A stretch of DNA of 64,000 nucleotides from assembly GCA_963835275.1 (NCBI GenBank), contig CAWIFC010000003.1:10202-74201 (forward strand). Direction: 5' to 3'. This DNA comes from an uncultured Acidobacteriota bacterium (GTDB lineage Bacteria > Acidobacteriota > Terriglobia > Terriglobales > Acidobacteriaceae). Positions 1 to 64,000 of the stretch are shown piece after piece. Each line of letters starts with the position of its first letter. Within the stretch, counting starts at the first letter, position 1. A program made the translations under genes and the position numbers. Below the pieces are notes generated by a model, which saw nothing but the letters and a program-made list of their open reading frames with translations, had not been told where the DNA came from and made no database searches.

Positions 1-309
1 CGGGTCCGCGAACCAAGCGAACGTTCCTGTAGGAATCTCGACCGGCCCAACCAGAGTCTTCCCGCCGACCGTTTGCGCCTTATCAAGGTAGGCCTTCACG
101 TCGCCCACCTGCACGTACACGGTTACGTAATGCTGCGGCTCGTGGCCGAGAGCTGTGATGTGTCCGCCAATGCCGCCATTGCTGGCGGTGTCGATCATGG
201 TCGCTGGTCCGGCCTCCTGCATTTCCCAATCGAAAAGTTGACCAAAGAATGCGGCGGTTATGCCTCGGTCGCGACAGCCGATCTCGAAATGAACCACGGG
301 TTGACCCAT
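1..309 (-). CDS. VOC (glyoxalase/bleomycin-resistance/dioxygenase) family protein, C-terminal part cut by window edge
   Basis: Absent from the ORF track because no stop lies inside the window. My own minus-strand translation from ATG at 309 gives MGQPVVHFEIGCRDRGITAAFFGQLFDWEMQEAGPATMIDT...GGKTLVGPVEIPTGTFAWFADP. GGAGGA lies about 5 nt upstream. The N-terminal pattern is typical of VOC-fold proteins. Confidence 0.6.
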   Translation of the reverse strand, partial: MGQPVVHFEIGCRDRGITAAFFGQLFDWEMQEAGPATMIDTASNGGIGGHITALGHEPQHYVTVYVQVGDVKAYLDKAQTVGGKTLVGPVEIPTGTFAWFADP

Positions 310-352
310 CGCCGTCCTCCATTCCCATCGAAACGCAGAGGATGATAACAGA

Positions 353-1078
353 TTATTCGCAGGGGTTTATTAACAATTCTGCGCAGGATTCCACACAGGC
401 ATCCGGTTCGAGTCCGGCCAGTTCGTCAGCCTTGAAGATTCCGGTGCATACCGCGACGATCTTCGAATTTGCGAGACGAGCGGCCCTGACATCTTCAGGA
501 GTGTCGCCGATGAAACACACTTGCGCAGATACACCCAGCCTGCGTCGCACTTCCATCACGCCCTGGCGGAAGATGTCGGCCCGGCTCTCATAGTGATCGC
601 TGAAGCAGCCAAAGCCGAAAAACTCGTGCAGACCAACCGCGTGGACCTTGAGCCATCCGACTGATTCCAGATTTCCAGAGGCCAAGCCGAGCAATTTGCC
701 GGCAGCCTGCAATTCGGCAAGCACCTCGGGGATTGCCGAGCAGACGGTGGGCGCGATCTGATTGGCGTTGGCCGCCGCTTCACGGCGCACAGTTTCGAGC
801 GCCGACGGAAGACTTGCTTCGAACCGGTCGCCCGAGACGCCAACGCGCTCCAGCGCAGCGCGCAGAATTCCCAAGTCAGTTTTTCCGTGATAGGCAATTC
901 CGTCGATCGTGGTATCGACCCCGTATGCCTCACGCATCGCCTGATGCAGCGCATTGCGATGCACCCGGTCGCGGGAGACGAGCAACGTGCCATCGATATC
1001 AAAGAGGTAGGCGTCCGCATCCATCCAGCGAAAGCCGTTGGATTTGGTTGTTGGTGTCTGAAGCTGGAATTCGTTCAT
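353..1078 (-). CDS. HAD-superfamily hydrolase (phosphoglycolate phosphatase-like)
   Basis: HAD motif I is present as YLFDIDGTLL (DxDGT), and a C-terminal FIGDTPEDV (GDxxxD) is present. The start is ambiguous between ATG 1078 and ATG 1024. Confidence 0.8.
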   Translation of the reverse strand: MNEFQLQTPTTKSNGFRWMDADAYLFDIDGTLLVSRDRVHRNALHQAMREAYGVDTTIDGIAYHGKTDLGILRAALERVGVSGDRFEASLPSALETVRREAAANANQIAPTVCSAIPEVLAELQAAGKLLGLASGNLESVGWLKVHAVGLHEFFGFGCFSDHYESRADIFRQGVMEVRRRLGVSAQVCFIGDTPEDVRAARLANSKIVAVCTGIFKADELAGLEPDACVESCAELLINPCE

Positions 1079-1117
1079 AATCCGCTTGGCAATTCCAAAA
1101 GCGTGAAGCCTGTTGTT

Positions 1118-1906
1118 CTATTTCACTATCAGTCGAGTGATTTCTCTCGCTCGGCCGGTGCGCTCATCGCAATCCACTACGACTGCGCAAAGGCGGACGT
1201 CCCCCGTCGCAGCCTCGAATCGAGTCGGCATGTTGCTCAGAAACTTGCCCACGACCAGTTCCTTCTTAACGCCGATAACGCTGTCGTAAGGCCCGGTCAT
1301 GCCCACGTCGGTGATGTAGGCAGTGCCACCGGGCAGAACGCGTTCATCCGCTGTGGGAACATGAGTGTGCGTGCCAACAACCACCGTGACTCGCCCGTCG
1401 AGGTACCAGCCCAGCGAAATCTTTTCTGAAGTCGCTTCCGCATGGATGTCGACAAAGATAACCTTCGCCTTGATTTCCTTCAGCAACTGATCAGCGACGC
1501 GAAAGGGATCGTCGTTCGAAGCCATAAAAACTCGGCCCTGCAAATTGATCACTGCGTAGGCGACGTCGCCTTTGCGACCCTCATACACGCCCCACCCCGG
1601 CATTCCGGGCGGGTAATTGGCCGGGCGCAAAACTCGGCGCGCCGGGCTGTGCGGGCCATCGGCGGCCTGAAAGTAATCGATGATCTCCCGTTTGTCCCAG
1701 ATGTGGTTGCCGGTGGTGAGAACATCAATGCCCATCTCGAACAGCTCCTCGGCGAGCGGTGGCGTCAGACCAAAACCGGCAGCCGCGTTCTCTCCATTTG
1801 CGAGCACGAGATCGATGGCGTGCTCCTCCACCAGCGCGGGGAGGCGCTCTTTGACCACAGTTCGTCCGGGTCTGCCGAAGATGTCACCAATAAAAAGAAT
1901 ATGCAT
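1118..1906 (-). CDS. ymdB: YmdB-family metallophosphoesterase (2',3'-cyclic-nucleotide phosphodiesterase type)
   Basis: MHILFIGDIFGRPGR, ANGENAAAGFG, GNHIWD and GTHTHVPTAD are the calcineurin-like motifs as arranged in the YmdB family. ATG at 1906. Confidence 0.78.
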   Translation of the reverse strand: MHILFIGDIFGRPGRTVVKERLPALVEEHAIDLVLANGENAAAGFGLTPPLAEELFEMGIDVLTTGNHIWDKREIIDYFQAADGPHSPARRVLRPANYPPGMPGWGVYEGRKGDVAYAVINLQGRVFMASNDDPFRVADQLLKEIKAKVIFVDIHAEATSEKISLGWYLDGRVTVVVGTHTHVPTADERVLPGGTAYITDVGMTGPYDSVIGVKKELVVGKFLSNMPTRFEAATGDVRLCAVVVDCDERTGRAREITRLIVK

Positions 1907-2039
1907 GATTGTTGTAGCGCCGGCTCCGCGCCGGCTGTTGGAAGATATCTGACATCAGGTCGAAGCTCGATGTTACCACGCGAAAACGGAACTGCCCTGC
2001 AGACGGCTGAACGGGCGAGGACGCCCGTTCTCCAAAGGT

Positions 2040-3626
2040 TCATGGAACCAGTTCCGCTGTTTTCAGAAAGTCGTAATTCCCCGGTGGATTCAGGGTCAGG
2101 TTTCGCACCCGCTTGGTATGCACCATTACGTTCTCGACGTACCACAGGTTGATGTAGGGCAAATCCTCGGCCAGGATTCGCTGAATCTCCGCATAGATCT
2201 GTTTGCGCGCTCTCTGATCCAGTTCGCCGCGCGCCTGGTCGATCAGCGCATCCACGCGCGGGTTGGCGTAGTAGGTGCGATTGGCGCCGTGCGGCGAGAA
2301 TTTAGCCGAGTGGAAAACATATTCAAAGATGTCCGGATCTTCGTTGCCTCCGACCCACCGGAGGGAATGCAATTGGTAGGCGCCGCGGGTGACGTCAGAA
2401 AAAAACGTGGCGAACTCGAAGGTGCGAATGTCCAGCACGATGCCAACCTCGCGAAGTTGCTGCTGCAGCACGGCAGCGATCAGACGAGTGTTTCCGTCGG
2501 TCGAAGTTTTCAGCTCCAGATGGAAGCGCGCGCTGTTCACGGCTGGATATCCAGCTTGCTCGAGCAATTGCCTTGCCCGGTCGGGATTGTAGTCATAGTG
2601 CGGTACGTCGCCGTTGTATGCCCAACTCTCAGGAGGAAGAAGACTGTACGCAGGCCTGGCGAAATCGCGCAACAGATAGTGAATGATCGGCGCTCGGTCG
2701 ATGGCATACGCCAAAGCCTGCCGCACCCGAACATCTTTGAGAATCGGATCCCGAGTGTTGAACGCCATATAAGCCAGCACCGTGCCCGGAGCGTGCAGCA
2801 CCTCCAGCTTGGCCTCGCGTTCGAGCGCCAACACCATGTCCCCGGTAAGAGAGTTGTTGGCAATGTCAGCGCTGCCCTTGCGCAATTCAAGCGCCTGGGT
2901 GGTGGCATCCGGAACTACAGCAAAGCGTACGCGCTTCAGGCGCACTTTCCCGCCCCAATAGTCGTCGTTGCGTTCGATAACAACTTCTTTGTCCGGTTCG
3001 GCGGTGACGAAGCGGAATGGGCCGGAGCCAATCGGATGGCGGCTGATCTCATCACCGCTTCCGTACGGCACGATTCCGATGGCGCCATCTGAAACGTTCC
3101 ACAGAAATGTTGCGAATGGCTCCTTGAGGTGAAAAGCCACGGTGTAATCGTCAGGCGCGTCGATGCGATCCACGGGCCTATACGCGGCTGCCTTGGTGCT
3201 GCGAATCTTGCCCTGCAGCAGGGAATCGAAAGTCCACTTCACATCGCGAGAAGTAAGCGGGCGGCCATCGTGGAATTTCACGCCCTGGTGCAAGTGGAAT
3301 ATGTAGGTGAGAGGATCGGGAATGTCCCATCGATCAGCCAGTCCCGGCTGAACGTTCAGGTGATCGTCGCGTGTGCAGAGGTCGTCGAAGAGGAGTTCGT
3401 CAATTCGCTCGGACTGCGCATCCAGACCAACTCGCGGATCCAAATTCGTGGGACTGCTCTCGATGATCATCACCAGCGTACTGGGATCAGGCTTGGCGGA
3501 GCAGGCGAAAAGGGGAAATAGAAGAGCGAGGACCGCGATCCCCCTTATCAGCGAAAACCGTGTGGGCACAGTCACCCGCGGCGGTGCGTTCGCCGCGCTT
3601 CGGCGAAGCGGTTTCCTCTTACGCAT
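2040..3626 (-). CDS. ABC-transporter substrate-binding lipoprotein, family 5 (peptide/nickel/murein-peptide type)
   Basis: Typical family-5 SBP sequence. I trimmed the 600-aa ORF to ATG 3626 (MRKRKPL...LLFPLFAC, lipobox LFAC). The R-rich upstream part of the ORF lies inside anmK. No permease or ATPase gene is adjacent. Confidence 0.8.
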   Translation of the reverse strand: MRKRKPLRRSAANAPPRVTVPTRFSLIRGIAVLALLFPLFACSAKPDPSTLVMIIESSPTNLDPRVGLDAQSERIDELLFDDLCTRDDHLNVQPGLADRWDIPDPLTYIFHLHQGVKFHDGRPLTSRDVKWTFDSLLQGKIRSTKAAAYRPVDRIDAPDDYTVAFHLKEPFATFLWNVSDGAIGIVPYGSGDEISRHPIGSGPFRFVTAEPDKEVVIERNDDYWGGKVRLKRVRFAVVPDATTQALELRKGSADIANNSLTGDMVLALEREAKLEVLHAPGTVLAYMAFNTRDPILKDVRVRQALAYAIDRAPIIHYLLRDFARPAYSLLPPESWAYNGDVPHYDYNPDRARQLLEQAGYPAVNSARFHLELKTSTDGNTRLIAAVLQQQLREVGIVLDIRTFEFATFFSDVTRGAYQLHSLRWVGGNEDPDIFEYVFHSAKFSPHGANRTYYANPRVDALIDQARGELDQRARKQIYAEIQRILAEDLPYINLWYVENVMVHTKRVRNLTLNPPGNYDFLKTAELVP

Positions 3627-4776
3627 ACGAAATCTTTCCCAAGATGGCGGGCCTCTTCGCACCTGTGGCCGAAGGCACGTTCGACGGCAGCCGATTCCAT
3701 GTTTGAAAAGCCAGCAACGCGAACGCCGCCGCTTCTTTGGCTTCCGAGGGCAGCCCGAATTCGTCCGAGGAGCGGATCTGCAGCCCGAGGGGCCGAAGTT
3801 CGTTCGCCAGCATCGCCATGAGTGTTGGATTGCTCGCGCCACCGCCGGAAACGATGAAATCCGCGTACGCGCCCGTCCGCCGAACCACGAATCGGCGAAG
3901 TGCGTCGGCGATGGACCTGGCGGTCAACGCTGTGGCCGTGGCGACGATGTCTCGCTTATTCACCCGCCCGCAGCGTCGGATGAACTGCTTTGTAAACTCA
4001 CGCCCGAATTCCTCGCGTCCCGCGGTTTTGGGTGGTTTGCGCCGAAAGAATGGGGCACGCAAGACATCGCTGATCACGCGGTCGAGAATCGCGCCAGAGC
4101 CGGCGATTCTCCCACCGCGGTCGTATGGTTTGCCAAAAAAGCGCTGGGTGACAGCGTCGATGACCATATTGCCCGGGCCGGTATCGAAGGCCAGCACCTG
4201 ATTGAGGGAAGCGTCGGCGGGGATTGCCGTGAAGTTCGCGATCCCTCCGATGTTCTGCACAATTCTGCCGACACGGCTGTCGCGATACAAAAGAAAATCG
4301 AGGAAGGGAACTAGTGGCGCCCCTTTGCCGCCCGCCGCCATATCGGCAGGACGGAAATCAGAAACCACCGGCACGCCGATGCGCGCAGCCAGTACAGCTC
4401 CCTCGCCGGTTTGCCACGTAACGGCGAGTCTGCGTCCAAGAAACGCTGTGGCTTCACCTTGGTGATAGAGCGTCTGACCGTGACATCCCACGAGCTCTGC
4501 CTTGAGATGAAAACGGCGCTGCGTGGTCAGCAGTGCGTCAGCGTAAAGTTCGGCGAGCAGAAAATTTAGTCTGGCCAGGTCAGCCACACTGGCCTTGGTT
4601 GAATTCATTGCCGCCAACACCGCGCGGCGAACTTGTGTCGGATAGGGATACTCCGCGTGCGCTAGAAGATCGAGGCCAGGAGTCTCCGATGGGCGACGCG
4701 AAGATGCGGTTACCCGCACGAGCGCTACATTGATTCCGTCTGCCGAGGTTCCGCTCATCACCCCGGCAACGATCAT
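3619..4776 (-). CDS. anmK: anhydro-N-acetylmuramic acid kinase
   Basis: N-terminus [20 protein letters not shown] is the AnmK signature, and the length is 385 aa. ATGA overlap with the nagZ stop. The stop overlaps the SBP start by 8 nt. Confidence 0.88.
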   Translation of the reverse strand: MIVAGVMSGTSADGINVALVRVTASSRRPSETPGLDLLAHAEYPYPTQVRRAVLAAMNSTKASVADLARLNFLLAELYADALLTTQRRFHLKAELVGCHGQTLYHQGEATAFLGRRLAVTWQTGEGAVLAARIGVPVVSDFRPADMAAGGKGAPLVPFLDFLLYRDSRVGRIVQNIGGIANFTAIPADASLNQVLAFDTGPGNMVIDAVTQRFFGKPYDRGGRIAGSGAILDRVISDVLRAPFFRRKPPKTAGREEFGREFTKQFIRRCGRVNKRDIVATATALTARSIADALRRFVVRRTGAYADFIVSGGGASNPTLMAMLANELRPLGLQIRSSDEFGLPSEAKEAAAFALLAFQTWNRLPSNVPSATGAKRPAILGKISYA

Positions 4777-5882
4777 GCCCGATCCTGCCGTCTTATGGTT
4801 TCCAGCCGCACCTGTTCACTGAACTCCCACAATTGACGCGAAAGCTTCTCAAGTTTTGCAGCGGTGGGAGCGGCTGCCGGACGCTTCAATTCTTTTGATT
4901 TTGTTTTGAAAGCCACCACGCGCGCCACCGATTCCCTTGCACGCCGCGCAAATCTCGAGTCACGCTCGGCCTCGTTAACGAGTGCTTCATACGAACGCGT
5001 AATGTGGTCCTCGACATGACAAATCAGGCAAAGATCGCCACCGGCCCGAATATGCTCCACGGCGGCTTGCTCGATGGGAGCAGCCTTGAGCACTCCACCC
5101 ATCTCGAGGTCGTCCGAGACCACGAGGCCTCGATAGCCGATCTTTTTGCGCAGAACGTCAGTAATCCATTTCTGCGACAACGAAGCTGGTGTGTTATCGC
5201 GAGTCACCGCTGGATAAGCGGCATGGCCGACCATCACTAGCGGTGATTCGCGCCGCAAAGCGCGGTAAGGAGCAATGTCGGCCTCCCATAGTTTCTTCCA
5301 TGGCTTGTCCACATTAGGAAGTTCATGGTGTGTGTCGAGGTTCGCTTCGCCGAGGCCAGGAAAATGTTTGATCGCTCCCAATACGCTTGCGGAGCGAAGC
5401 CCGGTTAGAAATTCACGGGCGTAGGCCGTGGCTTCCTTGGGATTGGCCGAAACTGCGCGCGACCTCATAACGTTGCGCGACGCCTCAAAAGCCAAATCCA
5501 CAACCGGCGCGAAGTCGGTGTTGAAACCCGATGCCCGGCAGGATTCGCCGATGATCTTGCCGTGCTTGCGAAAAGCCGCGCGATCACCGGTGGCGAAAAC
5601 ATCCGCCGCGGAAGGTGCGGGACCGGTGAGGTTGCGAAATCGATCTACCGCGCCGCCTTCCATGTCCACGCACTTGAACAAACGCGTAGAGACACATGAC
5701 TGGCATTCACTGAGAAGCCGATGCGTTTGTTCTCCGCTGGTAATATTGCGCGCAAAAAGGATTACACCCGCGGGTTGCAGCCGGGTGAGCAGGGAACGGA
5801 GCCCAAGCGACATTTCAGTGCCGTCAAAGCCGATGATGAGCAATTGGCCGATCTGTCCGGAAATTGACTGGGTTCTCTTCAA
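4773..5882 (-). CDS. nagZ: beta-N-acetylhexosaminidase, GH3 (NagZ)
   Basis: [18 protein letters not shown] and [10 protein letters not shown] are GH3/NagZ motifs. The only start upstream of the conserved N-terminus is TTG 5882, which overlaps the mutS stop (TTGA). Confidence 0.85.
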
Positions 5883-8518
5883 TCCACCTGCTTTTTCAAT
5901 TCCGCCAACAAATTCAATGCTTCGAGGGGCGTCAAGCGATTCAAATCCACCTCGCGCAGCTTTTCCAAAACCGGCTGTGACAGCGGAGTGAAAATCGTCA
6001 GTTGAGTTGGTGGGCGCGGACCCAACTCATCACTGGCCAGTTGTTCGGTAACGCGTTGTTCCGCACTCTCGTGCTCTGCCAATACTTCCCGAGCCCGTTC
6101 AATCACTTCATTCGGCAACCCTGCCAGCTTCGCCACTTCGATCCCATAGCTGCGATCGGCAGCGCCCGGTTCTACTTTTCGCAAAAACACAATTCCACCG
6201 GCAGTCTCCTTCACCGAGACGTGATAGTTCTTCACTCCCGAAAGCCGTTCCGCGAGTTCAGTGAGTTCGAAATAATGCGTGGCAAAAAGGGTTTTAGCCC
6301 GGGTGCGGGCATGAATGTACTCGACCGCTGCCCATGCAATGGCAAGCCCATCGTAGGTGGCCGTGCCCCGCCCCACCTCGTCGAGGAGAATGAGCGACCG
6401 CGGCGTCGCTGTGTGCAGGATGGCCGCAGTCTCCGTCATTTCAACCATGAACGTGGAACGTCCGCGGGCCAGGTTATCGCTTGCCCCGATGCGCGTAAAC
6501 ACGCGGTCCACCACACCCAGTCGCGCCGACGCTGCCGGCACAAACGATCCCATCTGCGCCAGAATCACAACCAGAGCGGCTTGGCGAAGATACGTCGACT
6601 TGCCGCCCATGTTCGGACCAGTAAGAACCAGCACCGCATGGGTGGTCGAGTTGAGATAAAGATCGTTGGGCACAAAGCGTTCGTTCCCCCCAGCCATTTC
6701 CTGCTGTTCGATGACCGGATGCCTTCCGGCAACGATTTCGACATCCGCAGAGCCATCAAATTTCGGGCGGCAATAGTTCCGCAAAGCGGCTACATGCGCC
6801 AATGCTGAAAGAACATCCACTTCGGCCAATGCCAGCGCGGTCTGGCGGATGCGTCGAGCTTCGCCGGCGATAGACGAGCGCAATTCCGCGAACAGCCGCC
6901 GCTCGATCTCAACAATCTTTTCCTGCGCGTCGAGAATCTTCGACTCATATTCTTTCAGCTCGGGTGTGGTGAAGCGCTCGGCGTTGACCAGAGTCTGCTT
7001 GCGCTCGTAATCGGATGGCGCCAGATGCAAGTTAGGTTTGGAGATCTCGAGATAATATCCAAAAATGGAGTTGAACTTGACCTTCAGGGAATTGATTCCA
7101 GTGCGCTGTCGTTCTCTTTGCTCGATCTGCGCCAGGAATTGTTTGCTGTTGCGGCTCAGATCGCGCAGTTGATCGAGCTCTTGGTCCACGCCGCTTTGAA
7201 TCGCGCCGCCATCGACCAGGGAAATCGGGGGCTCGGGCACAATCGTCCTGTCGATCCGCTCCCGCAGATCACCTAGTTCATCGAGCGATCCGTGCAGCCT
7301 CTTCAGTCGCTCAATTGCGAACCTTGCCAACGCGACTCGCAGCGCTGGAATCTTACTGAGCGATGCGGCCAGCGCAAGCACATCGCGGGGATTCGCCGTC
7401 TCCAGCGTTACCCGGCTCAGCAAGCGCTCCAGATCCAGGATTCCGTCCAGCGCCCTCCGCACTTCCTCGCGCCCAACGGTCTCGTTCACCTGTGCCGCGA
7501 CTGCATCCAACCGCGCATCGATTTCCGTCACTTCGATCGACGGTCGCAGCATCCACGAGCGCAGCAGACGTTTGCCCATGGGCGTGACCGTGGCGTCAAT
7601 CGAGCGGAACAGGGTGACTCCAGCGTCGGTTCCGGCAAACAGGGGCTCGATCAGTTCCAGATTTCGCACGGTTACCGCGTCAAGCACGAGATAATTTTGC
7701 CGCTCGTAGAACCCGACCCGGTCTACGTGGTCCAAAGTTCCGCGCTGTGTGGAACGAACGTAGTAGAGAATGGCGCCAGCCGCTGAAGCCGCTGCCGGTT
7801 TGCCCGCGAGTCCGAAACCTTCGAGGGACAAAACGCCAAAGTGATTTTCCAGCAGGGGGATGGCATGGTCGGGAGCGAAGACCCAGTCTTCGAGGGGAGT
7901 CTCGGCAAACCCAGCGGCGACTCCCGACGAACGAGGATGCTCGTCCTTGCGTGGCCCGTGTTCCTCGAACAGTGGGGCTGCGGAGCCGTACAATAGTTCT
8001 TTCGGTCTGAGTTGCTGCAGCTCTTCCTGAATCCGCCTTGCAGCGTCTTCGCCACTAAACTCGGTTGCACGAAACTCACCGGTCGAAAGATCCAAAGCCG
8101 CGAACCCCACTCGATCTCCGGTTTGCGCCACGGCCGCGAGGAAGTTGTTTTCCTCGGAACCCAGCGACGAATCTGCGGCCGTGCCGGGCGTGACCACTCG
8201 CGTGACCTCGCGTCGCACCAGCTTCTTGGCAAGTCCGGCATTCTCCATCTGCTCGCAGATCGCCACCTTGAATCCTTTGCGGATCAGTTTGGAAATGTAG
8301 CCTTCCGCAGCGTGATAAGGTACGCCACACATGGGAACCGCCACGCCTCTTTCCTTATTGCGGGAGGTCAGGGTGATCTGTAACTCGCGGGATGCCAGAA
8401 TGGCGTCGTCGAAGAAGAGCTCGTAGAAATCACCCAGACGAAAGAACAACAAGGCGCTAGGGTGTTCCTTCTTGATCGCGGCATACTGCCGCATCAGCGG
8501 GGTGGACGGCTCGGTCAT
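5879..8518 (-). CDS. mutS: DNA mismatch repair protein MutS
   Basis: [39 protein letters not shown], Walker [10 protein letters not shown], and STFMVEM are present. I trimmed the 1066-aa ORF to ATG 8518. The upstream 187 codons are antisense to the galT-like 5' region. Confidence 0.93.
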
Positions 8519-8632
8519 CTCGGGCGGCTTCGTGCGCGGATTATAACAAACCGCAATCTTTGTCGTGCGGTGCAAAACGCCGGAGTGCCGAAGATGGTTG
8601 ACGCCGCTCCCCGCGAGATGGTTTCCTTGTGC

Positions 8633-9628
8633 ATGGAGCTTCGCAAGGATCCGATCACCCGATCGTGGGTCATTACGGGCGACGACATCCCCGAGAATGT
8701 GCCTCGATCGGAACCGTTTTGCCGGTTCTGTCCCGACTCCCGCGAACCGGCGCAACTCATCGCCAACATGGCGGGGGTGCCCGGCGCTCCCTGGTCGGCG
8801 CGCTCCGTCGTGCATCCGACAGCCCTGTACCACATCGAGGGCGAGGCCACCCGCCGCGGCGACGGCATTTACGACCGGATGCGCCCCGTCGGTGCGCACG
8901 AAGTACTGGTGGAATCGCCGACGCACGATCGCCACCTGTGGAACGCAAGTGACATCGAGATCGAACAATTTCTTCTGCTGGCCGCGCAGCGTATTCAGGA
9001 TCTTAAAGGCGACGGACGCTTCAAGTACGTCAGCATTTTCAAGGACCATGGAATCAGCGCCGGGCAGGAGTTCGAACATCCCACATCGCAGCTTACGGCG
9101 ACCACATTCGTGCCCCGCCGCGTGTTATACGAACTGCGCGCGGCCCGCGAATATTTCCAGAGCAAGGAGCGTTGCGTTTTCTGCGATATCATTTCCCAGG
9201 AAGTGAAGCAAGACCTGCGCGTGATCGAGATTCGCGGCGACTTCATCGCCCTGTGTCCGTATGCGCCGCGTGTTCCGTATGAGAGTTGGATTCTGCCGCG
9301 CACCCACGAGGCTGCTTTCGAACGCTTCGGAATAAATCGACCAGGGACGATGCGCGATCTGGGCGCTCTTCTGAAACGCACCTTGCAGCGCATACGCACC
9401 ATCACCGAAGATTTTCACCTGGTGATGCACACTTCACCCAACAGCTTGCACCGGTCAGGAAACCTGGGCTATTGGAAAACCATCGACGAGGATTACCACT
9501 GGCACATCGAAATCATGCCGGTGCTGGCCTTAAAGGCGAAATCATATACCTTCAAAGAGGTGTACTATTCGCCGTTGTCGTCCGAGACGGCCGTCAAGCG
9601 CCTGCGGGATGCCAAGATCGAACCGTAG
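8633..9628 (+). CDS. galactose-1-phosphate uridylyltransferase-like (GalT/HIT superfamily, short bacterial type) protein
   Basis: [14 protein letters not shown], a CRFC zinc motif, a second-half CVFCDII and YHWHIEIMP are present. The start is set at ATG 8633 (alternative ATG 8594). The active-site motif reads HPTSQ rather than HPH(G/S)Q. Confidence 0.72.
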
Positions 9629-9633
9629 CGGCA

Positions 9634-9698
9634 GTCGTTGGTCTTTGGTCGTTTGTCGTTAGCCCGACTCGACCAACGACTAACGACCAACGACCGAC
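9634..9698. repeat. imperfect long hairpin built from GTCGTT/AACGAC oligomer repeats
   Basis: Left arm gtcgttggtctttggtcgtttgtcgttag pairs with the reverse complement of gaccaacgactaacgaccaacgaccgac. The first 10 bp are perfect and about 20 of 24 pair overall. It lies between two + strand genes. Confidence 0.6.
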
Positions 9699-9701
9699 CT
9701 T

Positions 9702-10055
9702 ATGACCATCCGCCGAATGAAGACGTATACAGGTGGGCAGGGATACGTCTACCAATATTACTTTGTTGGAAAACGCCCAACCACTGCAGTGACAGCGGCC
9801 ACTGAGTATGTTTTCGATGTAACCTCCGATCGCAAAACCACTTTCGCAGTCAGCGTTTTCCTGACCGAGCAAGCCACGCGAGACTGGGCCGCGAGCCACA
9901 GCCGCACCCTCACCGAAGGCGAGCAATACGGAGCGGTCAAAATGCGCCTTTTCCAGGCCTTCGATGAGATCGAGAACATGATGGCCGACGGTCGCCAGTT
10001 GTTTGTGGACGCCAAAACCCTTGAGCAAGTCCTCGCGGCCTTGGGCGTTGACTGA
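9702..10055 (+). CDS. hypothetical protein
   Basis: 117-aa ORF with ordinary amino-acid composition (MTIRRMKTYTGGQGYVYQYYFVGKR...). The overlapping 205-aa minus-strand ORF has an R/G-rich antisense-like composition. Confidence 0.55.
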   Translation: MTIRRMKTYTGGQGYVYQYYFVGKRPTTAVTAATEYVFDVTSDRKTTFAVSVFLTEQATRDWAASHSRTLTEGEQYGAVKMRLFQAFDEIENMMADGRQLFVDAKTLEQVLAALGVD

Positions 10056-10095
10056 CACTAGAGACTGAGAACCGAGAACCACGAACTGACAACTG
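10050..10095 (+). repeat. T-poor low-complexity element (ACTGA / GAGAACC units) just after a stop codon
   Basis: gactgacactagagactgagaaccgagaaccacgaactgacaactg. It shares the core AACCGAGAAC with the element at 19266..19300. Confidence 0.5.
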
Positions 10096-10287
10096 CTCTC
10101 CAAATTGATTGTCCTAACTGCCGGTCCACGTTGCCGCAAGTCCTTGAGTCCAATTCCAATGTGATCTACGTCACAAAGGTCAGTGACGTCCCCAACTGCC
10201 TCCTGCCTCATCGGCAGAGCAGACTATAATCACTTTGGCGGATCGGGAGAGGATGCCTGGACCGGCACAGGGGCCACAAATCAAGTT

Positions 10288-11103
10288 ATGCCAATACTTT
10301 GGCTGCGAGTCGCGCTGGGTTGCTATGCCGTTGGTCTGCTGTACGCGCTGGTTGCGCTGACCCGCGCCAGCGATCTGTTGAATAAGGTTGCCTTGCACGC
10401 GGCCTATCTGGGGATGGTATTTCACTTTGTTTCGCTCACCGACTCCATTCTTTTGTCGGGGCAGATTACCCTGGCGTCGGTACACAATGCCGAATCCGTG
10501 CTGGGCTTTCTGATCATGGTCGTGTTCATGCTCGTATACCTGCTGTATCAGACCACCTCCCCGGGCATTGTCGTTTTTCCTCTGGTCTTTCTGCTGACTT
10601 TCGTTGCGGCCACCGGCCAGCAGCCGTTCTTGTTCACGTCTCCGGGCTTGCGAACGGGTTGGCTGTTTGCCCACATTGCATTGATCTTTACTGGTTACGC
10701 TGCACTCGTTCTGAGTTTTGGCGCCAGCTTGCTTTATCTGATTCAGGAACGTTCACTGAAATCGAAGAAGGGGGGCGGACTTCTGTCGCGCCTACCCGCG
10801 CTCGAAGTAATCGACGAAATCGGGTTTCGGTCGCTGCTGCTCGGTTTTCCCTTCATGACGCTAGGTTTGATTGCAGGGACAGTCGTGGCCCAATCGACCT
10901 ACGGGCGCGTGAACCTTCTCGACCCTAAGATTTTGCTCTCGATCCTGATGTGGGTTGTCTACCTGATCATGCTTTACACGCGCTGGTCTGCGGGATGGCG
11001 AGGCCGGCGCGCTGCCTATCTCGCCGCAGGTGCGTTTGTTTTTGCCATCATCGCTTGGGCAGCGAACTATTTCAGCACGATTCACAGGTTCGCACAGTCA
11101 TGA
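10288..11103 (+). CDS. cytochrome c assembly (CcsA/ResC)-family membrane protein, HemX-like
   Basis: Polytopic membrane protein immediately upstream of hemA with an ATGA overlap, the position HemX occupies in Bacillus hem operons. It carries a degenerate W-rich motif (LLDPKILLSILMWVVY). Trimmed to ATG 10288 (MPILWLRVALG). Confidence 0.7.
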   Translation: MPILWLRVALGCYAVGLLYALVALTRASDLLNKVALHAAYLGMVFHFVSLTDSILLSGQITLASVHNAESVLGFLIMVVFMLVYLLYQTTSPGIVVFPLVFLLTFVAATGQQPFLFTSPGLRTGWLFAHIALIFTGYAALVLSFGASLLYLIQERSLKSKKGGGLLSRLPALEVIDEIGFRSLLLGFPFMTLGLIAGTVVAQSTYGRVNLLDPKILLSILMWVVYLIMLYTRWSAGWRGRRAAYLAAGAFVFAIIAWAANYFSTIHRFAQS

Positions 11104-12416
11104 ACTTCCAACTCATCGGCGTGAATCATAAGACTGCGCCGGTCGAAGTGCGCGAACGCCTGGCGATCCCGGAGTCGCGACTGCCCGAGGCCTTGAAGTG
11201 TTTCACCCAGCATCCGGGCGTGGACGAGGGGCTGATCCTGAGCACCTGCAATCGGGTAGAAATGTTGGCCCAGACCAGGAACGGCAGCGCCGACCTGCGC
11301 GCATTCCTCGGCGAATATTTTCACCTGGAGCGCGCCGACCTCGAGCCTCACCTCTATGAATATCGCGAGCAAGATGCCATCCGCCATCTGTTCCGGGTGA
11401 CCTCGAGCCTGGACTCGATGGTCGTCGGGGAAGCGCAAATTTTGGGGCAAGTAAAGGAAGCCTATGCCACTGCGCGGGCCGTGGGCGCAATCCACTCGCA
11501 ACTGGATTTGCTGCTCACTCGCGCCTTTGCCGTTGCCAAACGGGTGCGCACGGAAACGGCCGTGGGTTCCTCCGCAGTCTCCGTAGCCTCGGTCGCCGTG
11601 GAACTCGCCCAGAAGATTTTTGGATCGCTCACCGGCAAGCACGTGTACCTGGTCGGAGCTGGGAAGATGAGCGAATTGGCAGCGCGTCACCTCCTCGCTC
11701 ATGGTGCAGCGTCGATCTTTGTGGCCAATCGGACTTATGACCGAGCCATTCGCATGGCGCAAAAATTTGACGGGCAAGCCATCGAATTCAGTCGGCTTTA
11801 TGACACCTGCGATCGCGGCGATATCGTGATTACTTCGACCGGGTCTCCGCACGCGATCTTCCGCCGGGAGCACGGCGAGCTCTTCATGAGCCGCCGCAAG
11901 AACCGCCCCATGTTCTTCATCGACATCGCGGTGCCGCGTGACGTGGACCCGGAGATGAACAAGGTGGACGGGATCTTCGTCTACGACATCGACGATCTGC
12001 AGCAGGCGGTTTCCTCGCACGTCGCCGATCGCAAGAAGGAAGCTGAGCGCGCCACCGCCATTATCGAGAACGAGGTCGAGCGTTTTCGGGCCCGCCTGCA
12101 AACCCTCGATGTCGTGCCCACGATTGTGTCTTTGCAAGACCACCTGGAAACCATTCGCCAGGCTGAAATCGACCGGGTTCGTGGACGCCTCGGTCCGTTA
12201 TCGCCGGAGCAGGAGATTGCAATTGAGACCCTCACTCATGGCATCGTGAACAAGATCATGCACACGCCTATCAGCACCTTGAAAACTGCGGCCCGAGAGT
12301 CCGAAGCCACCACCGTCGTCGAGATAGTTCGCCGCTTGTTTAATCTCCAGGAAAAAGAAACGCAGAACGACAAGAAGGCAGCGCAATCAGGCGGCGGACC
12401 CGGAGGACGCGGCTGA
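11100..12416 (+). CDS. hemA: glutamyl-tRNA reductase
   Basis: [41 protein letters not shown] and an NAD-binding GAGKMSE are present. Trimmed to ATG 11100. Confidence 0.93.
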
Positions 12417-13351
12417 TGGCCCGTCTCCGCATAGGTTCCCGAGGTTCCCAACTCGCACTCTGGCAAGCCCATCACATCAGCGCTCTGCTCCGCGAGCGCG
12501 GTCACGAAGTCGAACTGAAGATCATCAAGACCACTGGCGATAAGATCACCGACGTCGCGCTCGCCAAGGTTGGCACCAAGGGCATGTTCACCAAGGAGAT
12601 CGAAGAGGCGCTGGCCGAGGGGCGTATCGACCTTGCGGTGCACAGTTTGAAAGATCTGCCAACCGAACTTTCCTCGGGATTCGAGATCGCGGCGGTTACC
12701 ACAAGGGAGAATCCGCGCGACGTATTTTGCTCCCGCCGGTTCAAAAACATTGAAGATCTGCCGCAACGATCACGGGTTGGCACCAGCAGCCTGCGTAGAC
12801 AGGCGCAATTGAAGGCTGTGCGGCCCGATCTCGACATCTACCCGCTCCGCGGAAATGTCGATACTCGCCTGCGCAAGCTCGAAGACGGCGAATACGATGC
12901 CATTATTCTGGCAGCCGCAGGCCTGAACCGGCTGGGCAAAACAGAACTTGTTAAGCAGGTAATTCCGGCTGAGGTGATGTGCCCGGCGGCTGGGCAAGGT
13001 GCGCTGGGAATCGAGATCCGCGCTGGCGACACAGTCACTCGAGAACATCTAGCGTTTTTGGACGATGCTGCCGCTCGCGCGACCACCACTTGCGAGCGAG
13101 CTCTGCTCAACAAGCTCGGCGGTGGCTGCCAGGTGCCCATTGGCGCATTTGCCGAAGTCCGCGACGGGCGATTGCACCTCGAAGCCATCGTCGCCGATCC
13201 CGACGGCTCCAAGGTTCTGCGCGAGTCGCGTGAGGGCAGCGATCCCGTGCAACTTGGCGAGTCTGTTGGCGACACCTTGCTCCAGCGCGGCGGAGATGCG
13301 ATCCTCGAAGCGGTCTACGGCCAGGGAATTGCCGTGCCACAGCAACCCTGA
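12416..13351 (+). CDS. hemC: hydroxymethylbilane synthase (porphobilinogen deaminase)
   Basis: [21 protein letters not shown] and GNVDTRL are present. The start overlaps the hemA stop by 1 nt. Confidence 0.93.
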
Positions 13352-13354
13352 ATG

Positions 13355-13379
13355 TGTGGCGCGGACGCCCTCGCCCGCG
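13355..13379. repeat. GC-rich hairpin repeat, family TGTRGGCGCGGRCG-loop-CGCCCGYG (copy a)
   Basis: tgtggcgcggacgccctcgcccgcg forms a 10-bp stem (8 Watson-Crick pairs, one G-T wobble and one mismatch) around loop ccct. It sits in the hemC/paiB-like spacer. Confidence 0.7.
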
Positions 13380-13419
13380 TCATTTAGGCCGCGAATCGCG
13401 TCAACTCGGAGAACCGAAA

Positions 13420-14046
13420 GTGTACATACCCGAATTCAACCGCCAGGAAGATCGTGCGGTCACCCTCGCTTTCATGCGGGCGAATCCATTTGCCATCCTG
13501 GTTTCCAACGCCGACGGCATTCCCTTCGCAACCCATCTTCCGCTCCTCGTCGACGAAGCTGGAGATCGCCTTTTGGTGAAAGGCCACATGGCGAAGGCGA
13601 ATGCCCATTGGAAGTTCATGAAGGAAGGGCAAGAATCACTGGTCATCTTTCACGGCCCTCACGCCTACATTTCACCCAGCCTGTATGAGATTCGTGAGAG
13701 CGTTCCCACCTGGAACTACGCCGCCGTTCATGTCTATGGTGAGCCGACTTTGTTCTCAGATGAAGAGGGTCTGAAAGAAACTCTACACCGAATGATCGAG
13801 ACCTTCGAGTCGTCATACATGGTGCAATGGTCCGAACTCAGCGACGAATATCGCAGCCGGATGATGAAGCATATTGTGGGTTTCGAAATAAAAGCCAAAA
13901 GGGTGGAAGCAAAGTTCAAGCTCAGCCAAAATCGTACCGAGGGAGAACAGACGCGCGTTATTCAATCCCTTAGCGAAAGCAAAGACTCGAACATTTCACG
14001 CACCGGGGAGCTTATGCAGCAAGCAAGTCTGGGTCGGCGATCTTGA
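13420..14046 (+). CDS. FMN-binding negative transcriptional regulator, PaiB family
   Basis: (V)YIPEFNRQEDRAVTLAFMRANPFAILVS...FKLSQNR is the PaiB-family pattern. The start is set at GTG 13420 with GGAG 9 nt upstream. The ORF-track start at 13354 lies within repeat copy a. Confidence 0.72.
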   Translation: MYIPEFNRQEDRAVTLAFMRANPFAILVSNADGIPFATHLPLLVDEAGDRLLVKGHMAKANAHWKFMKEGQESLVIFHGPHAYISPSLYEIRESVPTWNYAAVHVYGEPTLFSDEEGLKETLHRMIETFESSYMVQWSELSDEYRSRMMKHIVGFEIKAKRVEAKFKLSQNRTEGEQTRVIQSLSESKDSNISRTGELMQQASLGRRS

Positions 14047-14882
14047 TGAGGAATTCTTCTCCATCCCCGAGCGTGAAACTTCCACTGGCTGGACTTCGCG
14101 TTCTCGTGGGTCGTGCGCGCCATCAGGCCAGCGCCCTTTCTTCGGGCTTGCTAGAACTGGGCGCGGAAGTTATCGAGATTCCGTTCATCGAAATCCGCAA
14201 GCCACGTTCTTACCAACCTCTGGACTCGGCGCTGAAAAAACTGAATGAGTATGACTGGCTCATCCTCACCAGTGTGAACGGAGTCGACGCGGTGTGGGAG
14301 CGGCTTCGCAAACTACATCTGACCATGAAGCATTTGAAGCGCTTGAAAATTGCGGCGATCGGACCCGCCACTAGGAAGGCGATCGAGAAACGCGGCATCA
14401 AAGTGAATGTCGTTCCCGAAGAATACGTTGCCGAATCGGTTGTAGACAGCCTGCGCGACCAAGTGGCAGGGAAGCGGGTGCTGTTGGCCCGGGCTAAGGT
14501 CGCCCGCGACGTAATCCCGCGAGAACTGCGAAAACTCGGTGGCCAGGTAGATGTCGTTGAAGCCTACGAAACGGTGATTCCAAAATCCTCCCGGATGCGT
14601 GTTCGCGCCATTTTGAAAGATTCGAAACGTCGTCCGCAGGTAATTACGTTTACCAGTTCGTCGACGGTAAGAAACTTTGTCGCACTGTTAGGAAAAAATG
14701 TGTGGCGCGGGCGCACTCGCCCGCGAAGGGCAAACATAATTGAAGGCATCCGCATGGCTTCAATCGGCCCGGTAACGTCGTCGACGCTTCGCGAACTCGG
14801 CCTTCCAGTAGACCTCGAAGCAACCCAATACACAATCCCAGGCTTAATAACAGCAATTGCAGGTGTGGAAGCAGATCTCTGA
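14046..14882 (+). CDS. hemD: uroporphyrinogen-III synthase
   Basis: LAGLRVLVGRARHQAS...EIPFIE, LILTSVNGV, IAAIGPATRKA and ITFTSSSTVRNF fit the two-lobed HemD pattern. ATG 14046 overlaps the preceding stop by 1 nt (TTG 14043 is also possible). Confidence 0.85.
   Translation: MRNSSPSPSVKLPLAGLRVLVGRARHQASALSSGLLELGAEVIEIPFIEIRKPRSYQPLDSALKKLNEYDWLILTSVNGVDAVWERLRKLHLTMKHLKRLKIAAIGPATRKAIEKRGIKVNVVPEEYVAESVVDSLRDQVAGKRVLLARAKVARDVIPRELRKLGGQVDVVEAYETVIPKSSRMRVRAILKDSKRRPQVITFTSSSTVRNFVALLGKNVWRGRTRPRRANIIEGIRMASIGPVTSSTLRELGLPVDLEATQYTIPGLITAIAGVEADL
14701..14725. repeat. GC-rich hairpin repeat (copy b), located inside the hemD reading frame
   Basis: tgtggcgcgggcgcactcgcccgcg is translated in frame as VWRGRTRPR. 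Confidence 0.7.
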
Positions 14883-14922
14883 CCCTTTGGCCGGTCAAAG
14901 ATCCGTCCGCACACAGAACAAT

Positions 14923-16905
14923 TTACTCCGTCAGCGAGCAACTACAATCCGCCGGCGGCACGTGCGCTTTCAAAAATCCTGACACCCGCTGATAAGCATC
15001 GATCTGATTTTCCACGCGCGCAAAACCGTGGCCCTCGTTTTCATACACCTTGAACTCGACAACTCCGCCGCGCTTCTTGATAGCGTCAATCACCTGCTGC
15101 GATTCCTCTTCCGGACATCGCGGATCATTTCGCCCTGCGAGCAGAAACAGCGGCGCCTTGATCTGATCGACGAAGAAGATCGGCGAGCGATCCTGGAACA
15201 ATGCTTTGTTCTTCTCCGGATCGCCCATAGTGGCGAGATCGGATTGTTGCAACACCGGATCCTCATTCTGGATTTCCGTAAACCAGTTGACGAATGGCAC
15301 AATCGGAACGCCCGCGGCCCAGACCTCAGGCGCTTTGGTCACCCCCATCATGGTCAAGTATCCGCCGTAGCTGCCGCCCGTCAGGACGATCTTCTTTGGG
15401 TCTAGAAACCCGGTCTGCTTGATAAAATCTGCGGCCGCTAACACGTCTTGCAAATCGCCCCCGCCCATGTCGAAAAGATTCGCTTGCTGGAATTCCTTTC
15501 CGTAACCAGTCGAGCCGCGATAGTTCGGCGCAATCACCATGTATCCCTGGTTGACCATGTGCTGGATGAACCGGTTGAAGGAGTTCACCGTCTGCGACGT
15601 AGGCCCTCCGTGCACATAAACAATCGCCGCGTTCTGGCCATTGCGAACCATGTTGTAGGGCACATAGACGAACGCTGAGATGGTCCACTTGCCATCGCGG
15701 CTGGGGTAATGGACCAGGAAGGGCTCGACCATGTCTTCCGAGTGCACGCCTGCAACCAGCGAGTGCGTCAGCTGTTGAGATTTCCCCGTCGCCACCTGAT
15801 ACACCCACAGATCTCCCGGAGCGGTTGCGCCGTTGTGGTTGTAAAGCATGCGTGATCCGTCTTTGCTGAATGTCGAATGTTCCCCCGCGAGCTGAGTCAC
15901 ACCTTTAGCCAACGGCAACGGCGTGGTTTTGCCGGCGACGAGGTCATGCACATAAATGTCAGTATTGCCATCGACATTCGCCGTCCAGGTAACGTGCTTG
16001 CCGTCAGGCGAAAAATTGCCTCCGGCGATCTCCCACTTGTCCCGGGTGAGCCACGAAATCTTCTTGGTTCCGATATCCAGCAGCCCAACATTGTCGTAGC
16101 CGTTCCCCGCATTAGAAGTGAACAGCAACTTCTTGCCATCGGGGGAGAAATCGTTGGCGCGGTAAAGCTGTTCACCCTCGTGTGGAGTAAGCAGTGAACT
16201 CTGGCCTGTCTTGACTTCTGCCACGAAGATATTCGAATCGGTTCCCTTCGCCTGCTCCTGGGTATAGGCGATCCACTTGCCATCGGCCGACCAGATCGGA
16301 TTGTCATTGAGCTTGTCGGCGGGAGTGCCAGTGGTGATGTGTTTTACATCGCGCATCACCATGTCGTAAACATCGATCTCGTATGCGGACGCCGTTTTTT
16401 GTTTCACCGTGTAAGTCAGATAACGGCCGTCGGGCGACCATCGCGGATACTCTTCCGCGATCTCACGAGTGTGAGTCAGGTTCACCACCTGCCCAGTTTT
16501 CGGGGAAACAATGAAAATGTCCCACTGCTCGTCGCCGTCGTAGTCCGACATGTAAGCGATCCATTTGCCGTCCGGCGACCACGCGGGCGCCGCCTGCCGC
16601 TGATCGCTGACAGTGAGCTGCGTCGGCCAGCCCCCACCCGACGGCACGATCCAGAGATTGTTGCGCCCGCTGATGTTGCTGACAAACACGATGCTCTTGC
16701 CGTCGGGCGACCACGACGAACGCCCCACCTGGCGGGTCATGTAGAGCTTTTCAATCGAGAGGCTCTGCTGACTCTGCTCCACATTTGCGTTGGGTTTGCT
16801 GGCGATCTGCTTAGGATCGGTGATGACCTGAGGTGCAGGCAAAGTCTGGGCCAACGCGGAAGCGCTCATAAGTATGACCATAGAAAACAAGATGAGAATG
16901 CGCAT
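14923..16905 (-). CDS. S9-family serine peptidase with N-terminal TolB-like beta-propeller
   Basis: Signal peptide MRILILFSMVILMSASALAQ. Repeated SPDGK propeller blades. Catalytic GGSYGGY (Ser), GRNDPRC (Asp) and NEGHGF (His). Confidence 0.88.
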   Translation of the reverse strand: MRILILFSMVILMSASALAQTLPAPQVITDPKQIASKPNANVEQSQQSLSIEKLYMTRQVGRSSWSPDGKSIVFVSNISGRNNLWIVPSGGGWPTQLTVSDQRQAAPAWSPDGKWIAYMSDYDGDEQWDIFIVSPKTGQVVNLTHTREIAEEYPRWSPDGRYLTYTVKQKTASAYEIDVYDMVMRDVKHITTGTPADKLNDNPIWSADGKWIAYTQEQAKGTDSNIFVAEVKTGQSSLLTPHEGEQLYRANDFSPDGKKLLFTSNAGNGYDNVGLLDIGTKKISWLTRDKWEIAGGNFSPDGKHVTWTANVDGNTDIYVHDLVAGKTTPLPLAKGVTQLAGEHSTFSKDGSRMLYNHNGATAPGDLWVYQVATGKSQQLTHSLVAGVHSEDMVEPFLVHYPSRDGKWTISAFVYVPYNMVRNGQNAAIVYVHGGPTSQTVNSFNRFIQHMVNQGYMVIAPNYRGSTGYGKEFQQANLFDMGGGDLQDVLAAADFIKQTGFLDPKKIVLTGGSYGGYLTMMGVTKAPEVWAAGVPIVPFVNWFTEIQNEDPVLQQSDLATMGDPEKNKALFQDRSPIFFVDQIKAPLFLLAGRNDPRCPEEESQQVIDAIKKRGGVVEFKVYENEGHGFARVENQIDAYQRVSGFLKAHVPPADCSCSLTE

Positions 16906-16994
16906 TCGAGTCCTGAAGAGTCGTTAGACGAGGTCAGAATAGAAAGTTTAGCAGAGAACCGTTTCAGCCCTCGCGCATCTCCCACCCACGAACT

Positions 16995-17054
16995 GTCATC
17001 TTGAGCGGAGTAGCTGCTTCGCGAAGCGAAGCCGCTACGGAGTCGAAAGATCCC
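16995..17054 (+). repeat. 60-nt repeat unit: GTCATCTTGAGCG - internal hairpin - GGAGTCGAAAGATCCC
   Basis: The flanking boxes match the inverted copy at 17150..17210. The internal hairpin is GTAGC..TTCGC gaa GCGAA..GCTAC. Confidence 0.65.
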
Positions 17055-17149
17055 GGCAGTGCTGGTGCTCGAAATAACGCGGCAGGGAATTCTCACAACG
17101 AACCTTTTGGAGAATGCCTTGAAGCGGCATGAGAGACGCAAAGCGTGCA

Positions 17150-17210
17150 GGGTTCCTTCGACTCCACACATCCGGTCGCGAGCGACCGGATGTGTTGCGC
17201 TCAGGATGAC
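17150..17210 (-). repeat. inverted copy of the 60-nt unit (GTCATCCTGAGCG - hairpin - GGAGTCGAAGGAACCC on the minus strand)
   Basis: The internal hairpin has a different sequence: a perfect 13-bp stem acacatccggtcg/cgaccggatgtgt at 17166..17195. Confidence 0.65.
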
Positions 17211-17231
17211 AACGGCGGGTTCAAGAAAGGT

Positions 17232-18089
17232 TTACAGCTTCGCGTTCTTGTGAATCTCCACCGTGCTCCACGTCTTATCTCCGGCGTGACAAATATTTTC
17301 CAGTGCGCAGTCCACGCATTTCGGCCGTCGCGCGATGCACAACTTGCGTCCATGCCAGATGATCTGATGGGAGAACAGGATCCACTTCTCGCGCGGGATC
17401 ACTTTCATCAGGTCCTGCTCGATTTTTGGCGCATCCGTATTCTTGGTGAGTTCCAAACGGCGCGCGATGCGGGTAACGTGGGTGTCCACGACTACGCCTT
17501 CCGCCTTGCGAAACCATGTTCCGAGTACGACATTGGCAGTCTTGCGCGCCACTCCGGGCAGAGTGAGCAGCTTGTCGATGTCATCCGGAACCTGCCCGCC
17601 GAAATCGCTGACGATCCTCTTCGCAGCACCCACCACTGATTTGGACTTGTTGCGGAAAAATCCGGTCGAACGCACGTCGGGCTCGAGTTGTTCCGGTGTG
17701 AGCGCCGCGAAGTCCGCGACCGTCGGGTACTTGCGAAACAATTCTGGCGTCACCCGGTTCACATTGAGGTCAGTCGATTGTGCGGACAGGATAGTCGCGA
17801 CCAGCAATTCCCAAGCGCTCTTGTGAGTCAATGCACAGGTCGCATCGGGATAAAGTTGGTCAAGCCGCTTCAGGATTTCCGCAATACGCCCCGGAGCGAG
17901 CGGGTTGTAGCCCTTGCCGACGCGATTCGGCGTCGCTTTGGCGGCAGCCGTTGCGGAGCGCTTGACTGGTGTGGGGCCGAGCCTTTGACCCGGCCGGCCC
18001 GGGCGCAGACCGCCAGTTTTCGTAACTGAGCGAGCTCCCTCATGACGCCCTGTCTTTGCCGGTTGGCGAGGAACTATGCCGCGTACCAT
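17232..18089 (-). CDS. nth: endonuclease III
   Basis: HhH-GPD core LLVATILSAQSTD...LPGVARKTANVVL and a C-terminal CxxxxxxCxxCx5C FeS cluster loop (CIARRPKCVDCALENIC). Trimmed to ATG 18089 with AAGGA upstream. A basic N-terminal tail is retained. Confidence 0.88.
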   Translation of the reverse strand: MVRGIVPRQPAKTGRHEGARSVTKTGGLRPGRPGQRLGPTPVKRSATAAAKATPNRVGKGYNPLAPGRIAEILKRLDQLYPDATCALTHKSAWELLVATILSAQSTDLNVNRVTPELFRKYPTVADFAALTPEQLEPDVRSTGFFRNKSKSVVGAAKRIVSDFGGQVPDDIDKLLTLPGVARKTANVVLGTWFRKAEGVVVDTHVTRIARRLELTKNTDAPKIEQDLMKVIPREKWILFSHQIIWHGRKLCIARRPKCVDCALENICHAGDKTWSTVEIHKNAKL

Positions 18090-18322
18090 ATGTGATTCCT
18101 TCGCTATGTGGAATTGAGCCTGAAATGTTAGCAGAAGTAAACGCCAATGGAGAACCGGCGTCTCGCCCGTCCAAGCACCGCTCGGCCCAACACAGTCCTG
18201 GAGCCGTTCCCAGAGAGCAAATCCCCATCCTTTCGTAATCCACAGGACCCAGCTGTCCAATTGACGGAGACGTACACCCTAGGTAGTCTGGAAGTGATCC
18301 GACACAAGCTGGGGAAACTCCC

Positions 18323-18547
18323 GTGGCAGTGAAGTCCATCCAACTCGGGCAGGTTTGGCGCAAGGATGACGACGGCAAGGACTACCTCGTCACCAAGGTT
18401 TACAGCGAGGTGTTCTCGCAGTACGCCGTCCTGCGCCCGGCCGAGGTCTCCGCGCCTGATGCCCCCACGGTGCGCGTGAAAGTGGCCAAAGGCGCACAGG
18501 GCGCATCCCTGCCAGGATTCACCTTTACGCAAGAAGGTTCATTCTGA
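18323..18547 (+). CDS. small hypothetical protein (74 aa)
   Basis: GTG start and a plausible composition (MAVKSIQLGQVWRKDDDGKDYLVTKVY...). Two hairpins follow it. Confidence 0.45.
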   Translation: MAVKSIQLGQVWRKDDDGKDYLVTKVYSEVFSQYAVLRPAEVSAPDAPTVRVKVAKGAQGASLPGFTFTQEGSF

Positions 18548-18557
18548 TGTTCTGTAC

Positions 18558-18609
18558 AGACGTTGCTTTTGCAACGTCTCTGGGTTGATCGGACGTAGCG
18601 AGCTACGTC
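18558..18609 (+). terminator. two consecutive stem-loops after the small ORF (no clear U-tract)
   Basis: The stems are agacgttgc tttt gcaacgtct (18558..18579) and gacgtagc ga gctacgtc (18592..18609). Confidence 0.4.
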
Positions 18610-18637
18610 TCTACTAGATTCACCAGCTATTCCCCAC

Positions 18638-19264
18638 ATGACTGAGAAAATTCTTGCAGTTCTTTTTTTATTCATCAAGTCCGTCATCGCGGTGACGGGC
18701 TACGGAGGCCTCGCCATCCTGATGGCGATTGAATCGGCCTGCATCCCGCTGCCATCCGAACTAATCATGCCCTTTGCCGGCTATCTGGTGTTCGAGGGAA
18801 CGATGAGATTGTTCTGGGTAGCGACCGCCGGAGCCATCGGCTGCAATCTGGGATCCCTGATTGCTTACGAGATCGGATGCTACGGCGGCCGCCCGCTGGT
18901 AGAAAAATACGGTCGCTGGATTCTGATGGGCCGTCGCGAACTGGATTGGGCTGACCGCTTTTTCGCCCGCTGGGGATATCTCGCCGTTTTCATTGCAAGA
19001 TTGCTGCCCGTGATCCGCACCTTTATCGCGCTTCCCGCTGGAGTTGCCCGCATGCCCCGCGGACGCTTTCACATCTATACTTTTCTCGGATCGTGGCCGT
19101 GGTGTTTCGCGCTCGCCTGGCTGGGCATGAAGCTGGGAGAGAACTGGCGCGGCCTGGGCAAGTACTTTCACCAGTTCGACGCGGTCATCAGCGCATTGCT
19201 GGCTGCTGGTATCATCTGGTTCGCGTGGTCGCACTGGCAAAACCGCATCGGTGCGACCGAATAG
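18638..19264 (+). CDS. DedA-family membrane protein
   Basis: GYGGLAILMAIESACIPLPSELIMPFAGYLV and RLLPVIRTFIALPAG are DedA/SNARE-associated motifs. Confidence 0.85.
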   Translation: MTEKILAVLFLFIKSVIAVTGYGGLAILMAIESACIPLPSELIMPFAGYLVFEGTMRLFWVATAGAIGCNLGSLIAYEIGCYGGRPLVEKYGRWILMGRRELDWADRFFARWGYLAVFIARLLPVIRTFIALPAGVARMPRGRFHIYTFLGSWPWCFALAWLGMKLGENWRGLGKYFHQFDAVISALLAAGIIWFAWSHWQNRIGATE

Positions 19265-19265
19265 C

Positions 19266-19300
19266 GCTGCGAACTAACACCTGAAAACCGAGAACTGATT
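19266..19300 (+). repeat. T-poor low-complexity element after a stop codon (related to 10050..10095)
   Basis: gcgaactaacacctgaaaaccgagaactga shares the core AACCGAGAAC. Confidence 0.45.
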
Positions 19301-19359
19301 TCTTCCCCATTGATGCGGACCGGTGGTTAGCGTCTCGCCAGGGGACAAGGAGAATCAAG

Positions 19360-19815
19360 ATGAAAAAATTCATCCTCTTGTTCGCGCTCGCCGCGGCACT
19401 TACCTGCGCCGGAACATCCGGAACAGCCGCCATGGCACAGTCTGCCCCGTCCGGCCAGCCCTTCACGGTCGAGTATTACTACAAAGCAAAGTGGGGGCAC
19501 GCCGATGAGTTCCTCCGCCTGTTCAAGAAGAACCACTACCCGCTGCTCAAGAAAGAAGTCGAGATGGGCCGCATGCTCAAAGTGTGGATGGACCAGCCCC
19601 GCTACCACACGACCGAAGACGGCCGCTGGGACTATCGCGTGACCATCGTATTCAAGAATGCCACTGTCGCCAACGAGCCCTTCGACGAAGATGCGCTCAA
19701 GAAGCAACTATTCCCCGACAAGGAAACCTACGAACGCGAAGAGCAACAGCGTTTCGAAATCCTCGACGCGCACTGGGATTTGCCGGTAAAGACCGTCGAC
19801 CTGGAAGGGAAGTAA
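19360..19815 (+). CDS. secreted hypothetical protein
   Basis: AAGGAGAA RBS and signal peptide MKKFILLFALAAALTCAG. I do not recognise the family. Confidence 0.65.
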   Translation: MKKFILLFALAAALTCAGTSGTAAMAQSAPSGQPFTVEYYYKAKWGHADEFLRLFKKNHYPLLKKEVEMGRMLKVWMDQPRYHTTEDGRWDYRVTIVFKNATVANEPFDEDALKKQLFPDKETYEREEQQRFEILDAHWDLPVKTVDLEGK

Positions 19816-19956
19816 GATCACGAATCAGGCCGAGCGAGGCTCGCCTGTCTTGTCCTTAGCCGTAGTAAGCGCTCGTTCTGTGAAATAGCGCTTCTCCGTT
19901 CGTGCGCAGAGTTTTGCAACTACACCCTGCAGATCCGTGCCGTTCCTCGATTCTGC

Positions 19957-19984
19957 TTGACACCTCGCGCGACCGGTGTAATAT
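19957..19984 (+). promoter_or_regulatory. near-consensus sigma70-type promoter TTGACA-N16-TAATAT
   Basis: TTGACA at 19957..19962 and TAATAT at 19979..19984. It lies about 255 nt upstream of the CDS at 20243. Confidence 0.5.
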
Positions 19985-20242
19985 TCATCAAGTTTTTCTT
20001 GCGTTTGAACGCCGTGCTCCCTGCAAGTTCAGCGCTGGCTCCAGTCCGGGATGAGACCCAGGTTTTGTGATCCTCATTTCTGGCCCGGTAATTCAAATCT
20101 AGTAGCTCGTGAACTTCCAACCCCGGAGGGGAGCGTTGACTGGAACCGTTTGCGCTGTATGCAGCCTGACAGAACTGGTCATTTCCATCTTCGGATTACG
20201 CACTGAATTCGCTTCCCCATCAAAAACCCTAAGGAGATCATC

Positions 20243-20950
20243 GTGAGAGTAAGAAATGCAATTCTGCGAGCCCTGGTTTGCCTCGCGGTCATGGCGCTGG
20301 CAGTGAGTGCCGTGGCTGCTGATCGAAGCAATTACACCATCATCGGCAGAAGTGTGGTGGTGAAACACCCAGCCAAAGTAATTACGCCCAACGTTTGGAA
20401 AAATGATCCTGCGCTCACCGCCATCGCCGGCAACCTGAGCGATTTCCCGTACGGAGTCTTCTTTGCTCTGTACAACTATTACGTGACGGGATCGAACAAC
20501 ACGATCGGCGTGCCTGAGTACTGGCAAGGAGTCCCGTTCACCCCTTCCGCCAACTTCAAGGTAATGGAGGTTGATGCCGCCGTCGTGTGGGCGGAAGGGA
20601 CAAACGAAGTTGTTTTAAGTCTCTACAACGATGCCAATGGTTTGCCCGGCAAAGCCATTCACACTTGGCACGTGAAGAACCTGGCCAATTTCGGGAGTTG
20701 CTGCCAACTCGCCGTCGGGAAAAGTAAGACGGGTGTAAGCATCACCAAAGGGCAGCAGTACTGGCTGGTTGCCAAGACCGATTCGACGAATAGCGACGTT
20801 TTCGACGGATGGGACCTCAACACCACGGATATGAGATCGCACCCGCTTGCCAGCTATTGCAGCGGAACCGTTACGCAATGTGGTAGCAACAACAATAAAT
20901 GGTTCGCCGGCAGTGCAATATTGCCCGGCTTCGAGGTGCAGGGACAATAG
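20243..20950 (+). CDS. secreted hypothetical protein
   Basis: GTG start 6 nt after AAGGAG. Signal peptide ...LVCLAVMALAVSAVAA. Confidence 0.65.
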   Translation: MRVRNAILRALVCLAVMALAVSAVAADRSNYTIIGRSVVVKHPAKVITPNVWKNDPALTAIAGNLSDFPYGVFFALYNYYVTGSNNTIGVPEYWQGVPFTPSANFKVMEVDAAVVWAEGTNEVVLSLYNDANGLPGKAIHTWHVKNLANFGSCCQLAVGKSKTGVSITKGQQYWLVAKTDSTNSDVFDGWDLNTTDMRSHPLASYCSGTVTQCGSNNNKWFAGSAILPGFEVQGQ

Positions 20951-21171
20951 CCTCGCGATTCGCATCATGAGGCAGCGGTGTCGAAGGGGTCCGCCGGGCG
21001 GGATCCGAAAGGAAGGCTCGCCGGACCCGCCGCGGCGTCGACAAGAATCCCCCACGTACAACAGACCTACCGTCGGCGACCCTTCGACTTGGAAAGCGAA
21101 ACCCTGACAACCAAGCGCAACCACGGCTGAGGAGTCGGCTATAATTCGGTGGCTGCAACAGGGACCGTACA

Positions 21172-21687
21172 ATGACATCGCAAACCTATCGACTTCTGAA
21201 AGCTTACGCCGCGGCTTGGTTAGGCGCCCTCGTTGTGCTCGCAGGACTGCAAGTTCAGGCTCAGACCCAAACCCAAACACAAAGCACAGTTGCAAACTCT
21301 GTTGGAAGCACCAGTGCAGGACTCGTCGGACAGTTGACCAAGGGACTTTCTATTACGCCCACGCAGGCTCGCGGCGGCGCAGGCTCCCTTTTCGCCTTGG
21401 CCAAAAGTCGGCTGAGCGCAGACGAGTTCAGCAAGGTATCGGCTTCCGTACCCGGCATGAATGGCTTGCTGAAGGCGGCTCCCGCGATGACCGGGAACTC
21501 TGAGTTTTCTGGCCTCGAAAGTTCCCTGCCCGGCAGTATGGGCCGCACAGTCGAAGTTGCAGAAGCTTTCCACAAACTGGGCCTGTCCCCGGAGATGGCC
21601 AGCAAGTTCGTGCCGGTGATGACCAAGTATGTGGAAGTCAGAGGAGGCCTGAGCACCGCCTCTTTACTGGAAAAAGCACTGAAGTAG
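21172..21687 (+). CDS. DUF2780 (VcgC/VcgE-like) family secreted protein
   Basis: The signal peptide is followed by LVGQLTKGLSITPTQARGGAGSLFALAKSRLSADEFSKV...FHKLGLSPEMASKFVPVMTKYV, which is the DUF2780 pattern as I recall it. Confidence 0.55.
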   Translation: MTSQTYRLLKAYAAAWLGALVVLAGLQVQAQTQTQTQSTVANSVGSTSAGLVGQLTKGLSITPTQARGGAGSLFALAKSRLSADEFSKVSASVPGMNGLLKAAPAMTGNSEFSGLESSLPGSMGRTVEVAEAFHKLGLSPEMASKFVPVMTKYVEVRGGLSTASLLEKALK

Positions 21688-21926
21688 TCGAGGTTGGACG
21701 TCTGCTAGCTTTGTAGTTTTGGGCTGCAAGGTCACTCTGCTTCGATACTCTACCGATTCGGACGATGGACCGCGCTTGATCGGATCGGCCCAAAGAAGTG
21801 CCGGAACCTGCCATTGGGCTGACCATCTACGCATTTGGCCGGTCAACTCGTTGCAAAGTAGTCCGCAATACGAGAACATACCTGTTTACCTATCATCAAG
21901 AATTCTAATAAGGAAGCCTCCACACG

Positions 21927-23288
21927 ATGGCGACTCGGCAGAAGTCCGCAAAAACTGAAACCAGGAAACACAACGGCAGCGAGATCCAACCTCCCAAGGG
22001 CAAGCTCGGCGTCATGATCCCCGGCATGGGCGCGGTCGCCACAACTTTTGTGGCTGGCGTGGAAGCCGTTCGCAAAGGAATCGCCAAGCCCATCGGCTCC
22101 CTCACCCAGATGGGAACGATTCGCCTGGGCAAGCGCACCGATGCGCGCTCGCCCAAGATCAAGGAATTCGTGCCCTTGGCCGGGCTCGACGATCTGGTCT
22201 TCACCGGCTGGGATATTTTTGAAGACGACATGTACACCGCCGCCAAGAAGGCTGGAGTTCTCGATCGCGAATTGCTTGACCACGTCAAGCCGTTCCTGTC
22301 CTCCATCACCCCGCGTAAAGCCGTTTTTGATCATAACTACGTAAAGAAAATTGACGGGCCCAACATCAAGAAGGGCAAGAACAAGATGGATCTGGCCGAG
22401 CAGTTGCGAGCCGACATCCGCGACTTTAAAAAAACCTCCGGAGCCTCGCGGCTGATCACCATCTGGTGCGGCTCGACAGAAAGTTACATTGAGCCGACGG
22501 CGGCTCATCAATCACTGAAATCGTTCGAAAAAGCACTGACCCAGAATGACGAGAATGTTGCGCCCTCGATGATCTACGCCTACGCCTCGCTGGTGGAAGG
22601 CGTGCCTTTCGCCAACGGCGCCCCGAACTTGACCGTGGACCTTCCCGTAATGCACGAACTGTCGCGCAAGAACGAAGCCCCAATCTGCGGCAAAGATTTC
22701 AAGACCGGACAGACGCTGATCAAGACCATCCTCGCCCCCGGTTTCAAAGCCCGCATGATCGGGCTGAACGGATGGTTCTCCACCAACATTCTCGGCAACC
22801 GCGACGGAGAAGTGCTCGAAGATCCCGGGTCGTTCAAGACCAAAGAAGAGTCCAAACTCTCCGTACTGGAGCACATTCTGCAACCTGAGCTTTATCCTGA
22901 ACTCTACGGCAATTTCACTCACAAGGTTCGCATTAACTATTACCCGCCACGTGGTGATAACAAAGAGGGATGGGACAATATCGACATCTTTGGATGGCTC
23001 GGCTACCCCATGCAAATAAAGGTGGACTTCCTGTGTCGCGATTCCATCCTCGCCGCGCCTATCGTGCTCGATTTGGTGCTATTCATGGACCTCGCGCAAC
23101 GCAGCGCCGAGCTTCGCGGCCTTGGCATTCAGGAGTGGCTGAGCTTCTATTTCAAGTCGCCCATGACCGCCCCCGGGCTCTACCCCGAACACGATCTCTT
23201 CATCCAACTGATGAAGTTGAAAAACACTTTGCGCCATCTGCGTCACGAAGAGCTGATCACCCATTTGGGGTTGGAGTATTACGACTAA
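21927..23288 (+). CDS. ino1: inositol-3-phosphate synthase (myo-inositol-1-phosphate synthase)
   Basis: GVMIPGMGAVATTFVAGVEA, NGAPNL and SILAAPIVLDL fit the bacterial/archaeal MIPS pattern. AAGGAAG RBS. Confidence 0.85.
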   Translation: MATRQKSAKTETRKHNGSEIQPPKGKLGVMIPGMGAVATTFVAGVEAVRKGIAKPIGSLTQMGTIRLGKRTDARSPKIKEFVPLAGLDDLVFTGWDIFEDDMYTAAKKAGVLDRELLDHVKPFLSSITPRKAVFDHNYVKKIDGPNIKKGKNKMDLAEQLRADIRDFKKTSGASRLITIWCGSTESYIEPTAAHQSLKSFEKALTQNDENVAPSMIYAYASLVEGVPFANGAPNLTVDLPVMHELSRKNEAPICGKDFKTGQTLIKTILAPGFKARMIGLNGWFSTNILGNRDGEVLEDPGSFKTKEESKLSVLEHILQPELYPELYGNFTHKVRINYYPPRGDNKEGWDNIDIFGWLGYPMQIKVDFLCRDSILAAPIVLDLVLFMDLAQRSAELRGLGIQEWLSFYFKSPMTAPGLYPEHDLFIQLMKLKNTLRHLRHEELITHLGLEYYD

Positions 23289-23296
23289 GAAGCTCG

Positions 23297-23320
23297 TGTG
23301 GCGCGGGTGCCTCGCCCGCA
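23297..23320. repeat. GC-rich hairpin repeat (copy c)
   Basis: tgtggcgcgggtgcctcgcccgca lies 9 nt after the ino1 stop. Confidence 0.65.
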
Positions 23321-23374
23321 TGGCGCAACGTCGCCGTTTCGAAGCTAAACGAAAAGCTCAGACGCAAAACCTCG

Positions 23375-24295
23375 TCACACGCGAATCCAATTCAACAGAA
23401 TGAGCGTCAGCGAACCAGCGCCCACGATGATCCAGAGACCAAGTCCCTGAAGAAGCGGACGAACACCAACCTGCTTGAGCGCTTCCTTGTTTAAGCCTGT
23501 GCCGATCAAGAACAGCGTTACTGTAAGGCCAATCTTGCCCAAGTGATTAAGAACACCGAAAGTCGGGTTGAATGCCGGCAACAAAGTGTTCAGCAGAGCG
23601 GCAAGACAGAAGAACAGGATAAACCACGGCCACTGAATACGCGCTTTGCTCTTCAGGGTGACAGCAGTCACCAGAGACAGGGGAACGATCCATAGCGCCC
23701 GCGCCAGCTTAATCGTAGTCCCGACAGCCAGCGCCGTCGGCCCGTACTTGGCAGTGGCGCCGACGACGGAACTGGTGTCATGAATGGCCAGCGCCGACCA
23801 CAGACCAAATTGCGTCTGCGTCATGTGAAGCGCATATCCAATCAGAGGAAAGAGAAAAAGTGCCACTGAGTTAAGGATGAAAACAGCTCCCAGCGATACC
23901 CCCATCTCTTCTTCGCTGGCTTCCGCAATCGGGCCTACCGCCGCAATCGCGCTGCCTCCGCAAATGGCGGTACCGGCGCTGATTAAGAATGCAGACTTTC
24001 CTCCGACATGAAGGAGATAGCCGAGTCCGAGGCCCACCAGCATCGCCGTGGTGATGCTGACGGCCGTGTAGAGAAAGCCGGAACGTCCGGCGTGAAGAAC
24101 TTCATGCAGGTTCATGCCAAAGCCCAGGGCAACCACAGAAGCTTGCAGCAGAAATTTCGCCAAACGTTTGCTTTGCACATGAAAAGGATGGGTTGCTGTG
24201 AAGCCGTAGATCAGGCCACCCAGAAGTGCGATCGGCGGCGAAATCAGGCCGCTCGCCGCCAGGAGCAGGGCCACAAAGAATATGTTCTTACTCAT
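23375..24295 (-). CDS. YeiH/UPF0324-family putative sulfate exporter
   Basis: Polytopic membrane protein of about 10 TM segments with the YeiH-like pattern. It is preceded by a LysR gene, as in the E. coli yeiE/yeiH pair. Confidence 0.7.
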   Translation of the reverse strand: MSKNIFFVALLLAASGLISPPIALLGGLIYGFTATHPFHVQSKRLAKFLLQASVVALGFGMNLHEVLHAGRSGFLYTAVSITTAMLVGLGLGYLLHVGGKSAFLISAGTAICGGSAIAAVGPIAEASEEEMGVSLGAVFILNSVALFLFPLIGYALHMTQTQFGLWSALAIHDTSSVVGATAKYGPTALAVGTTIKLARALWIVPLSLVTAVTLKSKARIQWPWFILFFCLAALLNTLLPAFNPTFGVLNHLGKIGLTVTLFLIGTGLNKEALKQVGVRPLLQGLGLWIIVGAGSLTLILLNWIRV

Positions 24296-24352
24296 GTAAG
24301 AAGTGTGCCTTGGACGAAGAACTGGCGTCCAAGCAGTAGTTTTGATGGGCGA

Positions 24353-25321
24353 TTAGTTACGCTTATCGGTTCGAACTCTAGAACGGGATGGCTTTCGCGA
24401 AGCGATGGCGAGAAGCCGGGCTCGCCCCAGCGCGAATGTTCGGAACGCGGCTGCCGGTCCATGCGGTTCCGGGCCGGTCCGCGAGATCAGAGAAAAATCC
24501 CGGGCGACTCTGAGGCCTGCAACCGCGGCAACTTTCAGCGCGCCCAGTTCCAGTTCTTTGGAGATGGCCCAGCGCGAAACGATGCCGATGCCGAGCCCCG
24601 CTTCCACCGCGGACTTGATCGCCTCCGTGGAATCCAGGTTCATCACTTTCTTGAAAGACTTGAGCCTGCAGCCGGCCTTCTCCAGAGCGATCTCGACAAC
24701 GCGGCGAGAGCCAGAACCGTGTTCACGCATAAGAAGATTTGAGGCCATGAGTTGCTCGCGGGATATGTGATCGGATCCGAAAGCGCGCGGCGTGATTAAT
24801 ACCAGCTCGTCTTGCATGAAGGGTTCGGTATGAATGCCGCGGTCGCGTGCTGGTCCCTCGATGAGACCGAGGGATATCTTGTCCTCGAGGAGAAGTTCCA
24901 CGATCTCGCTGGTGTTCCCGCTGTGCAACGAAAACTGGACGCGTGGATGCTCGTCGAGAAAGGCCCCCAGCAGACGCGGGAGAACGTACTGCGCAATCGT
25001 AGTAGAAACGCCCAAGGATAACTCTCCCGAAGCCTTTCCATCGTCCGCACCAAGTTCTTGTTCTACTTCAGAAACGAGTGTTGCGATCTTCTTCGCGTAG
25101 TCGAGCAGAAGTGATCCGTGCGAGGTGAGGGAGACGCGATTGGCAGTGCGATCGAAAAGGCGAAGGCCGAGATCGTCCTCGAGGGCCTTGATCTGAAGCG
25201 TGATGGCGGGCTGGGTGAGGAAAAGATGTTCCGCTGCCTTGCGAAAATTCAGATGTTCCGCAACCGTGCGAAACACCTTGAGGCGAAAGTTTTCCAGCTG
25301 AGCCACATGATGATTATCCAC
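24353..25321 (-). CDS. LysR-family transcriptional regulator
   Basis: N-terminal wHTH LENFRLKVFRTVAEHLNFRKAAEHLFLTQPAITLQIKALE followed by a LysR substrate-binding domain. GTG start. Confidence 0.9.
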   Translation of the reverse strand: MDNHHVAQLENFRLKVFRTVAEHLNFRKAAEHLFLTQPAITLQIKALEDDLGLRLFDRTANRVSLTSHGSLLLDYAKKIATLVSEVEQELGADDGKASGELSLGVSTTIAQYVLPRLLGAFLDEHPRVQFSLHSGNTSEIVELLLEDKISLGLIEGPARDRGIHTEPFMQDELVLITPRAFGSDHISREQLMASNLLMREHGSGSRRVVEIALEKAGCRLKSFKKVMNLDSTEAIKSAVEAGLGIGIVSRWAISKELELGALKVAAVAGLRVARDFSLISRTGPEPHGPAAAFRTFALGRARLLAIASRKPSRSRVRTDKRN

Positions 25322-25349
25322 GGAAACGGCCAGACAAGGGAAACCCTCA

Positions 25350-26639
25350 TCACGCTAGATTCTTTTCCCGCTTATACGAATCGAATTTCTCCAGGAAGCG
25401 GTCGATATCCTTCTTCTGCAAATAGTAAGGAGTCGACAACCGCAACTTCGAAGGCTCGCCACCGCGGATGCGGATCTTGTGCTTCTTCCACAGCCAATCC
25501 TCCAAATCCTTGCGCTCAAGCGGAGGAACGTTGACCGTCGCAATGGCGCAGCGCAAAGCCGGGTCAGGGGAAGTCCACGACTCCGCCCCGCGTTTGATCA
25601 TTGCCGCAAGAATGTAATCACAGAGTTCGCGATGCCGCCGCTCAATCCGATCCATCCCAATCTCATTCGCCAGGTTGATGGCCGCCAGCAATCCCCACAA
25701 CGAAGGCACATTCGACGAGCCAATGCGCTGAAACCGCTCCGCGCGTAACTCAGGTTCGTTCCATCCTTCGGTGGCGATGGTGTTCCAAACCCGGTCGATC
25801 ACTTCGTCGCGTACATACAGGAAGCCCGATCCCTTTGGAGCCTGCAGCCACTTGTGCGGGCTGGAAGAATAAAAGTCGCAACCAATGTCGTGAATGTTCA
25901 GACCCGTCATGCCGATGACGTGAGCCCCGTCCACTGCCGACAAAATATTCTTAGAACGGGCAAGGGCACAAAGCTCCTTCGCCGGAAGCACCACTCCGGT
26001 TGCGGTAGTGATATGGCTGAAAAAGATTACCCGTGTGCGCTCGCCGATCCCGTCGTGAAACAGATTCAAAACCTCGCTCGCTTCCCTCACCGGCTTGGGC
26101 AGGGCGACTTTCTTGATCACGATCCCATAACGCTTCGCCTTCAGTTGCCAGGGCTGTTCCCCGCCGGGATGTTCCTGGTCCGTCATCAGTACTTCATCGC
26201 CCGGCTTCAAATCGATTCCGTTAGCGACATAGCTGTTGGCCTCGGTGGCATTGCGAACCAGCGCAATCTCATCCCGCGTACAGCCCACGAACTTCGCCAA
26301 GGGATCGCGAAACTGGTTCCAGGCAGCATAGCCCCAGATCGGATAATCTTCCGGATCTTCCTGGTCCAACCTTTCGGTTCGGGTGTACCCGTCAAAAACG
26401 GCGCGCAGGACAGGCGCGGGGCTCGACCCTACAGTCCCGTTGTTCAAATAGACTTCGTCAGCAGGAATGAGAAATTGCTTGCGAAGTTCAGCCCAGTAAG
26501 CCTCCGGCTCTTGGCTGTAAAGAGCAGTATCGGGAAGCGCCGACGGGGCGGCCTTAAGCTGGGCGAGTAAGCCACGCGGCAGCGCCGAAGCGGCAGCAAG
26601 CCCCGAGGTAGTACTGAGGAAGCGTCGGCGATCGAGCAA
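25350..26639 (-). CDS. class-V aminotransferase-fold PLP enzyme with twin-arginine signal peptide
   Basis: TTG start 4 nt after AGGAGG. The Tat motif is MLDRRRFLSTTSGLAAASAL. The PLP-lysine context is SSSPHKWLQAPKGSG. Confidence 0.8.
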   Translation of the reverse strand: MLDRRRFLSTTSGLAAASALPRGLLAQLKAAPSALPDTALYSQEPEAYWAELRKQFLIPADEVYLNNGTVGSSPAPVLRAVFDGYTRTERLDQEDPEDYPIWGYAAWNQFRDPLAKFVGCTRDEIALVRNATEANSYVANGIDLKPGDEVLMTDQEHPGGEQPWQLKAKRYGIVIKKVALPKPVREASEVLNLFHDGIGERTRVIFFSHITTATGVVLPAKELCALARSKNILSAVDGAHVIGMTGLNIHDIGCDFYSSSPHKWLQAPKGSGFLYVRDEVIDRVWNTIATEGWNEPELRAERFQRIGSSNVPSLWGLLAAINLANEIGMDRIERRHRELCDYILAAMIKRGAESWTSPDPALRCAIATVNVPPLERKDLEDWLWKKHKIRIRGGEPSKLRLSTPYYLQKKDIDRFLEKFDSYKREKNLA

Positions 26640-26780
26640 AAAGCCTCCTGACTACAACGAAGCGTTATGTTACGGCCGGGATGTAAGCAACGCAAGCTGC
26701 CCAAGGTCCATGTCGTATCGTGGTGTTGAAATGGGCAGGCTATACTAAGCTTTGCCGAGCCACAGCTCGACGGAGAAGGC

Positions 26781-27017
26781 ATGTCCAGTCTGAAAGAATT
26801 CCAATGCGAAATTTGCGGCATCGTCAGTGACAATCCGATCCATTGGTTTGTCATCGAGTGCGGAGATCAGAAGCTCGCGGTCATCAAGTGGGATCTGGCA
26901 GCCGCCAACAGCCCCAGCGCCCGGCATTTCTGCGGCGAAGCCCACGCCCAGGTCTACATCAGCCGCTGGTTTGAGTCCATTTGCGTGCCGCCGAAATCCG
27001 TCTCGAAAGCTTCCTAG
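26781..27017 (+). CDS. small Cys-containing hypothetical protein (78 aa)
   Basis: GGAGAAGGC RBS. FQCEICG...HFCGEAH suggests a zinc-ribbon-like fold. Confidence 0.5.
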   Translation: MSSLKEFQCEICGIVSDNPIHWFVIECGDQKLAVIKWDLAAANSPSARHFCGEAHAQVYISRWFESICVPPKSVSKAS

Positions 27018-27345
27018 GCAGGAGGTAGCTCTTGCTGTCTTGGGACGGCCTCCGCGAGCTTGCCCGAAGCGGAAGTCGAGGGGGCCAGGAGCAGAGCTCC
27101 GCGGCGCCCTTGAGTGGGGGCAGAGTGTGTCGCCCAGTCTCGCCAAGGTCATGCCACGAGTGAAGGAGTCTGGGTTTCCTCGAAAGCCGCTACGTACGAA
27201 ACTCCTTGGCCAGCTCAACTACCCCGGATAACCTTCCAGCCCAATCCTGCGTCGAACTTCATAGGGATTTCCCTGAGACCGTATATTGTGTCCGGGGGTA
27301 TAATCTGGATAGAGACCGCTCGGGGCGGAAAAACGGAGTTTGGCT

Positions 27346-28509
27346 ATGAAGTTTCGACTCTTGCTGTTAACGGCTGCGTTCTTCACCTTCAGCAATCTAA
27401 CCTTTGCGCAGACCACAACTCCCGGCAGCCAACCGGTTCCTGGGGGCGCGCCGACTGCCCCGGTTCCGACCGATCCCGGGGTTTCCGGCACCGTGCCTCA
27501 GGCTGGTTCGAGCAGCTCCAGCACCCAGAACACTCCCGCCCCGGCTGAGCCTGCCGATCCCGACAAAGTCAAGCATGACGGCGGCAAGAACGACGTCGAT
27601 GCCATCGGCAACCGCAAGATGGGCGGCCGCGGCCTCGGTAACTGGTATTCGATCGAGAGCGACATCAAGATGGGTAAACAATACGCCCAGATGGTCGACG
27701 CCAGTTCGAAGATGGTCAGCGACCCGATTGTCACCGAATACGTCAATCGCCTGGGACAGAACCTGGTTCGCAACTCCGACGCCCAGGTTCCCTTTGTGTT
27801 CAAGATCATTGACTCAGACGTGGTCAACGCTATGTCGCTTCCAGGCGGCTTCGTCTACGTGGACAGCGCAACGATTCTCGCGGCCGACGGCGAAGCCGAA
27901 CTGGCCGGCGTGATGGCGCACGAAATTGCCCACGTCTGCGCCCGCCATGCCACCCGGCAAATGACCCGCGCCCAATACGCCAACTTTGCCACCATCCCCC
28001 TAATCTTTGTAGGCGGCGGCATCGGTTATGCGGCTTACCAGGCGGCAGGACTGGCTATTCCTGTTACCATGCTGAGCTTCCAGCGCGGCTTCGAGGCAGA
28101 AGCAGACTACCTCGGTTTGCAATATATGTATAAGGCGGGATACGATCCGCAAGCCTTCGTCGCCTTCTTCGAGAAACTTCAGGCCCTGGAAAAGAAGAAG
28201 CCGGGAACCCTGGCCAAGACCTTCGCCTCGCATCCGCAGACGCCGGACCGCATCGCCCAGTCCCAGGACGAGATTGAGAAGATCCTGCCCGCCCGACCGG
28301 AATACACCGTGACCACATCGGAATTCGATGATGTCAAGGGTCGTTTGGCCGCTCTCGAAAACCGGCGCAAGCCAGCGCTCGATAATAAGGACAGCAGCAA
28401 ACCCAGTCTGCGGCGCGCCTCGACCAGCAACGGTACCGGCAGCGATGGGTCGTCGGCGCCGGACGACGATCATCCCACGCTGAAGCGCCGGGACGACACT
28501 AGCAACTAA
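27346..28509 (+). CDS. M48-family zinc metallopeptidase, secreted
   Basis: Signal peptide MKFRLLLLTAAFFTFSNLTFAQ, HEIAHV (HExxH) and a downstream EAEADYLG. The start is set at ATG 27346 with GGAG upstream. Confidence 0.85.
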   Translation: MKFRLLLLTAAFFTFSNLTFAQTTTPGSQPVPGGAPTAPVPTDPGVSGTVPQAGSSSSSTQNTPAPAEPADPDKVKHDGGKNDVDAIGNRKMGGRGLGNWYSIESDIKMGKQYAQMVDASSKMVSDPIVTEYVNRLGQNLVRNSDAQVPFVFKIIDSDVVNAMSLPGGFVYVDSATILAADGEAELAGVMAHEIAHVCARHATRQMTRAQYANFATIPLIFVGGGIGYAAYQAAGLAIPVTMLSFQRGFEAEADYLGLQYMYKAGYDPQAFVAFFEKLQALEKKKPGTLAKTFASHPQTPDRIAQSQDEIEKILPARPEYTVTTSEFDDVKGRLAALENRRKPALDNKDSSKPSLRRASTSNGTGSDGSSAPDDDHPTLKRRDDTSN

Positions 28510-28560
28510 GTTATCGAGGGCAGGCGTCTCCCGCCGGTCCGCCACGTGATGAACCGAATA

Positions 28561-28590
28561 CCCGCGGCTCCGTCCGCGGGTTTTGTTTTG
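28561..28590 (+). terminator. rho-independent terminator of the M48 gene
   Basis: cccgcgg ctccgt ccgcggg is followed by ttttgttttg. Confidence 0.7.
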
Positions 28591-28600
28591 CACCTGATGC

Positions 28601-28606
28601 TAGAAT
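28601..28606 (+). promoter_or_regulatory. -10-like TAGAAT placed 6 nt before GTG 28613 (possible leaderless start)
   Basis: ctgatgcTAGAATcggcccGTG. There is no SD sequence between the hexamer and the start codon. Confidence 0.3.
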
Positions 28607-28612
28607 CGGCCC

Positions 28613-28921
28613 GTGAGGACGGACATCCTGCCGTTGTGCGACAAGCACTATAGGACCATGGAATTCCTGCTTGCCCCTTTCAACGTCAACTACGCGGTCG
28701 AATTTTTCCGCTGTACCGACAAGTTCTGCCAGCGTTGCTTCAGCGAATCCCTGGGCTACGCGACCCCGAGAAGGGACGAGGCGCCCATCGTCTCCAGCGA
28801 TCAGCCCCGCTGCGAAAAGCATGGGCGGCCGATGTTCATCGCCAGCCTGGACCGGCAACACAATATTCTCCGTTATGCCTGTCCCGAGCAGGGTTGTCCA
28901 GAGAAGGTATTGAAAGGGTGA
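28613..28921 (+). CDS. Cys-rich hypothetical protein with duplicated CxKH...CxxC module
   Basis: LCDKHY...FRCTDKFCQRCF and RCEKHG...YACPEQGCPEKV are the two halves. GTG start. Confidence 0.5.
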   Translation: MRTDILPLCDKHYRTMEFLLAPFNVNYAVEFFRCTDKFCQRCFSESLGYATPRRDEAPIVSSDQPRCEKHGRPMFIASLDRQHNILRYACPEQGCPEKVLKG

Positions 28922-29010
28922 GGTGCGCGCGGGATGGCACCGACCATTCTTCCTCATTCGCGAGTGCGCGACCATCCTTCGCGCTCCGCGAGCAATGCGG
29001 GGCTAAGAGA

Positions 29011-30240
29011 CTACGGTTTCACCTTATACAAAACACCCCAAGTGCCGCTGCCGCCTGTGTCCGCGACGCCATAGAGATTGCCGTCGGAGTCCGCCAGCAC
29101 TCCGCTGTAAGGATACCCTCCGTCATCGGTCCCCATAAAGTTGTAAAGAACAGTCTCGACCCAGGTTTTGTGCTCTTGCGCCAACTGAAAGACCGTCCCG
29201 CAGCAGGAGGTACCGTCAAATCCCGCGGTGCCGAAAAGCTTGCCCCGGATGTTGACCAACGTTCCATACGGCGACGCGCCGCCCCTGCGCGTGCCAAAGC
29301 TGTGCAGCACGGTGAACTTCCAGCTCGTCATCGATTCTGTGACTTCGGATTCTGTGATCTCGAAGGCCGTGCCCTGGTTTCTTGCGCCGCCGTACGTGGT
29401 CACGCCGAAAATGACCGTCTCCGTTTTTCTTCCGACCTGCCGGGTGCTGAGGGTGGGGCTGGCGTACAAAGGATAGGTGCCGTCGCTACGCCCGCCAGCG
29501 AAGCTATGGAGTACGGTTTCCGTCCATCCGCCGCCCGACTTCGAAAGTTGGAACACCGTGCCTCGGTTACTCGTCCCGCCCTGGCTGGTCGTCCCGTAAA
29601 GATTGCCCGTTCCGTCCATGCTCAATCCGCCCAAGGGCAATTGGCCGTCGGCGCAATTGGAGAGCGAGCAGAAGTTGTAAAGCACGCTGTAGGTTCCAGA
29701 GCTTGAAATTTCGAATACGACCCCGCCGAAGGTCGCCCGACTTCCGCCTTCCGACGCCGTGCCGTAAAGATTGCCGTCCGCATCCATGATCAGCCCGTCA
29801 AACGGGCCTTTGCCTTCAGGGCCGTTGAAGGAGTGCCGCACGATTTCGCTCCATTCCCCACTCGGCGCGCGCTTCAGTTCGAACACCGTTCCGCCGTTGG
29901 CCGGGCCGCCGCCCTCCGTCGTCCCATAAACGTTGCCGGACGAGTCCAGAATTACACCGCCGAAGGGATAGCCGCCGTCGCCGCCAAGGCAGAAGTTATG
30001 CAGCACGGTTTCCTCACCGGTCCTCGCTACCTCGAACACCGTGCCCGCTCCGCAGCTGCCGCCCTGGTACGTGGTGCCATAAAAATTGCCCGCGCCATCG
30101 CGCACCAGAACCCCAGTGTCGTAGGGACTGGCGCCGTCGGTGCCGCCGGCGAAGTTATACAGAACCTTCTCGGTGCCCGCCCACGCTCCAGTCGCCAGGA
30201 GTAGAACCACGGTGAAAATCGTTGCCAGCCTAATTCGCAT
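29011..30240 (-). CDS. GloVer (Gloeo_Verruco) tandem-repeat secreted protein
   Basis: About 8 repeats of the type VLYNFAGGTDGASPY..L..D.AGNFYGTT.QGGS.G.GTVFE. Trimmed to ATG 30240 (MRIRLATIFTVVLLLATGAWA). Confidence 0.8.
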   Translation of the reverse strand: MRIRLATIFTVVLLLATGAWAGTEKVLYNFAGGTDGASPYDTGVLVRDGAGNFYGTTYQGGSCGAGTVFEVARTGEETVLHNFCLGGDGGYPFGGVILDSSGNVYGTTEGGGPANGGTVFELKRAPSGEWSEIVRHSFNGPEGKGPFDGLIMDADGNLYGTASEGGSRATFGGVVFEISSSGTYSVLYNFCSLSNCADGQLPLGGLSMDGTGNLYGTTSQGGTSNRGTVFQLSKSGGGWTETVLHSFAGGRSDGTYPLYASPTLSTRQVGRKTETVIFGVTTYGGARNQGTAFEITESEVTESMTSWKFTVLHSFGTRRGGASPYGTLVNIRGKLFGTAGFDGTSCCGTVFQLAQEHKTWVETVLYNFMGTDDGGYPYSGVLADSDGNLYGVADTGGSGTWGVLYKVKP

Positions 30241-30629
30241 GCATCCGTTTCCTTCTGGCTTGATGGTGGGAGAACCATGAACTGCCACGGAGTTGAAATC
30301 ATACACCGGAGCCGGTCAGCAAAAGAGGACGACTTTGAGAGTGTGCGGATATTCACAGGTTGCCGATAAACCCCTCGCAGTAACCGCGAAGCGGTGCGAG
30401 AATGCAGCCCACCGGCGGAAGCGCCAGTTACAAGACTCGGTGGAACACCGCGACGGCGGGACACGCGCTTCTGCAGCCGCGTAGCGGCGGCATATGAAAT
30501 CCCGGCACGGCAGTGCCGGGAAAGCGAAAGGGGAGCAAACCGAGTCCGCTTCGCGGACGGCACGAGTTTTGTGATCTTTGCACGCCCACCCGAACGAGGC
30601 GTCCGGGGCCACGTAACCAATTTTCATAA

Positions 30630-30824
30630 TTACGCGGCCGGCTTATCAATCTTGACCGCCAGGAACGGGTAGTCGGCAACCAGGCTCTTGAGTCGATCGG
30701 CGTGCCCCCGCAGCACCTGGTTAAGTTCGGACAAAATTGGCCGCAGTTCGTCGGCGTCCCGCGCTGCTACGGCTTGTGAGCACAACTCGCGAATACGTCT
30801 TTCCAAGGTCACGTCAAAAGGCAC
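30630..30824 (-). CDS. small helical hypothetical protein (64 aa)
   Basis: GTG start. MPFDVTLERRIRELCSQAVAARDADELRPILSELNQVLRGH has a more protein-like composition than the overlapping + strand ORF. Confidence 0.5.
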   Translation of the reverse strand: MPFDVTLERRIRELCSQAVAARDADELRPILSELNQVLRGHADRLKSLVADYPFLAVKIDKPAA

Positions 30825-31037
30825 GACTGCCCCCCGGGCACAAGAATGCCCAAGTATGCCTTATGACCAGGAATTGTTCGATACAGTACACACTGTATTG
30901 CCGACACCCGCAGCGCGCGCTATTTTGAATCAGGTTCGCAGATGAACCTTGCGGTCATGGGTTAGTGTCCAGCTGAGGCTGACGTTCGGGCCCTTACGAC
31001 CGCCCTGCAATCCTGTACTCCAAACTCGCACGTTTCA

Positions 31038-31063
31038 GGCCGGACCGAGTCCGGCCGTTTTTT
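31038..31063 (+). terminator. orphan rho-independent terminator on the + strand
   Basis: ggccggac cga gtccggcc is followed by gttttttg. No + strand CDS lies upstream. Confidence 0.65.
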
Positions 31064-31157
31064 GTGTGCATCGAGAACGGCCCATCCGGGACTACCTGCA
31101 CAAAGGGTTGCCCATTCTTCCCGTGTTCTTTGCGGAAGAGTGGAAGGCGATCAAGGC

Positions 31158-31808
31158 TCACTGATCAAGGTCGTCGTCAGGAAGCACTGGATCGACGGTT
31201 GCGCTATTCGAGGCGGTTCCGTGGAAGCCGAGGACGGTTGTAGACCCCAAAATCGTGTATTTGACTTTGCAGCCCGGGCCGCTCGCGGTTGTGGCCGACT
31301 TCACCCTCTGCGGCGTGGGCTTGAATGTCGTCGGGTGCTTCAGGACGGCGGTCGTCCAACTGCCCACCTTCAGATAAGTCGTATCCGTGGCCATCAAACC
31401 TTCCGGACCCGCGACCACCAGGGTCAACGTATCGGCCGTGCTGAGGAGGCTAACGGTCATCTTGGAAGGCGACGTGGTCGTGAAATGATTGGTTCCAGCC
31501 GTCACAGTGATGGCCCCTGCGGGAAGCGTGTAGGTTGCGGAGGTCGCGGTATGTTTCGTGGGCGACAGCGACTCGCTGGCCATGACCGTGATCTTTCCGC
31601 TCTTGCCATTCAGGCCGAGCGGGTCCGGTCCCGACAGAATCGGTCCCAGCGTGCCATTGAGCGTGATCGTTAGCGTGTGTGTTGCCGGGACAACACCCGG
31701 ATCAATAGTTACAAGTTCATTCGACTGCGCCCAGATGGCGGAGCTAAGCACAAGCAGCGTGGCCAGCATTAAGGCGAATGTGTGGGCTATCCTGGATATC
31801 GGGGTCAT
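31158..31808 (-). CDS. secreted Thr-rich hypothetical protein
   Basis: Signal-anchor sequence IAHTFALMLATLLVLSSAIWAQ and beta-rich T/S/G composition. Confidence 0.6.
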   Translation of the reverse strand: MTPISRIAHTFALMLATLLVLSSAIWAQSNELVTIDPGVVPATHTLTITLNGTLGPILSGPDPLGLNGKSGKITVMASESLSPTKHTATSATYTLPAGAITVTAGTNHFTTTSPSKMTVSLLSTADTLTLVVAGPEGLMATDTTYLKVGSWTTAVLKHPTTFKPTPQRVKSATTASGPGCKVKYTILGSTTVLGFHGTASNSATVDPVLPDDDLDQ

Positions 31809-31913
31809 TAGGGGTTCTCCTTACTTCAGCGGCAGGCACAGAACACGAGCCTTCGGTGCAAGTGCAGAGAAAGCTATCACGGCAGCCCCACAGGCTGTCA
31901 ACGGAAAAGTGGT

Positions 31914-31943
31914 GGTAGGCGCGGGCGTCCGCGCCCGTGCGCC
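31914..31943. repeat. GC-rich hairpin repeat (copy e, variant)
   Basis: ggtaggcgcgggcgtccgcgcccgtgcgcc. Confidence 0.55.
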
Positions 31944-32022
31944 CCATCCAGGATTCGTACTTGCCCCTGGGTTTCCCCGGGAAGAAATCGACGCCTTCAG
32001 GCGCTAGACGCGACCCGACAAG

Positions 32023-32052
32023 AAAAGGCCGCGATCCAAATCGCGGCCTTTT
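32023..32052. terminator. bidirectional rho-independent terminator
   Basis: aaaa ggccgcgat ccaa atcgcggcc tttt lies 24 nt downstream of the minus-strand stop at 32076. Confidence 0.75.
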
Positions 32053-32075
32053 GGATATCTGAGAAGCTTGACGGC

Positions 32076-32324
32076 CTATGCTGCCTGTCGCGTGGCCAGC
32101 TCTTGTGCATAGTTGCGCGCCTCTGACGGCGAACCGATCACCTTCATCTCTTTCCAGTCATAGGGCAATTCCTTGCCGCAATCCAGGCACACTACGTACA
32201 TGCCGGTCAGCGACGCCGCTGTGGAAGGCCGGGAACCATTGCGCGAACGGGAACGGATCGTAATAGGAAAACTGTAACGCTGATGCCAGCAACCGAAGAA
32301 AGCATCGACTATTTTCGTAATCAT
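32076..32324 (-). CDS. small zinc-ribbon-like hypothetical protein (82 aa)
   Basis: Trimmed to ATG 32324 with GGAGG 7 nt upstream. MITKIVDAFFGCWHQRYSFPIT...YVVCLDCGKELPYDW gives a CxH...CxxC arrangement. Confidence 0.6.
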   Translation of the reverse strand: MITKIVDAFFGCWHQRYSFPITIRSRSRNGSRPSTAASLTGMYVVCLDCGKELPYDWKEMKVIGSPSEARNYAQELATRQAA

Positions 32325-32522
32325 ACTTGGCCTCCACAGCGAACCACCGCACTTTGCGCCTAACCCAGGATTTGCGATGGACTGTTCTCCAAAGCTATTC
32401 ACTTAGATTCGCTTTTGAACAAAAAGGTTCGTCCACTCGCAATAGTGATAAACCCGCAGCGAACGTTACAGTTGCGGCTGTGGAAAAGGGTTGTGGGGCA
32501 AGGGGTTATGCAGGCGTCGCGA

Positions 32523-32780
32523 TCAAACGTGCTCCGGGCCGGCCTTCTTGCGGGCATGGCACTTGGAGACGATCGCGGTACGAAGGCGGGTGCGCAGATC
32601 CTCCGGCAATTCGTAGAGCTGCGAGTCACGATAAATCTCAATGGTCTTCTTGGTCGTATCGCAAACCACGTAGCAGTTGTGGCACCATGCCAGATGATCT
32701 TCCAATTCTGCCTTGGTGCGCTCATCAATCGCGCCGTCAAGGTAATTGGTCAGCTCATTCAGAAATTCAGCACATTTCAC
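32523..32780 (-). CDS. soluble zinc-binding anti-sigma factor (ZAS, zf-HC2)
   Basis: H29-x3-C33-x2-C36 (HLAWCHNC) plus C3. No TM segment. GTGA overlap with the sigma gene stop. Confidence 0.75.
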   Translation of the reverse strand: MKCAEFLNELTNYLDGAIDERTKAELEDHLAWCHNCYVVCDTTKKTIEIYRDSQLYELPEDLRTRLRTAIVSKCHARKKAGPEHV

Positions 32781-33436
32781 TGGTCGGTGTCTCCGGTTTC
32801 GGGTTTTTGTTTGCCATTTGTAGCCTCGCGTCGCTGAAAGAAACGGCTGAGACGCTCGCGCAATTGTAAGCGGGCGCGCAACAACCTCGATTTTACCGCC
32901 GGGATGCTCAGATCCAGCGCCTCGGCGGTTTCTTCCGTCGAAAGTCCTTCCACATCACGCAGGACGAATACCGTCCGAAAACTTGCCGGCAAGCCCTGGA
33001 TGGTGCGAGTCAAAATCTCCCGCAGCTCCGCCTGATTGTACTGTTGCTCCGGGTTTGGACTCCAGTCCGCAACTTCGCGGGGAAGGGAGTCTTCCTCGGT
33101 TTTGACATCTTCGTCGAGCGAAACCATCCGCTCGGGGCGGCGGCGGCGCAACCGCATCAGCGCTTCGTTCACCGCAATGCGCACCAGCCAGGTGTAAAAC
33201 TTTGACTGCCCCTGAAACTGGTGCAGATTGGTATAAGCTTTCAGGAACGCATCTTGCACCACATCTTCCGCGTCTTCGCGGTTCTGCGTAATGTGCTGCG
33301 CGATGCGAAATACGTTCCGGTCGTAGCGTCGGACCAGGTCTTCAAAGGCCCCGACGTCACCGCCCTTGGCCGCTTGAACAAGCGCTAGCTCGTCCGTGAC
33401 GGGCGCATCTATTTTTGGTTGGATGGTGGTCATCAT
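32777..33436 (-). CDS. ECF-type RNA polymerase sigma-70 family factor
   Basis: Region 2 reads FEDLVRRYDRNVFRIAQHITQNREDAEDVVQDAFLKAY. Region 4 reads LPASFRTVFVLRDVEGLSTEETAEALDLSIPAVKSRLLRAR. Confidence 0.9.
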   Translation of the reverse strand: MMTTIQPKIDAPVTDELALVQAAKGGDVGAFEDLVRRYDRNVFRIAQHITQNREDAEDVVQDAFLKAYTNLHQFQGQSKFYTWLVRIAVNEALMRLRRRRPERMVSLDEDVKTEEDSLPREVADWSPNPEQQYNQAELREILTRTIQGLPASFRTVFVLRDVEGLSTEETAEALDLSIPAVKSRLLRARLQLRERLSRFFQRREATNGKQKPETGDTDQ

Positions 33437-33826
33437 GCATCCGATGCAACAATTTTCACGCAGCGCGGGAAAGTTGGAAGTGTTATTTTACTTGGTAACC
33501 TGCGGTTGCGCGTAACTCTTTTGACGTACCCTGAGTTGAGTCGGTTAGGCTAAATTCCATGTCTGCGGTCCACAATTTCACCCCGGAGGCTATCTGATAA
33601 TGAATCCAAGGGATAAACTACCAAATGCCGCAACGGCTCAAGCCCGCATTTTTACTGGCGCGGAGCCGCGTGGTCGAAACCCTACTCTCCCCAGAACCGC
33701 TTATGAGATGGCCTGCAGTTACTTCGGTCATCAGCGCAGCCTGACCCAGAGGCCGTATAATCTGGAGTTTACTGGGCAGATAAGCCAAGAAACCAAGTCC
33801 AGCGGCTAAAGTGCTCAGAGATAACA

Positions 33827-34966
33827 ATGGCACAGAAAACCCCGATTGCGCAAATTGTCGAGAAGGCGGTCTCGCAGGTTTTGGAGGAGAACCTTGCGGA
33901 GTTGCGAAAGAACCTTGTGCACCGGGTTCTGGAAGAAGTGCAGCCGCACCTTGGTGGCTCGGCGGGGAGTCGGTCAGCGGGAGGTGCAGCGTCCGATCTA
34001 TTGACGGCGGTTTCGGCGATTCACGCGGGCACAACCCAGAAGGAAATCCTGCGCGCTTTGCTCGACAACACCGCGGGCTACAGCGGGCGGGCGGCGTTGT
34101 TCGTGATCAAGGCGGGATCGGCTACGGGATGGCAGGGGCGCGCGTTCGATAACAACGAAGGGATCAAGGATTTTTCGCTGGATGTGAACAGCGGCGCGCC
34201 GTCTCGGGCTTTGCAATCGCGGGCCGCAGTGAGCAGGACGGTATCGGAGATGGATCCGCGGTTCGTGTCGCAATTCGGAGCACCCGCGGAAGATCAAGTG
34301 CTGCTCTTGCCTCTGCGCCTGAAAGATAAGGTAGCGGCTTTGGTATATGCGGATGGGGGAGCTGCGGCAGGCGGGAAAATGGATGGCCCGGCGCTGGAGC
34401 TGCTGGTCGCAGCGACCAGCGCGTGGCTCGAAGTCGCTTCGCTCCGGAAGCAGGCGCTGAAAGAAGGCACGGCCGAAGCGGGCGCGAGTGAAAAATTCGA
34501 AGCGCCTCCGGTACAAACGGTCTCGTCGTTTTCCGATCCGTTTGCCGCCCATGCGCCGAAACATGTGGCGGCGCGGCCCGCCCCGGTCGAGGAACCGGCA
34601 ATGGCTGAGGCCACGGCCGAAGTAGTGTCGGCGCCGGCCGCGATGTCGGCTGCTGCACCGGCGCCTGCGACCGACGCCTTTGCCCACATGTCGGCGGAAG
34701 ATGCGGAAGTCCACCGCAAGGCGCAACGTTTCGCGCGGCTGCTGATGGACGAGATCAAACTGTACAATCAGGCGAAAGTGACGGAAGGCCGCAAGCACAA
34801 AGATTTGTACGATCGCCTGAAGGAAGATATCGATAAGAGCCGTTCGACCTACCAGAAGCGCTATGGCGGCACGGCGGCGGCCAACGCGGATTACCTCACC
34901 AACGAACTGATTCGCAGCCTGGCCGAGGATGATGTTTCGCTGCTGGGGCCAAACTTCCACCGCTAG
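33827..34966 (+). CDS. hypothetical protein: GAF-like N-terminal half, Ala/Pro-rich linker, conserved basic helical C-terminus
   Basis: ILRALLDNTAGYSGRAALFVIKAGSATGWQGRAFD...LLLPLRLKDKVAALVYAD looks GAF-like. The C-terminus reads HRKAQRFARLLMDEIKLYNQ. The 335-aa minus-strand ORF opposite is R-rich antisense. Confidence 0.6.
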   Translation: MAQKTPIAQIVEKAVSQVLEENLAELRKNLVHRVLEEVQPHLGGSAGSRSAGGAASDLLTAVSAIHAGTTQKEILRALLDNTAGYSGRAALFVIKAGSATGWQGRAFDNNEGIKDFSLDVNSGAPSRALQSRAAVSRTVSEMDPRFVSQFGAPAEDQVLLLPLRLKDKVAALVYADGGAAAGGKMDGPALELLVAATSAWLEVASLRKQALKEGTAEAGASEKFEAPPVQTVSSFSDPFAAHAPKHVAARPAPVEEPAMAEATAEVVSAPAAMSAAAPAPATDAFAHMSAEDAEVHRKAQRFARLLMDEIKLYNQAKVTEGRKHKDLYDRLKEDIDKSRSTYQKRYGGTAAANADYLTNELIRSLAEDDVSLLGPNFHR

Positions 34967-34991
34967 TTCGTATCCCATTCCATGCTCGCTT

Positions 34992-35023
34992 CCCATCCTC
35001 CGCAAAGAACGCGGAAGGATGGG
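34992..35023 (+). terminator. stem-loop after the GAF-like gene (no U-tract)
   Basis: cccatcctccgc aaagaac gcggaaggatggg. Confidence 0.35.
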
Positions 35024-35271
35024 CCACCCTGTTTACGTCCGATTCAGATGTGCGCTTGAAAAGGGGGTTTGTGTGAATCTGATGCATAGGGTTGCAAGCG
35101 GCTGCGACCTTCGCGGCGTTACGTTTTTGGTTACTTGGGTGGTTACTTTGCTAAACCTTTGTGCTACGTCTATGGCCCGTTCGGGCGTTGCACTACTGGT
35201 GCGGGCTTGCTACCTTGACGACATTGAGCCTCCCCTTAGGTGCAGTGACGCAGCTTTCTGGAGGTGAGTTC

Positions 35272-35394
35272 GTGAAAATCGTTCATCTGTGTTATGCGGC
35301 GTTGGGATTTGCGGTGGCTCGCTGGATCTTTAAGCGGGAGCCGATGCCGCTGGCTGATCCGGTCACTCGGTTCCGGTCCTCTGGCTTGTTGTAG
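35272..35394 (+). CDS. candidate small membrane protein (40 aa)
   Basis: GTG lies 7 nt after GGAGG (35260..35264). VKIVHLCYAALGFAVARWIFKREPMPLADPVTRFRSSGLL contains one hydrophobic helix. A strong terminator lies 18 nt downstream. Confidence 0.35.
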   Translation: MKIVHLCYAALGFAVARWIFKREPMPLADPVTRFRSSGLL

Positions 35395-35411
35395 GTTGTT
35401 TCCTTCGTCAT

Positions 35412-35467
35412 GGGCGTGCGGCGCCCCGTTTGCGCCGGCTGCTTCGTCCCGCACGCCCGTGTTTTTT
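35412..35467 (+). terminator. rho-independent terminator
   Basis: gggcgtgcgg ...27 nt... ccgcacgccc is followed by gtgtttttt. Confidence 0.65.
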
Positions 35468-35594
35468 CGCTCTCACGTAGATTTTCGCCTCTAAGGGTCT
35501 ACGACCAACGTGCATCTCGCCGCGCCGATTCCCCGGCCAGTTTCTGACTACAATTTACGTTAGGCAGAACGTACGTTCTTGCCGGCGAATTTCC

Positions 35595-36374
35595 ATGCGT
35601 CATCGGGGTTATTTCGGTGTAGTTTTGGTTTTTCTGGGGATGCTGCTTCCGCTTGGAGCAGAGGCGCAAGCGGACAACGGAGTGTCGCTAGGCGACTTGG
35701 CGCGCTCTATGCGGCAGAGCAAAGAGCCCAAAGCGCCGGCGGCGCCCACCATCATCGACAACGACAATCTTTCCCAGGTGATCGAGCAGGTCGAGCAATT
35801 CCGGTTGAACGGGAAGCCGAAGTTCTCTTTTGATGGTGTGGGAAAAACTTTCCAGATGAGTTCGCCCGACGGAACCTGCAGCCTTTCGTTTAATGCCAAT
35901 GCCACTGCGCTGCTCTCCAGTCCGTTCGTTTCGCAGGATCTGCCGCAGAGCGAATTGGCGAAGCTCGATGGTCCGGCGAATATTCATGGGGACACGCTGG
36001 AACTCTCGGTGTACAACGCCAGTTCGTGGAACGTGAAAGAGATCACGGTGGGGCTGACCATCGTACGCCACGACGAACCGAGCGCCGCGTACTTCGGCTC
36101 GGTCAAACTGGTGCCCTCGGCTGCCGACGAGGAAGTTCCGAGCGAGAAGCGTTCGGACTCGACGGTGCTGCTTCACCTGAAAGGTTCAGCGGCTCCGTTC
36201 GCGACCACGGTGTTTCGCGAGAAGCTCGAGACCAGCCTTAGCGTCGACCAGGAGTGGCATTGGGCGATTATCGAAGCCAAGGGAATTCCTGCGACTGCAG
36301 TCCCGACCGGTCCGACAGATCAATCAATCGCCGCCAGCAGCCAGGCTACTAAAGAAGTTGAAACTGCCCGGTAG
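35595..36374 (+). CDS. secreted hypothetical protein
   Basis: Signal peptide MRHRGYFGVVLVFLGMLLPLGAEA. Confidence 0.6.
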   Translation: MRHRGYFGVVLVFLGMLLPLGAEAQADNGVSLGDLARSMRQSKEPKAPAAPTIIDNDNLSQVIEQVEQFRLNGKPKFSFDGVGKTFQMSSPDGTCSLSFNANATALLSSPFVSQDLPQSELAKLDGPANIHGDTLELSVYNASSWNVKEITVGLTIVRHDEPSAAYFGSVKLVPSAADEEVPSEKRSDSTVLLHLKGSAAPFATTVFREKLETSLSVDQEWHWAIIEAKGIPATAVPTGPTDQSIAASSQATKEVETAR

Positions 36375-36375
36375 T

Positions 36376-37377
36376 CTAAGTCACGCTTCGCACTTCTTCG
36401 GTTTGTCCGCTCTTCATGCTTCGGTAGGCTGCGTCGAGAATTTCTTGATTGCGCCAGCCTTCTTCTCCGGGAATTGGGAACTCTGTTTTGCCTTCGACTG
36501 CGGTGGCGAAGGCATCTACCTGGCGTGCGTACGCGGGACGGTTCGAGACTTCGATGGATTCGACTACGGCTCCGCCTCTGCGCAACTCAAGATGGACGGG
36601 CCGCTCTACATTCAAGGCGTCGGCGGCGCGGAGAGCGCCGGTTTCTCCAACCAGTTCGAGGGGGGTGCGGTACTCGGCGAGGAATGAAACTGCGACCGTG
36701 GCGAGGGTTCCGCGCGAGAACTCGAGCAGCAGCGTAGCTCCGGCTTCAACGTTGCCCGCGTTTCCGGGAACTTCATGCGCGCTCACCCGCAGGACTTCGT
36801 CTTGAAGAATGAAGCGCAGTGTATCGATACAGTGCACACCCACGTCGGCGACCGGGCCGCCGCCGGCGATTGCGGGATCGTTGATCCAGGTACGCGCGTG
36901 TCCGTGCGCGGCGGGGAAGGAAAATTCGGAGCGGGCGAAAACTGGCTTGCCGATGCTTCCCGCCGCTACCTGCTTGTGGAACCACGCGGTGCTGTCTTCA
37001 AAGCGGAAGACTTGGGCGATTCCCAGCAGAACTCCGGCTTTGCGGGCCGCCTCGACCATTTGCCGGCATTGGTCGCCATGGATTGCCATGGGTTTCTCGC
37101 ACAATACGGGCTTGCCACATGCGGTCGCGATCAGCACATCTTGCAAATGAGATGCGTTGGGTGTGGCGATGAAAACGGCGTCAACCTGGGGAGAGCGGCA
37201 GAGCTCTTCGGCGGAATCGAAGGCCAAAGGGATGTCGTGCTGTTGCGCCGAGGCCTGCGCCTTTGCCAGGTCACGCCGGGAGAGAGCGGTGACGCGACAA
37301 TTCTTAGCGAGGGCGAATCCGGGCATCAGCCGTTTGGCCGCGTGCAGTCCGAAACCAATAATTCCGAAGTTGATCAT
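36376..37377 (-). CDS. Gfo/Idh/MocA-family NAD(P)-dependent oxidoreductase
   Basis: MINFGIIGFGLHAAKR Rossmann start and an EKP motif (LCEKPMA). Confidence 0.88.
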   Translation of the reverse strand: MINFGIIGFGLHAAKRLMPGFALAKNCRVTALSRRDLAKAQASAQQHDIPLAFDSAEELCRSPQVDAVFIATPNASHLQDVLIATACGKPVLCEKPMAIHGDQCRQMVEAARKAGVLLGIAQVFRFEDSTAWFHKQVAAGSIGKPVFARSEFSFPAAHGHARTWINDPAIAGGGPVADVGVHCIDTLRFILQDEVLRVSAHEVPGNAGNVEAGATLLLEFSRGTLATVAVSFLAEYRTPLELVGETGALRAADALNVERPVHLELRRGGAVVESIEVSNRPAYARQVDAFATAVEGKTEFPIPGEEGWRNQEILDAAYRSMKSGQTEEVRSVT

Positions 37378-37391
37378 AGAGTCTGCCTTAT

Positions 37392-37417
37392 TGTAGGCGC
37401 GGGCGTCCTCGCCTGTG
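37392..37417. repeat. GC-rich hairpin repeat (copy d)
   Basis: tgtaggcgcgggcgtcctcgcctgtg lies 15 nt upstream of the oxidoreductase start. Confidence 0.6.
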
Positions 37418-37499
37418 CGGCAGCGTTTTGGTCATGAGGTGGCACAAAATCCGACGAATCGCCCGGAATCGTCCGGGGCTGCGTGTGCATCGACCGAAC

Positions 37500-38558
37500 T
37501 TATTTCGTGACGGCCATCGAGGATGGTGCAACGCCGGTCGATGCTGATTCCGAGGTGGTGGTAAGAACTCCGGTCGTGACATCGATCGACTGGGCGGAAA
37601 TCGTCATTGAAGTTTGACTGCCGGTGTAAATGAACAGGTGGTTGGGATCGATGACCTCGAACAAAGGAGCGCCACTGGTGCCGAATGGCGAACCGATAAC
37701 CTGGGTAAGAACACCCGTGGTGGGAGCCACCGAGAATACGGAGATGTTGCTGGCTCCGAGGTCGGCGACGTAGAGAAACTGGCCCAGCACCGTCAGCGAG
37801 GTCGGACGGGTTCCAGTGGCAAACGTGCCTAGCAGTGCTAACGCCCCGGTGGTGGAATTCAGGGAGAAGACTGAAATTGTGCTGTCGGTCGCGTTGGCCA
37901 CGTAGACGAGGTTTCCCGCTGGATCGACCGTGATAGCGAGGGCTCCGTTGCCGACCTGAACCGGAAGGCCGGGTACGGATTGCAAAACCCCGGCGTTTAC
38001 CGTGTAGGCGAAAACCGCCGCCAGGTTGGCATTGAGCACGTAGAGGAACTTTCCTGAAGGAGCTATCGCCATCGTGACCGGATTGGCAGCCGTGGCGAAG
38101 GGAGATCCGGCAACTGCGGTAAGCGCTCCGCTGGTGGAGTTGATGGAATAGACCGAGACACTGCTGGAGACCTGGTTGAGGGCAAAAAGAAAGGCTCCGG
38201 GAGCGTCCATGACGAGGGAACCCGGCGTAAGCCCGGTCGGGGTTCGCGGCAGCACTTCCTTGAGCGAGCCTATCGTTGGGTCGATGGTGAAGCGCGAGAT
38301 GGTGTTGTCGAGTTGATTGGTGACGTAAGCAAAGCGGTTGGACGGAGACACCAGAACGGAGGACGGTGAGTTTCCCGACGGATACGGCGATCCCACGATG
38401 GTGGTAAATTGCGCGGTAGTGTTATTAATGCGAAAGGCTGCCACGGCGTTCCCGCTGGGCAGTGTGACATAAGCGGTATGGGTGGCGGTGGTACCGCACC
38501 CGACTAAAATTGCCAGCCCCAGCACTACCGAAACCAGGGAGAATTTCTTGCTCGGCAT
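37500..38558 (-). CDS. lactonase-type 7-bladed beta-propeller lipoprotein
   Basis: Lipobox LAILVGC. Repeated blades of the type YV(A/T)N..(D/S).(I/V)SVF(S/T)(I/L)...TG.L. Confidence 0.8.
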   Translation of the reverse strand: MPSKKFSLVSVVLGLAILVGCGTTATHTAYVTLPSGNAVAAFRINNTTAQFTTIVGSPYPSGNSPSSVLVSPSNRFAYVTNQLDNTISRFTIDPTIGSLKEVLPRTPTGLTPGSLVMDAPGAFLFALNQVSSSVSVYSINSTSGALTAVAGSPFATAANPVTMAIAPSGKFLYVLNANLAAVFAYTVNAGVLQSVPGLPVQVGNGALAITVDPAGNLVYVANATDSTISVFSLNSTTGALALLGTFATGTRPTSLTVLGQFLYVADLGASNISVFSVAPTTGVLTQVIGSPFGTSGAPLFEVIDPNHLFIYTGSQTSMTISAQSIDVTTGVLTTTSESASTGVAPSSMAVTK

Positions 38559-38650
38559 TTATCGAGCCCCTTCAAGAAAAATAGAAGTTGTGACCGGTCT
38601 AAGAAACATGATTTATGAGATCTCCAGGTTCGGGATGCAAACCTCTTAAT

Positions 38651-39241
38651 TCACAGTTTGGGACGCCGGCCAATTTGGCCGATGTGGAAAACCACGCCGG
38701 TTGAGACCCGTATATCGTTTTGAGTCGTCGTAAACGTGTGGGTGTTCAGGTAATCGGCCTGGACGCGAAACGTGAACCGCGGAGTCAGCTCCCGGTCGTA
38801 CCCGCCTCCGGCCGCAAAGGCGCGTCCGACACTTACAAATCCATCTTTGATCGACGTCGAGATATCCACGGTGTTTTCCGCCTTGCCGAACAGACCATGA
38901 AAAAAGAACTTGGACTTGTCCCTCCGGAGGTCATACTGCGGACCAATCATATAGTTGTAGACCGTGAGTTGATTGCCATAATGACCGCTTCCATCCGCAG
39001 TCACGGCGAAGCGCGTGGTGATGTTAAACGTCACCTCGCCATTAAATCCATTCAAGTTGGACCAGCCTGGGTAGCCAAGGGTTGGCGAATCAAATCGCAG
39101 GTAGGAGTAGCCGCCAAAAAATTCCCACCGGGGAGCTACCTGTCCTGCCGAAAGGGAAGAGACCGCCATGACAACCGAGAAAACGAGGAAGATGAATATT
39201 GCCGCTCTCTTGCAGGGGACGCCCACACGTTCGATGGTCAT
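38651..39241 (-). CDS. outer-membrane beta-barrel (OmpW/porin-family-like) protein
   Basis: Trimmed to ATG 39241. Signal peptide followed by EFFGGYSYLRF, alternating beta-strand pattern and a C-terminal aromatic ...GVVFHIG. Confidence 0.7.
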   Translation of the reverse strand: MTIERVGVPCKRAAIFIFLVFSVVMAVSSLSAGQVAPRWEFFGGYSYLRFDSPTLGYPGWSNLNGFNGEVTFNITTRFAVTADGSGHYGNQLTVYNYMIGPQYDLRRDKSKFFFHGLFGKAENTVDISTSIKDGFVSVGRAFAAGGGYDRELTPRFTFRVQADYLNTHTFTTTQNDIRVSTGVVFHIGQIGRRPKL

Positions 39242-39535
39242 TAGTATGAATGCACCAACTTCCCTCCAGGATTGTGCTGAAGCCGAGGCTAATATAGCAG
39301 CTCGCTTTACCTTCGCGCTCTTTGTTGCCGAGCTTAACTGTTTGTAATCAAACACGATTCTACCCGGAAGTTGCAAACAGAAACAGGCGGAAGCGTGTAA
39401 TTCTTTGTAAAGCCCGGAGGAGTTGGAACCGCATTCGCGCGGCGGTTGATTGCCGGGGCACGGAATGCCTGTTTCCTAGGATTGCCATCGCAAATCGTAG
39501 TTTCGCGGTTGACATCACTCGTGCCCGGTCATAAC

Positions 39536-42139
39536 ATGCCTGACACTACGCCGCTTCAGCTTTGCATGATTGGTAAAGTACTGGGTCACTATCGCGTACT
39601 GGAAAAGATAGGCTCTGGGGGAATGGGGGAAGTGTACCGCGCCAGCGACGAGCGGCTGGGACGGGACGTAGCTCTCAAGATCCTCAAACCCTCTCTCGCC
39701 CATGATCAGGATCGCCTGCGCCGTTTCGAGCAGGAGGCGCGCGCCGCTGCCACCCTCAATCATCCCAATGTTGTTGCCGTCTACGACATCGGCAGGCACG
39801 AGGGCGCGCCCTATATTGTGTCCGAGTTACTGGAAGGGCAGACGCTGCGCGATCGGTTGCTCGATGGGCCGGTGCCGCGGCGTCAAGCTGTAGACTACGC
39901 CTCGCAGATTGCGCAGGGGTTGGTTGCCGCGCACGAGAAACGGATCGTGCATCGCGACCTCAAGCCGGAAAACATCTTCATCACGAAAGATGGCAGGGTC
40001 AAGATCCTCGATTTTGGTATTGCCAAGCTGACAACTTCGGAGTTCGGCACCGAGGGCGACGAAGCAGCCTCGCCGGCGAATATGACGACCCAGACCCGGA
40101 CGGGATCGATCCTGGGCACCATTGCTTATATGTCTCCCCAGCAATTGCGGGGCAAAGCGGTGGATCATCGCAGCGACATTTTCAGCTTTGGAGCAATGTT
40201 TTATGAGATGCTCACCGGCAAACAAGCCTTTGCCGGCGATACCCAAGTCGACACGATGACCGCGATCCTTAAGGAAGATCCTCCGGACATGATTCGGGAG
40301 GGCGCGGACATTCCCCCGGCGTACGAAAAGATCGCCCGCCATTGTTTGGAGAAAGAGCCGGGAAACCGTTTCCAGTCGGCCCGCGACCTGGCCTTCGCGC
40401 TCAACACGCTTTCGGACGTTACCATCAGCAGACAAATCGTCGCGTTTCGCGGTCAAGGGACGTGGCTTCGAACGTGGTTGCCTCGCATCGCGGTGGCATT
40501 GCTACTGACGGCGCTGGCCATTTTCATCGGTTACAGGCTTAGACCGGCTGCGAACCCGGAATTCCACCGGGTTACGTATGAGCGTGGAACGCTGTACTCG
40601 GCTCGATTCACCCCGGACGGCCGCACGATCGTCTACGGAGCTGCGTGGAATGGCCGTCCGCAGCAAATTTATTCGACAATTCCCGACTCTTTGCTGGCCC
40701 GCCCTTTGGGCCTGCCTGCTTATCTTCTCGGTCTTTCGCGCTCCGGTGAACTGGCTCTGATACTGCGCGGGAGGCCCGGCTCCCGTCTCGAATTCGAAGG
40801 CGGGATGCTGGCACGATCTCCCATGATTGGCGGCACTCCCCGGGAGGTGCTCGCTGACGTGGCCTGGGCAGATTGGAATCCGGTTCGTGGAGATATTGCC
40901 GTTGTACACCACGCCCATGGACGCGACAGTCTGGAATATCCCGTCGGCAACGTTCTGTACACGACCAACGGTTCGATCAGCAATATCCGGTTTTCTCCTC
41001 AGGGGGATCGGATTGCCTTTTTGGATCACCCCGCGCTCTGGGACAATAGCGGCTCGGTTTGTGTCGTCGACTTGGCCGGACACAAAACGACGCTCTCCTC
41101 CCCCTGGACCGTTGAAAACGGTTTGGCGTGGTCTCCCCGTGGCAACGAAGTGTGGTTCACTGCCTTGCAGGACGATTCCAGCCATCGCTCGCTGTGGGCG
41201 GTAAATTTGGCGGGGCGGCAGCGCAAGGTGTTCGCCGTACCTGTACCGGGCGGAGTCACTCTTCATGACATCGCTGCGGACGGGCGCTTGCTGGTCACCA
41301 TCGATATTGAGCGGCTGGCTATGGAATGGGTCGGCAAAGATAAACAGGTCCAGGATCTTTCCTGGTATGACTGGAGCATCGCCAAAGATATTTCCCCCGA
41401 TGGCCAGTCGGTGTTGTTCGAGGAAGGCGGAGAGCCGGCCGGTCCGAACAATGCCGTGGCAATTCGCAAGATCGATGGCTCGCCTCCCATTCGCTTGGGC
41501 GACGGCACCGCGGACAAGTTGTCGCCCGACGGCGACTGGGCCGTCCAAGTGTCGCGAACCGGACCAGCACGGATTACCCTGCTGCCCGTGGGCCCCGGTC
41601 AATCCCGTCAGATTCCTTTGCCGGGACTGGATCAGCTGCAAAATGGCACTCACTTCTTGCCCGACGGGAAGCGAATCGCCATTAATGGAAACGAACCTGG
41701 ACGGCCAGCGCGTACTTACGTTGTGGACCTCGCTGATGGGAAGCTCCAGCCCATCACTCCCGAGGGCGTATTTGCCACGCTCCCGTCGCCCGACGGCAAG
41801 TACCTGGTGGGTGCCAATTCAGATCACAAACTAGCTTTGTTCCCGCTGGACGGAGGCGCGGCGCGCCCCATTCCCGTAGCAGACTCCGGATACGTGCTGG
41901 CGCGCTGGTCCTCCGACAGCAAGGCCTTGTATGTCTACCGGTCGGGAGAAATGCCGCTGAAGATTCAGCGCCTGGAGATTGCCACCGGAAGTGTGAAAAC
42001 GGTCCGCGAGTTGGTCCCCGCGGATCCCGGAGGCGTGGTCTCGATCGGGCCTGTGATCACCAACATGAACGCCTCCGAGTTTGCCTACAGCTACTATCAG
42101 GCGCTCTCTACGCTGTACGTGATTTCCGGGCTGAATTAG
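39536..42139 (+). CDS. Ser/Thr protein kinase with TM segment and C-terminal TolB-like/WD40 beta-propeller domains
   Basis: GSGGMGEVYRA, VALKIL, HRDLKPENIF, DFGIAK and APE-like YMSPQQ. One TM segment (IAVALLLTALAIFIGY). SPDG propeller repeats. The start is set at ATG 39536. Confidence 0.9.
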   Translation: MPDTTPLQLCMIGKVLGHYRVLEKIGSGGMGEVYRASDERLGRDVALKILKPSLAHDQDRLRRFEQEARAAATLNHPNVVAVYDIGRHEGAPYIVSELLEGQTLRDRLLDGPVPRRQAVDYASQIAQGLVAAHEKRIVHRDLKPENIFITKDGRVKILDFGIAKLTTSEFGTEGDEAASPANMTTQTRTGSILGTIAYMSPQQLRGKAVDHRSDIFSFGAMFYEMLTGKQAFAGDTQVDTMTAILKEDPPDMIREGADIPPAYEKIARHCLEKEPGNRFQSARDLAFALNTLSDVTISRQIVAFRGQGTWLRTWLPRIAVALLLTALAIFIGYRLRPAANPEFHRVTYERGTLYSARFTPDGRTIVYGAAWNGRPQQIYSTIPDSLLARPLGLPAYLLGLSRSGELALILRGRPGSRLEFEGGMLARSPMIGGTPREVLADVAWADWNPVRGDIAVVHHAHGRDSLEYPVGNVLYTTNGSISNIRFSPQGDRIAFLDHPALWDNSGSVCVVDLAGHKTTLSSPWTVENGLAWSPRGNEVWFTALQDDSSHRSLWAVNLAGRQRKVFAVPVPGGVTLHDIAADGRLLVTIDIERLAMEWVGKDKQVQDLSWYDWSIAKDISPDGQSVLFEEGGEPAGPNNAVAIRKIDGSPPIRLGDGTADKLSPDGDWAVQVSRTGPARITLLPVGPGQSRQIPLPGLDQLQNGTHFLPDGKRIAINGNEPGRPARTYVVDLADGKLQPITPEGVFATLPSPDGKYLVGANSDHKLALFPLDGGAARPIPVADSGYVLARWSSDSKALYVYRSGEMPLKIQRLEIATGSVKTVRELVPADPGGVVSIGPVITNMNASEFAYSYYQALSTLYVISGLN

Positions 42140-42180
42140 CCACCGCAGATGCCAGCGTTCATTGGAGAAGTTCAGGTTGT

Positions 42181-42250
42181 TCCTTTGTGTACCTTCGTAT
42201 CTTTTGTGGTCGATGAAGTTCGAATGCGGGAACCACGAAGGACAAAAAGG
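42181..42250. repeat. degenerate copy of the palindromic element seen at 47550..47630
   Basis: The left arm tcctttgtgtaccttcgtatcttttgtggt matches 28/30. The right arm aaccacgaaggacaaaaagg is truncated. Confidence 0.6.
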
Positions 42251-42305
42251 GCGCTGGCCGTACACGCGTCACGAAGTTTTGACGATTAGGAAAAAAAGAA
42301 GATAA

Positions 42306-44672
42306 TTGCTGAAAGTGGTCGGCCATCGTCAGTGGGTTCTCGCTGTGAAGGCTCTTGCCTTGAGCCTGGCAATTTTGTGCGGTGAAATTTTCGGGCTGGC
42401 TTCCACTGCAGTTGCGCAATCGCCGACCCAATCTCCGGTCCAACCTTCGACTCCGTCCTCAACTCAATCGTCAACCCCATCCTCGACCAAGAAAAGCGCT
42501 CCCGCCAAGAAGAAGAGCAGCGGAACCACGGCCGCTCCCACGAGGCATAAGCCTGCGTCTCCACGTCTGCGGCGAATGCGTGAAGCGTTTGTCGCGTCGG
42601 CGAGTTTGAAACCGATGGCGCGACAGTTGCTTCAGGATCGAACTCCGGCGGCTTACGCTGGCGTAGAGGGCTATGCCCGGCGTCATGCGAACGAGGATGC
42701 GGGCGCTCTGGCGTGGTTGGTGGCAGGTTATGCGCACACCTTGGATAAGAACTACGTAAGTGCGATTGATGCTTTGAATCGCGCCAAGCCTCACGCGGGC
42801 GATTTGGGCGATTACGTCAATTTTTATCTGGGCACAGCTTACTACCAGACTGGGCGGCAGGCGGAGGCCGTGGCGACCCTGGGTGGGTTCGACAAAGCTT
42901 ACCCCGAGTCGCGGCTAAGGCGGGATGCGCATGTGGCGTATGCCAACGCTCTGGTGGCGGACGGACGGGCGCAGGACGCGGTGGACTTATTGGAAAACGA
43001 TCGGCAGCCGGTTCGCGCCGACCTTGAACTCGCGCTGGGCCGCGCCCACGAGGTTGCGGGGCATCCGGCGAAGGCATTGAGCATCTTTCGCAATTTGTAT
43101 TTCACTATGCCGCTGGCTTGGGAGTCGACCCAGGTGGACGGTGATCTGAAGAAGTTGGCGGGGACTCCGGAAACCAAGCCGCCCAGCTTCGAGGAACAGA
43201 AGACGCGCGCCGATCTTCTGGTCAAAGGCAAACAGTACAACCAGGCCGCGAACGAATATCGCACGTTGTTGAATGAAGCGGGCCCAAACGATCGCGCTGC
43301 CGTCGAGATGGCGATGGCCGAGGCATTGCGTCATGCCGGGCGCGACAAGGAGGCCAAGAAAGCGTTGGAGTCGATGCCCGAGATGACACCGGAGTTGAAT
43401 GCAGAGCGATTGTTCAACTTGGGAGAAATCGCGCGCGGTGCGAATGACAATGAAACATTTCTGCGCTGCCTTGACCAGTTGCGTCAGACTGCTCCGACGA
43501 GTTCATGGCTGGAGCAGGCGCTGCTTTCTGCGGGAAACATTTATCTGTTGCGACGCGATTATGACCGGGCGATTGATTCCTACCGGGAGTTGCAGCAGCG
43601 CTTCCCGAACGGCGGACGGTCGTCTTACGCGCTGTGGAAGGCGACGTGGTTAAGCCTGCGGCAAGGCAGGCGCGCCGATGCTGAGAAGGGTTTCGATGAT
43701 CAGATTGGACTGTATCCGACCTCGGGGGAAGTTCCGGCGGCTCTTTACTGGCGGGGCCGTTTGGCAGAAGAAGACGGGGAATCGGCCAAGGCGCGCGCTT
43801 ATTACGAGAAGGTGTCGGAGCGGTTTCGCAATTACTACTATGGCGAGCTGGCGCGGCAACAACTCAAGAAGCTCAAAGCCGACAGCGATCCGGTTCACTA
43901 CGCCCTGCTGGACCGCGTGCCCTCGATCGATGCGAGCACCAAGGTGACTGCCGACGCGCTTCCCACCGACAACCTGCGTGTGCAAAAGGCACAGCTTCTA
44001 GAGAATGGGGGCCTGCTGGATTTTTCAGTTCGCGAACTGCGGGCAGCGGCGGAGGAAACTAAGGGAAACTGGTTGGCGCCAGAGATGGCCCACCTTTATT
44101 CGGATGCGGGCCGTTACGATATGGCGATTGAAGTCCTGAAGCGTGCCGTGCCGAGTTATTTTGCCGTTGATTTACCGAGTCTGCCCCGTCCGTATTGGGA
44201 GGCACTTTTCCCCAAGCCGTATTGGATTGATCTGAAAAAATTCTCCTCCAGCAATGGTCTGGATCCCTACCTCGTAGCGGCCCTCATCCGGCAGGAATCG
44301 GAATTCAATCCCAGCGCAGTGTCGAGAGCCAACGCTGTCGGTCTTATGCAGCTGCTGCCGAAGGTTGGCAAGTCCGTCGCCAAGCAGGAGAAACTAAAAC
44401 ACTTTTCCACGACTCAGCTGTTCACGCCGGGAGTGAATCTTCAACTCGGCACTCGCTACTTCCGCAGCATGGTCGACAAGTTCGGCGGCTTCGAGTATGC
44501 GCTGGCCGCCTACAATGCGGGCGCGGATCGTGTGCAGGACTGGCAGGGTCAAGGCAAATATCGAGATGCCCCCGAATTTGTGGAATCCATTCCGTTCACG
44601 GAGACGCGTGAGTACGTGCAGGCGATTTTGCGAAATGCGAATGTGTACCGGCAGTTGTACGGGGCGCCGTAA
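42306..44672 (+). CDS. soluble lytic murein transglycosylase (Slt70-like: TPR/superhelical N-domain + SLT domain)
   Basis: LIRQESEFNPSAVSRANAVGLMQLLP and AYNAG form the SLT catalytic region. The start is uncertain between TTG 42306 and GTG 42345 (VKALALSLAILCG). Confidence 0.85.
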   Translation: MLKVVGHRQWVLAVKALALSLAILCGEIFGLASTAVAQSPTQSPVQPSTPSSTQSSTPSSTKKSAPAKKKSSGTTAAPTRHKPASPRLRRMREAFVASASLKPMARQLLQDRTPAAYAGVEGYARRHANEDAGALAWLVAGYAHTLDKNYVSAIDALNRAKPHAGDLGDYVNFYLGTAYYQTGRQAEAVATLGGFDKAYPESRLRRDAHVAYANALVADGRAQDAVDLLENDRQPVRADLELALGRAHEVAGHPAKALSIFRNLYFTMPLAWESTQVDGDLKKLAGTPETKPPSFEEQKTRADLLVKGKQYNQAANEYRTLLNEAGPNDRAAVEMAMAEALRHAGRDKEAKKALESMPEMTPELNAERLFNLGEIARGANDNETFLRCLDQLRQTAPTSSWLEQALLSAGNIYLLRRDYDRAIDSYRELQQRFPNGGRSSYALWKATWLSLRQGRRADAEKGFDDQIGLYPTSGEVPAALYWRGRLAEEDGESAKARAYYEKVSERFRNYYYGELARQQLKKLKADSDPVHYALLDRVPSIDASTKVTADALPTDNLRVQKAQLLENGGLLDFSVRELRAAAEETKGNWLAPEMAHLYSDAGRYDMAIEVLKRAVPSYFAVDLPSLPRPYWEALFPKPYWIDLKKFSSSNGLDPYLVAALIRQESEFNPSAVSRANAVGLMQLLPKVGKSVAKQEKLKHFSTTQLFTPGVNLQLGTRYFRSMVDKFGGFEYALAAYNAGADRVQDWQGQGKYRDAPEFVESIPFTETREYVQAILRNANVYRQLYGAP

Positions 44673-44750
44673 ACGAATTGATCTTGCGTTGAGCGTCGTC
44701 ACAGAAAGTGCCGCTGCCGGGGTAGAATGGTGGCTCCAGCGGAGGGATTT

Positions 44751-46255
44751 ATGAAGCCGTCGTCACAGTCACCTTCCAGGCTTTTCAATTCCTGCGGTTT
44801 TCCATTTGCCCTCTGTTTGCTCCTCTCTAGCGTCGCCAGCGCCGCGCCTTCTATTAGTCTCTCCAAGAAAAGTGGGCCGCCGACCAGCGCCATATTTGTC
44901 TCGGGACGCGGATTTGGGCCGAACGTTGGCGTGGACATTTATTTCCAGACGAAGGATGAGGCGCTGGTAATCACCGATGGCAAGGGAGCGTTTGAGAAGG
45001 CCAAAATCCACGTGCCGCGCAGTGCCTATCCGGGTCAGCGTTGGATCACGGCGCTGGAGCGGAATAATGATAAGGGCGCTCAGCAACCGTTTCTGGTGCA
45101 AACTAATTGGAGCCAATTTCACTTCGATGCCGACGGCACGCGCCTGAATCCTTATGAGAACGTGCTGAATGCCAAGAATGTCGGAAACCTCAATTTGAAG
45201 TGGACTCACAACGTTGGCAATCTTGTTGACGGATCCTCGCCGGCGGTGGTGGACGGGGTGGTTTATATTGGCGCTGATTCTCTTTATGCGCTGAACGCCG
45301 ACAGCGGCGCCGCGCTGTGGAGCTATCCCCTCCGCAACTTGGAAGCCTCGCCCGCGGTAGGGAATGGGGTTGTTTACAGCAACTCCCAGGACGGCAATAT
45401 TTACGCGCTAAACGCGCGCACCGGTGCCAAACTGTGGACCTCCGCGATCGGGAGTGACGATTATTCGTCCCCTGCAGTTGTGGATGGGTGGTCTATGTCG
45501 GCTCGGGATACCCAAATAACAGCCTCTACGCTCTGAATGCGCGCACCGGTGCCAAACTGTGGAGCTACACCACTGGGAACACGGTGGACTCATCCCCTAC
45601 CGTGGTAAACGGCGTGGTTTACTTTGTCTCGGACGATTTTAACGTATATGCGCTCGATGCCAAAACTGGTGCCAAACTGTGGAGCTACAAGATGGACTCG
45701 GTCGTGGCCGTGACAACTGCTCCTGCAGTGGCAGCTGGTGTGGTTTATGTCGGCACGTGGATCGGCAAAGTCTATGCGCTAAACGCTGACACCGGCACCG
45801 AACTCTGGAGGTTCGACGATTGCTACCCTTGTGCGTTGCCGTCACCCGCCGTTGCGAACGGCGTGGTGTACATCGGCTCTGAAAGCGGCGATGTGCATGC
45901 GCTTGATGCCCATACCGGCGAGCTGCTGTGGACCTACACCACCGGCGGCGGTGTGGATTCATCGGCCGCAGTGGCAGATGGCGTGGTTTATGTCGCGTCC
46001 TGGGCTTACGCAGACAACTTTGTTTACGCCCTCAACGCCCGCACTGGAGCCGAGCTGTGGACATATGCCACTGGCTCTTACGTAGTATCCTCGCCCTCAG
46101 TCGTGAATGGAACCGTTTATATCGGTTGCTGGAATGACAACATTTACGCCTTCGGCCTGAAATACGGTTCGCAGCAGGCAGAGGCAACCCGACCCCCGGA
46201 CCTGAAGGCGCTTCGCCCAGACCTCAAACTCAAGCCGAGGAACTTCGACCGTTGA
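44751..46255 (+). pseudogene. PQQ-like/BamB-like beta-propeller repeat protein, split by a 1-nt frameshift
   Basis: ORFs 44727..45536 and 45488..46255 carry the same repeat (SSPAVVDGVVY.G....LYALNA.TGA.LW). The frame breaks at the G-run 45486..45488. The start is set at ATG 44751 after GGAGGG. Confidence 0.75.
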
Positions 46256-46269
46256 CAATGACAGGTTGA

Positions 46270-47526
46270 TTACTCGTAGCGCAGCGCGTCTACCGGGTGA
46301 AGTCGTGAAGCTTTCACCGCAGGGTAAATGCCAAAAAAGAGGCCGACGCTCATCGAACCGCCAACGGCCATGACCACCGACCAGAGTGGGACCGCGGAAG
46401 GCAGGCTGGGCAAGAGTTTGTTGACCAGGAAGCTGATCACCGCTCCCAAAGAGACGCCAATGATTCCGCCTGTGCCGGTCAGGGTGATTGCCTCGGTTAG
46501 GAACTGACGGATGATGTCGCGGCGCCGCGCGCCGATCGCCTTGCGCACTCCGATTTCGCGAGTGCGTTCCGTGACCGACATGAGCATGATATTCATCACT
46601 CCGACGCCGCCAATGAGGAGTCCGATGGAGCTGATCACGACTACCGCGATGGCAATCGCGCCGGTGATCTGCCGGAACTGGCGCGCTATTTCCTCGGAGC
46701 TGGAAATTGCGAAGTTGTTGGACTTATCCAGGGGAACGCCTCGACGGCGGCGCAACAGGCCGATGATTTCATCCTCAGCTTCCGCCTTCCTGCCGGGAAT
46801 CGCCTGCGCTCCGATGAAATGCTCGTCGTCCTGCGGATTGTTCTTGCGATAGGTCCGGTAGGGCACTACGATGACTTTGTCCGCAGATTCATCCTTAAAG
46901 AACTGTCCCTTGCGCTTTTCCAGTACGCCGACGACCCGGTAGGAGTCGTCACCGACCCGAATGGTCTTGCCCAGCGGGTCTTCTTCGTGAAACAGGCCGT
47001 CGGCCAGGTCGTGGCCGATTACGGCTACGTCCATGTGGTGCAGGTCTTCGGCCTCGGTAAAGAATCGGCCTTTCTCGGGTTGAGCATTGTAGACCCACTC
47101 GTACGACGGAATGGTGCCGGTGAATTGAATTCCAAAGACCTCGTTTCCCTTGTAGCGCGCGGGTACTTGCGTGAAAGGCTGGCCGGGTTCGATCCGTGGA
47201 GAAACTTCCAGGGTCACATCCTTGACATCGGGGCATTCTTCCTGGATGGCCATGGCATCTTCGTAGGTAAGCGGCTTGCGATTGCGTTCCTCTGGGGTAA
47301 GCCGCCCGCGGAAACCGAAATCCCAGCGGAATACGAACAACGTGTTGGTTCCGTATTGATCGAGAAAGCCGCGAATGTCGCGATCCAGGCCGACCATGAT
47401 GGAAGCGACGGCGACGATGGCCATGATTCCGATCACTACGCCCAGAACGGTCAGCAGCGACCGCGCCTTGTGCTGGCGGAGGGAATCGAAGGCCATGCGC
47501 GTGTTTTCGCCGAGCTCAAACTGCAC
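46270..47526 (-). CDS. MacB-like ABC transporter permease (MacB periplasmic core + FtsX domain)
   Basis: N-terminus FDSLRQHKARSLLTVLGVVIGIMAIVAV and C-terminal FtsX region REIGVRKAIGARRRDI. GTG start. Confidence 0.85.
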   Translation of the reverse strand: MQFELGENTRMAFDSLRQHKARSLLTVLGVVIGIMAIVAVASIMVGLDRDIRGFLDQYGTNTLFVFRWDFGFRGRLTPEERNRKPLTYEDAMAIQEECPDVKDVTLEVSPRIEPGQPFTQVPARYKGNEVFGIQFTGTIPSYEWVYNAQPEKGRFFTEAEDLHHMDVAVIGHDLADGLFHEEDPLGKTIRVGDDSYRVVGVLEKRKGQFFKDESADKVIVVPYRTYRKNNPQDDEHFIGAQAIPGRKAEAEDEIIGLLRRRRGVPLDKSNNFAISSSEEIARQFRQITGAIAIAVVVISSIGLLIGGVGVMNIMLMSVTERTREIGVRKAIGARRRDIIRQFLTEAITLTGTGGIIGVSLGAVISFLVNKLLPSLPSAVPLWSVVMAVGGSMSVGLFFGIYPAVKASRLHPVDALRYE

Positions 47527-47549
47527 GATAGCAACCTCTAAGACTTGTT

Positions 47550-47630
47550 TCCTTTGTGTACCTTCGTGTCCTTTGTGGTTGACGAACTACAAATGCAATA
47601 ACCACAAAGGACACGAAGGTACACAAAGGA
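47550..47630. repeat. perfect 31-bp inverted repeat with 19-nt loop (REP-like palindromic element)
   Basis: tcctttgtgtaccttcgtgtcctttgtggtt ...19 nt... aaccacaaaggacacgaaggtacacaaagga. I checked by hand that the two arms are exact reverse complements. Confidence 0.85.
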
Positions 47631-47659
47631 GAACTCGTAACTTAATCAATGCCTAAGTC

Positions 47660-49012
47660 TCAAACCGAAGCGCCTCGATGGGATCCAGCTTGGCGGCGCG
47701 GTTCGCCGGGTACAGGCCGAAGAACAACCCCACCGCTGTAGATATCGCCAACGATAAAATAACCGCACCGAGAGGGCACCTGCGACGGCACGGGTGTGAA
47801 GAACCTCACCAGGGCCGACAACATGTAGGCGATGGCGACTCCCGCCGCGCCGCCTACGGCCGCCATCACCGCCGATTCCACCAAAAACTGCATCAGGATA
47901 TCGAGCCTTCGGGCTCCCAGCGATTTGCGCACACCGATCTCGCGGGTGCGCTCGGTCACGCTGGCAAGCATCACGTTCATGATCACGACGCCACCAATCA
48001 GCAGAAACACCGAAACCACGCCCACCATGGTTTTGGCGATGGCGCCGGTCAGGTTTTTCCATAAGCCCATGATCGTGTCAGACGCAAGAATGCCGAAACT
48101 GTCATCGGCGTTGGGATCGAGGTGGCGGCGGGCGCGCATGATGGTGCGGGCTTCGTTTTCGGTTTCTCGCATCCACTCCGGGCCGCGACCCTGGATGTTA
48201 ATGGCAATATCCTGGTTCCGTTCTCCGTACACCTTCAGCCAGGTCCGGATCGGGATGTAGGCAAAGTCGTCCTGGGATTGCCCGAACACGGTTCCAATCG
48301 CTTTGGCTACCCCAACCACTTCGAAGCCGCGTCCGTCGATGTAAATCGTTTTACCGATGGGATCGACGGTCGGAAACATCCGCTTGGAGACTTCTTGCCC
48401 GATGAACGTAACCTGGGTCCGGTTGTCATTGTCGGCATCGGTGACGTAGCGCCCACTCTCGGGTTCCTCCACATCCATGTCCGCGATATTGGCGGTTACG
48501 CCGCGGATGTTGATGTCTTCCATGGTTTGCGTCCCCAAGCGCACTTTGCCTTGCGTGCGAACCTCCAGGCCGACGGCTTTCGGCAGCCTCATGTTGTCAT
48601 GCAAAGCCTGGAAATCGTCCCAAGTGATGTTGCGATTGCGGCGCATCGCTTTGAAAAAATCCTGCTGATTGGTGATGATGGGGAAGCGCACGACGAGGAA
48701 GACGTTGGACCCGAGATTGGCGACCCGATCCTGAATGTAGTGGTCCGCACCGGCGATCACGGAAACCACGAAGATCAGCACCGCTACTGACAGGGTCACG
48801 CCCAGCAGGGTCAGGGCGGAGCGCAGTTTGTGAGCGCGCAACGCTTGCAGCGCCTCAAGCGCAGGATCGCGGAAGATCGTACCGTGGTGTCTGAGCCGCT
48901 GTCCAGTTCGCGAGACAGCAGAGTTCCCAAGCTGTCCTCGAGGAACCGTTGCGTCGATTACTGCAGAGTCCGTATGCGCCACCCAGACCACCGCCTGCCT
49001 TCGCCCACTCAT
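47660..49012 (-). CDS. MacB-like ABC transporter permease (second copy)
   Basis: [30 protein letters not shown] and [16 protein letters not shown]. The start is tentatively ATG 49012, although the ORF extends to 49075. Confidence 0.8.
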
Positions 49013-49133
49013 CGTATACGAATGCCGTCGAAAATAGTTCCTGCTAGATTGACGAAGTAGCAGGCAAAAAGACACTTCGCCGGAGGAACCGGGACGCGAG
49101 CGAGGTTCTGGAGACTACTGCGCGGGAGGAACG

Positions 49134-49640
49134 CTACTTGAACAGATCCGCGCCGGCTTTGGCGCATTGGGCGTCCTGTGCGCTGGTAGCGCCCGAAACC
49201 CCAATCGCTCCAACGATCTTGCCATCAATCAGGAGCGGGATGCCACCTTCGATGGGGGTTGCGCCCTGTAGGCGAAGAAGACGCAGGCCGTCTCCACCGG
49301 CCGCCAGCGCATCCTGGAAGGCCTTGGTCGGCCGCTTGAAGAGCGCGGCGGAGCGCGCCTTGTCAATGGCAACGTTGGCGCTTCCGAGTTGGGTGTTATC
49401 CATTTTCTCGTAATAAACCAGATTGCCTGCGGGATCGACTATCGCCACGGCAACCGACCAATTGTTCTTCGCGGCTTCCGCCAGTGACGGCGCAGCCGCC
49501 TTCTTGGCATTGTCCAGACTGATCGACGGGCCGTAGGGATTGGGCATCTGGGCGAACGCGCCGGTTAACGGGAAAGCCATGACCACTAGGGCGACAATCG
49601 ATCTTGTCGCCTTCATCGCTGCCATTGATTTCAGTGACAT
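49134..49640 (-). CDS. GlcG/HbpS-like (DUF336) haem-binding family protein, secreted
   Basis: AVAIVDPAGNLVYYEKMDN...GGIPLLIDGKIVGAIGVSG matches the GlcG/DUF336 pattern. A signal peptide is present. Confidence 0.8.
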   Translation of the reverse strand: MSLKSMAAMKATRSIVALVVMAFPLTGAFAQMPNPYGPSISLDNAKKAAAPSLAEAAKNNWSVAVAIVDPAGNLVYYEKMDNTQLGSANVAIDKARSAALFKRPTKAFQDALAAGGDGLRLLRLQGATPIEGGIPLLIDGKIVGAIGVSGATSAQDAQCAKAGADLFK

Positions 49641-49835
49641 TGGTTGATTCTCCTCGGGATTGAGCTGGTGAAACTCTTTGGCTAGCCTCAGTTGTCAAAC
49701 CAGGCCAGGAAGCGCAATGTCCTTGTCACTTTATCGTAGTCGGGGTGGAACCAGTCAAAATTTTTCGGGTCGGCCCGCATCCCATGCCGCGACAGATCTT
49801 GTCGATAAGAAAAACTGGAATAGGAGACAACCGGG

Positions 49836-50342
49836 CTATGCAGATCTTTCGTGTGCCGGAGACGGAGTGAAGAGAATTTCGATGACCAGCAACCCCGCTC
49901 CGACGACGATCGCACTATCGGCTACGTTAAACGCAGGCCACTGATATTGGCCGATGTAGAAGAGCAGAAAGTCGACCACACGGCCGTTGAGCACCCGGTC
50001 CCAGAGATTTCCGAGGGCGCCGCCGAGAATGAGGGCGAGGCCGATTCCGGTGGTGGACAGGGAATGGCTGTTCCGCCAAAGCAATGCGGAGACGACGACC
50101 AAGGCCACAATCGAAAACAGCACCAGCATGGCAATCTTCCATTGCGCGGGCGAGTCGGCAAACAAGCCAAAGGCTGCCCCGCGATTTTCCACATGCGTAA
50201 TACGGAAGAACCCGGGAATCACTTGCCTGCCATCGTGCAATGAGATGTTTTTCGCGACCAGCCACTTGGTGACGCGATCCAGCAAAACCACCGCGAAGGC
50301 GATGAGAAAGTGGAACCGGCGGATGCCGTAGTGATCGCTCAT
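49836..50342 (-). CDS. lspA: lipoprotein signal peptidase (signal peptidase II)
   Basis: DRVTKWLV, NRGAAFGL, VVDFL and FNVADSAI. Confidence 0.9.
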   Translation of the reverse strand: MSDHYGIRRFHFLIAFAVVLLDRVTKWLVAKNISLHDGRQVIPGFFRITHVENRGAAFGLFADSPAQWKIAMLVLFSIVALVVVSALLWRNSHSLSTTGIGLALILGGALGNLWDRVLNGRVVDFLLFYIGQYQWPAFNVADSAIVVGAGLLVIEILFTPSPAHERSA

Positions 50343-50799
50343 CGGTGTCTACCAGACCTCAGGCTGCGGGATTCGCGGCGGAAGTATTCCGAGGAATCCG
50401 GCAAAGGCAGCTTGACGGAAAGGGGGTGGGAGGCGGATTGCAAGTGAATTCTAACCTCGAGCGGCACTCGGTCGGTAACTCCCAAATGGTTGATTTTTTT
50501 CATTATAGGGAGCGCCGGGTCGCACGTCCATCGGGCTTTAGGTACCTTGGGAGAGGGAGCCCCAAAACCACTGTGGAAAAGGGAGTGAAAAAGTGTACAA
50601 TTTTGTTACATGCCGTTTCTTCAGCCTCAGCATCTAAACTGAGGGTGACTGCGACAGGCCACATTCCTGGAATCAGCAGAGGGATGAATTGGTGGTATGG
50701 AATGAGTTATTGGCGCCGCTAAGCAACTTGTAGCGTTGTCCGCTCATCAAGCTTAGTTGGGGCGGCGTTTCGGTCGCTGCGCGAGGACTCGGGTCAAAT

Positions 50800-51798
50800 A
50801 TGGCAACAGACAACATTCAGCCCATGCCGGGAGGCGAACCCGAACTGAATCTGCTGCTGTCCAAGAGCGACTTGGATCAGCCGCTGTGGAAGTCCCTGTT
50901 TCAGGGGTTGGACGAACTGTTCTTTCCCAAGAAGCAGGCGCCGCTGGTGCTGACGTCCAAGCCGATTCCGGTCCGGGATATTTGGGGATTCTACGATTAC
51001 AAGAAAAACGGCGCACTGGGTTCGACGATAGTGCACCTTCTCGCGGTAGCTGTGATCATCGGTGGAACCATACTGGGCCGGCGGGTGGTGCAGCAGATCA
51101 CAAAACCAGCAGAGGTGGTGACGCTGATCGCTCCCGACGATATTCCTCCGCTCGAACCTTCGAAAACGCAATCTGGCGGCGGTGGTGGTGGTGGTGACCG
51201 CGACAAGTTCCAGGCGTCGAAAGGCAGGCTGCCCAAGCTATCGATGCAGCAGATCACTCCGCCGATGGTGGTGGTCCGCAACCCAAATCCGAAATTGGCG
51301 GTCGAGCCTACCATCGTGATCCCGCCGGAAGTTCATTTAGCGATGAACAACATGCCGAACCTGGGCGATCCCATGTCGCACTTGCCCTCGGGGCCGCCAT
51401 CGAATGGTACGGGTTCAGGCGGTGGCATTGGCTCGGGAAATGGCGGTGGCGTGGGCTCGGGTGAAGGACCGGGGTTTGGTCCGGGCCACGGCGGTGGGAC
51501 TGGCGGTGGAGCGTTCAAAGTTGGCGGCGGAGTATCCGCGCCGAAAGCAATTTATGCGCCTGATCCGGAGTACTCCGAGGAAGCGCGCAAGGCGAAGTAT
51601 CAGGGGACGTGCGTTCTATGGTTAGTCGTCGGTCCGGACGGCAGGGCGCGCGATATTCGCGTGGCTCGCACGCTTGGTCTGGGACTGGACGAGAAGGCCA
51701 TGGAAGCGGTGAAGACCTGGAAGTTTGAGCCGGCGATGAAGGATGGTAAGCCGGTTGCCGTGCAGATTAACGTGGAAGTCACCTTCCGCTTGTACTGA
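50800..51798 (+). CDS. TonB-family energy transducer
   Basis: One TM segment, a Gly/Pro-rich spacer, and the C-terminal TonB domain YPEEARKAKYQGTCVLWLVVGPDGRARDIRVARTLGLGLDEKAMEAVKTWKFEPA. Confidence 0.85.
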   Translation: MATDNIQPMPGGEPELNLLLSKSDLDQPLWKSLFQGLDELFFPKKQAPLVLTSKPIPVRDIWGFYDYKKNGALGSTIVHLLAVAVIIGGTILGRRVVQQITKPAEVVTLIAPDDIPPLEPSKTQSGGGGGGGDRDKFQASKGRLPKLSMQQITPPMVVVRNPNPKLAVEPTIVIPPEVHLAMNNMPNLGDPMSHLPSGPPSNGTGSGGGIGSGNGGGVGSGEGPGFGPGHGGGTGGGAFKVGGGVSAPKAIYAPDPEYSEEARKAKYQGTCVLWLVVGPDGRARDIRVARTLGLGLDEKAMEAVKTWKFEPAMKDGKPVAVQINVEVTFRLY

Positions 51799-51848
51799 TT
51801 CGAATTTCGTACTTATGAAAGGGCCGCGGAGATCTCACGGCCCTTTTT

Positions 51849-52556
51849 CTATTCCTTCTGATGGCGCAGGACTGCGTACTGCAACAATGCACGTCTTGCG
51901 AATCCGAGGCGCTCATAGACTTGAATGGCTCGAAGGTTTTCTGGCCGGACGTGGAGGAACGGCAACTCATTCCGGCTGTCGATGCGGTCCATGAGTACCG
52001 CGATCAGAGCGCTTGCATAGCCGTGACCCAGATGGTCCGGATGCGTGCACACCGCGCTAATCTCGGTGTAGCCGGGCAGCCGTAGCCGCTCGCCAGCCAT
52101 CGCCGCCAGTGTTCCTCCACGGCGGGTGCCAAGATAGCTCCCCATCTCGAGGGTTCGCGCGCTAAATGGTCCCGGCTTCGTGAGCCGGGTGAGGGCCAGC
52201 ATTTCCGTCACGTCGGCGTCGGTTAGCCGAAGAAATTTCTGGTTTGAGCGTTCTCCAGTTGCATGTGGCTCAGGGCGGCTGGAGCGGGGATTTTCACAAA
52301 GCATCTGGACCACCGGGATGGTTTTGACCACGACCCACGGCGCGGGTGCGTAGGGTGCACCTTGCAGAAACAGCCCAACCGGTTCATCCGGACTCAGCAA
52401 AGTGGCGAGGGAATCATAGTTCTCGGGTGTGGGATCGGAAAAGCCTGCGAGCACACTCACGTCACGCCGGAACCTTCGCGCTCCGCCGCGGGCTTCGGCG
52501 AAGCTCGCTTGCGTGGTGGTGAGCGCTTGCCAAATCGGATTGTCGAGTGGATGCAT
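51849..52556 (-). CDS. GNAT-family N-acetyltransferase
   Basis: MHPLDNPIWQALTT... and an acetyl-CoA-site-like region VCTHPDHLGHGYASALI. Confidence 0.75.
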   Translation of the reverse strand: MHPLDNPIWQALTTTQASFAEARGGARRFRRDVSVLAGFSDPTPENYDSLATLLSPDEPVGLFLQGAPYAPAPWVVVKTIPVVQMLCENPRSSRPEPHATGERSNQKFLRLTDADVTEMLALTRLTKPGPFSARTLEMGSYLGTRRGGTLAAMAGERLRLPGYTEISAVCTHPDHLGHGYASALIAVLMDRIDSRNELPFLHVRPENLRAIQVYERLGFARRALLQYAVLRHQKE

Positions 52557-52645
52557 TGTCTGCGAGGTCAGAGTAATTTCGTAGCGGCATCGCTGTCCAT
52601 CCGGGTCTTGCGCTTAAACTAAAACGCTGGGTCTTGGTTCGCGGA

Positions 52646-53470
52646 TTACTCAGCCAGATCCACGTGTTGCACATTATCGATGGGATGTCCGAGGAATTGC
52701 GCGCCGAGGCGGCGGAACTTTTCCGCTGAGTCGGTTGCGAAACATTTCAGTCGAGGCAACTGGCGGCGCTCGACTTCAGGCGCGGAGGGCAGTGCAGTGC
52801 GGCGCAGCAGCCTGCCGACGGCATCGGCGGTGGCGTCGGCGGAGTCGACGATCTTCACATGCTTGGGAGCGACCTTGTGCAGCACCGGTTGGATGAGTGG
52901 ATAGTGCGTGCAGCCCAGCAGAAGCACATCGGCCGATTTGAACCCGTCGGTAAAGGCTTCTTTGAGATAAATACGGGCCACCTCTTCAGTCACTGGATGA
53001 TCGATCCAGCCCTCCTCTACCAACGGCACCAGTAATGGGCAAGCCTTTTCTCTGGCCTCGACGCCTCGAGTTTCAAGGGCCTTCAAATAAGCATGGCTGC
53101 TGACCGTAGCTTCGGTGCCAATCACGACGACCTTCTTGTTCTCACTCTCGCCGGCAGCGCGCTCGGCACCCGGTTCGATCACGCCTACAACGGGAACCGT
53201 TGCCGCTTGGGTGATCTTGTCCAGGGCCAGAGCCGTGGCCGTGTTGCACGCGATGACTAGCGTCTGTGCGCCCTGCTGTTCGAGAAAGTGCGCTGCGCCA
53301 ACAGCATACCTGGCCACGGTTTCCGCAGACTTCGAGCCGTAGGGCAGTCGCGCGGTGTCGCCGAAGTAGAGGTAGTCGGCGTCAGGGATTAATCGAAGCA
53401 GCGCTTTGAGGACCGTCAGTCCACCAAAGCCGGAGTCGAAAACGCCGATGCAAGTTCTGCGGGTGGTCAT
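52646..53470 (-). CDS. murI: glutamate racemase
   Basis: IGVFDSGFGGLTVL, ACNTA and GCTHYPL carry the two catalytic Cys motifs. Trimmed to ATG 53470. Confidence 0.92.
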   Translation of the reverse strand: MTTRRTCIGVFDSGFGGLTVLKALLRLIPDADYLYFGDTARLPYGSKSAETVARYAVGAAHFLEQQGAQTLVIACNTATALALDKITQAATVPVVGVIEPGAERAAGESENKKVVVIGTEATVSSHAYLKALETRGVEAREKACPLLVPLVEEGWIDHPVTEEVARIYLKEAFTDGFKSADVLLLGCTHYPLIQPVLHKVAPKHVKIVDSADATADAVGRLLRRTALPSAPEVERRQLPRLKCFATDSAEKFRRLGAQFLGHPIDNVQHVDLAE

Positions 53471-53477
53471 GAAAAGA

Positions 53478-54704
53478 TCAGGAGTGCCGCTCGGAGTTCG
53501 CCAAAGACACACCGGCAAGGCTTCCGGTCCTGCCGCAACATGGTCCGGGCGGAATTAACGCGCCGTGCGGGCAGGTGCGGGGGTGGCCGAGGAATGCGCA
53601 GATCTTGTCGGTGGCTTCGGGGGAGAGGATATGCTCGAACTTGCAGGCTTGTTGCTCGATTTCGCTCTCGCTGTCCATGGCGAGGCTGTCGGTGAACAGG
53701 CGCTCGGCCAAACGGTGGCGGCGGATGATGTCGGCGGCACGCTGTCGGCCGCGGGGCGTGAATTCCACGATCAGGCTGCCGTCGCCGACCGAGACTCCGG
53801 TCGGCTTCAGGGCATCGTGGCAAGGATTCACGAACGGTTTGTGGTCGTGGGCTTCGGGCGGATGCGGCCTCGCCGTGACCAGGCCTAGCGCCATCATTTT
53901 TTCCACTGCGATGCTGACTGGGAGCGCCCCGTGTACTTCCATGCGGCCGACCTCGGCGATCTCGCCGTGTTCTTCCAGCGCCCACAGTTCTTCGAGCACC
54001 TCGTCGAACTGTTCCTCGTCGGCCATGGCGAAGACTTCTTGTACCGCGATCTTGCCGTGATGCAGTTCGATGCGGCGGTCGGCGAGGCGGGCGACGACAG
54101 GGTCGTGCGTCACCATCACGATGGTGCGTCCCTGCTGATGCAGTTCGCGAAGCAGGCGTAGGACAATCTCCTCGTTCACTGCGTCAAGGTTTCCCGTGGG
54201 CTCGTCGGCAAGCACGATCTTGGGATCGTTGATCAAGGCGCGCGCGATGCAGACACGCTGCTGTTCGCCCCCGGAAAGCTGCGACGGTACGTGATGAGCG
54301 CGCTCCTTTAGTCCCACGCGCTCCAAGGCTTCGAGCGCTTCCTGTTCATCCGTCATGCTATGGAAATACTGGGCCAGCATGACGTTTTCGAGCGCGGTCA
54401 GATAGGGAATCAGATGGAATTGCTGGAACACGAAGCCGATTTTTTCCGCGCGGACTCGATTCAGTTCACTTGCAGAAATGCGGGCGACGTCTTCGCCATC
54501 AAGCCAAATCTCGCCAGAGGTTGGACGATCCAGGCAGCCGATCAGATTTACTAATGTAGATTTGCCCGATCCGGAAGGGCCCATGATCGCGATCCACTCA
54601 CCGGGGTCGACGTTCAGGCAAAAATCGTCGAGGGCGCGGATGACACCGCCGTTGGCCTCGGCCTTGGCCGGGTAGAGGCGGCTGACATTTTTCAGCTTGA
54701 TCAT
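53478..54704 (-). CDS. ABC transporter ATP-binding protein (MacB/LolD type) fused to a C-terminal DtxR/MntR-like metal-dependent regulator module
   Basis: aa 1-222 carry [25 protein letters not shown] and VTHD. aa about 228-386 carry [15 protein letters not shown]...ALGLV (wHTH-like) and [19 protein letters not shown]...[35 protein letters not shown] (Fe_dep_repr_C-like). Confidence 0.8.
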
Positions 54705-54705
54705 C

Positions 54706-55854
54706 TCACTCCCCTCTCAAGATCATAGCGGGTTGCACGCGCCGCAGCAGAAAAATCGGAAGCACGGCTGAAATCAAGGCCACAGCAACGCTGCCTACAA
54801 AGACCATCGGCAGGACGTTAAAGCGCGGCACCACCGGCGCATGGAAGTTTACCCGGCCGATCCACGCGGCGACTCCAACGCCAATGCCGAAACCGATGAT
54901 TGCTCCAAAGGCTCCTAAAGCGGCTGCTTCGGCGGCGAAGAACCCGCCGATCAGCCCTTCGGACGCGCCCAGGGCCTTCATGATGGCAAAGTCCCGCCGC
55001 CGGTCAAACACCCATCCCATCAAAGTAGATAGCACGCACAGAGCCGCTGTTGCGATGATCAGCACAGCGGCAGCCGCCAAGGTGGCGCGAGTCTTTCCCA
55101 ACACACGCGCTTCACCTTCCATGATCTGGCGGATGGGATGCACCTCTGCAGCCGGGAGGATCTGCGACAGTCTTTGAACCAGAGCACCGATTTCTTCAGA
55201 CGAACCAGAAGACGCAATTTCTATCGTCGATGGTTGAACTCCTGTCCAGCTTTCGAAATCGTTCAACGAAATATATATGCGGCTGTCTTCGGACGCTCCA
55301 GTGCGTAGGGTTCCGGCAGAGTTCAGGTGAACAGTACGTTCCTTGAAACTAAGGTCGAAAGGCCTTCCTTGTGGGCTGACTACCGCGGCTGCACGTGTCC
55401 CGATCAACGCATCTTGCGACACGTTAGGCCAAGCGGTTACCGACCACCAGCTGTCCAGCTTGCGAACCTGATCGAGATCGGTGCCGGAAACGACGACCGA
55501 CTGGCCGTCGGACGTGCGAGCCACTACATAGGCGAAGGGAACGGCCAGACCGTGCCCAGCGAGAGCGGCGTCAATTTTGCTGAGTGCGTCGGCGGGAAAT
55601 TCCTGGCCATCTTTCGCGACTACCACGATGTTCGCGCCGTAGTTGCGGAACTCCTTGCGCAGCTTGGCTTGCACGTCCACGTAGAGATTGAGCATGGCAG
55701 TGGCGACAGCGGCGGCAACCACCATCGCGAGCAAGGCAGACGCAGCGCGTCCACGGCGGAGCACGGCGGCGCGCATCAGCATGCGCAGAAACATCGAAGT
55801 GTGAGGCTTGGCTGCGCGGCGGTTGATGAGGTCCGAGTTTCGGTTCGAACTCAT
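54706..55854 (-). CDS. FtsX-like ABC transporter permease
   Basis: The N-terminal TM segment is followed by a periplasmic domain (KEFRNYGANIVVVAKDG) and three C-terminal TM segments containing DFAIMKALGAS. ATGA overlap with the upstream gene. Confidence 0.82.
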   Translation of the reverse strand: MSSNRNSDLINRRAAKPHTSMFLRMLMRAAVLRRGRAASALLAMVVAAAVATAMLNLYVDVQAKLRKEFRNYGANIVVVAKDGQEFPADALSKIDAALAGHGLAVPFAYVVARTSDGQSVVVSGTDLDQVRKLDSWWSVTAWPNVSQDALIGTRAAAVVSPQGRPFDLSFKERTVHLNSAGTLRTGASEDSRIYISLNDFESWTGVQPSTIEIASSGSSEEIGALVQRLSQILPAAEVHPIRQIMEGEARVLGKTRATLAAAAVLIIATAALCVLSTLMGWVFDRRRDFAIMKALGASEGLIGGFFAAEAAALGAFGAIIGFGIGVGVAAWIGRVNFHAPVVPRFNVLPMVFVGSVAVALISAVLPIFLLRRVQPAMILRGE

Positions 55855-57110
55855 GCTTCACCTTTCAGCGCGTAGACAGGGTCGAACTTGACGGCGCGGC
55901 GAATTGCCATTGCGCTGCCGGCGAAGGTTACGATCACAGCAATGGCCAGGATCACGGGGAAGAGAACAGGCTCAATGGTGATTTGGGAATCGAATATGGA
56001 GCGGCCGATCTGACGGGCGAGCAAGGCACCTCCCGCGAAGCCTACGACGCCGCCAATCAGCGCCAGCAGCAAGGCTTCCGCGAAGAACAAGGCTGCAACG
56101 GAAATATTCCCCGCCCCCAAAGCCTTCATCAGGCCAACCTCGCCGCGGCGCTCAAAAATGGCTGTCGCCATAGCGGCGGAGACCGCGAGTGCAGATGCGA
56201 AGAGCGCGGCCAAGGTGACCAAGAGCATCAGGCCTTTAATCCGCGAGAGTACCGTGCCTTCGTTCTGGGCTATTTGGCGAATCTGTTCCGCGTGCGAGTG
56301 CGGAATCGCCTCCTGCAACTGATAGGCAATGGAGGCTACGTACGGCGAGCAATACCAGCGGTCGAACATCTCCGGATTCATCGTCTTGGGATCGCGGCGG
56401 GACAGGGTATCTTCGGGCTTGGTCAGCGCACTCACGTAGAGGCGGCGCACGGCTCCAGGCTTGCCGAGAATCAGTTGGGCCAACGCGAGGGGAGCGACGA
56501 TCTGATTGTCTTCCGCTCCGCCAGTAGAAAGAATGCCGACAACGCGATGAGCTTGACCCGCGATTTCGATTTCATCTCCCGTCTTGTGCCCAAGTCTTGC
56601 GGCCAGACTCTCACCTAGCAACACGTCGGACGAGTTGTCGTCGGGCCATGCCCCTTGCACTTTCCACCAGGGATGGGTAATGCGCACTCCCGTTGCAAAA
56701 TCCTCTTTACCGAAAGTGAGCCGCTTTGAGAAGTAGGTCCCGAGCAAGGTGAGATTTGTCGCGTTGCTACCAATCCGTACGGGTACGGGGAGCATGGGGG
56801 CAAACCCCACGATGTTGTGATGCCAGAACGTGCCTCTAATCTTGGGTAAATCAGCTTCGTTGAGGTAGGCACCGTCGCTCGGCGGCTTCAGATCTACGCC
56901 GCCGATTTGAACGTCGAGAGTATCTTCCTGCGGAGTGACGATCAGGTTCGCGCCATAGCTGCGCAACTCGCGGCTGATCTTGTCGCCAATGTCGGTCGCA
57001 ACCGCGACCATCGCGGTAGCGACAGTGACGCCCAACGTGATCGCAACCCCCGCCAGCAGTTTGCGTCGTTTTTGTCGCCGGAAGGATTCGTAGACTAGGC
57101 GTCCGAACAT
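55851..57110 (-). CDS. FtsX-like ABC transporter permease
   Basis: MFGRLVYESFRRQKRRKLLAGVAITLGV, SRELRSYGANLIVTPQ and EVGLMKALGAG. Trimmed to ATG 57110, 2 nt after the FTR1 stop. Confidence 0.82.
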   Translation of the reverse strand: MFGRLVYESFRRQKRRKLLAGVAITLGVTVATAMVAVATDIGDKISRELRSYGANLIVTPQEDTLDVQIGGVDLKPPSDGAYLNEADLPKIRGTFWHHNIVGFAPMLPVPVRIGSNATNLTLLGTYFSKRLTFGKEDFATGVRITHPWWKVQGAWPDDNSSDVLLGESLAARLGHKTGDEIEIAGQAHRVVGILSTGGAEDNQIVAPLALAQLILGKPGAVRRLYVSALTKPEDTLSRRDPKTMNPEMFDRWYCSPYVASIAYQLQEAIPHSHAEQIRQIAQNEGTVLSRIKGLMLLVTLAALFASALAVSAAMATAIFERRGEVGLMKALGAGNISVAALFFAEALLLALIGGVVGFAGGALLARQIGRSIFDSQITIEPVLFPVILAIAVIVTFAGSAMAIRRAVKFDPVYALKGEA

Positions 57111-57112
57111 GG

Positions 57113-58360
57113 TTATGGCTGGAACATGCGGCTCTTCGCCGCGATGTCCGCCTCCTGGATGATGACCGCGTCGGCTGTGACTTGGGCCTTTAGTGGTACG
57201 GGATTGCATCCGCCAGGCATTCCGACCGATTGCGGATTGATGGGAGCAGCACAGTTCTTGCAGACCACTCCGTTCGGCCCTTTGTAAAACCCAACCGCAC
57301 CGCAGATTTCGCAGGCATCAAGAACGGTGGCGATCTTGCCATCCGGCTTCTGGTACAGCCAGAAGCGCACGGTGCTGCCATTCTCCTGGGCGGCAAAGCG
57401 GTGCAAATCGCCATCTTGAACCTGCGTGAGCGGAATGCTGACCTGGCCATTTACAAAGGTAATCTCGGTTGCTGGCGACAACGCGCTCACGCTCTTGGTG
57501 TAGATGAACTCGGCGGTGACAAGGACGATGAAGACAAAGGAACTGGCATAGACGGAGGCCATCCACAAACGTTCGCGGCGTGCGGTCCAAACTGCTTTCC
57601 GCCTTTCAGCAGCGGAGGCGGGCAACGCGGATGGTTCGCGCCGCTTGACCTCGAACAGCACCATGAGCGCGGCCAGGGCGAAAATCGTGATGAAAAAGAA
57701 CAGGTCATTGCGCACGATCGGACCAATGATCGCCATCTCCGTCTTCGAAGAAGGAAGAACGCCGTTTTCGGAAAGCTCGTGCAGGCCGGAGATCACCAAC
57801 TGCGCAGCCACGAAGAACAAAATCACTGTAGTGACGCGAAAGAACTTTTGCAGATTGATGCGGACGCTGCCCTTGACGAACATTACGCCGAATGCAACGG
57901 CGGCGATCACACCCAGAAATGTGCCCAGGAAGCTGAGCAGTTCGGTCGAGTTCAGGGAGACGGCCGAGAGAATCAGGACGGTCTCTACACCCTCCCGCAG
58001 CACCATGAGGAATACGAACGCGAAAAGCCCGAACCACGCGTTCCGGCCCGCCAGCAGCCCAACTTTGCCCTCGATCTCGCCCTTCAGTTTGCGGCCCGTT
58101 TTCATCATGAAAACGATCATGGTGACAACGAAGAAGGCAGCGGCCAGCATGACCCAGCCTTCGAAAATGTCTTGATTCCAGCGGGTGCGGGAGAGAAGGG
58201 CGGCTACTCCCAGGCTGCCGACGAAAGCGGAGATCAGGGCCGCATAGACGGACTTACGCAGTTCCGGGCGATTGATTTTGGAAAGATATGCCAGGGTAAT
58301 CCCCACGATCAGGGCGGCTTCGACCCCTTCTCGCAAAGTAACGATGAATGCTTCTAACAT
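57113..58360 (-). CDS. FTR1-family iron permease fused to a C-terminal DUF2318-like Cys-rich domain
   Basis: Two RExxE motifs (TLREGVEAAL and VLREGVETVL) lie in a 7-TM body. A further TM segment follows, then LHRF...RFWLYQKPDGKIATVLDACEICGAVGFYKGPNGVVCKNCAAPINPQSVGMPGGCNPVPL. Confidence 0.8.
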   Translation of the reverse strand: MLEAFIVTLREGVEAALIVGITLAYLSKINRPELRKSVYAALISAFVGSLGVAALLSRTRWNQDIFEGWVMLAAAFFVVTMIVFMMKTGRKLKGEIEGKVGLLAGRNAWFGLFAFVFLMVLREGVETVLILSAVSLNSTELLSFLGTFLGVIAAVAFGVMFVKGSVRINLQKFFRVTTVILFFVAAQLVISGLHELSENGVLPSSKTEMAIIGPIVRNDLFFFITIFALAALMVLFEVKRREPSALPASAAERRKAVWTARRERLWMASVYASSFVFIVLVTAEFIYTKSVSALSPATEITFVNGQVSIPLTQVQDGDLHRFAAQENGSTVRFWLYQKPDGKIATVLDACEICGAVGFYKGPNGVVCKNCAAPINPQSVGMPGGCNPVPLKAQVTADAVIIQEADIAAKSRMFQP

Positions 58361-58390
58361 CTAAGAAATGGCCTCGACTTTTAGAGTTAC

Positions 58391-58421
58391 GATATTGAAA
58401 ATGAATTTCAATTTCATTATC
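58391..58421 (-). promoter_or_regulatory. AT-rich Fur-box-like palindromic operator
   Basis: The minus strand reads GATAATGAAATTGAAATTCATTTTCAATATC. The first 8 nt equal the Fur consensus start GATAATGA. The core AATGAAATTGAAATTCATT is 16/19 self-complementary. It lies 31-61 nt upstream of the FTR1 ATG. Confidence 0.5.
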
Positions 58422-58422
58422 T

Positions 58423-58452
58423 AGGATAGTCTTTCGCCTTCTGCGGCGTCAA
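58423..58452 (-). promoter_or_regulatory. candidate sigma70-type promoter TTGACG-N18-TATCCT for the iron operon
   Basis: On the minus strand, -35 is at 58447..58452 and -10 is at 58423..58428, directly abutting the Fur-like box. Confidence 0.4.
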
Positions 58453-58526
58453 CGCGCGAGATCACGAGCGATTGTGATCTGAATCACGCAGTTTTTAGTT
58501 AGGATGCCGACCCGGCTCCGTTAGAT

Positions 58527-59213
58527 TTAAAGACGTTGAAGAAAAGCTTTGGCACGATCCAGATGCGGGAAGAGTCTTTCTTCCGCCTGGAACTCCGCCG
58601 AATGCACGCAGCGGCGGCTGCCTCGCAGTTTCACCGGATGTTTCAAGTGCAGCATTTCGTGATAAACGATGTATTCCACCGCGAAGGAGGGTACTCGCGG
58701 GTGATCGAAGACGCGGCTCACGACGATGGCATTGTGCGCGGGGTCGTAGTGGCCGAGGCGGTTGCGGGCGTGATCGCGGCTCCAGCTCATCTGCGGTCGA
58801 GCCAGCAGGCCGTAGAAGAATCGCGTGTTCAGGTCATCGAAAACATTTTCCAGATTGTAGGTTCGACCCTGGGGACTTTCGATTCGTTTACGGCCGCGCA
58901 TCTGCCGAACGAGGTGAGCTTTTCTGGCGATGTCGTGGCCGGAAACGTAGCGGCGATACCGCCTCGCGTGCGTTCGCTCGATGGGCTTGCGGTACATCTT
59001 GGCCAGGAGGATGTGAGCGATGGCACGCAACACCGGGTCAGGAGCCCCTTCCAGCAGGTCCGAAAGGCGGACAAACAGCTTTCCCTCCCGCATGCGGATG
59101 GTGTTGTTGATATTCACAAAAGCGAAGAACTCAACAGCAAGCTCCGGCATGGGCGCACGTGGACGCAGTTCGCTATAGGTTTCCTGAAAGATGTGCAGCA
59201 GCCCGTCTCTCAC
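58527..59213 (-). CDS. YgjP/SprT-like (DUF45-type) zinc metallopeptidase-fold protein
   Basis: HExxH is present in YIVYHEMLHLKHP, followed by VHSAEFQAEERLFP as in YgjP-like proteins. The opposite-strand 236-aa ORF was rejected. Confidence 0.6.
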   Translation of the reverse strand: MRDGLLHIFQETYSELRPRAPMPELAVEFFAFVNINNTIRMREGKLFVRLSDLLEGAPDPVLRAIAHILLAKMYRKPIERTHARRYRRYVSGHDIARKAHLVRQMRGRKRIESPQGRTYNLENVFDDLNTRFFYGLLARPQMSWSRDHARNRLGHYDPAHNAIVVSRVFDHPRVPSFAVEYIVYHEMLHLKHPVKLRGSRRCVHSAEFQAEERLFPHLDRAKAFLQRL

Positions 59214-59314
59214 CTTGCGGTTAGATTAGCATGGACGAAATCTTAAAACGCAGAGAGCGCGGAGGTCTCGCGGAGGACGCTGCGAAAACGTTGGTATCCC
59301 CCCCATGAGGAGAT

Positions 59315-59845
59315 TCACTTTTTCTTATGCTTGAATGCTTCTTCTTGCTCGTTTAACAACTGCCGGTGGTCCCGCAAGCTGCTATCGACGGTATCGAGCA
59401 CACTGGTCAGCAGGAAATCGTATTGCCTGGATTCTTCTTTCTTGGTGTCGACCGAGCTTTTCAGAGCCCGGAGCTTGGCTTGAAATTCGGTGTCGGCTTC
59501 GATGACCGCCTTCAAAGGCTTGCGCAGATCCGACTTTCGTTCCACGAAGGTATCGATGTTATCGTCCATCTCATCATAAAGATCGAGAAAGTTTTGCAGC
59601 CGGTCGTGGGTTTGCTGGGCACGGTCTGTGATCTTGGGATCGGCGCGCATCTGTTCGAGCGAGGCCAGCCGGGTGCGCGCAAACTCGATGTATAGCCTAA
59701 GGCGATCACCAGGTTCCTGGGCAGCGTCGCGCAACTGGTCGGCTTCGATCGGAGTAAGCGGGTCGCTACGCCGCTGCGCCCACGCCGTCGAGAGCAGCGA
59801 AATCGCCAAGACAACGTGCCCGACCTTGCTCGAGGTAGAAATCAC
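59315..59845 (-). CDS. secreted all-helical hypothetical protein (paralog B)
   Basis: GTG start with GTGA overlap. Signal peptide present. GDRLRLYIEFARTRLASLEQ resembles the upstream paralog. Confidence 0.6.
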   Translation of the reverse strand: MISTSSKVGHVVLAISLLSTAWAQRRSDPLTPIEADQLRDAAQEPGDRLRLYIEFARTRLASLEQMRADPKITDRAQQTHDRLQNFLDLYDEMDDNIDTFVERKSDLRKPLKAVIEADTEFQAKLRALKSSVDTKKEESRQYDFLLTSVLDTVDSSLRDHRQLLNEQEEAFKHKKK

Positions 59846-60279
59846 TTTCCCTTGCCAAACATGTGGGACAACAGGTCGGTGCGCAAGCTCTCCAGCCGGT
59901 CGGCCGCTGCCTGCACCGGTGCTTGATCGTCAAAGTTCAACGTGCGTTTGATGTCTCGCAACTTGGCCGCCATTTTTCTAAAGTCAATTTCCGTATTCTT
60001 AAGTTTCTTACCGGACTGGATGGCGGCGTCGTGCGCCCTTTCCGAATAGGTCACCACATCTTTCACCGCAGCCTGGGCGTTCTCCACTTTGCCCACCGTG
60101 AAAGACTCGTCGGCGGTTTTGAGTTGGCGCTCGGCGATCTCCACGTACAAAGCTGCACGATCGTCAGGCTTAGCCGCATCTGCCCGCGCGATGAGGTCCT
60201 GCAGCGATTCCGGTTTAGAGGCGAATACCGACAGTGCAGTCGCCAGGAGAATCGCGGTAATTGGAATCGGGGAACGCAT
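59842..60279 (-). CDS. secreted all-helical hypothetical protein (paralog A)
   Basis: Signal peptide MRSPIPITAILLATALSVFA, then DDRAALYVEIAERQLKTADE. Confidence 0.6.
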   Translation of the reverse strand: MRSPIPITAILLATALSVFASKPESLQDLIARADAAKPDDRAALYVEIAERQLKTADESFTVGKVENAQAAVKDVVTYSERAHDAAIQSGKKLKNTEIDFRKMAAKLRDIKRTLNFDDQAPVQAAADRLESLRTDLLSHMFGKGK

Positions 60280-60285
60280 ACTCTT

Positions 60286-61605
60286 TTATTTCTTCGGCTC
60301 GATCGCGATTAGGCGATGCCGAGCTTGCCACTCCTGATCAGGATACTGTCCGTTCGCCAGTTCAAGAAAGCGATGATAATTCTGTGCCGCCATTTTATAG
60401 TCCCGCAAGTGATCGTAGGCGCTGGCGCGAAGAAAATAGCTGACGGGAATCTCGGGTAGAAACTTGGCGCGCGCATCCGCTGCCTTGATCGCGAGCGCGT
60501 AGGCCTTGTTCTGATCGGCCGCCACCGCCAAATCGCCGTAGGCCTCGCCGAAATCGGGTTTAAGCTTGACCGCGATCAGCAATTCCTGTTGCGCGTCCGC
60601 GTACTTCCTCTGCTTCAAGAGAGCCACGCCCAGATAATGATGCAATTGAGCGCTGTCCGGCTTGGCGGCCAGCATCGAGCGGTACAAGGCTTCGGCCTGA
60701 TCGTATTTCTTGCTCTGGAGATAAAGATCGCCGAGTTCGTCTTGCACGAGAGGATTTGTAGGATCGAGCTTCTGCGCTGCCTGCAATTGAGCGGCTGCGT
60801 CGTCATTCTTTCCAACGACGGCAAGGACGCGCGCAAATTGCAATCGGGCAGACAGATCGTTTGGGTGCATCGCAGTGATTTTGCCTAATATCTCTTCGGC
60901 ATCCACATAGCGCTGTGCACGCATGTAGATGTTCGCCAGACCGGTTAAGGCATCGGTGGAGGCCGGGTCGAGGGCCAGCGCTTGCCTGTATTCTTGCTCC
61001 GCGTCGGCAAAACGATTCTCCTTCTCCAACAGCGACCCCGCCGAAAGATGAGGTTCCGGATCTTTGGGCTCGAGAGCAGCGGCCTGCTTATAAGCCTCGA
61101 TGGCTTGGTCGGGCTTAGTCGTCTTCAGAACAAGCGCCAGAGACAACCAGGCGCTAGCGTGGCCTTCGTCCACATTGGCGGTGGGTTTCAGGGTGGTCGC
61201 AGCACGCAGAAACTGCTCCGCATCCGGTTGGCCAGTCTTCGCCAGCATGAGTCCAAGATTCAGATTGGCCTCGAAGACATCGGGCTTGGCGGATACAGAC
61301 TTACGATACGCAGCAATCGATTCGGGAGCGTTTCCCATGCCGTTATACACAAATCCCAAATCGAACCATGCCTGAAAGTTGCCGGGATCGGCGCCGACCA
61401 CCTTTCTTAGCAGCGGCTCGGCCGACGCGTAGTCGTGCTTCTCGATGGCGCTCTCGGCTTGTGTGAGCTCCGGGGGGGACGACGAATCTTGCTCGACGAT
61501 TCTGTGATGACGTACGGTCTGGCCGGTGCTCTGGGCGAATGCTGTCGCTCCGAGGTAAAGCCCCAGAACGAGCAGCCCAACCCGGGTTGGTTTATTTGCC
61601 CCCAT
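60286..61605 (-). CDS. secreted tetratricopeptide-repeat protein
   Basis: Signal peptide and about 9 TPR units (A.YR.AL.L.P....A...LG). Confidence 0.8.
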   Translation of the reverse strand: MGANKPTRVGLLVLGLYLGATAFAQSTGQTVRHHRIVEQDSSSPPELTQAESAIEKHDYASAEPLLRKVVGADPGNFQAWFDLGFVYNGMGNAPESIAAYRKSVSAKPDVFEANLNLGLMLAKTGQPDAEQFLRAATTLKPTANVDEGHASAWLSLALVLKTTKPDQAIEAYKQAAALEPKDPEPHLSAGSLLEKENRFADAEQEYRQALALDPASTDALTGLANIYMRAQRYVDAEEILGKITAMHPNDLSARLQFARVLAVVGKNDDAAAQLQAAQKLDPTNPLVQDELGDLYLQSKKYDQAEALYRSMLAAKPDSAQLHHYLGVALLKQRKYADAQQELLIAVKLKPDFGEAYGDLAVAADQNKAYALAIKAADARAKFLPEIPVSYFLRASAYDHLRDYKMAAQNYHRFLELANGQYPDQEWQARHRLIAIEPKK

Positions 61606-64000
61606 TCCGCGACGATCCGTTTCCGTTTAATATACCTGCCAGAAATTTTCCCGTGTACGAATTCGGCAAGTCGGCAATCGCTTCCGGCGGGCCCGCGCCG
61701 ACGATATGGCCGCCACGCTCACCGCCCTCGGGACCGAGATCGATTACCCAATCCGCGGTCTTGATCACCTCGAGGTTGTGCTCGATCACCAGGATTGAGC
61801 CTCCTGCATCGATTAGACGGCGAAAGGCGGAGAGTAGTTTGCTGATGTCGTCAAAATGCAGCCCGGTGGTCGGCTCATCAAAAATATATAGAATGTGCCG
61901 TCTGCGGCGAGGCTCGTCCGTCGACTGAGACAGTCGCCTTGCCTCGCGCGCCGCTGGCTGCAGGTGCGCCGCGAGCTTCATCCGCTGGGCCTCGCCGCCG
62001 GAGAGCGTCGTGGCCGATTGTCCCAGCCGCAAATAACCGAGACCGACTTCCTCCAACACCCGCAGTTTGTCCACAATCTTGGGCGCGCTGGCGAAGAATT
62101 GCAACGCTTCTTTGACGGTCAGGTTCAAGGCTTCGTGAATATTTTTTCCACGATAACGAATTTCCAACACCTGCGGTTTGTAGCGCGCGCCCTTGCACTC
62201 TTCGCAGATGAGTTCCACGTCGGCCAGAAACTGCATCTCCACCGTGACCGTCCCGTCGCCCTGGCAAGTCTCACAGCGTCCACCAGGAATGTTGAAAGAG
62301 AAATGCCCGGCGGTGAACCCGCGTTTCTTGGACTCGGGTAGGGAAGCAAACAGATCGCGGATGCCGTCGAAGGCCTTGGTATAAGTGACAGGATTGGAGC
62401 GCGGGGTGCGCCCGATGGGCGATTGATCCACCAGCACGACCTCGTCGATAAACTCCGCCCCTTCGACTCGATCCCACAACGCAGCGGCGACGGGAGTTCC
62501 GTCAGGCTGCCTCTTGGCAGCGGACAGCGCCTGGTAGAGCACGTCATGTAATAGCGTGGACTTCCCAGACCCGGAGACGCCGGTAATGGCCACCAGCATC
62601 CGCAGCGGAACCTCGAGGTCGATCCTTTTCAAGTTGTGGGCACGAGCACCGTAAATCCTGATTTGCTGCGGCCCAGGCTTGCGACGAACGGCCGGTATCT
62701 GGATGCGCAGTTCGTCGGAGAGATAGCGCCCGGTGAGCGAACCGGGCATTTTCTGGATCTGATCGTAGGTTCCCGCCGCAATGACCTTGCCGCCATTCTC
62801 CCCGGCGCCCGGCCCGAGGTCGAGAATTGTGTCGGATGCCTGCATAACGTCACGGTCATGCTCGACCACCAGAATCGTGTTACCCAGGTCGCGCAAATTG
62901 TGCAGTATTTTGATTAGGAGATGCGTATCCCGGCTGTGCAATCCAATGGATGGCTCATCCAGCACGTAAAGCGTTCCTACCAGGCGGGAGCCCAACGAAG
63001 TGGCCAGTTGAATGCGCTGGGCTTCGCCGCCCGACAACGTGGACGCCAGCCGGTCGAGCGTCAGATACTCCAGCCCTACTTCATTCAGGAACCGCAGGCG
63101 CTCGCGGATCTCCAGCAGCAGCCTGTCGGCAATGCCTTTTTCCTGGTCCGTCAAAGCAAGCGCTTCAAAGAACTTCGACGCGGCTTCGACCGTCATGCAG
63201 CAGACATCGCAGATATTCTTGCCGTTGATCTTCACCTGTCGCGCCTCGATGCGCAGGCGGGCTCCATGGCAGGTGGAACACACGGAATATCCCCGATAGC
63301 GGCTCAGGAATACGCGGACATGAAGCTTGTACTTCTTCCGCTCCAAATAGTTAAAGAAACCGCGCACTCCCGGAAAACGCCCTTCGCCTTCAATCAACAG
63401 TCGCTGATGTTCGCGATCCAGTTCGTTCCAGGGCACATCCAGAGGAATGTTGGCTTGTCGAGCGAAGCGCTTCAGGTCGGTGAACAGAGAGCGGTACTTA
63501 GGCTTGGTCCAAGGCTCGATCGCCCCCTCGTTCAGGCTTAGTGATTTGTCGGGAATTACCAGCTCCAAATCAAAGTCGATCGTGTTGCCGAACCCCTGGC
63601 AGCGCGGGCATGCACCGTACGGATTGTTGAACGAGAACAGTCGCGGCTCTGGTTCCTCGTAGCGAATGTTGCAGGCCTTGCATTCGAAACGCTGGGAGAA
63701 GCGCAATCGCTCCGAAGCTTTTGCTTCGCGCGGGGCGGTCTCGAAGATGACTTCGCCGGACTCTCGATAGCTGATCTCAACCGCATCCACGATCCGGGCC
63801 CGGGATTCCGCCGATACCACGAGCCGATCCACCAGTAGAAAAACGGGTTCTGCAAAGTTAATGTTCAGCAGCGACTCGGGTGTAGAGAACTCGAAGATCT
63901 GCCCGCTCTGATAGAGGCGGTTGAATCCGCGAGTGCGGAGATCGAGCAGGCGGATCTTGAGTTGATCAGATGGAGGATTGTTAGCATCCGTCTTCACTTT
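61592..64000 (-). CDS. uvrA: excinuclease ABC subunit A, N-terminus beyond window edge
   Basis: Zinc-finger CxxC pairs, LSGGEAQR twice, [10 protein letters not shown] and DEPT(T/S)GLH. The M at 63997 is an internal GTG, and the frame is still open at 64000. Confidence 0.92.
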   Translation of the reverse strand, partial: KVKTDANNPPSDQLKIRLLDLRTRGFNRLYQSGQIFEFSTPESLLNINFAEPVFLLVDRLVVSAESRARIVDAVEISYRESGEVIFETAPREAKASERLRFSQRFECKACNIRYEEPEPRLFSFNNPYGACPRCQGFGNTIDFDLELVIPDKSLSLNEGAIEPWTKPKYRSLFTDLKRFARQANIPLDVPWNELDREHQRLLIEGEGRFPGVRGFFNYLERKKYKLHVRVFLSRYRGYSVCSTCHGARLRIEARQVKINGKNICDVCCMTVEAASKFFEALALTDQEKGIADRLLLEIRERLRFLNEVGLEYLTLDRLASTLSGGEAQRIQLATSLGSRLVGTLYVLDEPSIGLHSRDTHLLIKILHNLRDLGNTILVVEHDRDVMQASDTILDLGPGAGENGGKVIAAGTYDQIQKMPGSLTGRYLSDELRIQIPAVRRKPGPQQIRIYGARAHNLKRIDLEVPLRMLVAITGVSGSGKSTLLHDVLYQALSAAKRQPDGTPVAAALWDRVEGAEFIDEVVLVDQSPIGRTPRSNPVTYTKAFDGIRDLFASLPESKKRGFTAGHFSFNIPGGRCETCQGDGTVTVEMQFLADVELICEECKGARYKPQVLEIRYRGKNIHEALNLTVKEALQFFASAPKIVDKLRVLEEVGLGYLRLGQSATTLSGGEAQRMKLAAHLQPAAREARRLSQSTDEPRRRRHILYIFDEPTTGLHFDDISKLLSAFRRLIDAGGSILVIEHNLEVIKTADWVIDLGPEGGERGGHIVGAGPPEAIADLPNSYTGKFLAGILNGNGSSRNGGK

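Follow-up and report, generated by a model that had tools for sequence, protein, structure and literature searches.

The gene examined here is the last of an operon on the minus strand of the window (the whole stretch of DNA that was analysed, 64,000 nucleotides). It is preceded, in this order, by a gene for an FTR1–FtrD protein and two genes for FtsX-type permeases. A SprT-like gene lies upstream of the operon, and murI followed by a GNAT gene lies downstream; no P19, thioredoxin or FMN-binding gene was found among the flanking genes. The features are listed in the direction of transcription.

58473..58488, minus strand: putative CGTGA-N6-TCACA dyad (CRP/FNR-type) upstream of the −35 hexamer, recognized from sequence only
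58423..58452, minus strand: sigma-70-like promoter, TTGACG, 18 nt spacer, TATCCT (consensus scan; both hexamers conserved in related loci)
58391..58421, minus strand: Fur-box-like hexamer palindrome GATAATGAAATTGAAATTCATTTTCAATATC (inverted repeats), directly downstream of the −10 hexamer
57113..58360, minus strand: FTR1 iron permease fused to an FtrD-like/DUF2318 Cys-rich domain (Pfam FTR1, E=1.5e-38; FtrD-like, E=3.4e-29)
55851..57209, minus strand: FtsX-type permease A with a MacB-like periplasmic core domain (Pfam FtsX, E=6e-17; MacB_PCD, E=2.7e-15)
54706..55854, minus strand: FtsX-type permease B, 382 aa (Pfam FtsX, E=7e-16; weak MacB_PCD match; position conserved in related loci)
53478..54704, minus strand: fusion gene, ABC ATPase plus C-terminal DtxR-fold module (open reading frame and translation; Pfam ABC_tran and Fe_dep_repr_C)
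54039..54704, minus strand: ATPase domain (NBD), aa 1–222 (Pfam ABC_tran, NCBIfam, Foldseek)
54024..54050, minus strand: linker, aa 219–227, joining the last strand of the NBD to helix 1 of the module (pLDDT is low here in the model of the full-length protein)
53760..54023, minus strand: degenerate winged-helix sub-domain, aa 228–315 (AF2 topology, Foldseek, alignment with DtxR, IdeR and MntR)
53775..53864, minus strand: His/Cys-rich wing insert, aa 281–310 (±2) (presence by subtype, per-column conservation, AF2)
53550..53759, minus strand: dimerisation/metal-binding domain, aa 316–385 (Pfam Fe_dep_repr_C, PDB phmmer matches)
53535..53549, minus strand: PGPCC motif, aa 386–390, with the Cys pair C389/C390, near-invariant in the fusions

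The FTR1–FtrD protein carries two REGVE motifs and the spacing CxxC-x13-CxxC-x14-C, which agrees with the CxxC-x13-CxxC-x14/15-C motif described for DUF2318 (PMC6083913); its NCBIfam assignment is EfeU-like, at a score under the cut-off. The two FtsX/MacB_PCD genes are adjacent and translationally coupled, with an overlap of 4 nt, and the stop codon of permease B lies 1 nt ahead of the ATPase start codon. Most tblastn matches of permease A begin at residues 32–34, and its true start is likely M34 at 57110. The gene order FTR1–FtrD, FtsX, FtsX and fusion was kept wherever flanking sequence exists, including the Udaeobacter and Eisenbacteria loci. An FtsX gene also precedes the divergent fusion P0163.

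The open reading frame of the fusion gene is uninterrupted (408 aa plus stop), as the sequence-only reading had stated, and that reading had also placed the module correctly, with residue 228 starting at nt 54023 and residue 386 ending at nt 53547. A frame of this kind could in principle arise when two adjacent genes are merged by a sequencing, assembly or annotation error, and corrupted entries do exist among the relatives: P0050 runs on into murI, L008 has a frameshift at its end and P0205 is a chimera with transketolase. However, the same in-frame fusion was present at all 28 related genome loci, from at least 28 species-level metagenome-assembled genomes (MAGs), as well as in well over 100 clusters of metagenome sequences from many samples, and conservation continued unbroken across the junction between ATPase and module. 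We therefore rejected the merged-gene explanation, whose probability we regard as negligible. The MAGs belong nearly all to Terriglobia, with one Ca. Udaeobacter and one Ca. Eisenbacteria; the genome scan was made with patterns of the ABC part, the number of species is a minimum, and the phyletic spread given is that among the matches listed. P0205, which joins transketolase, Fe_dep_repr_C and FeoA, was judged to be a frameshift chimera and not a second architecture.

The N-terminal part had been described as a MacB/LolD-type ATPase with Walker, signature and H-loop motifs, and these are present in the translation: Walker A at residues 42–50, LSGGEQQR at 143–150, IVLADEPT at 163–170 and VTHD at 198–201. 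Together with the Q-loop and a Pfam ABC_tran match in the whole protein (residues 26–170, E=1.9e-37), they identify an ABC ATPase. The nearest NCBIfam models were the MacB NBD (228.5 bits against a cut-off of 966), LolD (213.9 against 307.75) and FtsE (204.5 against 264.85). Since all three scores fall under the equivalog cut-offs, the NBD is a relative of these groups and not a member. MJ0796, MacB, LolD and FtsE were the best structural matches among the top 50 in Foldseek. These relatives and the FtsX/MacB_PCD partner permeases agree in placing the NBD in the type VII (MacB/LolD/FtsE-like) subgroup. The suggestion of an iron-uptake ABC module fits this setting, and the best explanation of the gene is that its product is the ATPase subunit in a type VII (FtsX/MacB-like) engine of an FTR1–FtrD ferrous/ferric iron-uptake system, one related to the Campylobacter 1649–1654 (Ftr1/P19) system. 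With one ATPase gene for two permease genes, the architecture places a regulatory domain C-terminal to the NBD in two copies per transporter.

The remainder of the protein had been read as a complete DtxR/MntR-like module, and a Pfam set of ABC_tran, Fe_dep_repress and Fe_dep_repr_C had been expected. A DtxR-family profile did match within residues 228–386: Fe_dep_repr_C covered residues 316–385 with E=1.6e-25 and 89 bits, against a cut-off of 27. In phmmer searches of the PDB, the module matched IdeR and DtxR at 1e-13 to 1e-11. In contrast, Fe_dep_repress (PF01325) gave no match in the whole protein at E≤0.1 or in three other fusion subtypes at E≤1, and no HTH model of Pfam matched residues 227–408, or residues 227–336 alone, at E≤10. 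In the same scan, DtxR, IdeR and MntR as positive controls scored 1e-20 to 1e-27.

We also modelled residues 222–408 with AF2 (pLDDT 90.6). Foldseek aligned the model with two-domain IdeR and DtxR chains at E=7e-8 over 157–168 columns, with a target-normalised TM of 0.73–0.82. The model shows the two-domain fold, a winged helix followed by a three-helix dimerisation domain. Its winged-helix part consists of helix 1 at residues 228–245 (DEVLEELW), a vestigial helix 2 of about one turn, helix 3 at residues 263–272 and a wing. The model and its Foldseek matches support the earlier by-eye alignment at the level of the fold, despite the missing HMM match. The module can thus be said to have the DtxR fold, whereas the word "complete" does not hold, given the silent Fe_dep_repress profile, the shortened helix 2 and the weak conservation of helix 2, helix 3 and wing described below. 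In the AF2 model of the full-length protein (pTM 0.51) the linker has pLDDT <50, and the geometry between NBD and module is not confident; the linker is also poorly conserved (0.13 between subtypes).

Does the winged helix still read DNA? A transporter-tethered repressor had been raised as an alternative function. The membrane-anchored ATPase would then double as a transcription factor that depends on metal and controls its own genes or other genes for iron, and may be likened to ToxR/CadC-like membrane regulators or "trigger transporters". The module retains the whole two-domain IdeR/DtxR fold, including a helix in the recognition position and a beta-wing. Within the Terriglobales subtype helix 3 is well conserved (0.68), and subtype b keeps TLARME, resembling TVARME of DtxR, both of which argue that this surface is used for something. 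On the other hand, the HTH profiles are silent where the controls reach 1e-20 or better, helix 2 is vestigial, and a ~30-residue insert interrupts the wing. As the sequence-only reading had noticed, the recognition-helix positions are non-canonical: in the alignment, the positions of Q43, R50 and R60, which we take to be DNA contacts of DtxR, hold Ile or Ala, Ala, and Gly, respectively. When subtypes are compared, conservation among the structured parts is lowest in helix 2, helix 3 and the wing (0.21–0.22), whereas the metal/dimerisation domain reaches 0.62 and the NBD 0.61. Net charge of the sub-domain was dropped as an argument against DNA binding because the N-terminal domains of DtxR and IdeR are likewise net negative, so that it does not discriminate.

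The promoter region bears on the same question. The AT-rich palindrome on the operon promoter occurs once in the window, its core is kept in 12 of 14 subtype-a promoters, and it had been suggested as a target of the module. It differs from the E. coli Fur 19-mer at five positions, and among 500 random 250-nt stretches taken from the window only one contained as good a match. No DtxR/IdeR box was found within the window. Moreover, the operator type changes between loci that have near-identical helix 3 (L005 and L012 against the rest), without covariation between the two. We therefore rejected 58391..58421 as a DtxR operator and regard it as a Fur-type hexamer palindrome. Operators of the AGTTGCAACT type would be candidate targets beside it if the module did bind DNA. 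A TGTGA-N6-TCACA dyad occupies the place of the upstream dyad in L001, L003, L004, L006, L007 and L008 and is degenerate in L010. Taken together, these findings weaken the tethered-repressor alternative, which we consider unlikely. The dimerisation/metal-binding domain is intact, and the winged-helix part is degenerate and probably does not read DNA any more.

The metal ligands are a different matter. We read the ligand columns from a MAFFT alignment with DtxR and IdeR and from 29 fusion sequences, and the ligands that the sequence-only reading had named (H79/E83 and C102/E105/H106 of DtxR) were confirmed in both. The equivalent of H79 (H330) is kept in 26 of the 29 fusions, and those of E83 (E334), C102 (C354), E105 (E357) and H106 (H358) are kept in all of them. 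Met10 of DtxR, which belongs to one site with C102, E105 and H106, corresponds to E235 on helix 1, always Glu or His among the 29, and the position of H98, which belongs to the other site with H79 and E83, holds Glu, His or Asp in 27 and Ala or Asn in the other two. Within residues 316–385 the Cys, His and Glu residues are H330, E334, E350, C354, E357, H358, C369, H374, C378 and H380, the ligand columns being invariant or nearly so. The CPHG motif (C378/H380) aligns with C123/H125 of SloR, and the primary sensing site (site 1) of MtsR consists of H76, E80, C123 and H125 (PMC6698748). Both canonical metal sites of the DtxR family thus have conserved ligands across the 29 fusions.

C369, H374, C378, H380, C389 and C390 hardly vary among the fusions. 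Most of the stand-alone relatives shown keep them too, and DtxR and IdeR lack them. The Cys pair of PGPCC is present in 27 of the 29 fusions, the exceptions being one truncated and one frameshifted MAG, and in nearly all stand-alone relatives shown; the tail that follows (residues 391–408) is unconstrained (identity 0.13, low pLDDT). The near-invariant extra residues and the Cys-rich inserts of subtypes a and c could point to an Fe–S cluster, a redox centre or a structural Zn site built from C354, C369, C378, C389, C390 and His instead of mononuclear Fe(II)/Mn(II). In that case either Fe–S or oxidative status would be read out by the ATPase, or the site would have a structural role only. However, C378 and H380 fall on the known mononuclear Mn/Fe site of MtsR, SloR and ScaR, both canonical sites keep their carboxylate and His ligands as well, and the Cys residues have no recognizable Fe–S motif spacing. 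This makes such a module quite unlikely in our view.

The insert in the wing, of about 30 residues and rich in His and Cys, had been noticed from the sequence and is real. It starts at R279 (nt 53870), is specific to the Terriglobales subtype (15 of 29 fusions; missing in the others) and carries conserved H281, H286, H288, N293, C295 and H296. AF2 modelled it as extra beta-hairpins (pLDDT 81–91). A phmmer extension that paired the insert with the recognition helix of IdeR was discarded, as MAFFT alignment with insert-less subtypes and the AF2 topology put the insert inside the wing. In subtype c, a different His/Cys-rich insert (HGPGHPLxCPLANTxDCC) sits in the linker. His/Cys-rich inserts were therefore gained independently in two subtypes and at different places, which argues for selection on metal binding. 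This observation bears on the possibility of a metal-independent clamp, in which the module would be a constitutive dimerisation or assembly domain that joins two ATPase copies and senses nothing. Domain 2 of DtxR is a dimerisation domain (Pfam description), and C-terminal dimerising domains on NBDs can be structural. A clamp, however, explains neither the independent inserts nor metal ligands that are irrelevant to dimerisation and yet invariant over large divergence, including Glu or His at position 235 on helix 1, and we hold it to be very unlikely.

We lean towards the interpretation that the module senses Fe(II)/Mn(II) in the cytoplasm and gates the ATPase post-translationally, following the logic of trans-inhibition. 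The sequence-only reading had proposed metal-gated trans-inhibition as well, and all of the findings agree with it. We propose that two ATPase copies would sit under the FtsX heterodimer, so that their modules would face each other. As cytoplasmic Fe(II) (possibly Mn(II) or another divalent metal) rises, two sites would be filled: the "primary" site of DtxR, formed by E235 on helix 1 with C354, E357 and H358, and a site of the MtsR type, formed by H330, E334, C378 and H380 and perhaps completed by C389/C390. The metal would tie helix 1 to the dimerisation domain and stiffen the dimer of modules. Helix 1 begins only ~8 residues past the last NBD strand, and the stiffened module may constrain the NBDs such that the ATP-driven closure cycle is not completed. 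The periplasmic work of the FtsX engine would halt, and iron entry through FTR1 would halt too. The result would be a fast post-translational negative feedback, added to transcriptional control via the Fur-like operator. Judged from the logic of an uptake operon only, metal would inhibit rather than activate; metal binding, its specificity, dimerisation and the effect on ATPase activity are what we infer for the module.

Several conserved metal sites, the His/Cys-rich loops and co-localisation in the membrane with FTR1 of the same operon would also suit a cytoplasmic iron acceptor or metallochaperone that takes iron from FTR1 and passes it on, a role comparable to that of the metal-binding domains in P1B-ATPases. 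However, it is to the ATPase and not to FTR1 that the module is joined, and nothing points to an interface with FTR1. In addition, every family member that has been characterised uses its DtxR-type sites for allosteric sensing (PMC6698748). We regard this role as highly improbable.

Trans-inhibition through C-terminal NBD domains is established for MetNI and ModBC (PMC10710835). As in MetN C2 and ModC, the regulatory domain of the fusion directly follows the NBD, and two copies would meet under the transporter (PMC10710835). By the same analogy, the expected ligand would be the transported species in the cytoplasm, giving a fast negative-feedback logic. Unlike MetN C2 or the differently folded ModC domain, whose families gave no match in the module in the Pfam scan, the fusion has a DtxR winged helix and a helical dimerisation domain, and its metal would bind DtxR-type sites instead of the dimer-interface pocket of MetNI and ModBC. 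MetNI and ModBC are type I importers, whereas the engine of the fusion is of the type VII, FtsX/MacB-like kind. Trans-inhibition of ABC systems is known from type I importers that work with substrate-binding proteins, and we know of no type VII mechanotransducer with regulation of this type.

DtxR-family proteins are textbook transcriptional metal sensors. With DtxR, IdeR, MntR and the MtsR–SloR–ScaR group the module shares the two-domain fold, Fe_dep_repr_C and the ligands of the primary site and of MtsR site 1. It differs in that the fusion is not a free soluble transcription factor and its DNA binding is doubtful, and in the lack of the Fe_dep_repress signature, the vestigial helix 2 and the wing insert. 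There is also no C-terminal SH3/FeoA domain, in place of which the near-invariant CC is found, Glu or His stands in place of Met10, and mostly Glu, His or Asp in place of His98.

The operon as a whole resembles Campylobacter 1649–1656 (Ftr1/P19), which has FTR1 with REXXE, a DUF2318/FtrD-like protein, two FtsX proteins and an ATPase in the same order, with a Fur-type box. In contrast to that system, FTR1 and DUF2318 are one fused protein here, and neither a P19 nor a thioredoxin gene is found beside the operon. The Campylobacter FtsX and ATPase genes are needed for P19/Ftr1-dependent iron acquisition (PMC6083913). Their ATPase is described only as a cytoplasmic ATPase, with no mention of an extra domain (PMC6083913), and the comparison on this point is one by description.

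The nearest sequence relatives of the module are stand-alone proteins with Fe_dep_repr_C and FeoA, encoded downstream of feoB. They share with the fusion the acidic (D/E)ExLExLW helix 1, RRHRLAERL, ACxFEH and CPHGxPIPxGxCC, and neither has a Pfam HTH match. Unlike the fusion, they are free proteins with a C-terminal FeoA in place of the N-terminal NBD and are linked to FeoB, not to FTR1/FtsX. It is possible, though we put it forward only tentatively, that this whole DtxR-fold clade gave up DNA binding and acts as allosteric iron sensors on iron transporters, in one version fused to an ATPase and in the other fused to FeoA after feoB.

We found no published description of an ABC–DtxR fusion in the literature covered, which included a 2023 review of transporter regulation and left most subscription-journal papers outside; the sequence-only reading had likewise known of no described example. 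If our interpretation is correct, a DtxR-type sensor would control transport directly and in seconds, not via gene expression, and the very short list of trans-inhibited ABC systems would gain a sensor fold and an ABC class (type VII) that are new to it. An FtsX-type ABC module accompanies Ftr1/P19-type uptake in many bacteria, including pathogens, and the built-in sensor would offer a handle on its role: a built-in iron sensor implies that the output of the engine limits iron entry, and ligand-site mutants could serve as tools for probing the module. Soil Terriglobia, in which the fusion is abundant, are dominant, poorly represented in culture and a group for which iron physiology matters ecologically. 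Should the tentative reading of the whole clade hold, the fusion would be the first case of trans-inhibition in a type VII (mechanotransducing) ABC system, its engine activity tied to cytoplasmic iron, and a repurposed repressor would throttle iron uptake post-translationally in mostly uncultured soil bacteria.

Translation of the window gave a 408-residue ORF without interruption at 53478..54704 on the minus strand, and every ABC motif quoted in the sequence-only reading was found in it. Two Pfam domains were significant: ABC_tran (residues 26-170, E=1.9e-37) and Fe_dep_repr_C (residues 316-385, E=1.6e-25), the latter scoring 89 bits where the gathering threshold is 27. The N-terminal 222 residues (NBD) were nearest to the MacB NBD, LolD and FtsE in NCBIfam, with every score below the equivalog cut-off, and the C-terminal part matched IdeR and DtxR among PDB sequences (1e-13 to 1e-11). 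A third Pfam match, to the DNA-binding domain Fe_dep_repress, had been expected from the earlier reading and did not appear in three scans, which covered the whole protein, residues 227-408 or 227-336 separately (E<=10) and three further fusion subtypes (E<=1). This absence is meaningful, because the controls DtxR, IdeR and MntR scored 1e-20 to 1e-27 in the E<=1 scan and additionally matched a dozen generic HTH families.

The AlphaFold model of the full-length fusion was moderate (mean pLDDT 76, pTM 0.51), with a confident NBD and C-terminal module and an undefined linker; its best PDB matches were MJ0796, MacB, LolD and FtsE. Modelled alone with 47 diverse sequences, residues 222-408 reached pLDDT 90.6 and pTM 0.85. 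In this model a long helix (227-245) comes first, and the position of DtxR helix 2 is occupied by about one turn only. Residues 263-272 form the next helix, residues 276-280 and 311-315 a beta-wing whose insert is modelled as additional hairpins, and three helices make up the dimerisation domain. Foldseek aligned the module with two-domain IdeR/DtxR chains over 157-168 columns (E about 1e-7), with TM 0.73-0.82 when normalised to these 137-147-residue chains. The by-eye alignment of the module with the whole DNA-binding and dimerisation core of DtxR was thus right at the level of the fold, while the sequence signature of the winged helix has been lost.

The possibility that two genes had been merged by misassembly was examined across genomes. 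Among 185,579 species-level genomes, at least 28 loci carried the full-length module, and all the matches listed were MAGs. They belong to Acidobacteriaceae, Terriglobales, Sulfotelmatobacter, Angelobacter and Acidoferrum/Acidoferrales, plus one Ca. Udaeobacter, one Ca. Eisenbacteria and one unclassified bacterium. NBD and module were contiguous in a single frame in 28 of the 28 loci among the matches listed, so the fusion is a family and the probability of an artefact is negligible. When the C-terminal 194 residues were used as query, word-indexed searching yielded 1080 relatives; the best 120 of these were 77-93% identical, most carried PF00005 and PF02742, and the named ones were Terriglobia. 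Shorter entries among the relatives were internal-start or frameshifted calls of the fusion gene. An exhaustive search of representatives found 2574, mostly stand-alone proteins of ~220 residues, together with Pfam-confirmed divergent fusions of 312-401 residues (47-49% identity). With a short-type fusion as query, more than 120 clusters of 358-366 residues were recovered, labelled at NCBI only as 'ATP-binding cassette domain-containing protein [Candidatus Acidoferrum]'. Some database copies carry assembly or frameshift errors: P0050 runs on into murI, L008 has lost its CPHG...CC end, and P0205 is a chimera of transketolase, Fe_dep_repr_C and FeoA. Such copies call for caution with metagenome-based architecture counts.

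The alignment separates three subtypes. Subtype a, the Terriglobales type to which the window's fusion belongs, has the wing insert with conserved H281, H286, H288, N293, C295 and H296; subtype b is short and lacks the insert; subtype c has a different His/Cys-rich insert, HGPGHPLxCPLANTxDCC, in the linker between NBD and module. The subtype c fusions L019-L022, L027 and P0159, which include that of Ca. Udaeobacter, also have an extra segment of ~9 residues ahead of helix 3. The His/Cys-rich inserts of subtypes a and c were gained independently at two different positions, which fits selection for metal binding.

To survey the metal ligands, the module was aligned with DtxR, IdeR, MntR and 29 full-length fusions from genomes.

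Ligand positions (DtxR residue, window fusion residue, state in the 29 fusions)
Met10, E235, Glu in 16 and His in 13
His79, H330, kept in 26
Glu83, E334, kept in 29
His98, E350, Glu in 15, His in 10, Asp in 2, Ala in 1 and Asn in 1
Cys102, C354, kept in 29
Glu105, E357, kept in 29
His106, H358, kept in 29

Further residues, C369, H374, C378, H380, C389 and C390, are invariant in the fusion family and missing from DtxR and IdeR. In an explicit alignment, C378-P-H380-G corresponds to C123-P-H125-G of SloR and ScaR. The primary sensing site in the MtsR crystal structure consists of H76, E80, C123 and H125 (PMC6698748), and H330, E334, C378 and H380 are the aligned residues of the fusion. Judged by sequence, both canonical DtxR-family metal sites are therefore intact. 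One site takes a ligand from helix 1, which starts only ~8 residues past the end of the NBD. Since the ligands are mixed (Glu/His at Met10, a retained Cys102, a Cys/His-rich second site), no confident choice between iron and manganese can be made. The five invariant cysteines could instead serve an Fe-S, redox or structural-Zn module, which we consider quite improbable, and a clamp working independently of metal appears very improbable.

Four tightly coupled minus-strand genes make up the operon, with the fusion gene at its end; neighbouring genes overlap at their stop and start codons or are separated there by 1-2 nt:

57113..58360, minus, FTR1 permease with FtrD-like/DUF2318 domain, 415 aa, two REGVE motifs and CxxC-x13-CxxC-x14-C
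second gene, minus, FtsX permease A with MacB periplasmic core domain
third gene, minus, FtsX permease B
53478..54704, minus, ATPase fusion

This order is kept in every related locus with upstream DNA, including those of Udaeobacter and Eisenbacteria; in the divergent fusion P0163 an FtsX gene lies directly upstream. Related loci also conserve the fusion of FTR1 with the DUF2318/FtrD-like domain. The gene set matches the 'widely conserved iron uptake system' of Campylobacter jejuni, which comprises Ftr1, P19, a DUF2318 protein, two permeases and an ATPase, and in which iron acquisition needs the downstream genes (PMC6083913). The window operon belongs to these Ftr1/FtsX-type systems but lacks P19: neither a P19 nor a thioredoxin gene was found among its flanking genes. 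Moreover, FTR1 and DUF2318 are separate genes in Campylobacter, with P19 between them, whereas here they form one protein.

Downstream of the fusion lies murI (Asp/Glu racemase family; 52646..53518, minus), listed with a TTG start that overlaps the fusion by 41 nt; its true start is likely the ATG at 53470, 8 nt past the fusion stop. Only a part of the related loci have murI next to the fusion, and the distance varies, so murI is outside the conserved cluster. Further genes nearby are possibly iron-related: two MacB_PCD/FtsX permease genes (46270..47526 and 47660..49075) and an HbpS-like haem-degrading protein gene (49134..49640), all within 46270..49640 on the minus strand, and a gene for a protein that has a TonB C-terminal domain and a linker rich in Gly (50800..51798, plus).

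Upstream of FTR1 the window contains:

58488..58473, minus, CGTGA-N6-TCACA dyad, upstream of TTGACG/TATCCT
58452..58423, minus, TTGACG, 18-nt spacer, TATCCT
58421..58391, minus, palindrome GATAATGAAATTGAAATTCATTTTCAATATC, directly downstream of TATCCT

The palindrome occurs once in the window, and 12 of 14 subtype-a promoters retain its core. Arranged as three hexamers, like a Fur box, it differs from the E. coli Fur 19-mer at 5 positions. Of 500 random 250-nt chunks taken from the window, just one matched as well. The window contains no DtxR/IdeR-type box. Related loci have a conserved CRP/FNR-type TGTGA-N6-TCACA dyad, TTGACG/TATCCT and a Fur-like hexamer palindrome upstream of FTR1. In L005, L012 and the subtype b and c loci, AGTTGCAACT- or GTTGCAAATCATTTTCAAC-type repeats with the common half-site TTG(A/C)AA stand in place of the palindrome.

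Does the ATPase-borne module still bind DNA, as a tethered repressor would? In favour are the complete fold, the good conservation of helix 3 inside subtype a (0.68) and the DtxR-like TLARME motif retained by subtype b. However, the HTH profile signal is absent while controls score strongly, helix 2 is vestigial in the high-confidence model, and the wing holds an insert of ~30 residues. In the alignment, the module has Ile or Ala, Ala, and Gly at DtxR Q43, R50 and R60, which are DNA contacts in DtxR. Identity between subtypes is 0.61 in the NBD, 0.62 in the metal/dimerisation domain, 0.44 in helix 1 and only 0.21-0.22 in the helix-2 loop, helix 3 and wing; a conserved DNA-reading surface would give the opposite pattern. 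Finally, helix 3 of L005 (ALPVSLAVEKM) and L012 (AIPLALAVEKM) is almost that of the window's fusion, yet their promoters carry AGTTGCAACT-type repeats and not the TTGAAATTGAAATTCA palindrome. DNA binding is therefore unlikely, and so is a tethered repressor. Net charge was dropped as an argument, as the DtxR and IdeR domains are net negative too.

The closest stand-alone relatives of the module were Fe_dep_repr_C plus FeoA proteins (10 of 10 tested), none of which gave a Pfam HTH match. The acidic helix 1 is common to them, and so, apart from a few, is CPHG...CC. In four of six look-ups their gene followed feoB, or an FeoB-type fragment, directly and in the same orientation; in the remaining two the contig was too short to show this. 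A large stand-alone clade of ~220-250 aa includes P0156, P0162, P0200 and P0233 (L081, L087, L088 and one JGI contig), with no separate small feoA gene visible within the short contigs. Repressor genes often adjoin the transporter genes under their control, so feoB adjacency alone is not decisive. These observations suggest that these stand-alone proteins may be FeoB-linked iron sensors, and the whole clade transporter-associated sensors, and not classical DtxR repressors.

The NBD is part of a type VII ABC engine, and attached to it is a module of DtxR fold whose sensor sites are intact. The link of the fusion to an FTR1-FtrD iron-uptake operon, which has an operator of iron type, is strict. 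We propose that the two ATPase copies per FtsX heterodimer would bring together two modules able to form a DtxR-type dimer below the NBDs. Metal in the helix-1/C354/E357/H358 and H330/E334/C378/H380 sites would stiffen this dimer and tie helix 1 to it, and with helix 1 also the NBD by way of the short linker, which would hinder the ATP-driven closure cycle. Iron entry might thereby be shut off rapidly when cytoplasmic iron is sufficient; inhibitory direction, metal identity and coupling are presumed. A module acting as iron acceptor or chaperone has a still slighter probability than the metal-independent clamp. Trans-inhibition is known from MetNI and ModBC (PMC10710835). The fusion may follow that logic, but it differs in regulatory fold and ABC class, and the regulatory domains of MetN and ModC are not homologous to its module. 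From the DtxR family it has the fold and ligands, but the signature of that family's DNA-binding domain is absent, and the protein is no free-standing regulator.

Database entries with this architecture bear generic names; one from JGI is labelled 'ABC-type lipoprotein export system ATPase subunit/Mn-dependent DtxR family transcriptional regulator'. No paper discussing an ABC-DtxR fusion was found in the literature searched, which leaves out most subscription-journal papers, nor does a 2023 review of how transporters are controlled after translation refer to one. As a prediction from sequence and modelled structure, the ABC-DtxR fusion is clean, conserved and directly testable, and it would surprise specialists.
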